A DNA stretch of 46,699 nucleotides from contig BAAIJX010000097.1 of NCBI GenBank assembly GCA_054600435.1, positions 1 through 46,699 of the forward strand. The letters are read 5' to 3'. The DNA comes from Neophaeotheca triangularis (lineage: Eukaryota). The notes beneath the pieces were generated by a model, which was not told the origin of the DNA, did not search any database, and saw only the letters and a program-made list of their open reading frames with translations. The translations under genes and the position numbers were made by a program. Every line of letters begins with the position of its first letter. Positions within the stretch are counted from its first letter, which is position 1. This document shows positions 1 to 46,699 of this stretch, one piece after another.

Positions 1-450
1 ATAAGGAGGGGGAGAGATAGGGAGGGGGAGAGATAGGGAGGGTAAGAGATAGGGAAGGGGAGAGATAGGGAGGTAGAGGAGTTAGGTGGGTTTAGCGACT
101 AGGGTAGGAGGGGGAGGAGGGGGGGGAGGGGGGGGGTAAAGAGGAACAGAATAGGAGGGATTAGGAGGAAGGTAGAGACGGGAAGAGATAGGGAGGGGAA
201 GGGATAGGGACGGGAAGAGATAGGGACGGGGAGAGATAGGGAGGGTAAGAGATAGGGAGGGTAAGAGAGAGGGAGGTCGGGGAGGGGAGAGGAAATGGGG
301 GGACGGTTAGGGAGAGGATAGGGGGAGGGGAAGAGGCGAGAGTAGGAAAGAGGGAAAAGGAAACAGGCAAGGAAGGCAGGAGGATAGAAAGAGAGGGAAA
401 GGAGAGAGGGAGAAGGGAAGGGGGTAAAGGAAACGGGTGGGCGGGGGGGT
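1..450. repeat. Purine-rich low-complexity tract with recurrent GAGATAGGGAGG-type units
   Basis: Almost only G/A on the + strand; gagatagggagg and variants recur many times. The overlapping Pro/Ser/Leu ORFs are compositional artefacts. Confidence 0.8.
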
Positions 451-1372
451 AGTGGTGCAGATTATCAAGTCCGAAACTACGTAGTTTTTTCCCACAGGAC
501 GATGTGAGGGGGTGGTGGTGTTGGAAAGTGAGTCTTCCACAACCAGCCGCAGTCAGCTATATACTATACCACCACATGCGCCGGAGCTGAAGGGGGTAGA
601 AGAGTAAGATGACTAGGACGACGCCTCTCGACTGCCTACTAGCGTCGCTCGCGATGGGATTTCAAAGCTAGGGGCGGGGCTTCGTCGCGGAAAACTCACG
701 ATGAGCACCAACGAAGCTGGGAGGTCTTGGGAAATTGCCGCTGCTGTTGGCACTCGCTCGGGATCGCTTCCCTTTCTCGACACTCCAAAACCTAAGGCCC
801 TGCTTTTTTCTTTTTCTTTCTCTATCTCCTTCCCCTTTCCATCTCCTTCTCCTTCTCCTTTTCCATCTCCCTCTCCTTTTCCATCTCCCTTCCCTTCTCC
901 ATCTCTATATCAATGCCAATAGCGCCGTGCCGTGCCGTGCCATGTCGTGCCATGCTCGGTCAAACCGACAACCGCACGACCAGACTCATGCCGTGGGCAA
1001 TCCAGGCAAGCGAGACCAGCCGCGTGACATTTCAATGTAGTGCACCTTGGCGTTTCCATCGTACCATGTCGCGGCGTACAGAAGCAGGGCGGACCGCGGG
1101 CGAGATTTCGCTACGAAAGCAGAAAAAACAAGAAGCCCGCCCGACGCACTCGACTCCACCGACCTGCCAGCTAGCCAGCCAGCCAGCCATTCATACACAC
1201 ACACACAGAGCTCGAGTCCGGAGCCACCGAGAAGCGGAAGCGCCTCCCATCTAAGCCTTCCTCCAAACTACCTCCAGTCCCAAAGAAAGAATCACGAAGC
1301 CAAACCCTCCCCCACCATCCTCCCCCGCAAAAGCCCATCTGCCCCCCTTCCGCCCTTAAAACCTCAAAAAAA

Positions 1373-3481
1373 TCAAACCACCACCCCCCCCTCCCACCCC
1401 CCCCTAGCAATCTCATAACTCAAAACGGTAAAATCCGCAAACTGCACCAACAACCTCCACCTCCGGCCGGCCCTCGCGGCGCCCTGCAACGGCGAAACCG
1501 CCAACCCCAACAACCCGGCTCCGACGGGCCTGGATCCCTCAGCCTCTTGACTGGCAAAAGGCAAAACGGCGTGGACGCGCATGGCGAAAAGGCCGGTCTC
1601 GCCGACGCGAGTGAGGGCTAAGATCGCCAGGCGGCCTTTTTGGGAGCCCGCGATGGCGATGCCGAGCGAGGGGATGTGGGCGTGGAGGTTTAGGCGGTCT
1701 TGGTGGTGGGAGAGGTTGAGGAGGGTTGTTGGGGGAGGGAGGGTTTGGCGGAGCGGGTGCTGGAGTTGGAGCGCTGGGGGGTTGAAGGGGCCTTGGTGCG
1801 TGGGTTGGTGCGAGGGTTGCAGGAGGTAGGCGTTGTGGGCGCTTAGGTGGAGGATTGGCGTTGGCAGGTCGGCGCAGAGGGGTTGGGTGGGGCGGACGAA
1901 TTTGGGGGGGGCGGGGTGGGAGCGGTTGGGGCGGGGAGGGGCGTGGGATCTTGTTGGTTGGGAGGGGGTTGAGGGGGATGGGGAGGCCGGGGCTGTGGTT
2001 GGGGAGGTAGGGGCCTCGTGGGGGTTGGGGGGGTTTTCTTCGTCCGAGGATGGGTCGAGGGAGTCGAGGTCCGAGTATTGGTCGAGTAGTTCTTCTATCA
2101 GAGCTAGGCGGTCTTCCTCGCTCAAGCGGTCTGTAAGTGTTGCTTGTCGTGGGCTGTTTGACTCGTCGGTTGGGTTTTGAGATTGTCTTCTTGGTGGCGG
2201 TCTGTAGACGAAGGAGGTGGACATGTCTTTTACGTGGGCCAGGCTGTCGGTAATGTCCCAGACTTGTGCATCTTCGGGGGGCTTTTCGTTAGACTCAATC
2301 CCTAGAGCGGCCTCGATTGTTGGTTCTGGGACGAAAGAGCGGCGGTCCAGGAAGAAGATTCCCCAGCCTGAGTTGCTCGAATCATAGCCTCCGAGAGCTT
2401 CTGCCAAGGGTCCTGCGCCGAAGCGGAATGTTTGGCATGGGACTCCAAAAGGATCGGCTGCTTTCAAGTCCATTACACGACAGAGACCGCTAATATCTGT
2501 TGTCAGGAGCCATCTGCCTTCAGGGTCGTCGCCAGTGTTGCAAAAGGAGATGTGGGGAATATTGGAGTAGCCGTTCAGAATCTCCAGAGTAGTGTCTGTC
2601 TTTCGCTCTCGTAGTGCGGCCCCTCCATCATGGTCGTCCTCATCGCCGCTGTTTTGCCCAGAATCGTCCTCGTACTCGTCCAATAGGCCAAACTTGAAAA
2701 CATTCACTTCATGATTGTTAGAGCTCACGGCGATTATCCGAGCCGAGGTATGCAAAGCCAATCCCCAAGCGCTATTGCCGACATTCTCCTGGAAAATAGG
2801 TCTGACCTCATCCGTCTCCAGACCGAGCTCACATTCGGGGTCTTGACGCCTCTCGATAGCCGAGACGATGTGGCGGATCAAAAACGCCTCAGCATCGCCA
2901 TCGTCACGCACGACGGCGACGACTTCTTCGGTGCCCAGAAACTGTACCACCAGATTGTTGGCGGCATGTGGCTGGGTGGCATCCAAATGTCCCGGAAGAT
3001 GCGGAGCGGACGGGGTCGACTTGATGATCAGCGCGGGTTGAGACGGTAGCGCTTGGGTCGGGTATTGTGGGACATAGCAGTACAAGTCGCTGGCGTAGAC
3101 GACAAAGTAGAGGTTGTGGACTTGTGAAAGGGCAGTCTAAGTTTGCTCGGTGGTCAGACGTGTGCAACGTTTGACCGGGGGAGAGCGAAAGGAAGTGAAG
3201 GTAGTAAGAATGGGCTGGCTTTGTTAGGGTAGTACGTACCAGATTGTTACGCCTAACGCGGATGGGTCAGCTTCAAGGAACAGGGGAAAAAGAAAAAAAA
3301 AGATGGATGGGGGAGAGGAAAGTCAGCGAGCAACGATAACCTACCATGCGCAAGGAGCGGGTACATGATGTCGATCGAAGTCGCCACGGCGTCTCTTGCC
3401 TGGAAAGCGTTGGTCAAAAGGCTGGACGCCAGTCGCGGTTACGACGAGCTGGTTGAAAGATGGCTTTGCACCCGTGGTCAT
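1373..3481 (-). CDS. CRT10: CRT10-family protein; exons 3481-3345, 3252-3240, 3136-1373
   Basis: Splicing intron 3344-3253 (GTAGGT..GCTGAC..TAG) and intron 3239-3137 (GTACGT..CTGAC..TAG) rebuilds the motif W-RNNL-TALSQVHNLYFV. Downstream motifs: NNLVVQFLGTEEVVAVVRDDGD, SAWGLALHTSARIIAVSSNNHEVNVF, NIPHISF, DRLN..IPSLGIAIAGSQKGR. The start ATG at 3481 is the best guess. Confidence 0.85.
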
Positions 3482-4379
3482 TGTTGGTGATGGCGCCACT
3501 CCCGATGATGAGCTGTGACTATGAAATAATTGTGCGATGGAGTTGGTCGGGTGCAACGGTAGAGCTGTCAAGCAATATGTGGTAGCGTTGTAACCTGCTT
3601 CAAGTTGGCCCGGGGGTGTAGCACAGTAGCGGTCGTGATTGACCAGTACTGGTCGTTCGGCTGAAGAGAGTTCATGCGAGTATCCGTATGTATGCAATTG
3701 AGGCAGTGGTGGTAGTAGTGTGAGTAGTAAGGTACTGTATGTATGTACCTCCTCCTATCGTATTATTGTCGGGCTTGTACGGGTGGGTAGTAACAATGGA
3801 CACTTTTGAGTTGTATTTTATTGTAGTCAGATGACAGACACGTGGGATTTATTTGATTCTTTTTTCGATATTGCGGGTGAATGTCGACTCCGGTAGGTGG
3901 GTTCTGGTCAATAATGAAGAAAATGACGTGGGGGGGGGGGGATGAATAGCTAGAGGGGGAACATGGGGGGAAGCTCGAGGTGACGATCAAGGAGAATGGA
4001 AGGAAGAAAGCTCGGGTCGGTGGGTGGGCCGAGACAAAAGCAGAAGCCACAGGTCCGTCCGGCTCGCTGCAGCAGTTCTCACTTCTCACTTCTCACTTGA
4101 AGCCGTTCTGTTACACAACAATCGACTGCTCGTCTACTCCCAACCTTACTGGCTGTCTTACTTAGTAGGTATGTAATAATGCTCGTTCGTCGCCCGTCGC
4201 CCGTCACCGTCACCGTCACACAGCATAACGAGTACTAAGTATGCACAAGCACAAGTATACGTATGTACACACACGTACACACACGTACATACACCTACAC
4301 ATGCTTTGAGCCACCCCTTCCACACGTCCAACAGCCAGTCATCACTCCTACCTCCTAGCATGAACGGCATGATACTGTA

Positions 4380-4530
4380 TCATACCATTTCATACCATAC
4401 CATACCATACCATACCGTAGGATAGGATACCCCCTCTTCCCACTCGAGCTACGTCGTCTGCCTTACTACTACTACTGCTACTACTACTACTATCACTACC
4501 ACTACCACTACCGCTACTACTACCACTACA
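4380..4530. repeat. Microsatellites (CATAC)n and (CTA/CCA)n
   Basis: cataccataccatacc at about 4380-4415; ctactactact/ctaccacta run at about 4464-4530. Confidence 0.85.
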
Positions 4531-5388
4531 GCTCTCTCGGCAGTGTCATGTAGCACCCTTTGCCAAATCTACCACACACGCCCGCCGCTCTTCACTCTTC
4601 CGTCCTTGTGCTGCGTGCGCTTGCGCGTGCGCGTGCAACACACAGCTGCAGCCGTCATCAAAAGCATTGCCCTCTTCGTGTTACCTTGGCCCAACACCAA
4701 CACCAATACCACCACCACCATCCACCTCCACCTCCACCTCCTTCTCCACCAACCCTACGTCCAGCTCAATCTTCTTCTTCTTCTTCTTCTTCTTTTCTTT
4801 TATTGCACGACATCAACTGCCGTGAAACCAATCACCTTTCACCTTTCACCAATTACACTACCTTGGACTGTCCTCTCTAACCGAAGCTCGCTCTGTCCCC
4901 CGATTCCCTCACAACTACCAAACCTAACCCAACCGTCTCTCCGCCAAGACCCTGTTCACTACCACAACCGCCCGCTCCTGTGCCTCAACCTTTCCCACTT
5001 GTCCACCTGAAATCCCTCCCGGTTGGCTCTGCTGTGACTGGGCGAGGCTTGAACTGCACCTCTGCCACGCCTTTTTCTATTCCCTCCCCACCCTGCACCC
5101 TGTCCCAAATAGAAAACGCAACCCTCGCACGTCTCCTGTGCAACACAAACCCTCTTCCGCCGGACGCGCATCAAACAAAGACCCTCGCAACTTTAAGTCA
5201 ACCCAGTCTCCCATGAACTCGCAGAAATCGGAGCCCCGCCACTTGTTGTTGCTTCGCAACTCCCTGACTGACTTGCGTGACGTCCATATCCCTTCGTCGA
5301 CGTCCGCTGCTCCACCTTACAAAGAAGCGCCTTGACCGGGAGAGAGAGAATATTATTCGTCTACATCAATCAATAAACGACACCTACC

Positions 5389-6468
5389 ATGAAAGACCCC
5401 ACCTTTGCCTCGACGCCATGGTCCGACTCCCTCGCCTTCCGCGTCCGGATTGAGGAATCTCAACCCTACTCCTTCCCTCTGCCAATCTTTCCAACCGAAC
5501 AAAACCTCGACGCCAAATCGATACGAGAACCAGCGCCGCCGACGATCCAACGGCCTACCGCCGCCACTGCCAAGAAACCGTCTACAGGGCTCAGAGTTCT
5601 CCACCGATCCGATGACTACGACGACAACCTCTGCAGTCTCCTAGACACGGACTCAGTAATCCTACTCACGACTCCCGTCATCATCCCAGCAAGCCCAACC
5701 AATACCACCACCACAACCACCACCACCACCCCCAAAACCCCAGGCCACAACCCCACCCCCACCAAATCCAAACCCACCAAACCCACCCCATCCAAACCCA
5801 AAACCAAACTACCCCCCACCCCGACCCCGACCCTTCCCCTCTCCCAAACCCCAACCACCCAAACCGACCCTTTCGAACCCCTCGGCCGCTCTCTCGCCCG
5901 CCGCCACAGCCGCATCCGCCACGTCCCCTACATCCCCTCGCTAGGCAAAACCCCCTACCACGACGAATTCCTCTCCCGAGCCCGAGGCCTGATAATCGTA
6001 GTATGCGAGCCACAACAACAACAGCAGCAAACCCAAACTTCCAACCCCGCCAGCACTGCCCAACCCACCAGCACTCCCCACCCCGCCAGCCCTCCCCACC
6101 CCGCCAGCCCTCCCCACCCCGCCAGCAGCCTCTCCTCCCAACTCGCTCTCGCGGCAGACCTCGCTTCCACCACTGCTGGCGCCAGAGCCAGCGGCGTGCC
6201 GAGCGTGCTGCTCTGCTACTGCTGTTCCGCGAGCGGAGAGGGCTTTCGGGACGCTGCTAACCCTAGTGCTGATGCTGATGCTGATGCTGATGCTGATGCT
6301 GATGTTGGTGTTGGCTGCGGGGAGCGAATGACGGCGCTTTTGCGGGATTTCTTGGCTGGGGGCGCGCTTGAGGATGCTTTTTCGCTTGTTGTGCTTGCTG
6401 GGGCTTGGGATGGGGCGAGTGGGGCGGTCGAGGAGGTTGTTGGGGTTTGTTTTGAGGAGGTGGGGTGA
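5389..6468 (+). CDS. Conserved fungal protein resembling the C-terminal domain of fungal GH3 beta-N-acetylglucosaminidases, with low-complexity insertions
   Basis: 359-aa ATG ORF with VILLTTPV...DPFEPLGRSLARRHSRIRHVPY..G.TPYHDEFLSRARGLIIV. I recognise this as similar to the second domain of fungal GH3 NAGases. No GH3 N-terminal catalytic barrel is present. Confidence 0.6.
   Translation: MKDPTFASTPWSDSLAFRVRIEESQPYSFPLPIFPTEQNLDAKSIREPAPPTIQRPTAATAKKPSTGLRVLHRSDDYDDNLCSLLDTDSVILLTTPVIIPASPTNTTTTTTTTTPKTPGHNPTPTKSKPTKPTPSKPKTKLPPTPTPTLPLSQTPTTQTDPFEPLGRSLARRHSRIRHVPYIPSLGKTPYHDEFLSRARGLIIVVCEPQQQQQQTQTSNPASTAQPTSTPHPASPPHPASPPHPASSLSSQLALAADLASTTAGARASGVPSVLLCYCCSASGEGFRDAANPSADADADADADADVGVGCGERMTALLRDFLAGGALEDAFSLVVLAGAWDGASGAVEEVVGVCFEEVG
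6076..6303 (+). repeat. Coding repeats: 18-bp unit x3 (PHPASP) and (GCTGAT)x6 (AD repeat)
   Basis: ccccaccccgccagc(cct) at 6076, 6094 and 6112; gctgat x6 at 6268-6303. Confidence 0.9.
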
Positions 6469-7187
6469 GGATGGAGCTTAGAGGAGAAGGGGATGGGGAA
6501 GGGGACTGGCTTTTTTTTTTTTTCACTTCTTTTTTTTTTCGGTGGTGTTGTTTGAAGAGGGCTGGATGGCTGGATGGGTGGATACCGCGTCCCTGACGAA
6601 TATTGTTTCTTGAACGACCTGTTTCTTCCTTCTCTCCCGCTCCTTCTCTCTTCTTTCTGACTTTCCTCGCTTCTCGGCTGTTACAAGTGGTTTTCGGGAG
6701 TTTTGCACCTTCCTAGGGTGTTTTCCCCTCCTATTGGCTTTCATACCAACTCTCCCGTATCTACCCCAACGACCACAACGACGCGACCGCAAGACATGGA
6801 TACTCGAAATTTCCTTTCTCCAGCACCCCACCGCGACGAACCAACCCAGCGCCGTGCCTCTCTCCTACTAGTCCTCAACTCCGTTCCCGCCCCCCCTCTC
6901 TCCCTAACTAGCTGGCTACCATCCGCTCCCGTCGGACTACTCCCCAACTCTCAACCGTCCGTCTACACTCCCTCAGCAGCGACGCTGTCCCACATCTCTC
7001 CCGAAGAACCGCCTACCGCTCTCGCCTGCCTGCCTGATCGCAGTAGCCCGCTTTCCCGGCTCCAGTCTCTCCGGCTGGCTGGCTGGCTGGCTGGGTACTT
7101 ACCAACCGAGTCCCGCTCCTCTCTACCTGGTTCTGAAACGCTTGCCTGCTTGTTGCTACGCCGACTCCAAGTCTAACTCTACTCTCG

Positions 7188-7430
7188 GCTAGACTTCCTA
7201 GCTAGACTTCCCAGCTAGACTTCCCGGCTCGACAACCCAGCTCGATAACCCGGCTCGACAATCTAGCTCGATTTCTTAGCCCAACTCAACTCCTCCCAGC
7301 TCAGCTTAGCTCTACCCTTTCCAGCTTAACTCAACTCAACTCAACCCAACTTAACTCAGCTCAACCCAACTCAACCCAACTCAACTCAACCCAACTCAAC
7401 TCAGTTCAACCCCTTCCTTCCAGCTCAACT
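7188..7430. repeat. Degenerate 13-bp tandem repeat (about 7 copies) followed by a (CTCAA/CCCAA)n pentamer array
   Basis: Units gctagacttccta / gctagacttccca / gctagacttcccg / gctcgacaaccca / gctcgataacccg / gctcgacaatcta / gctcgatttctta, then aactcaactcaacccaac. Confidence 0.85.
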
Positions 7431-7521
7431 CAGCACATCACAACCCAAGCCACCGACCCGAAAATTCCACAGCGGGCTTTTCCGCAACGGGTCTGGCCCG
7501 GAGTTTCAATCTCCCGGCTTT

Positions 7522-7715
7522 GCTCGACTCGACTTGACTAGACTCGTTGGGCCTACCGTTCGCAGCCGAGGAAAAGGGGGAGGGTTTGGCTCGACTCGAC
7601 TAGACTCGTTGGGCCTACCGTTCGCAGCTGAGGAAAAGGGGAGGGTTTGGCTCGACTCGACTAGACTCGTTGCGCCTACCGTTCGCAGCCGAGGAAAAGG
7701 GGAGGGGTCGGCTCG
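7522..7715. repeat. About 61-bp tandem repeat x3 (minisatellite)
   Basis: gctcgactcgactagactcgttgggcctaccgttcgcagccgaggaaaaggggagggtttg begins at 7522, 7589 and 7650; head-to-tail with no spacers. Confidence 0.95.
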
Positions 7716-9001
7716 CTAGTGGGGATTGGAGAGCCGGAGAGCCCGAGAGCTCTGCGGGAGGCTCGTGCGGCACTGCGCGGTGGTGTGGTGTGGTGCGAAG
7801 TTCGTCTGGTATCGGGTCAAGGGGCTAGCTAGCTGGGCACTGGTGGGAGTTGTGGATTGAGCTTGTGCAGGGGCGGGAGTGCTGAGTTGGATGGGTGGGC
7901 GTGCAGGGCTAGGGGTCGAGAGCCGTTGATTTTTGACTCTTGACGGCCGTGTTGCTTGGTTGTTAAGCTTTGGGTTTGCGCGTTTGATTTATTGTTTTTG
8001 GGGGTTTTTTGGGTGAAAGTCACGAGTACGGACGTACATACAGTACGCTTGGGTAGGGGAGGGTAGTTCGTTGGTCTTTTTCGTTTTCGTACATAGGTAT
8101 TCGCCTTTTCAGACTGCCAGGCTTGTGTCTTGGTGTTTGACTATGGGAAATTGAAACTGGACTTCAGATTGGCCATGTATACAGTATTTCCGGCTACCTG
8201 GACGGCGCAACGGACCCCTTGCGACCTACCTAACTCTGCCGTATCGTGCCATCTGCCCATTGTTGTTGAGGTAGCTGTTGAGGTGGCCGTTGCCAGTAGA
8301 CCGCCTTCTGGCTCTCTTATCTAGCTGTCTAGCTCTTTCGGCCGGCAAGGGAAATGACCTACAGATCGCTTCTCCAGCTAGGAGAGGAGCTTGCCCTCAC
8401 CCTCTGGGTGTTGAGGACTAGCTCGGTCTTGCCACACAAATTTCATGGATGCAACAAAGCCGGATCCAGAGTCTACGACTGAGTACTAGCTCGGACTCTG
8501 CGCTCAGGGTAAGTAGCTTCTGTGGTTCCAGCTCTCCGGCTGCTGGCGCCAGGTAAAGGGCGAGTAGCACGTCGTAGAAGCAAGGGCTAGGCGCCGACGG
8601 AGGGTGGTTGCGTAAGACTAGAGGGGGATGTCGGCGGGGACGGGTTGAAGGAAGTGGCTCTTTGTCTTAATGTTCTCGCGGCTGGTTTCGGTTTCCGTGG
8701 CCGTGCTGTACTTGCTTGTTTGCGTTTTGCCTGCACGAGACATGGCGCTGCTGCTCTTGTAGCGAGAGTTGCGGTGTTTGCTGTCACAACGTAGATCTTT
8801 GCTCCCGGAGGCTCGCTCGCACGGTTTCATTGCCGGACTGCTGGAGTAGCTGGGAGCTGTTTAAGGGGCGGAGTTGGCCTTTTTCGTGGTGCTTGTTGCG
8901 CTTATTGATGGCTATTTTGTCCGAGGATGCTCGGAAGATTCTACTTACATATCGATGGGGTAGCATTCATGTAGCTGCTTCATGACTAAACCGGTCTTTC
9001 C

Positions 9002-10366
9002 TTATGTCGTGAACGGGTGAAGTTGAATTGGTAAGTGGGACCAGATTACATACCTCCCGACAACAGAATCATTCCTTGAGAATCTCCTCTTCAACCAAGA
9101 TAAACCGTTGATTGCCGCCAACGCTGTTCTAACGAAAAGCCATTCCCCAAGCCCCTCGATATGAAGAAGCCATAGATGTGAGCTAATGTCCTCAATCGTT
9201 TTCTGCGACCGAGGCACGCTGTCCGCATCGTAATGATCAATAGCCTGGCGAACGCTGGTACAGCTCGACAGTTGCTTAGCCAGGTCCACAGCATCCTTAA
9301 GCGCCATATCGGCCCCTAACCTGTGGTTCGCATCACCGATGACAGCAACATTCGCGCTGGGTAGCTTCTGAGCATGTGAGATGGGCGAATTGCGCATAGC
9401 GCTGTAAACCTGGAGAGTCGCGGGATCCGTGGCTTCTATGCACTGGTTGAAGGGCTCGCGGAACATGTTGCCCCTTTGGCGGACTTCGTCGAGAATCTCC
9501 TGCTTCCAGCGTATTGCCTCGTCACCGCGTATGCTGTTTCTGGGCTTTTCGGAGGCACAACTGAGCGCCCAGACGCCTGTCAAGGCGTCGACGGGAGATG
9601 TCGAGAAGGCGACTCCTTTGCCACTGATGTTGTCGCCCCATTTGTGCTTCAGCGGATCTGGCTTCTCGGACGCGAACCGAGATATTCCCCTGAAAACAAT
9701 GATCCCGGTGTAGTCGAGAGTTCTGTCGTATAGTAAGGCGGAGCGGACTTTGCTATTGGCGCCATCGGCCGCGATCAACAAGTCGCATTCGTCTGCCGTG
9801 CCGTCGTTGAGGTTGACTCGAACTCGGCCACTATCCAGCACATCGACAGAATCGCAGCCTGTGTTCCAATGTGTTTCTGCATCCGTGGGCAGGCTGCTCA
9901 TTAACACGTCCTTCAAGGCATGTCTAACAAGAAAGATGCCCCTGGAGGGCGAACCGTCCTCCGACGTTTTCGGAGAGCAATACTGGTTCAACGGCTGCCA
10001 GTCTCGTGTCCATAATGTTCGAAGCGATTCGGTCCCGCTCAAACCAATAGTGTTGGACTGTAAAGCAGCATCGAGCAATCCGAGCTCCTTCAAAGCAGCC
10101 AATCCAGACTCGGGTTTGAGGCTTGTGGTGTAGCCCTCGCGTCCGCGATCGAGCGAGTTGGCAGATCTCTGATACAACACGATCTGAGGTTTTGGGTGTT
10201 CTTGGTGTCAACTTCGCTCTCTCGCGGTTGCGAATGCTAGACCAGCGATACCGGCTCCTATGATGATGATGCGCTTGCCGGCGAGGTCATGTTTTTTGCG
10301 CCGTAGGGAAACATGGCACCGGTGGTCAGAGAAAAGGATGTTGGCTGTGCGTACGTGTCTTGCCAT
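9002..10366 (-). pseudogene. FAD-dependent monooxygenase (UbiH/aromatic hydroxylase type), probably pseudogenised
   Basis: Rossmann motif KRIIIIGAGIAGLAFA, DG motif DLLIAADGANSKVR and GD motif VIGDANH are present. An in-frame TGA at 10210-10208 splits two same-frame ORFs (..ERS*HQEHPKPQIVLYQR). The GD motif looks about 6 aa short (GDANHRLGADMAL). The start is uncertain. Confidence 0.8.
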
Positions 10367-11095
10367 TGATATTATCCTCATCCCGCTGCCAGAATTCTGG
10401 CTGTATCCATGCACTAGGAGACAACTCAGAGGATAAGAACACTTAGGTAAACGAAGCAGGCGAACCAGGCTTTAGCTTAAGGCAGTAGAAAACTGTTGTA
10501 CTGTCATGCCAAGACATAGACGCGAGACCTCAAGCGATGCTTTCGTACCACAAATTGCAGCGCCTCATCCTTCCTGACGAGCCCTATCGAAGGCGTCGAC
10601 CAGTCCCCAAGGCCTCCGAGCTGCATTCCCCTGCCCAGCTTGTATAGAACGAGCCAGAAAACACGCTCGGACATCATAGATGCAGGCGGCCTCGTAGAAA
10701 GAAAGGAAGGATGATGCGAGCGAAGGAGCTATCTATGGCTGCCGGGAGCTTTTGAGTTGCCGGGAGCTCTTGGGTAGAATCCATGTTCTTGAGATGCGTG
10801 GCTCGAGTCCGGTCGAAAGTCCGGGTAGGTCAAGTGTGTCGAGTCCCGACGCCATTGTTCTGTGCCGTTTTGGTGCGTAAGAAAAAGAGCGTTGTCACGT
10901 CTTTTGAGGCAGCAAGAACTCAGAGCAACGAGGGAAAAGAGACGATCGATTTTTGGAACATTGGTAATCGTTACGGGTATTTAGCGCCCCAACTAGCTAC
11001 ACCATCCATCCACTCGTACTCATATCCTCTCAACCATTGCATGCTATAATCGCTCTCTTCAATGAAAATTTTCTACACTCTTGCCCAAAGGCCTC

Positions 11096-12528
11096 TTACT
11101 TCCTCTGACCGTACGCCTTGGTAGCGTAGTCACCCTTGTGCACAATCAAGTCCTGAGGCCTGTAGTCCTCCCTGCCGCTGAAGTAAGAGTCGAGGATGTT
11201 CTTGACACCGGCGGCGTAGCGCTGCTGGGCGTCGATCGAGGTACCGGACATGTGGGGGGTCATGGCGTTGCCGCCGCCCCAGGTGCTGTAGGAGGCGGTG
11301 CGGAGAGGGTGGTCGGCGGGGGCGGGTTGAGGGAACCAGACGTCACCACCGTAGCCACGGAGCTGACCGGACTTGAGGGCGTCGGCGACATCCTCCTTGA
11401 CGACGATGGCGCCACGGGCGGTGTTGACGAGCCATGAGCCTAGTGGTACTACTGTCAGCTTGCTGCTTGCGCGCGCGACGGGAGGTGATTGCATGGCTTA
11501 CCCTTCTTCATCTTGCTGATGAGCTCCTTGTTGAACAGACCGCGGGTCTTCTCGTGGAGAGGGCAGTTGATAGTGACAACGTCACACTGGGACAGCATCT
11601 CCTCGAGGTTCTCAACTCTGCGGCAGCCAATCTCCTTCTCGACGGCGGGGTCCAATGGCTGGTAGTCGTAGTAGAGGAGCTCCTTGCAGTCAAATGCTTT
11701 CAGGCGGCGGAGCACACGCTCACCGATGCGGCCAACGGCGACGGTACCGACAACCTTGTCCTCGAGGTCGTACTCGTTCTTCGCAACGGCGGCGACGTTC
11801 CAGTCACCGCTGGCAACCTGCTCGTGAGCGGGGACGAAGTTGCGGACGAGGACGAGCATGGTCATGATGACGTGCTCAGCGACGGAGACGACGTTGGAGC
11901 CAGTGACCTCAGCGACGGTGATACCGCCGTTGGTCTTGTTGGCGGCGTTCAAGTCAACGTGGTCAGAACCGATACCAGCGGTAACGGCGATCTTGAGGTT
12001 CTTGGCCTTGGCCAGACGCTCAGCGGTCAGGTAACCAGGGTGGAAGCTATAAAAGCAAGTCAGTAAACGGCCTATTTTGTGGCGAAAGCGGCCTTTAGGC
12101 GTGAGGACTTACGGAGTGGTGATGATGACTTCGGCGTCAACAAGCTCCTGGTCGAACTTGCTGTTCTCGGTGTCCTTGTCGGAAGTGGTGACAAGAGTGT
12201 GGCCCTGGTCCTCGAGCCACTTGCGGATACCGAGCTCGTTCTCAGTGGTACCGAGCATGCGAGGCTCCTGCTGGGCGTGCTCCTTGCCCTGTGAAAAGTT
12301 GTTAGCATCCAATGCTTTACCAATGATTTCGGCGATGATGTTGCCACCACTTACATCGTAGAGGACGAGCAGAACCTTGCCCTGTCGGGAAGAAGTCGCA
12401 GTCAGCGTGCGAACACCACCCATCCTCTGGGCAGCGAAAGCCCCGCGCGGGGTGAGGTTGGCGGCGCGCTGGCTGAGCAGCGAGCTCGCCGGGCGGGAAA
12501 GGCGAAGAGCAGAGCGAGTGAATACCAT
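11096..12528 (-). CDS. fdh: NAD-dependent formate dehydrogenase; exons 12528-12526, 12381-12355, 12288-12113, 12046-11502, 11439-11096
   Basis: The spliced product reads [30 protein letters not shown]...[16 protein letters not shown]...AGIGSDHVD...[10 protein letters not shown]...VGRIG...INCPLH...VNTARG...GDVWFPQP...PHMSGT, the FDH signature throughout. All introns are canonical GT-AG with branch sites. Confidence 0.97.
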
Positions 12529-12554
12529 TTTGATAGAGTGGAGAGTGTTGAAGC

Positions 12555-12620
12555 GATTGCTAGGGAAGAGAGAAGAGAGAGGACGTAGCGAGAAAGAGGC
12601 TCGTCGAGGTTTATAAGTAA
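12555..12620 (-). promoter_or_regulatory. Candidate fdh core promoter: TATA-like TTATAAA plus CT-rich tract
   Basis: Minus-strand TTATAAA at about 12616-12610, roughly 85 nt upstream of the ATG, followed by CTCTCTTCTCTTCCC. Confidence 0.5.
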
Positions 12621-15578
12621 GGTTCCTAGGACGTAGCTCGAGCTGCTGGAAGCTCTATCATAATTGCGTTAGCGCCGTCTCGTCCCCATGCAGCGCCGAG
12701 CCAAACAAGGTTGGCCAGTAGTGCGGACGACGGATGTTATAATCCGGGAAATGCGGGGATCACACTTACCGTCGCTGCTTCGGGAATGTGTAGTCGGCGG
12801 CTTGCTGTGCTTTGTCTGAGAGCTCTTGATCGAGGATGAGTACAGAAAAACGGAAAGTCAGGAAGTAGAAGCTGGTCTTCGCCTCTACTTATGTTTCCAT
12901 CGTGGAGCTGGGAGCTGTTCAAGCTGTGAAGCTCCTTCCAGCCGATCAACTCGGTGTAACGGCTCTACAATACTTCATCGCTACGTACTTACTGAAGTCT
13001 GCGTGTCCACCAGTCGAACCAGTGCGGCGTCGGTCTGGTTCTGCACTCCACCTGCCCTACCTGCTACACGCACGGTCTCGGTTGCGGCGCGGGAATGGGG
13101 ACCACACCCTCTGGCCCCCCACTCGCCTTGGATATCCATGTCCAACACCAGCATTGCCTAAAAGGTGCAGTTCAAGACCGCTTGCATCGCGGATCCAGCG
13201 GGCAAGGCGGGGCAAAGCGCTCTCGAACGTGGACGCGTCGGCACAAGTCACGCGAGATCCTTCACAGCAGCAGCCGATAGTACCATGATCGAGACCACCG
13301 AGACCACCGAGGAGCCAGTTCTGGGTGGTGCTTATGGAAGCGCGCGGCGAGAAAGCGCCTCTTTGCGGGATGCGGATGTATTGCGGACGGACGACTTTGG
13401 CTAGACTGCAAGCTCGGCGGCGTCGGGAAACGGCAATTGCTAGATCTGTAGCGTGAGCAGCAAAGGCCAAGTCTGGAGAAAGCTACAAGCTTCGAGCTGT
13501 CTGAACCCTGTCAAGAGCTCCAAAAGAGGGGCTGCCAGGTACGAACCTTGAGGCCTCTTTTTTTTTGTGTTTATTGATGCTCGAGAAAGAGACAAGTAGG
13601 CAGCGTATTCACGTCGCCATGGTAGTCCACTCCGAGGAAAGCTCGAGCTCAAGTCATTGATGAGGTAGGCAGAATCATTATTTCTGTCAAAATCCTGGCG
13701 TTGTCAGTCGCGCGAAAGAACATCCACGGAGATGTAAGCTAGAAATTGCCGGGAGAGAGTTGCCCTTTCGAGCGACAGATTCCAGACGGCGAGGTCGAGA
13801 AGCGCCTGTACATAGATGATTGCACGGCCGCCGCATCTTCGTTGTAGGGTACGAGACTCGTACGCAAGAGATAGAATGCAAGAATAGCGAGACCTCTGCA
13901 CCGCGCGCGATGCACGCCGGTAGCATTGGAACCCAGCGATCTTCAGTCGACTAGAGCTTGCATTCACCTTCAGACGAGTCAAACGAGGATTTTTGCGAGC
14001 TCCAGCAGTCTGAATGGAGAACATCGCGAGGACGTCTAGGTCTCGACAAGCCAATTCTTGACGGAAGCTCACGATTGGGAATCCAAGTCGCCTTTGTCAG
14101 GACGGACGATCGAGCCGGTCGTTGGAGAGCAAGGACAATCGTCACAAGAGACTCCCACGAAAGTATGGCTCGCGGTATACCCTCAGCAAGGAAACATTGG
14201 ACAGTTTGCACTCGCAGTAACCCGCAAGACGAAGTGCAAAGCTGGGCATAGGTGCCAGAGCTGTCGCCACGCATACCGACCAGCATGCCTCCGGCATTCC
14301 GTTTGCGACTGTGATCGCGAATTGTGCCTTGGTCGATTTCTCGAACAAGGCAAACCTGGAAACCCCACGGTCATAGCCCGGGCGGTTTGGAGAACACATG
14401 AGTCGAGCCTGCTAGCACCTTCGTTGCGCCATTGCAAGTGGCAGGCCATTCGGTCACAGGAGCGGAGGCAGCGGCATTCACCGTAGCGATACTGTAACGT
14501 CGTCGAACGCTTGCAAACGAGACGCAGCCGATCAAAAAGCAGCCGACGCAGAGTTAGCGAAGTCGGAAGTTCCAGGTAGGCGGACACTCGACATTACTAG
14601 AACAGCTGACCAGGAAGAGAAGCAGCCTGCGCATTGCAATCGAATACCTTGCGTTAGACCTCTGGCCGTCATACAGAAAGTCCGTTACCCAGGAAGCCCG
14701 TTAACCCAGAGAGGCCGTCACCCAGATGAGCTGGCGAGAAAAGACCGCGCCAGCGCCTCCTATGTACTTTTAGGCGAGAGGCATCGCCGTGCCAGCCGGG
14801 AAGAGACAAACGTAAACCCACAAGCAAAAAGCTCCAAGACCGTTGGAATGCGTCGCAGTGGGAATGATATTTGGCAGGCAGCAGAGAGGCGGATGCATTG
14901 AGGTAAGTGACACCCCAGCTACCAACCACCAGGTAAGCAGCACGTTATTGCCCTACAGAAGGCTGCGACTGTTGTCCTTTTGGGGACGGCGATTCTTCGA
15001 ACACGCCCGCTATTGAACGTTGCGTGAGAAGATGAAAGATTCGCGAGGCCGCAAAGGTGAGGTTGTGAGAAGGATTCACTCTTACGCACAATCTGGGAAG
15101 GTACAGTATTACGGTGAAGAAGGCACAAGGCAAAAGTCGATCTAACTCGATTAGGCAATCCCTACTTTACCTCTCTCTCTTGCAACCATGAGCGACGACG
15201 AGCGACTCTTCAAATGTTGTGCCACGGTCCTCTGGAAAGCGACAGCTCAATCCAAGGTCAATTCAAGATATCACGAGGAAAGAAGAAAGAGCAGGAATTG
15301 AAATACCCGCGATCACTTTGGCCACTTGCCCGAAACTGGGCGGATCACGCTCGAGCACTTCTTGTGCTTTGACGCCGCCCAGGTAGCTCGTTGCGAACGT
15401 ATGAGGCACTATATGAGTAGGGCATAGCAGATGACTCATGTACCTTACGCGCCTTCGGATTGATAAAGACTTCAGCCGGTGACCTAGCCGATAAACAGAG
15501 CGAGCCAGGTGTGTGCGCCGGTACATCAGACGCCCGCGGTGCGCTAGCAAATGGCATTCACTCCCGAGCCTCGCCCAT

Positions 15579-16830
15579 CTATAGCGTCTCGACTCCGGTA
15601 TTCACGAAACGCACGTACGCAGGACAATCCCGCACATTGAGCGCCAGATAGCCGCCTACTTTCCCCATTCTGCTTTCTTGGCAAGAGTAGAAGACGTTGC
15701 CGGCATGGACCGCGACGTCGCCGAGCGTGGAAGTGCACGAAGAGGGGCAGTCTTCGGTGTAGTAGACTTCGAGAGCGCAGTTGAGAGAGTGCTGTCGAGG
15801 TTTATGTTAGCTTTGCAAGTTAGGTAGCATGTGGAGCGCTATGTGCTACTTACGCCGGCGGACCATGTGCCTCCCTGTTCGCCGTGCGGGACTCTTTGGG
15901 TGGGGGACTTGTTCGATGGTCCGAAGGCATGCATGCAGTCGTCGATGGAGGGAGAGCCGCTGGAGATTTCGCACGTCGTGGTGCCGGGAGCTGGCACGTA
16001 TACTTGTCGCACTGCGGTCCCAGGGACCAAGATGTCGGGTATTGTTGCGGCACTGACGTTGAGCGCTGGCCAATACCAAGTGGGGTAGTTCGGGAGAGGT
16101 AGTATGTCGCTGTATACCACGTCCGAGTCGTTGACGGTGCCATCACTGTCGGGCCTAGTGTCCTCCAGTTCCCAGGATTGCACGAGGAGCTGGGCGCTTG
16201 GCTGAGTATTCTCGCGCGCTTGGTTTTCCGCTCTCAATAGCTTTGGGTCGCACATGCTGAGATATCGGGGATACATGCCCAGACGCTGTTCCATCCACAT
16301 CGACATGGCGAAGTAAGCGTAGTTGTCGTGGTCCAGGCGGCCCTGAAGGGATCTCTGTTGGCGAGGGAAATTGCTCTGCCAGCCTTGTAAGTGTACACAG
16401 ACTCTATCCCGCCATTGATCATTTGCGCGGTGCTGTTGCACCCACCGCGGCAGCATTCGGCGGGTGCGTTCTTGATATGGAGCCACTCATGCAGGGCAGT
16501 CGTCGCCTGGCTGCGTAAATTGCGCACATTCTCTTTCATCAGCCCGGATGGGTCGTCTCCGATCTGCTTCACTTTCACGCTGTGTGATTCCAGTTCTTCG
16601 AGGAACTCTGGGCAGTAATTGATTACACATCCGGGGTTGTGATTGTATGCTGGAGTTTCCTCATCACAAACCTTTACAAGCCATCCAGGAACTCTAATAA
16701 ACTCCTGAATTAGCGCAGCCTCGTTGTTGTCTGCTGTGCTCAGTAGAGCATCATGACCATCATCCATTCTTTAAGTAGCTGTCCACAGCCTCCACAGGGC
16801 TGTAGGAAGGCGTAAGCCAGTAGCAGAGCT
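15579..16830 (-). pseudogene. Frameshifted zincin-like (HEXXH, M35/deuterolysin-like) gene with a C-terminal Cys-rich Ecp2/Hce2-like domain
   Basis: INYCPEF...ATTALHEWLHI...AAW/(x)HDNYAYFA is broken by a 1-nt frameshift at about 16332. A phase-0 intron at 15853-15792 (GTAAGT..CTAAC..CAG) joins a last exon HSLNCALEVYY...DVAVHAGNVFYSC...GKVGG...CPAYVRF* (stop 15581-15579). The 5' end is fragmented and may extend to about 17250. Confidence 0.6.
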
Positions 16831-18316
16831 CAAGGTAGGTGGGAGCTTCTGGTAAATGCCTTGATGCTTGAATAAGTTTTGGGAAGATCGTTGTATTGCA
16901 TCGACCGGGTGTATTTGAGTAGTGTCGTGAAAGTGTTGAGCTCGGACAGTATCCTGGCAACCTGTTTTTGTTCACTTGTACGCACGATGGGCTCCATGCT
17001 GCGGCTGTTGCAAGGCGGCGAATGCCTGCTTAGACATGTGGTACGAGCCTTGACATTCATTCAAGGCGCCGAGGGTGCTGAGCTGGTACCGATCAGGGAT
17101 GATCAAGCCTCCCTTCTCAGTAGCAGATCCTATGTGGTTTATGGCACTCCAAGGCTGGCGAGGCTGAATGTCAGCACACTCACGGAACATCTTTTTGATA
17201 GCTGCCTTGAGACCCCGGCTGCTTTCACAATTCGCAAGGAGTCTGGATGTTAGCACGGGCCCTCCAACAATGTTCCCCCTGCTGATACCTACACGCCTCC
17301 TCCAATGTAGAGTTTTCGTTGCTATCGCACACGTGCAAATTTGCTAGCGATCGCCTCAGCTCACCGATCGTTTTGTTCTAGCAGTTGCTCCTACGAATAG
17401 CTCCATTCGTACATCTGTTGGCCAGTGGCAGCAGCAGCGACCATGTCGCACGACACTGGCTCGACTGGACCATACGGGGATCGGAGACTGAGCGGTGGAC
17501 TTCCATCCCAATGGCGATGTTCTTTTGTCTTCAATGAGACATTAAACATCTAACAGTAGATGATGTTGGCCTCGGACTTCCTGAATCCTGTCTACGGCTT
17601 TTCGGCACCAAAGCCAAGACCCTTCCGTTGGACGTCGTGTGTCGAGAGGGTTGGCAAAATGATATCTGTCCATCCACGTCGATGCAAGCCTTATAATCTT
17701 TCGTGACATTTCTGGTTGCGTTCCTCCTCAACACCCGATTGACTTGCAGCAAAATGCCAATGGAATATCGCTTCGTAATGACCGAAGTTGCCAACATCAC
17801 TTCGAACAATACCACGGGCACCAATCCACCCAATCCGGACGACTGGGCAGCAGTGGTAGCCCATCCCGGGCTACAAATACTCATCGCATACCTCATCATT
17901 ATGGCTTTCGAGCGCTTGATTCCGCTGGAGCCACTGACGGTGCATGCCTGGAGTGTGTTACTGAAGGGACTGCTTGCTGCTACGGCGTGGCCCAGGGTCA
18001 CTGAGAGGATGTGGCCTAGTCATGCTTGAACAACAGCGACTGCATTAGATGTGCGCGATAGGCTTAACAGTGAACAGGACGGATTGCTTCAAGTACGACT
18101 TGCCTTTGCTCCACAACCTACGACCTTGTCACCATTTCTTGACCAGACCATCAGGAGGTGCGGTCTCATTGTGTGGCTCAGTCACGGCAGCTGCGACGCC
18201 ACGACGCCGATCTCTCCCCACCTTTACAAGCACCAATTGTCCGCATACCGCGAAACGACAAGAGACGTCGGCGCAATCGACTGCGCAATCTGACGGCCAA
18301 GCAACATCCGCCCAGC

Positions 18317-18955
18317 ATGTCGTCCTACCTCTCTAACATCCTCACAAACACCACCAGCAAATATGCCTCGATCCGGCGCACACTCCTCAACAACGAGGAC
18401 GACGGCGACACCGAAGACGACTCCCACATCTCCCGCGTGCTCAGAGCCTACTATACCGAAAAGCACCGCGAATTCCCACCCTGGCTCCCACCAGACCCTA
18501 ATGATAGAAGAGCCACGACTCCACAGCCCTCACAAAGCGGCTATGGGTATGGTCAACCCGGCGGCTACGGCCAGCAGCACCAGCAGCAAGGCTACTTTAA
18601 CAACAGCGGCACCCGGCCAGCAGCCGTGCAGCAATCGACCAAAAACACTCTAAACGACCTCTGGGATACTCCTTCCGCCGCGCAACCAATACAGAGCGCG
18701 GCCCCCCAGAGTCTCCGCAACTCGGCACGCAGTCGCACACCACAACCTGCGAGTTCTTTGGCTCCGCCGCCGCAGGCTAGACCCTTGCCCAGTCAGCGCG
18801 CTGGATCGTATCAAAGTGTGCAGCCACAGCAGCAACAGTCTCCTTCGAGGCCCGGGTCAGGGGTGGGTATGCCAGGGGGTGGTGGGGGTACGGCGCAGGA
18901 GCGGTTGAAGCAGAGGCTGTGGGGTGGAAGGAGTAGTCCTGCTCCGCCTGGGTAA
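18317..18955 (+). CDS. MSO1: Mso1-like Sec1-binding exocytosis protein
   Basis: MSSYLSNILTNTTSKYASIRRTLL..EDDGDTEDDSHISRVLRAYYTEKHREFPPWLPPDP matches the Mso1 Sec1-binding region as I know it, followed by a Q/P/G-rich tail ending TAQERLKQRLWGG. Confidence 0.8.
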   Translation: MSSYLSNILTNTTSKYASIRRTLLNNEDDGDTEDDSHISRVLRAYYTEKHREFPPWLPPDPNDRRATTPQPSQSGYGYGQPGGYGQQHQQQGYFNNSGTRPAAVQQSTKNTLNDLWDTPSAAQPIQSAAPQSLRNSARSRTPQPASSLAPPPQARPLPSQRAGSYQSVQPQQQQSPSRPGSGVGMPGGGGGTAQERLKQRLWGGRSSPAPPG

Positions 18956-19603
18956 AAGGGTTGAAGCATGTATGAGGGTGGGGGATAAAATCAGCGATGG
19001 GTTATAAGAAGGTCTTGTGGGTATTAGCGTGGTGTTTTGGCGAATGAGCTGCGTATGAAGCTCTCCTTCACAACGGGTATGGACACAGACTGGTGAAAGA
19101 CGTGCAATATACATTGAGCTAGAGCTGGCGGGCAGAGCAGCATCTTACACTGCACTATATGATATGTTTTCTTGGGACAAGCGCTTCATCATCGATTGAC
19201 TGGTTGGGCTTTGTCCTCGGCGAACACTTAGATACTAGAGTCTACTCTACTGCGAACACCTTAAAATTTCGACTGCATGCTGGATGTAACGCGCTCGCCG
19301 GGAGTTATGTCTTCCAGAGTTTCCGTGTCGGTGGATGTCTTCGTCTAAGAACTATCTAGAAATATCTCGCTTGTTCGACGGGCTGCCTCTGAGAGCAGGA
19401 TTGGGACGTCACCTGCACCGCCACATTCACCCCGCGTCATCTGGTCTGGCATGTGCCTCTCTCTGGGCACCTACCTACCTTACCTATTCACTCCCCTCCA
19501 TACCAGGCAACTCCATAACAATCACCCTTCCACAACATTCGACCGATTGAACGAATGTGACCGCCTAGTACTGGCGCAGATTATTAACGTCGTCAATTCC
19601 AGC

Positions 19604-22210
19604 ATGTCAACGTCCCGCCGAACAACCTCATCCTCAGCGAACCCGCCCAGCCCTCCATCCCCCACAGCAAGCTTCTACGATGTCTCCGATGACGACGAGG
19701 GCGACTACAGCACCATCCGACACAGCAAAACGGGCAAAGGCGTCAAACTCCTTTACACAAAAAGCAAAGTCTACGTTCATCCGAGCCCACACGCCAAAGA
19801 CAATATCGCGGGCTACATTGCCTTGATCCAGCAGAAGCCGGCAGGCTCCACGAGCGATGCCTCCAGCAGCAAGGACGCCGCGCTGAGTAGCCAGGGCCTT
19901 CTTCTCGCCTGGGTACCGGAAAGCAGTCTCGGCGACGCAAGCGACATCTACACCAAAGTCGAATTGAGCGATGCCGACAGCCCCCCGAAGCAATCGTATC
20001 TCGTGCCGCCCCCGCCTGTCACCACGAGTCACAACTCAAGCTTGGGGAGCTACGCTTTTGCCGTGCCTGTAAGCGATATTTACAGCATTCTTGTGCGACC
20101 GCCGTCAGTGGGATGGTGGTTCGGGAGCTTGATTGTAAATACCAGAGCAGGGGATTCGTTCCCCGCGCTTTTCTTCCACGACTCTGAATGCCAGTCTACT
20201 ATCATGCAGCGTAAAAAGCTGCAGAGGGAGAGTTTCGATATCAGCGCTGATGGAGGGGGGATGTTCTGGGGTGGTGATGAGGTACTGAGGTGGTTGAAGC
20301 GGTATGTGACCGTGGAGCGGAGCACTCAGGAACCGAGTGTGTATCTCATCAATCCCAGCGATTCGGATAAAATTGGTTTCGGTGCGGGTGGTAAGGCATC
20401 TCCGGAGAAAGTGCGGAATGTTATGGAGGGGAAGCACAAGGATGAGCCTAGAAAGGGCAAGCAGCAGCAGAGGGATGGTGGGATGGATCCAGTTACGAAG
20501 GCTTTGAAGGAAGCGAGATGGAGCTTTTTGGAGAAGCTGAGCCAGGTCACGACCTTCACGAGACGGACGGCGGAAGCGGCGTCGCAGAATAAGAGCTTGC
20601 CGCCTCAGGTTAGAAGGCTCATGCAGAACCCGCAAGTTCAGACTGTGTCAGATGAGTTTGATTCGGCGAGGATATATCTGGCTAGGTGGGCGATGGGAAT
20701 TGCCGAGCAGTCGGAGAAGGACAAAACTTCGCGCATCTGGAGTGCGAAGGACGTGCTTGAGATGGAAGATTCCGAGGTTGGTGAGTTTGAGATTTTGGAC
20801 ATGGAGGCGCAAAACATGAGTCTTGCGGACAAGAGGAAGCCGGTAACGCTTAAGGAGTGGAATAGCTTCTTCAACTCTAAAACTGGTAGGCTGGAGAAGA
20901 CGCCTGACGAAGTCAAAGACCGGGTCTTCCATGGCGGTCTGTCTCCTGACGACGGCGTTCGAAAGGAGGCATGGCTGTTCCTCTTGGGTGTCTACGATTG
21001 GCACAGCACCAAAGATGAACGTCACGCTCACCTCAACAGCCTTCGTGACGAATACATTCGATTAAAGGGCGCTTGGTGGGAACGCATGGTCGATGAGCAG
21101 GGCACACTCGAAGAACGCGAGTGGTGGAAAGAGCAAAAGATGCGCATCGGTAAGCCCTCATCATCCCTTCGCTCCCTGTTGCACCCCTCGGCATTCGCAT
21201 TGCCACTAACAAAAACCCCCGCTGACCGCGCCTCTTCCACAATAATAGAAAAGGACGTCCACCGCACCGATCGTCACATCCCTCTCTTCTCCGGCGAAGA
21301 CATCCCCCACCCCGACCCAGACTCACCCTTCGCCGAAGCCGGCACCAACGTTCACCTCGAGCAAATGAAAGACATGCTCCTAACGTACAACGAGCACAAC
21401 CGTGATCTAGGCTACGTACAAGGCATGTCAGACCTCCTAGCACCAATTTACGCCGTCGAGCAAGACGACGCCATCGCCTTTTGGGGTTTCGCAGCCTTCA
21501 TGCAGCGCATGGAACGCAACTTCCTGCGCGACCAAAGCGGCATGCGGCTGCAACTGCTGACTCTCGACCACCTCGTCCAATTCCTTGACCCCGAGCTCTA
21601 CACCCACCTGGCAAAAGTCGACAGCACCAACTTCTTCTTCTTCTTCCGCATGCTGCTCGTCTGGTTCAAACGCGAATTCGACTGGCTATCCATCCTCCGC
21701 CTATGGGAAAGCCTATGGACCGACCACTACAGTTCCAATTTCCACTTATTCATCGCCATGGCCATTTTGGAAAAACACCGCGATGTCATCATGACGCATC
21801 TCAAGGGCTTCGACGAGGTTCTCAAGTACGTGAATGAGCTGAGCGGGAGCATCGATTTGCAGAGCACGCTTGTCAAGGCTGAGGTGCTTTTCAAGCGCTT
21901 CAGGCGCAGTGTCGAGGCTATTGACAAGAAGGGGAATTTCCCCGTTTTGGGGGTTAGGCAGCGATTGCCGCCGCCGCCGGGGACGGGCCCATCTTCGCCC
22001 GGCGCCGATGGTAGGCCCAAGAGGAATGCGACCGGTAGCGAGGTTTCTTCTGTGTCGGGTAGGGAGCAAAGGCCTGGGGAACAGACCAAGGTTGACGCTG
22101 CGGAGCAGAGGCAGCAGGTTGTCAGTCCCGAGTTGAGGGCGCTGTTGCTTCGCGAGGTGCAGGTTCTGGATAAGACGGAAGTCCGCGAGCATGGTGGTGG
22201 GGTTGGGTAG
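19604..22210 (+). CDS. GYP7: Rab GTPase-activating protein Gyp7 (TBC domain); intron 21150-21248
   Basis: VKLLYTKSKVYVHP, FPALFFHDSEC, FWGGDE, EFDSARIYLARWA, VFHGGL, RKEAWLFLLGVY; TBC arginine finger IEKDVHRTDR after splicing and glutamine finger YVQGMSDL. Confidence 0.95.
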   Translation: MSTSRRTTSSSANPPSPPSPTASFYDVSDDDEGDYSTIRHSKTGKGVKLLYTKSKVYVHPSPHAKDNIAGYIALIQQKPAGSTSDASSSKDAALSSQGLLLAWVPESSLGDASDIYTKVELSDADSPPKQSYLVPPPPVTTSHNSSLGSYAFAVPVSDIYSILVRPPSVGWWFGSLIVNTRAGDSFPALFFHDSECQSTIMQRKKLQRESFDISADGGGMFWGGDEVLRWLKRYVTVERSTQEPSVYLINPSDSDKIGFGAGGKASPEKVRNVMEGKHKDEPRKGKQQQRDGGMDPVTKALKEARWSFLEKLSQVTTFTRRTAEAASQNKSLPPQVRRLMQNPQVQTVSDEFDSARIYLARWAMGIAEQSEKDKTSRIWSAKDVLEMEDSEVGEFEILDMEAQNMSLADKRKPVTLKEWNSFFNSKTGRLEKTPDEVKDRVFHGGLSPDDGVRKEAWLFLLGVYDWHSTKDERHAHLNSLRDEYIRLKGAWWERMVDEQGTLEEREWWKEQKMRIGKPSSSLRSLLHPSAFALPLTKTPADRASSTIIEKDVHRTDRHIPLFSGEDIPHPDPDSPFAEAGTNVHLEQMKDMLLTYNEHNRDLGYVQGMSDLLAPIYAVEQDDAIAFWGFAAFMQRMERNFLRDQSGMRLQLLTLDHLVQFLDPELYTHLAKVDSTNFFFFFRMLLVWFKREFDWLSILRLWESLWTDHYSSNFHLFIAMAILEKHRDVIMTHLKGFDEVLKYVNELSGSIDLQSTLVKAEVLFKRFRRSVEAIDKKGNFPVLGVRQRLPPPPGTGPSSPGADGRPKRNATGSEVSSVSGREQRPGEQTKVDAAEQRQQVVSPELRALLLREVQVLDKTEVREHGGGVG

Positions 22211-22597
22211 GCGGTGGATCTGGTTTGCAGGGCTGGTGTTTTTGATATCCGAGGGAGTTAATTGTCGTTTGGCGCTGATGAGAATGGGACGTGGGGGCGT
22301 TTATAGCAGGTCTGACTGGGAGGGGTTGGCGTTGTTGGGCTTCATGGCATGAGGCGCTTGTGAATGCCAACGATTAATGACTTGTTATGTTGTTCTTTTC
22401 GAGACACGGAAGCGTAAGACGTAAGAACCATACTGCTTGTGAAGGAAGTTGGCATAGCATCACCGTTAACATTTGGTCTCCGGGTATTTTATCGTATACA
22501 GTTGACCTTCCGCAACAGCCCAGAAAGCAAGCCTTAGTGAAAACTTACGTATCTCCATCCTCCACAACTACCTACAACCCTACCACCCCTATCCCCT

Positions 22598-23032
22598 TCA
22601 AACCCCCACACCCACCGCCTTCCGCAACTGCCTAGCCGTTGCCTCCGCCATCAAGGGTGCGATCCCCTGCCGCTCCAGAACCTGATAATTAGCCACCACA
22701 AACCGCATCAAATCAATCGGTTTCAAATGGCTGATAATCTGCAGCATCATTTCCACGGGCATCTTGAGCAGCGGGAAGAGATTCGGGATTTGCGTTTGCG
22801 TAGTGATGTAGCAGACGCGAGAGCGGGAGAGGGCGGGCGCCAGGCCGTTGGCGTGGAGGAGCGGGTAGTTTGCGAAGACGAAGTTTATGAAGGATTCTGG
22901 GGGGAGGAGGTCGACAATGTCGAGGATTAGTTCGGCCGGGAGGGAGTAGAAGGGGTGAGGAGGTGTCAGGGGTTGGGGTAGCGACTGGTTCGGGGTGGGT
23001 GGGATGTTTGGTGAGGACAGCAGTTCCAGCAT
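22598..23032 (-). CDS. Small protein with two F-box-like repeats
   Basis: Internal duplication FYSLPAELILDIVDLLPPESFINFVFANYPLL..NGLAP / LLKMPVEMMLQIISHLKPIDLMRFVVANYQVL..QGIAP. LPxEl..I...L is the F-box signature. ATG at 23032. Confidence 0.7.
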   Translation of the reverse strand: MLELLSSPNIPPTPNQSLPQPLTPPHPFYSLPAELILDIVDLLPPESFINFVFANYPLLHANGLAPALSRSRVCYITTQTQIPNLFPLLKMPVEMMLQIISHLKPIDLMRFVVANYQVLERQGIAPLMAEATARQLRKAVGVGV

Positions 23033-23062
23033 CGTGGTGGTGGGTTCTGTTTGAGGACGCAC

Positions 23063-23924
23063 TCAATCCGCGTGTTTCTTTGGCTCTGGCGTGGGTGTGA
23101 AGAGTCTCCAGATGTAGCCGGATAGAAACCAAGACAACGCGGCTAGAGCTAAGATGTACCCAGCCGTCGGTAATAGGGAACGAGGGAATACGTTCAGTAG
23201 GTATGGATCGAGGACTGCATTGAAAAAGTCAGCCACTGACAACAATAACAACACTTATCAGCGCACCCGTCACTCACTGATATCCACAGTCACGGGTGGC
23301 GGCTCTCGCATGAGCGTCTCGTTCGTCGAGTAAAAGTCGGCGGCAGCTTCGATACGCAGGAAGAGGACGCTCTCCTCAACAGCTTCCGGCAGAGTCGCTT
23401 CCACGTTATCAACGGGCGGCGTGAGTGGCGGCAGCTTCTGCCGGATTTCCGAGTATGCTGCTATACTCTGCACCAACTCTGGCGTATCGAAAGCCGTCTG
23501 GATATCAAAAACCTCGAGTTTGAAATTGGTCGGTTGCTTGGGAGTGTGTCAGTTACAGCATTGGGGAGAATGGTTGATGATATAAACTATAAAAACGTAC
23601 AGTAGCAGCCCAGCAAACCCTAACCTCGTACCTCTGTCCTTCTTTCAAAGTCCGGAGCAAATACCACGACTCGGCTCCGTTGATATCGTCTTCACCAGCA
23701 GGAAACTCAACTGAAATCGACGTCCGAATCGATGACCTTGTATGCGTGATAGTGTGCAGGCGCAAGTTGTCCAGACTTGGCGTGGTTTCCGGAAAGTGGA
23801 TGGCTTCCGGTGCTAGAAAGATGGCTTTTTCCGTGTTTGCACCGGCCAGAGGGATTCCAACGAGTAGCAACAATGCAGACAGCAGTGTCAGCAGGGAGTT
23901 GTTCCGGGCACGGTGTGGGCTCAT
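23063..23924 (-). CDS. Pga1-like ER membrane protein (GPI-mannosyltransferase II co-activator family); exons 23924-23601, 23536-23278, 23214-23063
   Basis: Signal peptide, then ANTEKAIF, SWYLL..L..GQRYEVRVCWAAT|QPTNF, LFLRIEAAADFY, VDI|ILDPYLLNVFPRSLLP and a C-terminal TM helix. Introns GTACGT..AAG (64 nt) and GTGAGT..CAG (63 nt). Confidence 0.75.
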
Positions 23925-26900
23925 GTTTGCGGCGAGTTTGGGAGCTTGTTGCTACAGAGAGACGGCGGCGGCGTGCGGTGGGCTTCACTTGCAAGCATCG
24001 CTAGGCGCTGGAGCAATGCTGTCCTGTGATGTCTTCGATTACAGCGCTGTCTTTGGCCAGTTGGAAAGTGGTAAGCAGTAAGGTAAGTGATGATGTGGAA
24101 CAGGTGTTCAGCTCTGGACGATGTCGTAGCAGGGGTCAGTGCGTTATGCGCCAAGACACGATCAACAAGGGACGGGACTTCACCTCATCGTGCTTCAAGC
24201 AGTCTTCTACACGCCTTCTATACGGCCTCGTATATACTGCACTTTCAATCAACGTCGTACTTAAATGAACAGTCGACATCCGAATAGTATGGATCTTCGT
24301 GATTATCAGAGGGCGTAGTGACCGCGATTCGAAGTAGAGACTGAAAAGGAGGTCCTTTGATGCTTCGTCAAATCCATGCATCGCAAATTCCGCAAGGGAC
24401 CACATGATGAGAACATGGCGTCTGCCAGACGGAGGATAGAGTTGTCGGACATGCGGTGGGAAAGCAAAGCAAGGACGATGCTTTTGGTGGGGCCAAGACT
24501 GGGTGACATTTGGTTGCTTGCTTTCTTTCTCTGATCCCGTTTCCCATATTTTATGCCTCATGTACTGGTTTTCTTTATTCGCTTTTGCGTCGGGAGGCAG
24601 TGGTATGCTCTCTTCCCTTGCGAGCATTATTCGCTCTAGCAACGACCATATCATACAAAGTTTTCAGGCTATTTTGTCAGAAAGATGCGTTGGTTGTAAA
24701 GGTAGTTATGAAGGTAGTTAAGGGGACATCACTTCACTTCTGGACTTTGCCCATACTTCCTTCGCGATGACACGTGACGCTTGGGCCGGCTCCGGAGCCC
24801 ATAGAATCACGTCCACAGCAACAACATTTGCTTCCTCCTCGCCAGCGTCCACCGAACTGCAAACTGAAACCAAGACAACGCTTTCCGGCCTCGAGAGTAC
24901 CTCCAACCTCAAGCTAGAGCAGATACGCACCTACCTCCACCTTTGCCATCGGCCGCGATTTAGCCCCTCAGGCCCTGAGACCGCTACCGTCATGAACCAA
25001 GTCTTCGCCGGGGTATTCGGAGAAGCCTGGAATCCAGACGGTCTGCAGTACGACAGAATTGGCGCTGCGTGGCGGGCGAGCAATGAGGGGGGAAGAATCG
25101 CACAGCTGTGGGCCAATGTCAAGGCCTAGCCGCCAATGGTCCATCTGGTGATGCGCAGAGGGCAGAGGTCGCGAGAAGTGAGGCCAATAGCGACCGTTAG
25201 CAGAGGCAGCCGACTAAGCCCAGGAGATGCCACTAGTCCACTAACGCTTCCCAACGAGTAAGCAGAGTCGCAACTGGCGGAGAAATGATTGAGCCTCACA
25301 CATCATCGCCGCTGCCATTCGAAGTGTGCTTTGGTGTCTACGTCCTTGTCGGGGCCGGACGGTACTTTGAGGAGTTGACCGAGGTGCAGCACACCTGCGT
25401 GTTCAACCACCTTTACCACTCAAACACCCCGAGGCGGACAAACGACGTCATCGAGCGTGCTCTTCTGGACAATCTCACAAAGCGCCCTGAAGCCGGCGTA
25501 TGGAAGAATGCCCACAAGCTTTCCCGAACGAACGCATGACAGCGTGAAAAAGCCAAGGCCGTGAGCAAGATCAAAGAAGCGATGTAGACGTCAGCTTACC
25601 ACAAGCCCATCTCGAGTCGCACAGCGGTCGCAAACGGGGTGGAGTATTGCAGAGGACACCACCGCCGCGACATCGACTTCCACGACCGAGAACAGCGCCC
25701 GTACCTGCTCCCCAAGACCAACCTCGAAAACAAAGGCCGCGCAGAGCCAGTCCCGCCGCAATCAGACTTACTTCAACAACGCGAGAGCTGCATCGCATCT
25801 TGCTGGGCGCAGAGGAGGCCGCTGGACCCCCACGACTCAGAGATATCATCCTCTGCTGCCGCGTTGACGTGCACCACCTGCGAGATCGAAGCTCAAGAGG
25901 CCGTGGCGAATGGCACGCGAAGCGCCATTCGCACACGCAGGGACCCTGGGCAAGAAGGGGAGCAAGTTCTTGTTCCGCCCTAAGGCCGGTCCCGCCTATT
26001 ACCTGTCGGGAGTGTATTCCGGCATCGTTTGCGGTTGGCTGCGAGGTATACTGCGTCGACGGCGGGATGCAAGCGGTCTACGTCTGTAGCCCAGATGAGT
26101 GCGAAGATTGCGACGGCGAGGTGATTCAGGGGCGGGCTGGTTGTTGAGAAATGAGCGGGGAGAGTTGGAGGGAGGGGATAAGGAGAAAGAATGGGTATTG
26201 CATGTTGGTAGACTGGATGATGACTCGATACTCGACACTGATGCAGCGTTGGCGCTCTGAGGTTGTGTAACTTGTGTTGCTGGGAGTTTCGGTGCTTGGC
26301 AACCGGTGCGGCAGTGGCTAATCTTTTTCAAGGCTTTGGGCCTACAATGGTTGGCGCAGGTGAAACTCAGCTCGACCTGCACAATCAGGCTTGGTTCAGA
26401 TGGTCTCAGGAGTGGTCGACTGAGCTGCGTCCGGAGGACTTGTGCGACGATGCGACGCTTGTGAATTAGTGTCTATAGAGGCCTGCTCGCGCGCGAACTG
26501 GCTTTTATTGACCGCTTCATATGAGCATATATTATCCCTTTTTTTTTCTGGTTCTTTTCAAAAATATTCTAGTCCAAGGCTATGCGAGGCACAGCGTGTG
26601 CAACGATGTCGCATCGACGAGGAACCCCATCCTACAGAATCGGAGAGCTTGCTCGGTAGCACGCCAATGAGAGGTCAAAAGGCAACGAAAACTTCACAAA
26701 AAGTCGTCTCGCGAGTCTCTTTCCAAGACTGGTGTCAAGAGGAAGTTTTCCGCCGACCTAGATGATTGCGACCAGAAACCACGAGCGTCGTCACTGCGGG
26801 TCTGACCAGAACTTCGAGTATCAATTCTAAGCACCAACAACAGCAAGCCCAGAGCCTGGCGAAACTTCGACATTCACTTTCGACACCATCTTCATGTTTT

Positions 26901-28958
26901 GCATCTTTGCCGAGTTCTATACTTACTTCGAAAACTTGACAGAAATTCGGTGCAGACAAGCCCCTAAGGTGGCCGAGTCGAATCTACTCAACAGCTCGAT
27001 CGAGGGAGTGGAAGGCAGACATCTGGCGCGAGATGCAGAAGTTCTTCTGGATTGAGAGGGGCAAGTTGGAGTAGGCAGGCATTGTCGAGGAGCTCGAAGA
27101 CGCGGTCCATACGCTTGGCTGCTCCAAATCGTTCGAGAGTCGCAAGGCTGCGGCGGCGGAATACCCCAGATATTGCACCGTCAAGATGTCGCTTTCGACG
27201 ACGAATAGCAGCTTTTGTGCTTAGTGGGCATTCCAACCTCCAGTAACGGGGCGGACAGATCTGTCGGTCCGCACTCGAAAACCTACCAGCACGGCGGTGA
27301 GATGCGGCGCATCCTTGTCGGCCAGGGAGAAGGCGAGATGTCTCGCTTACAAGACGTCGATTCTTTGTTGCGAATTGAGCTGCAGCAAGTGCGGACATTA
27401 CCATTCGAGCCTTCGGGCCACTACTGCCCCCTTGGTTCATAGCAAGAATTTTGTTTCAAAGTGCAAGAAACTACTCTTCCATCCTCCCGTAGGTCCAGTT
27501 GACGGAAACAAGACGCCCGGAGCCTTCCAGAGAGGCAAGCCGCACACGGTCGGTCGCGTTCACCGATGGAGTTGTGCAAGGAGTGTGGGTCTGCGTGGCA
27601 GGAAAATGCGCCGAGTGCAAAGCGAAAGGCATTGGAGGACGTGTTGTGGTCCTTGTGGACTCGGCGGATTGATAAGAATAATATTGAAGCGGAGCTCGGA
27701 TTGGCATTCAAGGCAAGAGTTCGCTTCAATCTCGGGGGTAAAATAAAAACGGGCAGGTGTGCTGTGGTGACGCTCTTTTTGCATTATTGACAATCGGGGG
27801 CTTTAGTGAAGGGTAGATGGAGGCGAGGCCGCGAGCACCGTCACGTCCGCGAAGAAAGTCGGCACTTGGGTAAGGAAGGGAAGATATCTGACAGCTGTTG
27901 CGAAGTGTCTTGACTCGGACTCGGACGTTTGAGCGTTTTATCAAAGGCAAGATGGCTGTCTCTGCCCAATTGTGCGCGTTCGTATGAGGGCAGAAAGGTA
28001 GTCGCCCGGGTAGGAGGTACTACTAGGCAGCAGGATCGTTGGTACGGGTCAGAAAAAGAGTTGCAATTGCGTAGATGAGACCCATATTGGCAACACGTGC
28101 CAAGGCACCCGCTAGAATGCTGATTGCTGACTGGCTGCTCACGGGTCAACCGTTTGGAGATCACGAAACCTTGAAATAAATAGCACAAGGATGATAATAA
28201 TAATACCTAAATTACTCATGCCCACCTGGGCAGGTGGTGACGATCAACGTTCACGCAGAACCACCTGGGCACGCTTATATCAGTAATTATGGGGTTGAAA
28301 AACTCAAAAGGGCTCACATCTGTGCTATATCGGGATTAGCGCGGCGTACAACAGGGCTGCATCGTCTTGGCCGAAAATAACCATTGACAGGTGCCGGATA
28401 CGCGCATTTGGTGTTACTAGTACCTCCCTGGTTAGTACTTAGTAGCGATGATGCTAGCCATTTTTAGTCTTTGACCTTTTGCAGAGCTTGCCCTGATGAT
28501 GATGAGAGACGTCGGCAAGTCGGGTGCCATTCTGTCTGCCCTCGTCTGCTGATAACGTTATTGGCATCAACCTCTTCCAAAGCTCCGCGCGGCAGAGTGT
28601 GCCTGGCGGCTCGGGTGTGGATTCCTCAAGCTCATCATACCCAAGACCTTACCTTCGATACTACCCAACCTACCTACCTACTTAGCCTCTACCTAAGGTA
28701 GACGGGTTCGGTAGTCGGTATTCCCGCGTGGCGGTCCCACGGTCAAACCTTGACAATATGCGTCAGCAGCGTCACTGCTACTAACTTAATGCCAGAGCTA
28801 GGTACGCCGGTTTTTAATAGGGAAAAGCCCCCCGTCGACACGGTGCCCAGTGTCGCTCACTCTAATACCCAAACGGTAGGAACAATCCCATCGAGGCCCC
28901 TGGATACTACACGTTTAGACCTCCCTCAACCCTCCCACCTTCTTATCTATATTCAGCA

Positions 28959-31339
28959 ATGTCGCAAGGACGGGTTCTATTCGTCGACGCCTACGACTCG
29001 TTCTCCAACAACATCATTAACCTGCTCAAGGACCAATTGGCAGTGGAAGTTGCCTCGGTCAGAATAGACGACCCTAGATTCATCTCCGACAACAAAGCAT
29101 GGCTCGACTTCCTCAGCGGCTTCGATGGAGTAGTGGCTGGTCCAGGGCCCGGACACCCTGCTAATGCCGGCGACATTGGACTGATAGCAAGTCTTTGGGA
29201 CTTACCAGAAGACCACATGCTCCCAGTTCTCGGCATCTGCCTTGGTTTCCAGAGTCTGGCCATGAACTTGGGAGCGACGGTCGAGCGATTGCTGGAGCCG
29301 CGACACGGCCTCATCACCCAAATTTCTCACGGTGGGCGCGATGTGTTTGTCGACACAGGGGATGTGCGGAGCACGCAATACCACTCGCTGAGGGCAGAGA
29401 CTGGCCACCCTTCGCCACGAGATGTCAAGTCCCTCTGGACACCTTCGAAGCAATGCGCTGACATGTTGCCCCTTGCTTGGGATTTGAGTGATGACTTGAA
29501 CGGCCCAATCTTAATGTCAATCAGGCATTGCCACAAGCCACTTTGGGGAATGCAGAACCATCCAGAGTCTATCTGCACAAATGCCGAAGGTCACAAGATT
29601 ATCAGCAATTGGTGGCTGGCAGCTCAGCAATTCAACAAAACGGAACGTTCAAGGCCACTCCAAAGCGCGCCCGCCGTCCCCTTGAAGAAGCCACAACCAA
29701 TGGAAACGTACCCTCGGGAGTTGACCAGGGAAATCACACCGCCCAGAAATGGCCAAGATGCATTTGTCGATCAAGTACAGTGCCTGTCTTTTGCTGTCGA
29801 AACTGGCATCAACGCTGCTGCCATTGCGGAGCTCTCCCACTCGCAAGAGCAAGAACCCATCCTGCTAGAATCTGGCACCAGGGACGGCAAGCCTCTCAAC
29901 CCAGGAACCGGGCGGTATAGCATCTTGGGCCTTCAAGACAACTCGTCTCTCCGTGTCCGATATTCATGCGCCAACCACACCATCAAAGTCGAAGCAAATG
30001 GATCCGTCGCTTACGAGAGGGAGGCTTCGATTAGCCATGTCTTCGATTTGCTCGATGAAATCATGAAAGAGCACAGGATAAACCACGGACCGGCTGATAC
30101 TCCGTTCTGGGGTGGCCTGGTAGGATTCGTCTCGTACGAGGCTGGTCTTGAGACATTGGACGTCACAACCGACCTCCAGGCCTCCGCGCCAGCCGATGTC
30201 TGGTTCGTTTTCGTCGAAAGAAGCGTCGTCATTGACCACGTGGAGGGGGTTGTTCACGTACAGTCTATTCGCTCACGCAATGACACCGAGTGGCTGCATG
30301 CCACTAGGGACGGTATCATTGCCGCTGCAAAGCGTGAGGGACTCTCCAAACCCAAGAGTGCCCCGGCTAGCGACCCCTCGGCCTCCGTAATCTCCGAGCC
30401 TGCGAAGAGCGACTACTGCCACAAGGTCAGGCAATGCCAAGAATGTCTCCGAGCTGGCGAGTCTTACGAGCTCTGCTTGACGGGCCAAACGCAAATCGCC
30501 AACACAGAGCATTCCTGGTCGATGTACCGGAGATTGCGAGACTCGAACCCGGCTCCGTTTGGCGCCTACATGCATCTCAAGTCCACATCAGCGGACGACA
30601 TTGGCCTCTCCATCGTAAGCAGCAGCCCCGAGAGATTCCTCTCCTGGTCCCGCGAAGGAAAGTGTGAATTCAGACCCATCAAAGGCACCGTCAAGAAGAC
30701 GCCAGAGATGACCCGCGAGAAAGCCGAAGCAATCCTGTCGAGCAGCAAAGAGCAAGCCGAGAACCTCATGATCGTCGACCTAATCAGACACGATCTGAGC
30801 AGCGTCAAGGGGTTCGTACCAACCATTCCCCTTCCCAATACCTCCTCACTAACATCCCTTCCAGAATCCGCGACGTCGCCGTCCCAAAGCTCATGACGGT
30901 GGAAGAGTACGAAACCGTCTTCCAGCTCGTCTCAGTAATCCAAGGCCAACTCCCCACTCCCACACCCTTCGCACCAAAGCCCCAAACCCCCCTCGACCCC
31001 TCCCGCAGAGACACTTCCGGCATCGACGTCCTCAAATGCTCGCTCCCGCCGGGCTCCATGACAGGCGCGCCCAAGAAGCGCTCCTGCGAGCTCCTGCAGT
31101 CACTCGAAGACCACAAGGCGCGTGGCATCTACAGCGGCGTTCTCGGCTACATGGACGTTGGCGGCGGCGGCGATTTCTCCGTCGTCATCCGCACGGCTTT
31201 CAAGTGGGACGGTGCGGATGAGCCGTGGCGCATCGGCGCCGGTGGCGCCGTTACCGTGCTCAGTGACGATGTGGCCGAGTTTGAGGAGATGGAGACGAAG
31301 CGCGAGAGGCTTGTTTCATTGTTTGCGCCCGGGAACTAA
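28959..31339 (+). CDS. ABZ1: Aminodeoxychorismate synthase (PabA-PabB fusion); intron 30812-30864
   Basis: GATase domain (DAYDSF, GPGPGHP, GICLGFQ, YHSL, HPES) plus chorismate-binding domain (GESYELCLT, NPAPF, SSPERFL, PIKGT, KEQAENLMIVDLIRHDL, PPGSMTGAPKKR, RGIYSG, IRT, GAGGAVT). A 53-nt intron GTTCGT..ACTAAC..CAG joins the two ORFs. Confidence 0.96.
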
Positions 31340-32811
31340 CGGAGAGCGGGTTTTTGAGTCTTGAGGTTTCATGTTTGGTACATCACTAGCACTGCGTGGG
31401 GGTCTGCGTCGTCGACTGGAGGGCCTGTCGAGTTGCTTAGCTCAGGAGTTTGTGGGAATTTTTGGAGTTCGGTGAGCAGTTTTCCTTTTGGGTATGGGTG
31501 GCGATCCGATGGAGTCATGGCAAACATGGGATCTTGGAAAGGCTTTTTTGAGTCGGACTTCGCGCGGGGGGATTTAGAACGAAAGCCGATGGCGTCTTTT
31601 CTTTTTCTGAGCGGAAAGGTCCCATCATACACCATTAGTACTGCAGGTATAATTCAGCTATCGAAGAACATGTCGACGTCTTTATGTGCCTAGCCACTGA
31701 GGAACCACTGCCCCAGCTCGCGAGACCGCCATCGATGAGGCACCGGCTTGGGAATTCGAAACCCGGTTCTGGACGTCGTTCCGGGCAACGGACCCCCAGA
31801 AGATCAGAGAGGAGGGGGGTTGGGGACGGTAGTGACAGCGCCTCCATTAAAGCATAGCCGGGAGACACCAGACCGCAAGATGCAGGTCAAACACCAGCCT
31901 GATACTGATGTCGGTTCCGCCGGGAAGGGCTTTCTGCCACAAAAGCGCTGGGGGAGTGGGTTTTAGACACCCAGAAAATCTAAAGGAGGCGGTGCCTTCA
32001 CCAAGGCGTAGCTGGGAGGCATCAGACCGCAAGACCCAGGGTTAAATGCCAGCCCTGGTGTTGAAGTCATTCTCGCCGAGAAGGGGGGCCCAACGCAGAA
32101 AGTACCGGAAGATTGGGTCTTGGATGCTTCCCCGGGCGGCGATGGTTATGATATTCCCGGGTAGAAGTTCCGTGGCGAAGCATGGCCGGCGATGGTATAG
32201 TAGGTGGGTTGTTTGGGGTCGGGCGAGCCGGGTCTGGGTCTTCTTGCTGCTGCTGCGGCGACGGCGGCGTGGATCACGATTGTCACGATCTACGCCTGCT
32301 TGTCGTCTGTCCTGTCCGTTTTGGTTTCTTGCTGCGTTTGATGTCATGTGTTAACTGTCCATGGCCGTGAGGAAGCTTGGTCCAAGCGGACTGCGGTGCG
32401 ACCTCACAGTCGACGCCATCTCTTATATTCATGCATTGCTACGGTACAGTAATGGGAAGTAGCTTCATTGGATTTCCTTCATTCCGGTCTTCCTTTTCTC
32501 GCCATTCCCCCACTCCCAAAAAAATAAAGGATTCGCAGAGGCCCACTGTCCCTGTCCCTGCCTTGGCCGGCTTGTCGTTTGCTCACCACCCACAACCCCA
32601 CACGCGCGCCAGCCTTTAATTCTCCTGGAATCCGAACCCTGCAATCACATGGCGACACAGCCGAACACGAGGACCACCGCTGCGCCTACGGTGCTGGGTA
32701 ACGCATGACAAGCAAAGGCCAGACGGAGCTTTACTTTCATGTTTTCCTCTTGCTACTTGCAAGCGTCGCCGGCGTCTGTGGGAGGCTTTGCTAAGGTCGG
32801 AAAGTAAGTGG

Positions 32812-35531
32812 TTACGCTAAAGGGCTGGAACAGTTGGTTGGGAGAGACTCACGTCGGTTGTGTTGATCAGGCTGCGGATCGTGGTGCGGGGAATCGTTGG
32901 GACTGCGAGTGTTGGCATTGCTGCCCTTTGCACGACTGGCGTCGAGGTAAACGTGCTTTTCCGCTGGAGTGATCAGTGGCTGGTCCCGGGGATTGGTAGA
33001 CACCGTGGCAGCGGGACTGGGATGTGTATATCGTGGGTCATCGGGGTGCGGGACGCCAAGTTGGTCTCTCCTTGGGTCTTCCATGGCCATTTGGTCTATT
33101 GGGTCGTCCAGCTGTCATCAGACCGGTCTTCCCTTGGGTCTCTCGTCTGGTACGGATCATGTAGTCGATACTGAGAATCCCTCACAGCTGCACTGCTGTC
33201 ATCTGCTGGCTGCGACATTGGTACGTAGTAGTTTCCCGGTCTCACATATCCAGGTGGAGGTCCGTCAATGCTTCCAGGAGCAGTGGCATATCCTGAGTCC
33301 GGTTGGAAACTCGAGGTCATTGGCGGCCTTCCATAACTCATTTGCGATCTTCCATCCGGATACCTCGGATCAACGTTAGTACCAATGTTAATGGGATGGC
33401 TACGAAATTCGGCCTGTGGATCCATAGAGTATCGAGGATCTCTTTGCTGATCCCTCGGATCTCTAGGGTCTGGAGCATACTGGCGCGCATCTGGCTGACT
33501 CGAATATCTCGAAGGGGGACGATCGTGATAAGTAGGCGGATACTCTCGGGGATCGAGTGATTCTTGCACTGAGTGTCGGCCCCAAACAGACGCCTTGTGT
33601 GTTGCGGATCCAACGTAGGGCTCTGTGGATGAGTTTAGCTTAGGTCCTTCGCTCGAGTAGCATAAGCATGTCCTTACCTCTCGTCCCAGTAACTCTCTGC
33701 TCTTGTCTCCACCGAGCTGAGTCCCGTTTGAGGTCTGCGATCATATCCTATAGGTTGCTTCAGCACGTGTAAGAACGTGGTGTGAGTTCGTATTCTTACA
33801 GTTGTCAGATTCCGGTGTGCTTTGATCCAGTAGCCTTGGAAGTTCTATTGGAACCTGGTCAGTGCTGTGTCACATTTGATCATCTCAAAGTCCCAGCTTC
33901 ACCTCGTAACTGCCATTGCCCATACCGGGCCTTGCGGTCGCATTATCTCCGAGATATCTTTGGACGTCTGCAGAGATGACATGCTGGTCAATGCCTTCTC
34001 CAGGAACAAACCATTGCCTCGAAAGTTGGCCGCTGCTCGTATCGTGCGTGGATGTATAACTCGAATGAGACGACTGAGCGAGGCGAGCTTGCAGGCCCAT
34101 TTGCTCCAAAGGCGATAGGATCTGTTGTGCGTCGGTAGGTGCGGGGACGCAATCAATAGCACGCTTCCGTCGCTCGGCCTCCGCGCCGTGCTCCGTGAGC
34201 ACAATCATGGCCAGTTCTTCCAGATGGCGTCCAACGTGCTTTGAGTAAAGCGATGCTGATTTAGTCGTCCACTGGCATAAGGGGCATGTATGAGCTGGCC
34301 AGTGAATTGATGTTTGAGGAGAGTTGGCGGCGATAGCCTCTATCACTCCTGGGTCCATGGATTGATCATGATGTTCTCGAATGTGAGTCTTCAGCGAATC
34401 AAGAAACATCCGTGGCGAATCCCCCAAGGGCGCACATCGATAAGGACATGCATACAATACGTTGTGGTGCACATCGTGATGTCGCATCCAGTCCCTCCGT
34501 TGATAGAATGACCCACTCTCGCACCCTTCGACAAGGCAGACATAGGGGGGCACATCTTCAAAAACGTGCCGCCGCCAGTCATCCGCAGTCTGTGCAACGA
34601 TGATGCTGTAACAAAGTGGACATTCGAATGGCTCGCCAAATTGCGCAGCTTCCGGCCATGTCGGAAAGCCTAGTCTGTTGGCTCCTGACAATGATTCTGC
34701 GTACGATGTCATCTCAGCATCGTAAAGGGCATCCTCACTTCTCTGACTGGCAGAACCGATTTCTTCGGTGTCTTGCTCCGCCAAAGAAGCCCTCTCCGAC
34801 GAAGCAACGAGAACGTTCGAGTCCTCCTTTTCATCTTGAACTTCTTCATCAAGACCAGCCCTTGATTGCGTGTGACGAAGCTCGCAAAATTGCAGGTACT
34901 GTCTTTTCTTGGAAACGGTTTTAGCCAGCCGCTGTTGGAGGTAACTTGGCGCCTGCGGGAAGATTTTGGCAACGTATGAAATTTCCAAGTGCCCCAGCCC
35001 GTGTATGTGAGCCGGGAGTGCCACTACTGCTTGGTCGTGTCGAGCTGGTCGCCGAAGTGCCATGGAAAAGCGCAAAAGGCAGCTGATGATCTCTTTGACT
35101 TCATCCAAAGGACTTTTGAAAGGGACAAGATCGGTGTCGCTCTCACTCTCACTGATCTCGAATCTCTCATCATCATGGAAATCATCATCCTCCTTGTGGA
35201 TCGTGCCCTGAGTTCCTCTCTTGACAGAAGCCGCGCCTTTCTGAGGTGCGTCTTCATCTGACATCAGCTTTTTCAGATTTTCCAGAGCATCTGACAAGTC
35301 TTGCAGAAGATTCAAAACCATCCTCTGAAGGTTTGTGGAATCTCTGAGTCGATACTCCAACGAAATTCGACAATGGGCAGGTCTGTGAGCAGCGATGTTG
35401 CTCGTCCACACCCTGAACCGACCTATCTGATCATCGATTTCGCGCCAGTGAAGGGTGTCGCGAAGCTGGGTGAACGTGTTCAGGCATATTTGCACGAGTG
35501 GGGGTATTTTGCCTCTACCTGGTCTCTCCAT
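32812..35531 (-). CDS. Chimeric protein: fungal N-terminal helical domain + C2H2 zinc fingers + RfeG-like module; exons 35531-33903, 33844-33800, 33747-33678, 33622-33096, with an out-of-frame continuation to about 32812
   Basis: N-terminal GRFRVWTSNIAAH...SLEYRLRD; zinc fingers FECPLC..WRRHVFED..PYVC..C..W..H...H and CPLC..HVGRHLEELA. Then QWFVPGEGIDQHVISADVQRYLGDNATARPG|NFQGYWIKAHRNLTT|DMIADLKRDSARWRQE|EPY and a DPR-rich tail. Three canonical introns were verified in frame. Alternative start ATG at 35681. Confidence 0.75.
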
Positions 35532-35866
35532 TGTAACATATATCTCGCAGGCTTTGGACGTTCGGATGGAAGTGTCTTGCTGGTAACGACTCAAAGAGAA
35601 GGCTCTCGCAGCGTGGCGTGGTCCCGAGTTGAAGCTATATGCGCACCTAGCGATGTATTGGGATGACCAGCTTGGGGTCATGCGCTGGCGGATCTAGAAG
35701 GCATGGCATTAGTCGCCCCCCACCTTGACCGGTCTGCACATAGTACGTACCTGTCAGCAAGCTAAGATACTCACATGCAACCCCAACTACCTTCGCCCAC
35801 TTCGATGTTCTGCAATCCTTGTTGTCTTCTTGAAGTCGTCGCTGGTTCTCATCCACGTATCGAAAC

Positions 35867-37735
35867 ATGTCGGGCGTTGAGGTCGTTGGAGTGGTCCTCG
35901 GAGCGATTCCTCTTGTCATATCAGGTAAGTGATCATTATAGAGTCTTTTGCGCAACATAGTATTGATCAACTCAATCCAGGAGTCGAACACTATGCCGAT
36001 GGCGTCAGAACCATCAAATCATTTCGAGATTATCCACGAGAATTTGCGAGCTTGGCTCGTCGTCTGCGAATCGAAGAGCTGATCTTTGTGAATACTGTCG
36101 AAAAGATTCTGTTGGACTGCGTCGAGGCTGACTTGGTACGAGAGCTACTGGCAGCGCCGAATGGTGACTCTTGGTCTGAGCCTGCGGTCAAGCGTGCTCT
36201 TCAAGGGAGACTAGGGTCGTCCTATGATCTCTATATCGACACGATCGAGAGCATGCAAAAGTCGGTAGAGGCCTTCAAGCTGCGGTTAAAGCTTGACCGC
36301 AATGGCAAAGTATAAATTGATTCCAGAGGCCCTTTGACTTGTGAAAAACTGACCTGGTAGCCCGCAGGTACCTTTCACCAACGACCCCTCTTCTTTCAAA
36401 GAAGCCTATTTTCGATTCAAATTTAGTCTCAAACGATCAAACTACACCGATCTGGTCAATGAACTATGCAAAGACAATGCAGCTCTGGACAAGTTGACCG
36501 AACAAGAGCAGATCCTGAGACCATTGCGAGCGTCTCGGGCATCTATGGACTTCGACAGGTTCCGCTCACGGGTGACAAGTGCTTTTGACTCGCTCCAGCG
36601 TGGCATGCATAGATCGTGCAAGTCATTACACACAGCCTATCTTAATGTGGATGCCGTGGAAGCTGCTCAAAAGCTGGGAGATTCGAGGGACTCCGACCCG
36701 GCCATGAGAGTTCTTATATGCCACCGTACTGAAACAACTCCCGTTCCAACAGGTACGGCTTGCGAGGAGACCGAGATGAGACTATTGACACCTCAATCAC
36801 TAAGGGCTTCGCCGACGACGGCACAAGCGATGTCAATGACCACTGAAAGTCCAGCATTGCAGGCTGCCACTATGGGATCGCCTAGTCTCTCAATTCTTGA
36901 AGTGGCGGAGATCACCGACATATGTGAAAGTATGGAGAACTCTCGCACAAAGGGGTGTGGCGCCTATTTGGGCTTCTTCCAAGATAGTGCAAGAGGCTTC
37001 TATCACGGTGTATTCTGGCCGACGAACCCCATTCTTGAGGCAAAGAAGATCACGAACCCGTTCTCTTTAGCTGACGTCTTTAGCGGAAAGTGGTCGGGCC
37101 CAGAACTGTCTGTAGGGGAGTGTCGACAGCTCGCTGCGCATCTCGCTTCCAGCATGCTGTGTCTCTACGACACCCCGTGGTTGGCTAAGCAATGGGGCTG
37201 CAAGGAAGTCGTCCTTTTCCAGAAAGGCCGCGAGCTCATCATGGCCCGCCCGTTCATTTCCACCAAAGTCAATTCAAGCAGACCACTGACGCTCGTCACC
37301 AACCCACCTGATCAATACTTGACACCACGTGTTGGCATTCAGAACGAGACCGTCTTCGATTCACCTGATCAATACTTTACGCCATGTGTTGGCATTCAGA
37401 ACGAGACCGTCTTCGCACTCGGAATCGTTCTCATCGAGCTCTGCCTTCGGAGACCTTTCAAAAGCTTGATGTTACCAGCAGAGTTGAACGCAGACGGCAC
37501 ACAGCATGAAATGTCGGACTTTTACACAGCCATGCGAGTCTTGGTCGAAGTCGACGCTACTGCTGGACGCAATTATGGAGATGCCGTGAGGCGGTGTGTA
37601 CAGGGTTGCTTGGGCATCAGCGATGCAAAACTGGAGCATGATGATTTTCGCCGTTCCATCTTCGATGGAGTCGTCGCCGTGCTTCAAAAGGATGTTGACA
37701 CTTTCTTTGGCAGGACGTTATTACCACGGTCCTGA
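35867..37735 (+). CDS. HeLo-like N-terminal helical domain + degenerate kinase-like (pseudokinase, DUF7580-like) domain; exons 35867-35924, 35981-36309, 36368-37735
   Basis: Spliced N-terminus MSGVEVVGVVLGAIPLVISGVEHY..G, the hydrophobic helix typical of HeLo-like domains. C-terminal QLAAHLASSMLCLYDTPWLAKQW...NETVFALGIVLIELCL...YGDAVRRCV resembles a kinase C-lobe without HRD or DFG. Introns GTAAGT..CAG (56 nt) and GTATAA..CAG (58 nt) keep the frame. Confidence 0.8.
37305..37415 (+). repeat. 57-bp in-frame tandem duplication within the CDS
   Basis: cacctgatcaatactt(g/t)ac(a/g)cca(c/t)gtgttggcattcagaacgagaccgtcttcg at 37305 and 37362; 3 mismatches over 54 nt. Confidence 0.95.
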
Positions 37736-38910
37736 GAGTTGGACCAATTCGCGACCCGTTGGCTTGTGCGTGGTGTTGGGTCAGGCAGACGCCTTCTCTC
37801 GATAGGCAAAAAGCCCTGCCGATGATTTTCACCTCTTCAAACTGCGAGGCATCATCACTCGGCACGGTCTCCAGAGCCGCACATCCAGCGAACATCCTTG
37901 AGTGTCTCAACGCTCGGGGACCTGGCGCGTTCGCCCGGGAACAACACGAAGCTTCCTCCTGATTCCCATCTCTTCAAACTCCGCCACATCAAGCGCACTT
38001 CGGCGCCGAAAACCGCTCCCCGGCAAGAGTGAGATGGCTTCTGATTAGGCATCTGCCTATCTCGCCAGCTACCGACCTGACTCCTCTGGAATCCGCATTG
38101 CGCGCCCGCTTTCAAGTCGACTTAAGATCCTGCCAAAAAAAAAAAAACCCTCCGGAAGCAAGGAAAGCAAAGGAAGAGAGCGGGGTACCGCCAATGGGGC
38201 AACCAATCCACGACAGACAGTCCGTCCGTCCGCCCGTCCGTCACTTGCCCGTCTTTCGCCTTCTCGTGATGACTGACCATTTGGGGGAAAAAAAAAAAAA
38301 AAGGACCCACGGCCAGCTTTCAGATAATACAACGGCGACCAAGCAACCAACCAACCCAACCCAAGCCCGTACCTACCTACCTACCTACCGCCATTGCATG
38401 ATCTCCTTCCGTCCCAAGAACGACCGGCGGGTCCTCGTGCCCGAACGGTCTTTGCGGTGGGATTGGCTAACCACACGCTTTGTTTCAGAACCGTGATGGG
38501 AGGGCGGACCTCCAGGTTCACACGGATGATTCACGCCAGATCAGATCAGATCAGATCATGCCCCCCTTACCAATAGCTAGAAACCGCGTCAGCAGCGAAA
38601 CCTCGGGATTCCCGTCGAGGCAGGGAAGGGGTGAGTGAGACGGGCTATGTGGCACGGCCAGATCCATACTTTTGCACCAAACTGGGGAAGATTTCGAGTG
38701 GGAATGAAACGTAGTAGTTTGCGACAGAGCCCTTCGATGACATGCCGGTGTGTGTGTGTGTCCTCTTGGGTATCGATCTATTCGTTCCCTACCACAAAAC
38801 CCGCAACCGTTCGGCTCGTCATTCTACTCCCACTCCCGCTCCCATCCACATCCATATCCATATCCATATCCACATCCACATCAAATCCCCAAAAGCCATA
38901 TCGCTATAAG

Positions 38911-41793
38911 CTAAGACCCACTCATAATAACCCCCAGCGCATTCTGGCCCTCAGCATCCAACTTCTCCCCCACAAACTTGCCCACCTTCCCATCCCTCCC
39001 ATCTCTCTCCCTCAAAACAGCCGCAACCCAAGCCTTGACATCCTGCACCTCCGGATGCGCATCCTTGGCGGGAGCTTTGCAAGTATTGAGCTGCGTGAAA
39101 GCGCTGGTGAAACCCAACTCCTCCATGTCGCGGTCCTCGATGGTGTCGTCGGCGGCCAGGGGCAAGGGCGGGTTGATGAGGAGTTTGAGGAGAGCTTCGC
39201 AGGTCCAGCCCCAGCCTTTTTTCGCGTAGCGGGATTCGAAGGCCGTGGAATCCGTGAGAGTGCGGGTGAGGGCCACGACGGCGGTTTTGCGGTCGTAGGC
39301 GCGAGAAAGTTTTTGCGTGTCTGGAAGGATGATGGTGGTGTAGAGGGGCGTGAAGACGTTTTCTTGCACCTGGTCGGCGATGGAGATGAAGAAATCGGCG
39401 CCGAGGGATTGAGGGGGGTCGGGCAAGGAGGCGACGAGGTGGTAGAAGCGCACGAAGCGGAGTTTGAAGCCTTCTGTGCTGGTGTTGGAGAGGCGGGTGA
39501 GCATGAGTTGGAGGAGGGTTTGCCAGTAGGTTTGGAGTGAATTGGGCGGAAAGGAGGTGACGACGCTTTCGATCAGGTCCATGGCGTACGATTCGTACGA
39601 CTTGAGGGCTACAAGGCGTTGGAAGATGAGGAGGATTGATTCGGTCTGGTTGGCGGCGGCGATTTGGGCGGCGCCGCGGGGGAGGAGCGCACAAAGAAGG
39701 CGGGTTAGGGCCGGGACGTTGCCTTTGCTTTCCCAGAGTTTTGGGGCGAGGACGGCGGTGAGGAGTTGTTGGAAGTTGGGGGAGAGGGTTAGCGCGGGGT
39801 TGGTCGAGACCATGGCGGCGAAGAGCTGGAAGACATAGGGGGTGAATTCTTCAACTTCGTTTTGAAGGACTTCGCCGAAGACTGGGAAGAGCGCGGCGTC
39901 GAGTTTATCGGGTTGAGCGGGCCCGGCAAATCGTATCAGTGCACCCAGCGCCTCGAAGTGGTAGTAGCAGAAGCTTGGGTTGGACGGGTTGTGTCGGATG
40001 ACTTTTGTGATGTTGACCAGGTTTGTGAGTGCAATGTCCATGACGGGCACCACGCCGTCGGCGATGGTGATGAGCACGCGCATGACACACTTCATCAGGT
40101 ACTCGTTCTCCTGCACCTTCTCAGGCTTGGTATCCGCAGTGATGAGCTTGAACAGGTGCTGCAAGAGGTCCTTGGCCAGAGGCTCAATGTTGGCGCGTGG
40201 AATAACAGACTGCCTTTGCTCGTCGCGGAGGTACAGAGCCCGGTCCACAGCGATGGCGGCGTAGGTGTAAACCACATAGTTGGAAGAATTGAGGTGCTGG
40301 ACGAGCAAGGGGAAAGCTGCTTGCCACTGCGGTGCGGAGAGGATGCTGCGGAAGATGTAGAGGTATTTGATGGCGCCGACCTTGAGCAGGGGAACGGAGT
40401 TGGGATCGGTCAGGTCTTCGGCGACGTTCTTCTGGAAGTAATCGATGACATCGACGTTGGGGTTGACGCTCAAAACACCGCGAGCGGCCGTAGCAACACC
40501 CTTTGCGGCGATGGAAGAGAACAAGTGGACAGCCGTGTCCTTGGCCTTCCAGTTGTCTTTCCTGTCCTTGGCGTACTCCGCGAGAAAGTGGTCGACGTAT
40601 CGCATAACGACATCTGTGACAGGTTTCTCAAACTGCTCCATGAGCTTCTTGAGGAATGTTGTCGCGGCTCTCCTCCTCGAGTCATCATCACTGCCCTCCA
40701 AGTCTCGTCGAATAAACTCAATCGGCTCGTCCTCGAACAATTCAACATCACTTTCTCTGAGACTGAGATTGGGCAGCACAACCTTCTCTGTGACCTGTCC
40801 TAGTACCTCGGTGTTGTTGAAGCTCTCGGCGTGTTGCCGTATGCTAGCAATTGTCGTCAAAAATTCCAACGCTCTGCTCACAAGCAGATCATACTTTGTC
40901 TCGGGCCCGATTGTAGTAAGGAAATTCCAGCTCGTGCCAATGAACGGAGTGATGTGAGGTCCAAAAGCATCCTCGTACTTCTTCGTATACAGCACCAACC
41001 CCTCAAAAACCCCAGCTCTCACATGCTCAAGACTGCCCGCCTCATCGTCTGCGTCCGAAGCGAGCGCCGGGTCGTCGAAGGTCAAATATTTGTGCAGCAG
41101 CCCAGCGATGGGTTGCAAATGGTCCTCAAACTGCGGCGGCAAATCCTGACTGCTCAGATCGTTGAATAGCTTCACAATCAAGTCCATCGTCCCCATATAA
41201 GTCTCCAGAGCCTTCTTGTTGCCCCTGTTCTGCTCAATTACAGCATCCGTGCGCTGCCACAGCTGCAGGAAAGGTTCGGCGAATTTGGACAGCACGTGGT
41301 TGATCTCGGTATAAAGCTCATCACTCCTGTAGAGCGGCCTCCACCTCTTGAAGATGCTGTGCGCGACTTGCAAAACGCCATTGTTGACGCCGGCATCATC
41401 TGCCGTCAGCCGGCTCACCAGGTCATCGACAAGAGTATCCCACCGCTGCCAAAAGTCCGAATCGGCAATGACGGAGATGGCATCACCGAGTTGTGCTTGC
41501 AGCGCCGGGGGCACTTTCACCATAAGGCCTATGAGTTCCGACTTGATAGTCTGCACCTCTTGAGCGGGCAACTTGTGCACGCCATCCTCGTCGGTCCAGT
41601 TGCGCTTGATGAAGTTTTTGAAGAAGAGGGCGGCGGCGAGGCGCGTGCTGAGGGGTTGGGATTCGTCGGCGACGAGTTGGAGTAGTGAGAGGGAGAAGTT
41701 GGGTTGGCTGGCCTCCGCCTCGCGCAGGGAGCTTTCGGCCTCTCTTCTGCGTGAGGGATCGAGGGTTGCTTGGAGCAGCTCTGCTACCGACAT
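38911..41793 (-). CDS. CSE1: Exportin-2 / importin-alpha re-exporter Cse1 (960 aa, intronless)
   Basis: IBN_N domain RLAAALFFKNFIKRNW, then QLGDAISVIADSDFWQRWDTLVDDLV, FKRWRPLYRSDELYTEINHVL, FEDEPIEFIRRDLEGSD..RRRAA, YVVYTYAAIA, ENEYLMKCVMRVL, NPSNPSFCYYHFE. ATG at 41793. Confidence 0.97.
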   Translation of the reverse strand: MSVAELLQATLDPSRRREAESSLREAEASQPNFSLSLLQLVADESQPLSTRLAAALFFKNFIKRNWTDEDGVHKLPAQEVQTIKSELIGLMVKVPPALQAQLGDAISVIADSDFWQRWDTLVDDLVSRLTADDAGVNNGVLQVAHSIFKRWRPLYRSDELYTEINHVLSKFAEPFLQLWQRTDAVIEQNRGNKKALETYMGTMDLIVKLFNDLSSQDLPPQFEDHLQPIAGLLHKYLTFDDPALASDADDEAGSLEHVRAGVFEGLVLYTKKYEDAFGPHITPFIGTSWNFLTTIGPETKYDLLVSRALEFLTTIASIRQHAESFNNTEVLGQVTEKVVLPNLSLRESDVELFEDEPIEFIRRDLEGSDDDSRRRAATTFLKKLMEQFEKPVTDVVMRYVDHFLAEYAKDRKDNWKAKDTAVHLFSSIAAKGVATAARGVLSVNPNVDVIDYFQKNVAEDLTDPNSVPLLKVGAIKYLYIFRSILSAPQWQAAFPLLVQHLNSSNYVVYTYAAIAVDRALYLRDEQRQSVIPRANIEPLAKDLLQHLFKLITADTKPEKVQENEYLMKCVMRVLITIADGVVPVMDIALTNLVNITKVIRHNPSNPSFCYYHFEALGALIRFAGPAQPDKLDAALFPVFGEVLQNEVEEFTPYVFQLFAAMVSTNPALTLSPNFQQLLTAVLAPKLWESKGNVPALTRLLCALLPRGAAQIAAANQTESILLIFQRLVALKSYESYAMDLIESVVTSFPPNSLQTYWQTLLQLMLTRLSNTSTEGFKLRFVRFYHLVASLPDPPQSLGADFFISIADQVQENVFTPLYTTIILPDTQKLSRAYDRKTAVVALTRTLTDSTAFESRYAKKGWGWTCEALLKLLINPPLPLAADDTIEDRDMEELGFTSAFTQLNTCKAPAKDAHPEVQDVKAWVAAVLRERDGRDGKVGKFVGEKLDAEGQNALGVIMSGS

Positions 41794-42597
41794 GGCGGTG
41801 TGGTGAAAGTGAAGCAGATGGATATGTCTGCTGGATGTCGATTTGACTTGGGTTTGTGTAGGGAGTGTGGATGGGTGAGGGAGAAAGTGTTTCTCAAGTG
41901 TGAAAAGAAGTGTAGTGTAATAAACAAACGGAAGCTTGACGTTGGTCTGAGAGAGCTTTGACTTTTCTCCAAATGCTCGGTGATGCTTCATCCACCGCCC
42001 GCCGCCCGGCCCTATAGGAGGTACATCTTCACCATCCTTGCCAACGCCAACGCGCTAAACTTTACAGCAGAGCCTCAGGGTTCATTGCTTACCTTACCAA
42101 CTTACTCACGTGCTTAGGTACTCTACGGCAACATCATGTGTGGCGTTGCGTCCTTTACGAGTACATCCTGGCCTCGCATCTTAAATGCTGGGACATGAAA
42201 CCTCGAAGATAGTAAATCACAGGCGACACAACGAAAGTCATTCCGATTATCCTGTCTGTTCATTGCGTCTGCTATTCTATTCCTAAGAAGGGGGGTATCA
42301 TATGATGCAAACGCTCCCAAAACCATTCCGTTCCATTCCATAATCGTGCTCGTGTTGCGTACGCCGACGCGGGGAATCGTCAGTCTGTGGCGAGGTAAAG
42401 CCCTTTCTACTCGCGATAAGGAAGAACATAGAAAAGCAAAAACGCCCTGTAGCATTGCAATGCCAAAACCCGTCAAATCGTGCAATCGTTTCTTTCCCGA
42501 GACATCAGCATATCCAAGCCGCTTATGTCAGTCTTGCAAAATTCGACTCGTCTACCCGTCGTCGTCGCGGGTGCCACCAATGTAACTTCCCGTCATA

Positions 42598-43776
42598 CTA
42601 TTCGAGATGCTTCGCAAACAACTCCTTCCTCAGCATTCCGCTCCTTTCGAAGGCTTCGTGCATTTGACTCGTCTTGTTGACGTCGATGTTGCAAGCCTGT
42701 TGCGCAGCCGTCTTGCTGAAGTTCTTTCCCTGCCTCAAGCAAGCCACCTTTTCCAGGAAAAAGCGTCGCTTATTTGCGAGATACTGCTTGGCGGGAAGTC
42801 GTAGAACGGAAGCGAGTTGCAGTTCTTGAGGATGTAGGTAGTCTTTGTCGGGATCGTCATCCATGTCTTTGGGCTTGCCACGCCAAATCGCGCGAAGTGC
42901 TTTGGTTTCGGGATCGGCCAAGATGGCATGGAAGTCAGGCGATACATCCTCAAGCTTCGTCCAGTCATCGTCTTTGGTGTCCTTGTTGAGCGACTTTTGA
43001 GGCGGAGCGCGTTTGTGCTTCGTCTTGTCCGAGTCGGGGTTGTCGCCAGGTGAGGCTGTGCGGACTTGACGGCGGTGGCGAATGGGCGTGGCCTTGGCTG
43101 CAGTGGCAGGAGGCGACTTGGGTGTCTTTGGCACAGCTTTGGTAGAAGGAGGAGTCGAGACCACAGCAGCAGGCTTTGTTCTCGGCGATCTTGTCTTCAC
43201 AACACCCGCCGGCCTTGTCAACTTTGCCTTTTGCTTCTCATCGTACGTGTCCTTGCCATTGCTTCGAGGTGCGGGGTCGAGTGCAAGTGTACGGAACGAG
43301 CTCAGCTCTCTTAATCTGTCATTGAAGTATAGCCTAGCATGTTGCGCCGACTCTATCCCCAGCTGCTTAGCGAACGGTCTGTCTCGGAGGGTGTTGCCTT
43401 GTGGGCGGTCTTCGTGGGACTGACTTTCTTGATCGCCGGCGAACAGCGGTGTTTCCTCGTGATTCAAGGAGCGCTCAGAGAAAAGCGGCGCATCCCTGTA
43501 GGCCTTGCTGAAGGCAGGGAGACTTGTAATCTCCGGCGAGGCTGGTGGAGACAAGGCGGATCGAATGGGAGGTAGTTTGACAGCCTCGAACTTTTGTGGC
43601 GATTCGATCGAGTGTCCATCTCTGGAAAAGCTCTCGACGATAGGCTCTTCCGGTGATGCCCACATGCCCTGAGGCGGTGGAAGTACAGGCCGTTTGCCGC
43701 CCATCATCTTGCTCTTGTGTAGTTGAGAGTAGTTGTCGAGAGATGGTGGTGGTGTTTGGGAGAGTGATGCGTCCAT
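42598..43776 (-). CDS. SWIRM-domain protein (Fun19/YOR338W-like)
   Basis: C-terminal W.G.P.D...DPD..YLHPQELQLASVLRLP..QYL.NKRRFF...FSKTAAQQACNIDVNKTSQMHEAFERSG after a low-complexity P/S/T/K region. A possible 5'UTR intron has its acceptor near 43952. Confidence 0.88.
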   Translation of the reverse strand: MDASLSQTPPPSLDNYSQLHKSKMMGGKRPVLPPPQGMWASPEEPIVESFSRDGHSIESPQKFEAVKLPPIRSALSPPASPEITSLPAFSKAYRDAPLFSERSLNHEETPLFAGDQESQSHEDRPQGNTLRDRPFAKQLGIESAQHARLYFNDRLRELSSFRTLALDPAPRSNGKDTYDEKQKAKLTRPAGVVKTRSPRTKPAAVVSTPPSTKAVPKTPKSPPATAAKATPIRHRRQVRTASPGDNPDSDKTKHKRAPPQKSLNKDTKDDDWTKLEDVSPDFHAILADPETKALRAIWRGKPKDMDDDPDKDYLHPQELQLASVLRLPAKQYLANKRRFFLEKVACLRQGKNFSKTAAQQACNIDVNKTSQMHEAFERSGMLRKELFAKHLE

Positions 43777-45132
43777 GGACGTCGTTCGTTCAAGTAGTGA
43801 TCGAGATGGTAAGATTGATCGGTAGGTGGCGATGAATCGCGGCGCAATGCCTTCGTTGGACGGTTCGGCCGGTCAGATTGCGAATCCGGCTAACTCCGTG
43901 GTTCGATGAAAGTTCGGGGATTGATCGCAGATGAGTGACGGTGTCGATTTGCTGATGAGTTTTGCGATTAGTGAGGCCAATGTCAGCGGGATTGAGAATT
44001 AGGATGGTTGAGAGGGAGAGATAGAAAAGAGGATAAGAGAAAGGCAGAGGAGGGGGGAGAGAAGGGGAGGGATGATGATTGAAGGGAGGCAAGAGTGAAT
44101 AAAGAGTCAATCGTGACGAAGGATAGAGTAGCCGTCTAGGCGGCAGGGCAGGGCATGTGACAGATACCTAGTGGGTGGGCATGAGAATAAGTCATCAGCC
44201 ATTCATGCACCGGACATAACGTCAGGTAGCTGAGTGTGGCGTTGGCAGTGTGATGAGTAGGTAGGTAGGAGGTAAGAGGTAGCTACCGTAGGTGTGTCGG
44301 GTGTCGTGTCGTATGTGAAATCAATCGTGTCAGAGACAGGCGTCGTCTTCTCCGGGCGCGGATGTCCTCAGTTCCGCACCTCCATAACCAAGACAGACTC
44401 ACACGCGTGCCTGTCTTGCCCTACCTTTATTTTTTGCTCATTGGTCTCGTTCATCCCGTGGCCAGACTATTTTTGATGGCGTAAGGCGGCAGTATTGTTC
44501 GAGACGTCCATCCACCATCCACCGGTCGCAAGGGCAGACGACCGGCGCGACAAGGCGGCGAGACACAGGTGGAAGCGCAGGCTGCCTTGGCCGGAAGCAG
44601 CAGCAGCGGCAGCAGGCTCTAGAGCTCTCGATACAGTAGGTAAAGTAAGGTGATGCTTTCGAATAATAATGGAACGGCGGCGCGTGTGGCGGAAGGGGCG
44701 ATATTGGGGTGCGATTGGCCTGTCGAAGGCACAAAGCAAGCTAAAGTGAAGCTGCTGTTTGTGCTGAGTAGTACTACTAGTGACTCACCAGTCCAGTCAA
44801 TCCAGTCCACTCGACACTCGCGAATCCGCGTTTGAGGGCTGTCTGTCCGCCTGCCTAACCCTAACCATCCTTGCTTGGCATTGGGTGAAAAGTGTGGCGT
44901 CGACACGGTCACGGTCCCGTCGCCTTCTCGGCGGTAAGCGACCGGTCTACTCCGAGACTGATCTGTTTACCAATCGCATCACTACTAACTGTACCATGGT
45001 TTTCTTTTCCTTTCTTTTTCTTTTTTTGCCATTGGCAATGATGCCTTTTAGTAGTGGAGCATCCATTGACATCAATGATTATCACGGCATCCAATTGCCA
45101 TGGCACCCGAAATAGTAGTAACAGTGACAAGC

Positions 45133-45161
45133 TCATCATCATCATCATCATCATCATCATC
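45133..45161. repeat. (CAT)n microsatellite
   Basis: tcatcatcatcatcatcatcatcatcatc. Confidence 0.9.
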
Positions 45162-45942
45162 ACGAACCTGCACAGCGGTAAGGTAACCTTGGAAAGTCGT
45201 CCGCCACCGCCACTTTCACTGCACAAGTCATATCCCTCGGCTCCATTGGGAATGAAACTGACTGCGCCACAGCAACATAAAGTAGTACACCCGACCTTGG
45301 TACACACTCAAGACACCTCGACTTGGGCAGCGATGATCAAGGTGATTCGTTAGCTACTGGCAGTCTGTACCTATCTAATAAGGTAGTAGTCAGCCAACGG
45401 CGGCTCTCGCGTCAATGGAGTCGGTCATTCGTTTGCCCTGTCCAGCTGAGTAGTAAGTACCAACTACCTTGGCATCACCAACGGATGCCTACCAACCATC
45501 ACTCTGCCTGCAGCCTCCGCCATTCACATTGACCGCAGCTAGCCGCGTCGCAATCGCATCAACGCGAGGGTGCATGAGCGATTGGTCTTCACTATCCCCT
45601 TCCAAATTATCATTGTCTGGTACACCGGCTCATCAGCGTACCGCCATTATTAGGTACTATGTAGGCATATTTAAGGTAGGTAGATACGCTTCCTAACCAA
45701 TCGAGTAAACCGTCCGCGAGGCTGGAAGCATCCGCCGACGTCCCGACCTACCGACCGACCGACAGTAGGTAGTCAATAATGCCTTCAGGTTCCAATAATG
45801 TTTCGCCACACAGGACCTTCAACTATCTTACTATTATTTCAAATACCCATCGCTTCCTTCTCGCCAAAACTAATCTTAAGCCATTATTGGAGCCCGCTGT
45901 GTCCGCTCTCTCGCTCACCGGTAGCATGGCACCGTCAATGCC

Positions 45943-45964
45943 TCTCTCTCTCTCTCTCTCTCTC
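45943..45964. repeat. (CT)n microsatellite
   Basis: ctctctctctctctctctctct. Confidence 0.9.
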
Positions 45965-46624
45965 CCTTTTCGCCACTCTCTTGTCTCGTCCCGTCCGTCT
46001 ATTGCCGTTGCAAGACCAACAGCATCACCCGTCCACGCCCGCAGCTGAGACAGGCTGGCACGTGAAACAAACAAACTACCACCCACTTCTGTCATCTGTC
46101 ATCCCACACCCCTTGATACTGTATCATGCTTAGGCATATCCACAATCCCAATGCCACCCACACCGCATCACCCGCCCTACAGTAGCTTGCAAGGCGCCCG
46201 GTTCTAAACAGGCAGTAGTACATACTACATGTATCTAGGTATGTACGTACCTAGTCACGCTCTCCCCAACTTCCAAGCGTGACCACCGACCAGCCGCACA
46301 CTCAGTAATGGCACCTGCAGCGGCTAAAACCCTTCTCAATCTCATCAGCTGGGAGCACTCCCACTCACTCTCAGGAGGAATCCGCCATCCCAATGCCTAC
46401 CCAGCCCAGCCTAGCTAGAAAGGGGAGCGGTAGGTCGAGCGGTCTACAACCGTAACATGCACTACTACTACACCTACCTAGTCTACACAAACAGCAATTC
46501 CGCACGCACGACACCCAAACGCCCCCATTATTACTTCCAAAAGACAATTTTCCCATCAGCTGCACGACACGGTAGATCACCAGCAGTCGCAGCTCTGCCC
46601 GTCCTTCTCCCCAGCTCCCCCCCG

Positions 46625-46625
<1 letters not shown>

Positions 46626-46698
<73 letters not shown>
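46626..46698. other. 73-nt poly-G run at the window end, probably a sequencing or assembly artefact
   Basis: Uninterrupted G homopolymer at the very end of the sequence. Confidence 0.7.
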
Positions 46699-46699
46699 C

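Follow-up and report, generated by a model that had tools for sequence, protein, structure and literature searches.

A widespread pair of head-to-head genes was identified in Neophaeotheca triangularis, one encoding a pseudokinase with a predicted MLKL-like layout and the other a C2H2 zinc-finger protein with an exchangeable C-terminus. The DUF7580/C2H2 module has many distant relatives in filamentous ascomycetes, and the pairing is not due to chance. No published description of a DUF7580/PF26082 pairing was found, and the two-gene module is, as far as we could find, apparently undescribed in the literature.

The window (the whole analyzed contig stretch of 46,699 nucleotides) contains two intact, divergently transcribed genes flanked by an ABZ1-like gene and CSE1 (see table). 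The right gene product has 584 aa (+ strand) and the left one about 756 aa (- strand). Open reading frames and splice models confirmed the divergent arrangement described in an earlier note on this DNA, and Pfam confirmed its placement of the pair between ABZ1 (here an ABZ1-like gene) and CSE1. The open frame of the left gene begins at ATG 35681 or 35531; because its relatives begin level with 35531, the ATG-to-ATG gap is taken as 335 nt (185 nt from 35681). The same note had extended the left gene to 32812, which has to be corrected: the stop as annotated is at 33096-33098, and the ORF at 32812-33090 lies beyond it in another frame. In the public annotation, a separate 315-aa gene (P0065) starts from a Met that is internal to the conserved core motif, and the frame across this Met is open throughout. 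The splice model of the right gene joins MSGVEVVGVVLGAIPLVISG to VEHY..., in agreement with intron-less relatives (L003) and with L005, which lacks intron 2; exon 2 has tblastn matches in 45 loci. A 57-bp tandem duplication in this gene doubles PDQY[LF]TP[RC]VGIQNETVF directly before the conserved RNETxFALG helix and falls in a low-confidence loop (302-345) of the AF2 model.

Table. Positions of the gene pair, its domains and the flanking genes in the window.
Feature	Position	Strand	Basis or remark
ABZ1-like gene (GATase + chorismate-binding)	28866-31336		Pfam
Left gene, Pro/Tyr/Asp/Arg-rich low-complexity tail and stop codon	33096..33623	-	
Left gene, RfeG-like domain (QWFVPGEGIDQHVISADVQRYLG ... 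GYWIKAHRNLTT ... DMIADLKRDSARW), two short introns within	33679..34016	-	Exon mapping of P0065
Left gene, conserved core with zinc-finger module and helical N-terminal region (residues 1-450)	34182..35531	-	
Left gene, C2H2-type zinc-finger module	34224..34628	-	Invariant Cys/His columns, weak profile matches
Divergent intergenic region common to both genes, presumed bidirectional promoter	35532..35866		335 nt
Right gene, exon 1 (MSGVEVVGVVLGAIPLVISG), hydrophobic Gly-rich first helix	35867..35924	+	ATG at 35867
Right gene, exon 2, middle of N-terminal helical-bundle (HeLo-like) domain	35981..36309	+	
Right gene, exon 3, whole	36368-37735	+	
Right gene, exon 3 start: last long helices of N-terminal domain, brace-like linker	36368..36562	+	AF2 helices 7-16, 23-55, 62-79
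Right gene, DUF7580 pseudokinase domain, both lobes and stop codon	36563..37735	+	Pfam PF24476, kinase fold
Right gene, in-frame 57-bp tandem duplication	37305..37415	+	1.9 copies, 94% matches
CSE1	38914-42054		Pfam

The occurrence of the pair was analyzed in metagenome contigs scanned with a single pattern, LG[IV][VLF]L[IL]EL[CW][LMF]. Of the 208 stretches matched, 127 passed confirmation, and 79 loci with DUF7580 relatives were obtained from the 80 best; as the contigs were chosen by one peptide pattern, the sample is not a census. Recurrent head-to-head adjacency had been set beforehand as a test of the earlier proposal and was clearly observed: counting from the DUF7580 loci outwards, tblastn with the left protein detected a left-family gene head-to-head directly upstream in 56 of the 60 loci (DUF7580 relatives of 22-39% identity) that have enough upstream DNA to be testable (19 are untestable). 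When the loci were clustered at 85% nucleotide identity, pairing was seen in 32 of the 33 clusters that could be tested (12 further clusters are untestable), and downstream of the 79 loci tblastn revealed no left-family match in 424,832 nt. The intergenic spacing in 36 loci, measured up to the first aligned residue, has a median of 423 nt (range 258-832). Three exceptions (L012, L016 and L059) are deletion alleles found in near-identical contigs, where single deletions take out the partner and the 5' part of the right gene together; in the fourth (L042), the partner adjoins the right gene in tandem on the same strand. One locus (L029) carries two complete pairs, the whole pair having been duplicated as a unit. 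Divergences of the two genes correlate (Mantel r 0.72, 28 loci, reached in 0 of 5000 permutations), a relationship which is partly expected for any two genes from one genome set. In Pseudocercospora fijiensis, the best matches to the two genes are located on different scaffolds, and the DUF7580 protein has a different N-terminus.

The right protein matched Pfam family DUF7580 (PF24476) with 69.8 bits (cut-off 27, E 4.1e-19) over positions 5-318 of the 319 in the profile. The AF2 model of this region (pLDDT 83) shows a bilobal protein-kinase fold. Using this model, all 50 among the Foldseek matches listed were protein kinases (best E 1.6e-4), with the MLKL pseudokinase at rank 9, and all 50 among the VIA matches listed were kinases or pseudokinases (Z 7.8-9.9, model range about 66-450), including RIP3 (Z 9.0), AtMLKL3 (8.4 over 212 residues) and MLKL (7.9). 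A motif search found HRD, DFG, VAxK and GxGxxG to be absent from the right protein, and the DUF7580 family alignment has no D or K column conserved at 90% or more; according to our own reading of the alignment and the model, the HRD position is occupied by TPWL and that of DFG by PF[IV]S. An active protein kinase is ruled out, since the Gly-rich loop, VAIK Lys, HRD Asp and DFG Asp are all missing. A kinase fold without conserved catalytic Asp/Lys or motifs indicates that the right protein is a pseudokinase, in line with the kinase-like region lacking HRD and DFG that had been noticed earlier. Based on the models of both parts, the protein has an MLKL-like layout, in which a predicted N-terminal bundle, linker or brace helices and the pseudokinase are combined in one polypeptide.

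The N-terminal domain is characterized by a family-wide motif, MSGxExAGxxLGAxPL, whose G3, E5, G8, L11 and P15 are conserved at 90% or more. Its model, a long-helix bundle (pLDDT 84), was made for a relative (L056) and not for the window's own spliced protein; in exon 2, the identity between the two is about 30%. VIA with this model retrieved the Rx CC domain (Z 9.4, rmsd 2.5, 105 aa), MLKL residues 2-116 (7.9), AtMLKL3 residues 1-140 (7.7), the MLA13 CC domain (7.6) and HET-S HeLo (6.8), values which are intermixed with those of helical bundles of a generic or designed kind, the best of which has Z 10.9, and which lie under about 13, where the tool itself warns that Z is unspecific for helical bundles. 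The fold expected for this region was thus obtained as a helical bundle with the MLKL 4HB and HET-S HeLo domains among its matches, but the Z values are indecisive for bundles. Foldseek with the N-terminal model gave no match at E <= 0.001, and the N-terminal profile found no HeLo or MLKL entry among PDB sequences. The Pfam HeLo profile (PF14479) matched 2 of 33 family members, at E of at least 0.13, and gave no significant match; Helo_like_N (PF17111) and SesA were not among the Pfam matches listed. The weak HeLo match of one relative (P0003) is position-consistent with the exon-3 linker stretch. In the Atlas, PF14479 HeLo accounts for 8 of the 30 nearest clusters by features of the N-terminal domain (score 0.94, 178 shared features). 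This domain defines a large family, as its profile finds 4248 cluster representatives (50% identity clustering), and DUF7580 is carried by 50 of 61 long relatives. HeLo membership of the N-terminus, as suggested in the earlier note, is compatible with the hydrophobic first helix and the bundle model but is unproven, and the sequence profiles did not support it. Neither the adjacency count nor this fold comparison refuted the earlier proposal, which is thus partly supported.

The left protein has 152 relatives, reaching E 1.6e-83 to the window protein as the best among the matches listed. A precomputed assignment to the acuF-like C2H2 family (PF26082) is present in all but two of the 120 relatives listed, and their invariant Cys/His columns are also found in the left protein. 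Our Pfam search of the protein itself, in a set without PF26082, gave only GAGA (E 0.0063). The helical region of the core contains the motifs GRFRVW..AH..SLEYRLRD and CLLRFSMALRxPARHD. The presence of zinc fingers was supported by invariant residues (C304, C307, H322, C332, C337, H351, C416, C419, H432 and H436) and by weak profile matches to the GLI (E 0.0035), AEBP2 and JACKDAW fingers. Neither a Walker A motif (G-x4-GK[ST]) nor a NACHT or NB-ARC match in Pfam was found, so that an NLR/STAND receptor is ruled out and the previous designation as non-NLR holds. A tail provisionally labeled RfeG-like from its motif is fused in frame to the C2H2 core, and a Fusarium protein (P0088, BLASTP E 3e-18) combines the same tail and core. 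Pfam gave no family for P0065, which contains this tail, and the Atlas gave only clusters without names (score 0.80-0.84). In the literature searched, neither a described function of the acuF-like (PF26082) family nor its linkage to DUF7580 genes was reported.

Comparison of the left-family genes directly showed that the C-terminal module is exchanged between copies, as had been proposed for this partner. Among 30 representative loci, 13 have a core reading frame that continues directly into a Pfam domain. ANK is the module in seven of these, one of which also has a kinase-like (pseudokinase) domain; the others include TPR_10/12, ULD_2, Myb+zf-C2H2, SH3, GYF and Cyt-b5, with Myb on two partners and the classical zf-H2C2_2 on one, and Aip3p/Bud6-like segments also occur. 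Internal repeat identity is 94% (L073) and 76-82% (L052) in two ANK arrays and 89% in a TPR array (L029), and in such near-identical repeats these arrays resemble those of fungal NLR sensors. For the Myb and classical zf-C2H2 tails, a transcription factor fits as well as a bait.

The complex model of the pair, named in the earlier note as a check, passed the ipSAE mark (0.59, runs 0.57-0.61; best of three controls 0.00) but only in the 'weak' band, with the supplied alignments unused by the prediction. Of 78 solved complexes, 51 reach this mark, as do two of 108 mismatched pairs; with scores of 0.60 or under, it is reached by only five of these solved complexes and by all four passing mismatches (of 180). 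The share of contacts common to the runs is 29% or more, with a partner pLDDT of 63 or higher. Binding of the left core to the right protein, set against its pseudokinase, is thus weakly predicted.

Mammalian MLKL (4HB-brace-pseudokinase, controlled by RIPK3) has the same domain order as the right protein and also lacks catalytic residues; its pseudokinase and 4HB domains are among the structural matches, and a dedicated protein partner is implied in our case as well. However, the right protein has no detectable sequence homology to MLKL, its kinase-like domain is a Pfam family of its own, its partner, encoded by the adjoining gene, is a zinc-finger protein and not an active RHIM kinase, and phosphorylation-based activation is not indicated. 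Plant MLKLs (AtMLKL1-3; 6ka4) also combine a HeLo-type bundle, brace and pseudokinase, and AtMLKL3 matches both models, but the Z values are moderate and any common descent is hypothetical. To our knowledge, plant MLKLs have no conserved neighboring partner gene. An immune role of plant MLKLs is reported in a preprint (bioRxiv 10.1101/681015). According to a 2025 review, some HELL domains belong to proteins that also contain a kinase or pseudokinase domain, a combination resembling MLKL (PMC12881547), and nwd2/het-S and PNT1/HELLP are presented as adjoining pairs of a variable-repeat sensor and a HeLo/HELL membrane-targeting executioner (PMC12881547, PMC3321046, PMC4344463). The pair studied here is similar to these NLR/HeLo clusters in gene arrangement and in repeat arrays of high internal identity, whereas its left protein has no NACHT/NB-ARC or Walker A, no amyloid-forming motif was noticed, and its putative executioner has a pseudokinase in place of the prion-forming tail; signaling would thus proceed via direct binding and not amyloid templating. 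In plant paired NLRs (RGA4/RGA5 and RRS1/RPS4), the genes are head-to-head with a common promoter, and one member has exchangeable integrated domains while the other executes. Head-to-head genes and exchangeable domains on one member, here the left gene, are common to both systems, but the genes studied here are not NLRs and belong to another kingdom, and their variable domains are putative decoys.

A reasonable hypothesis, to which we assign an even chance, is that the two genes form a NOD-less sensor/executioner module. The left protein would be the sensor or regulator, and its constant core would hold the pseudokinase of the right protein. An event at the variable C-terminus, such as ligand binding, modification or loss, would change this hold, and the released N-terminal bundle may then oligomerize and, like MLKL and HET-S, act on membranes. 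Both genes would share a divergent promoter of about 0.3-0.5 kb, and the module may have an immune or allorecognition role. A wider proposal, which we consider somewhat short of evenly balanced, is that fungi possess, in the left family, a large class of intracellular immune receptors without a NOD, each both physically and genetically wired to its own MLKL-like executioner. In such receptors the zinc-finger core would stand in place of the NTPase, and sensing would be left to integrated host-target domains or to hypervariable, NLR-like ANK/TPR arrays.

Divergent promoters often join a regulator with its target, and the C2H2 protein could instead be a DNA-binding transcription factor that controls, or is co-regulated with, its neighbor, the pseudokinase protein then acting in an ordinary pathway of stress response, development or membrane trafficking and not in cell death. 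The fingers do fit the C2H2 consensus, with the weak match to the DNA-binding GLI profile, the Myb and zf-H2C2_2 tails point the same way, and one database source names a relative (P0077) 'putative transcription factor'. We nevertheless regard this possibility as fairly unlikely: the left fingers are few and widely spaced without a tandem array, most recognizable C-terminal modules are of the protein-interaction or repeat type (ANK, TPR, SH3, GYF, ULD_2), near-identical repeat arrays are unusual in a pathway-specific transcription factor, and the complex prediction, though weak, puts the core on the pseudokinase.

Pseudokinases are commonly scaffolds, and an unlikely alternative to the sensor/executioner module is a non-lethal pair in which the pseudokinase and bundle serve as an adaptor and different clients are recruited through the C-terminus of the zinc-finger protein, for example in ubiquitin-related or cytoskeletal signaling, without membrane attack or immune role. 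The ubiquitin-like ULD_2, SH3, GYF and Aip3p/Bud6-like tails would suit such a function, and the helical-bundle matches are unspecific for death domains. However, the very large and divergent family, the deletion alleles, the duplication of a whole pair and the NLR-type repeat arrays are more in keeping with a dispensable repertoire that evolves fast than with a core scaffold. A membrane-acting family is suggested by the nearest HeLo clusters and by the first helix, which is conserved as hydrophobic and Gly-rich. A fortuitous adjacency of two members of large families, lying amid unrelated housekeeping genes and having no functional link, is very improbable in view of the upstream and downstream counts, the co-divergence of the two genes and the single deletions that remove parts of both.

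If the wider proposal of NOD-less receptors is true, filamentous fungi would possess a necroptosis-like sensor/executioner system based on direct protein contact, which would be distinct from the amyloid-templating and protease/gasdermin routes already known.

Metagenome contigs were scanned once, using the DUF7580 alignment and one peptide pattern. The scan matched 208 stretches, of which 127 were confirmed and the best 80 kept, giving 79 fetched loci that were then searched by tblastn with the protein of the left gene. Nineteen loci were too short upstream for testing. In 56 of the 60 testable loci, a left-family gene lies head-to-head directly upstream of the DUF7580 gene, with a median spacing, taken to the first aligned residue, of 423 nt (range 258–832 nt) in the 36 loci where it could be measured. 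Clustering at 85% nucleotide identity gave 45 clusters (12 untestable), and the arrangement is present in 32 of the 33 testable ones; the 424,832 nt downstream, which served as a control, contained no left-family match in any of the 79 loci. The conservation of this pairing, which an earlier note had described in the window, is the main result of the analysis. DUF7580 identity to the window ranges from 22% to 39% across the 79 loci, indicating that the linkage of the two genes is old. In a set of 28 non-redundant loci, the pairwise divergences of the two genes correlate (Mantel r = 0.72; 0 of 5000 permutations came as high). Part of this correlation would arise for any gene pair drawn from a shared set of genomes.

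The four testable loci that lack a head-to-head partner are L012, L016, L059, and L042. The only testable cluster with a same-strand partner is L042, in which the partner is adjacent to the DUF7580 gene in tandem and both frames look intact. On locus L029 there are two full head-to-head pairs, separated by about 6 kb, and the partner in one of them has a tetratricopeptide (TPR) array; thus, duplication seems to involve the pair as a whole. Compared with 98%-identical relatives (L015 and others), L012 and L016 have a 5.7-kb deletion in which the partner is lost together with the 5' half of its DUF7580 neighbour. L059, compared with L009 (contigs about 98% identical), has a similar deletion of 3.2 kb, again spanning the partner and a 5' portion of the DUF7580 gene. 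These deletions are presence/absence polymorphisms of the module.

Coordinates of the gene pair and associated features (window numbering, unless a metagenome locus is named by its L-number)
Feature	Positions	Strand	Remark
Right gene, exon 1	35867-35924	+	ATG at 35867
Right gene, exon 2	35981-36309	+	
Right gene, exon 3	36368-37735	+	DUF7580 match
Tandem duplication in right gene	37305-37415		57 bp, in frame
Left gene, frame open from	35681	-	
Left gene, ATG level with relatives	35531	-	
Left gene, stop	33096-33098	-	mapped from public model P0065
Public annotation P0065	33096-34208		315 aa, separate gene
ORF beyond left-gene stop	32812-33090	-	92 aa, other frame
Modelled N-terminal region of relative	L056:8776-9420		intron-less
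Same-strand (tandem) pair	L042:3500-7660		
Duplicated pairs on one locus	L029:1-2900		first pair
Duplicated pairs on one locus	L029:5500-10447		second pair
Kinase-like domain in partner	L067:5080-6663	-	

The right gene of the window is intact and divergent from the left gene, and encodes a product of 584 aa. Its splice model is supported by relatives without intron 1 (for example L003) or without intron 2 (L005). Exon 3 matches the Pfam family DUF7580 (E = 4.1e-19), and an AlphaFold2 model of this exon, built with 42 aligned relatives (pLDDT 83), has a complete kinase fold. All 50 Foldseek matches listed are protein kinases, led by PAK1 (E = 1.6e-4) and with the MLKL pseudokinase at rank 9. 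A Foldseek-independent structural search also listed kinase or pseudokinase domains in 50 of 50 matches (Z 7.8–9.9), mostly of the TKL type (Roco4, RAF, IRAK1, RIP3, AtMLKL3, and MLKL). A motif search of the kinase-like domain found no Gly-rich loop, VAxK, HRD, or DFG, and the DUF7580 family alignment has no conserved Asp or Lys column; by reading of the alignment and the model, TPWL occupies the HRD position and PF[IV]S the DFG position. Since the catalytic motifs and conserved Asp and Lys are missing, the domain is a pseudokinase, which bears out the previous description of a kinase-like region devoid of HRD and DFG.

In the window, the pseudokinase contains a tandem duplication (1.9 copies, 94% matches) that none of the aligned relatives shows. 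It doubles a 19-residue segment that directly precedes the conserved RNETxFALG helix and occupies the activation-segment position. A CxCxxxHxAxL motif, possibly a metal site, opens the kinase-like N-lobe in most relatives (columns near 370–385 of alignment A1, exon 3 residues ~70–85); the window's protein retains one of the two Cys residues.

The N-terminal ~200 residues, which are spliced in the window, were modelled on the intron-less relative L056 with 33 aligned sequences (pLDDT 84), and the model is a bundle of long helices. Foldseek gave no match for it at E ≤ 0.001. A wide structural search ranked generic and designed bundles first (Z up to 10.9) and also listed Sw-5b SD (Z 10.3), Rx CC (Z 9.4, rmsd 2.5 over 105 residues), MLKL residues 2–116 (Z 7.9), AtMLKL3 residues 1–140 (Z 7.7), MLA13 CC (Z 7.6), the MLKL N-terminal domain (Z 7.0), and the HET-S HeLo domain (Z 6.8), Z values of this size being unspecific for helical bundles according to the search's own warning. 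Most of these named matches align from their own first residue. At the sequence level, neither the window exons nor the relatives scanned gave a significant Pfam match to HeLo, Helo_like_N, or SesA. Pfam HeLo matches 2 of 33 family members at E ≥ 0.13, in database protein P0003 at the expected position (residues 172–210 against profile 153–189 of 205), and the N-terminal profile searched against PDB sequences found only a designed claudin and weak kinase matches. In a language-model (Atlas) search, HeLo clusters account for 8 of the 30 nearest (score 0.94, 178 shared features); an Atlas structure search with database protein P0162 returned only matches with TM < 0.4. The HeLo-type N-terminus suggested earlier models as a helical bundle, with MLKL 4HB and HET-S among its structural matches at these unspecific Z values, and its first helix is strongly conserved (MSGxExAGxxLGAxPL). 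On this mixed evidence, a HeLo/4HB-like nature of the bundle is likely but unproven.

The N-terminal profile retrieved 4248 cluster representatives at E ≤ 0.001. The two-domain layout of bundle plus DUF7580 is fixed: among the best 150 of these, 50 of the 61 long representatives contain DUF7580. Named relatives of the right protein come from Dothideomycetes, Sordariomycetes, Lecanoromycetes, and Eurotiomycetes. In the DUF7580 protein P0014 of Pseudocercospora fijiensis (620 aa), an unrelated N-terminal region of ~250 aa replaces the bundle, and its best left-family counterpart among the matches listed is on a different scaffold; P0014 may be a derived, unpaired form.

The left gene is also intact, and the pair is flanked by genes for an ABZ1-like PABA synthase and CSE1. 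Left-family relatives start level with the downstream ATG (table), which gives an intergenic region of 335 nt common to both genes. Reading on from the conserved core, the frame meets no stop before it enters the RfeG-like domain, and three short introns follow ahead of the stop; the product has ~756 aa. The left boundary at 32812 placed in the earlier note has to be moved, as it lies 284 nt past this stop. The intervening ORF has a Pro/Asp/Arg-rich, tail-like composition and might be either a relic or an alternative 3' exon. The public model P0065 takes as its start a Met that lies within HLEELAMIVL, a conserved motif of the core. In Fusarium euwallaceae, protein P0088 (700 aa) likewise joins this core to this RfeG-like domain (BLASTP E = 3e-18, 39% identity). 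This fusion and the uninterrupted frame from the ATG support a single fused left gene, and judged from these sequences P0065 probably mis-splits it.

The left protein has 152 relatives at E ≤ 0.001, with precomputed PF26082 in all but two of the 120 listed; one source names a relative "Oxidoreductase acuF...". Its core (~450 aa) comprises a helical N-terminal part (GRFxVW..N.GAH....SL.YRLRD), a CLLRxSMxLRxPARHD segment, and three spaced C2H2-type fingers with invariant Cys/His, and the family profile weakly matches the fingers of GLI and AEBP2. A motif search of the protein found no Walker A motif, and membership in the NLRs was rejected because of this. The RfeG-like domain matched no Pfam family, and the Atlas search gave unnamed clusters only.

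Downstream of the core, 144 open segments were scanned in 30 representative loci. In 13 of these loci, the core-ending frame runs directly into a recognisable domain, in agreement with the swappable C-terminal part proposed for the C2H2 partner: differing tails are fused to a constant core. These are ankyrin repeats (L031, L052, L060, L070, L073, and L078, with DUF7104 also in L031; L067, with a kinase-like domain lacking HRD and DFG), TPR_10/TPR_12 (L029), ULD_2 (L003), Myb plus classical zf-C2H2 (L005), SH3 (L009), GYF (L017), and Cyt-b5 (L015). Matches in separate frames, namely ANK in L009 and L026, Myb in L051, TUDOR in L063, and DUF1690 in L024, may belong to later exons or neighbouring genes. 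The window's RfeG-like tail is absent from all 79 pair loci. Precomputed Pfam strings of left-family database relatives include ULD_2, PF26118, BAG/ubiquitin, RA, DnaJ, trypsin, TPR, PHD, and Myb.

Repeat arrays with high internal similarity are characteristic of the sensor domains of fungal NLRs. Here, tandem arrays were observed in L073 (ANK, 99-bp unit, 11.5 copies, 94% internal identity), L029 (TPR, 126-bp unit, 8.6 copies, 89%), and L052 (ANK, 99-bp unit, 17.8 copies, 76–82%). The Pkinase-family domain of L067 (E = 5e-40) keeps the Gly-rich loop and the AVK lysine; LRG replaces HRD and SFG replaces DFG, and it is thus a second pseudokinase, integrated into a sensor-like gene.

The left core (450 aa) and right exon 3 (455 aa) of the window were submitted to a complex prediction with controls, run without this study's family alignments. 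It gave an ipSAE of 0.59 (runs 0.59, 0.57, and 0.61) against 0.00 for the best of three controls, the runs agreeing in at least 29% of contacts with a partner pLDDT of at least 63. Of 78 solved complexes, 51 reached the benchmark mark, as did 2 of 108 mismatched pairs; at ipSAE 0.60 or under, it was reached by only 5 of the 78 solved complexes and by all 4 of the mismatches that passed (of 180). The prediction weakly suggests that the left core binds the exon 3 part; given the strong prior from the conserved linkage, it is counted as a modest increment.

Chance adjacency of the two genes can be excluded by the head-to-head count (56/60) and the empty downstream control (0/79). Two less probable readings are that the partner is a transcription factor and the right gene its target, or that the pair is a non-lethal scaffold. 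The MLKL-like layout, the old and tight head-to-head linkage, the co-divergence, the duplication and deletion as a unit, and the constant core with an exchangeable tail, made of repeats or of a single domain, fit best with a sensor/executioner module. In such a module, one protein would control the other, membranes would be attacked, and the pair would have a role in immunity or allorecognition. Two types of gene cluster currently account for regulated cell death in fungi, NLR plus HeLo/HELL acting via amyloid templating and protease plus gasdermin. By analogy, the pair resembles fungal NLR/HeLo clusters, RIPK3/MLKL, and paired plant NLRs with integrated domains; however, unlike these, it has no NTPase, obvious amyloid motif, or protease.

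According to one sentence in the available text of a 2025 review, some HELL domains share a protein with a kinase or pseudokinase domain, an arrangement that resembles MLKL (PMC12881547), and the terms "C2H2" and "zinc finger" are absent from that text. A zinc-finger partner is likewise unmentioned in the available text, supplements aside, of this review and of PMC10197012, PMC12258605, and PMC9815663. We found no literature on DUF7580 or "acuF-like" proteins and no published description of a DUF7580/C2H2 pairing, subscription journals and supplements being outside the scope of the search. We file the pair with the fungal two-gene cell-death or immune clusters, as a new variant.

To our knowledge, MLKL-like fungal proteins have received a sentence in reviews, and we know of nothing on their control. 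The pair provides a concrete, conserved candidate controller for them, and its natural variants (differing C-terminal sensors, deletion alleles, and duplicated pairs) make the idea directly testable. If true, it would represent a third architecture in fungal innate immunity or allorecognition, would assign functions to DUF7580 and the acuF-like C2H2 proteins, both large families of unknown function, and would bear on the origin of the 4HB-pseudokinase design in animals, plants, and fungi.
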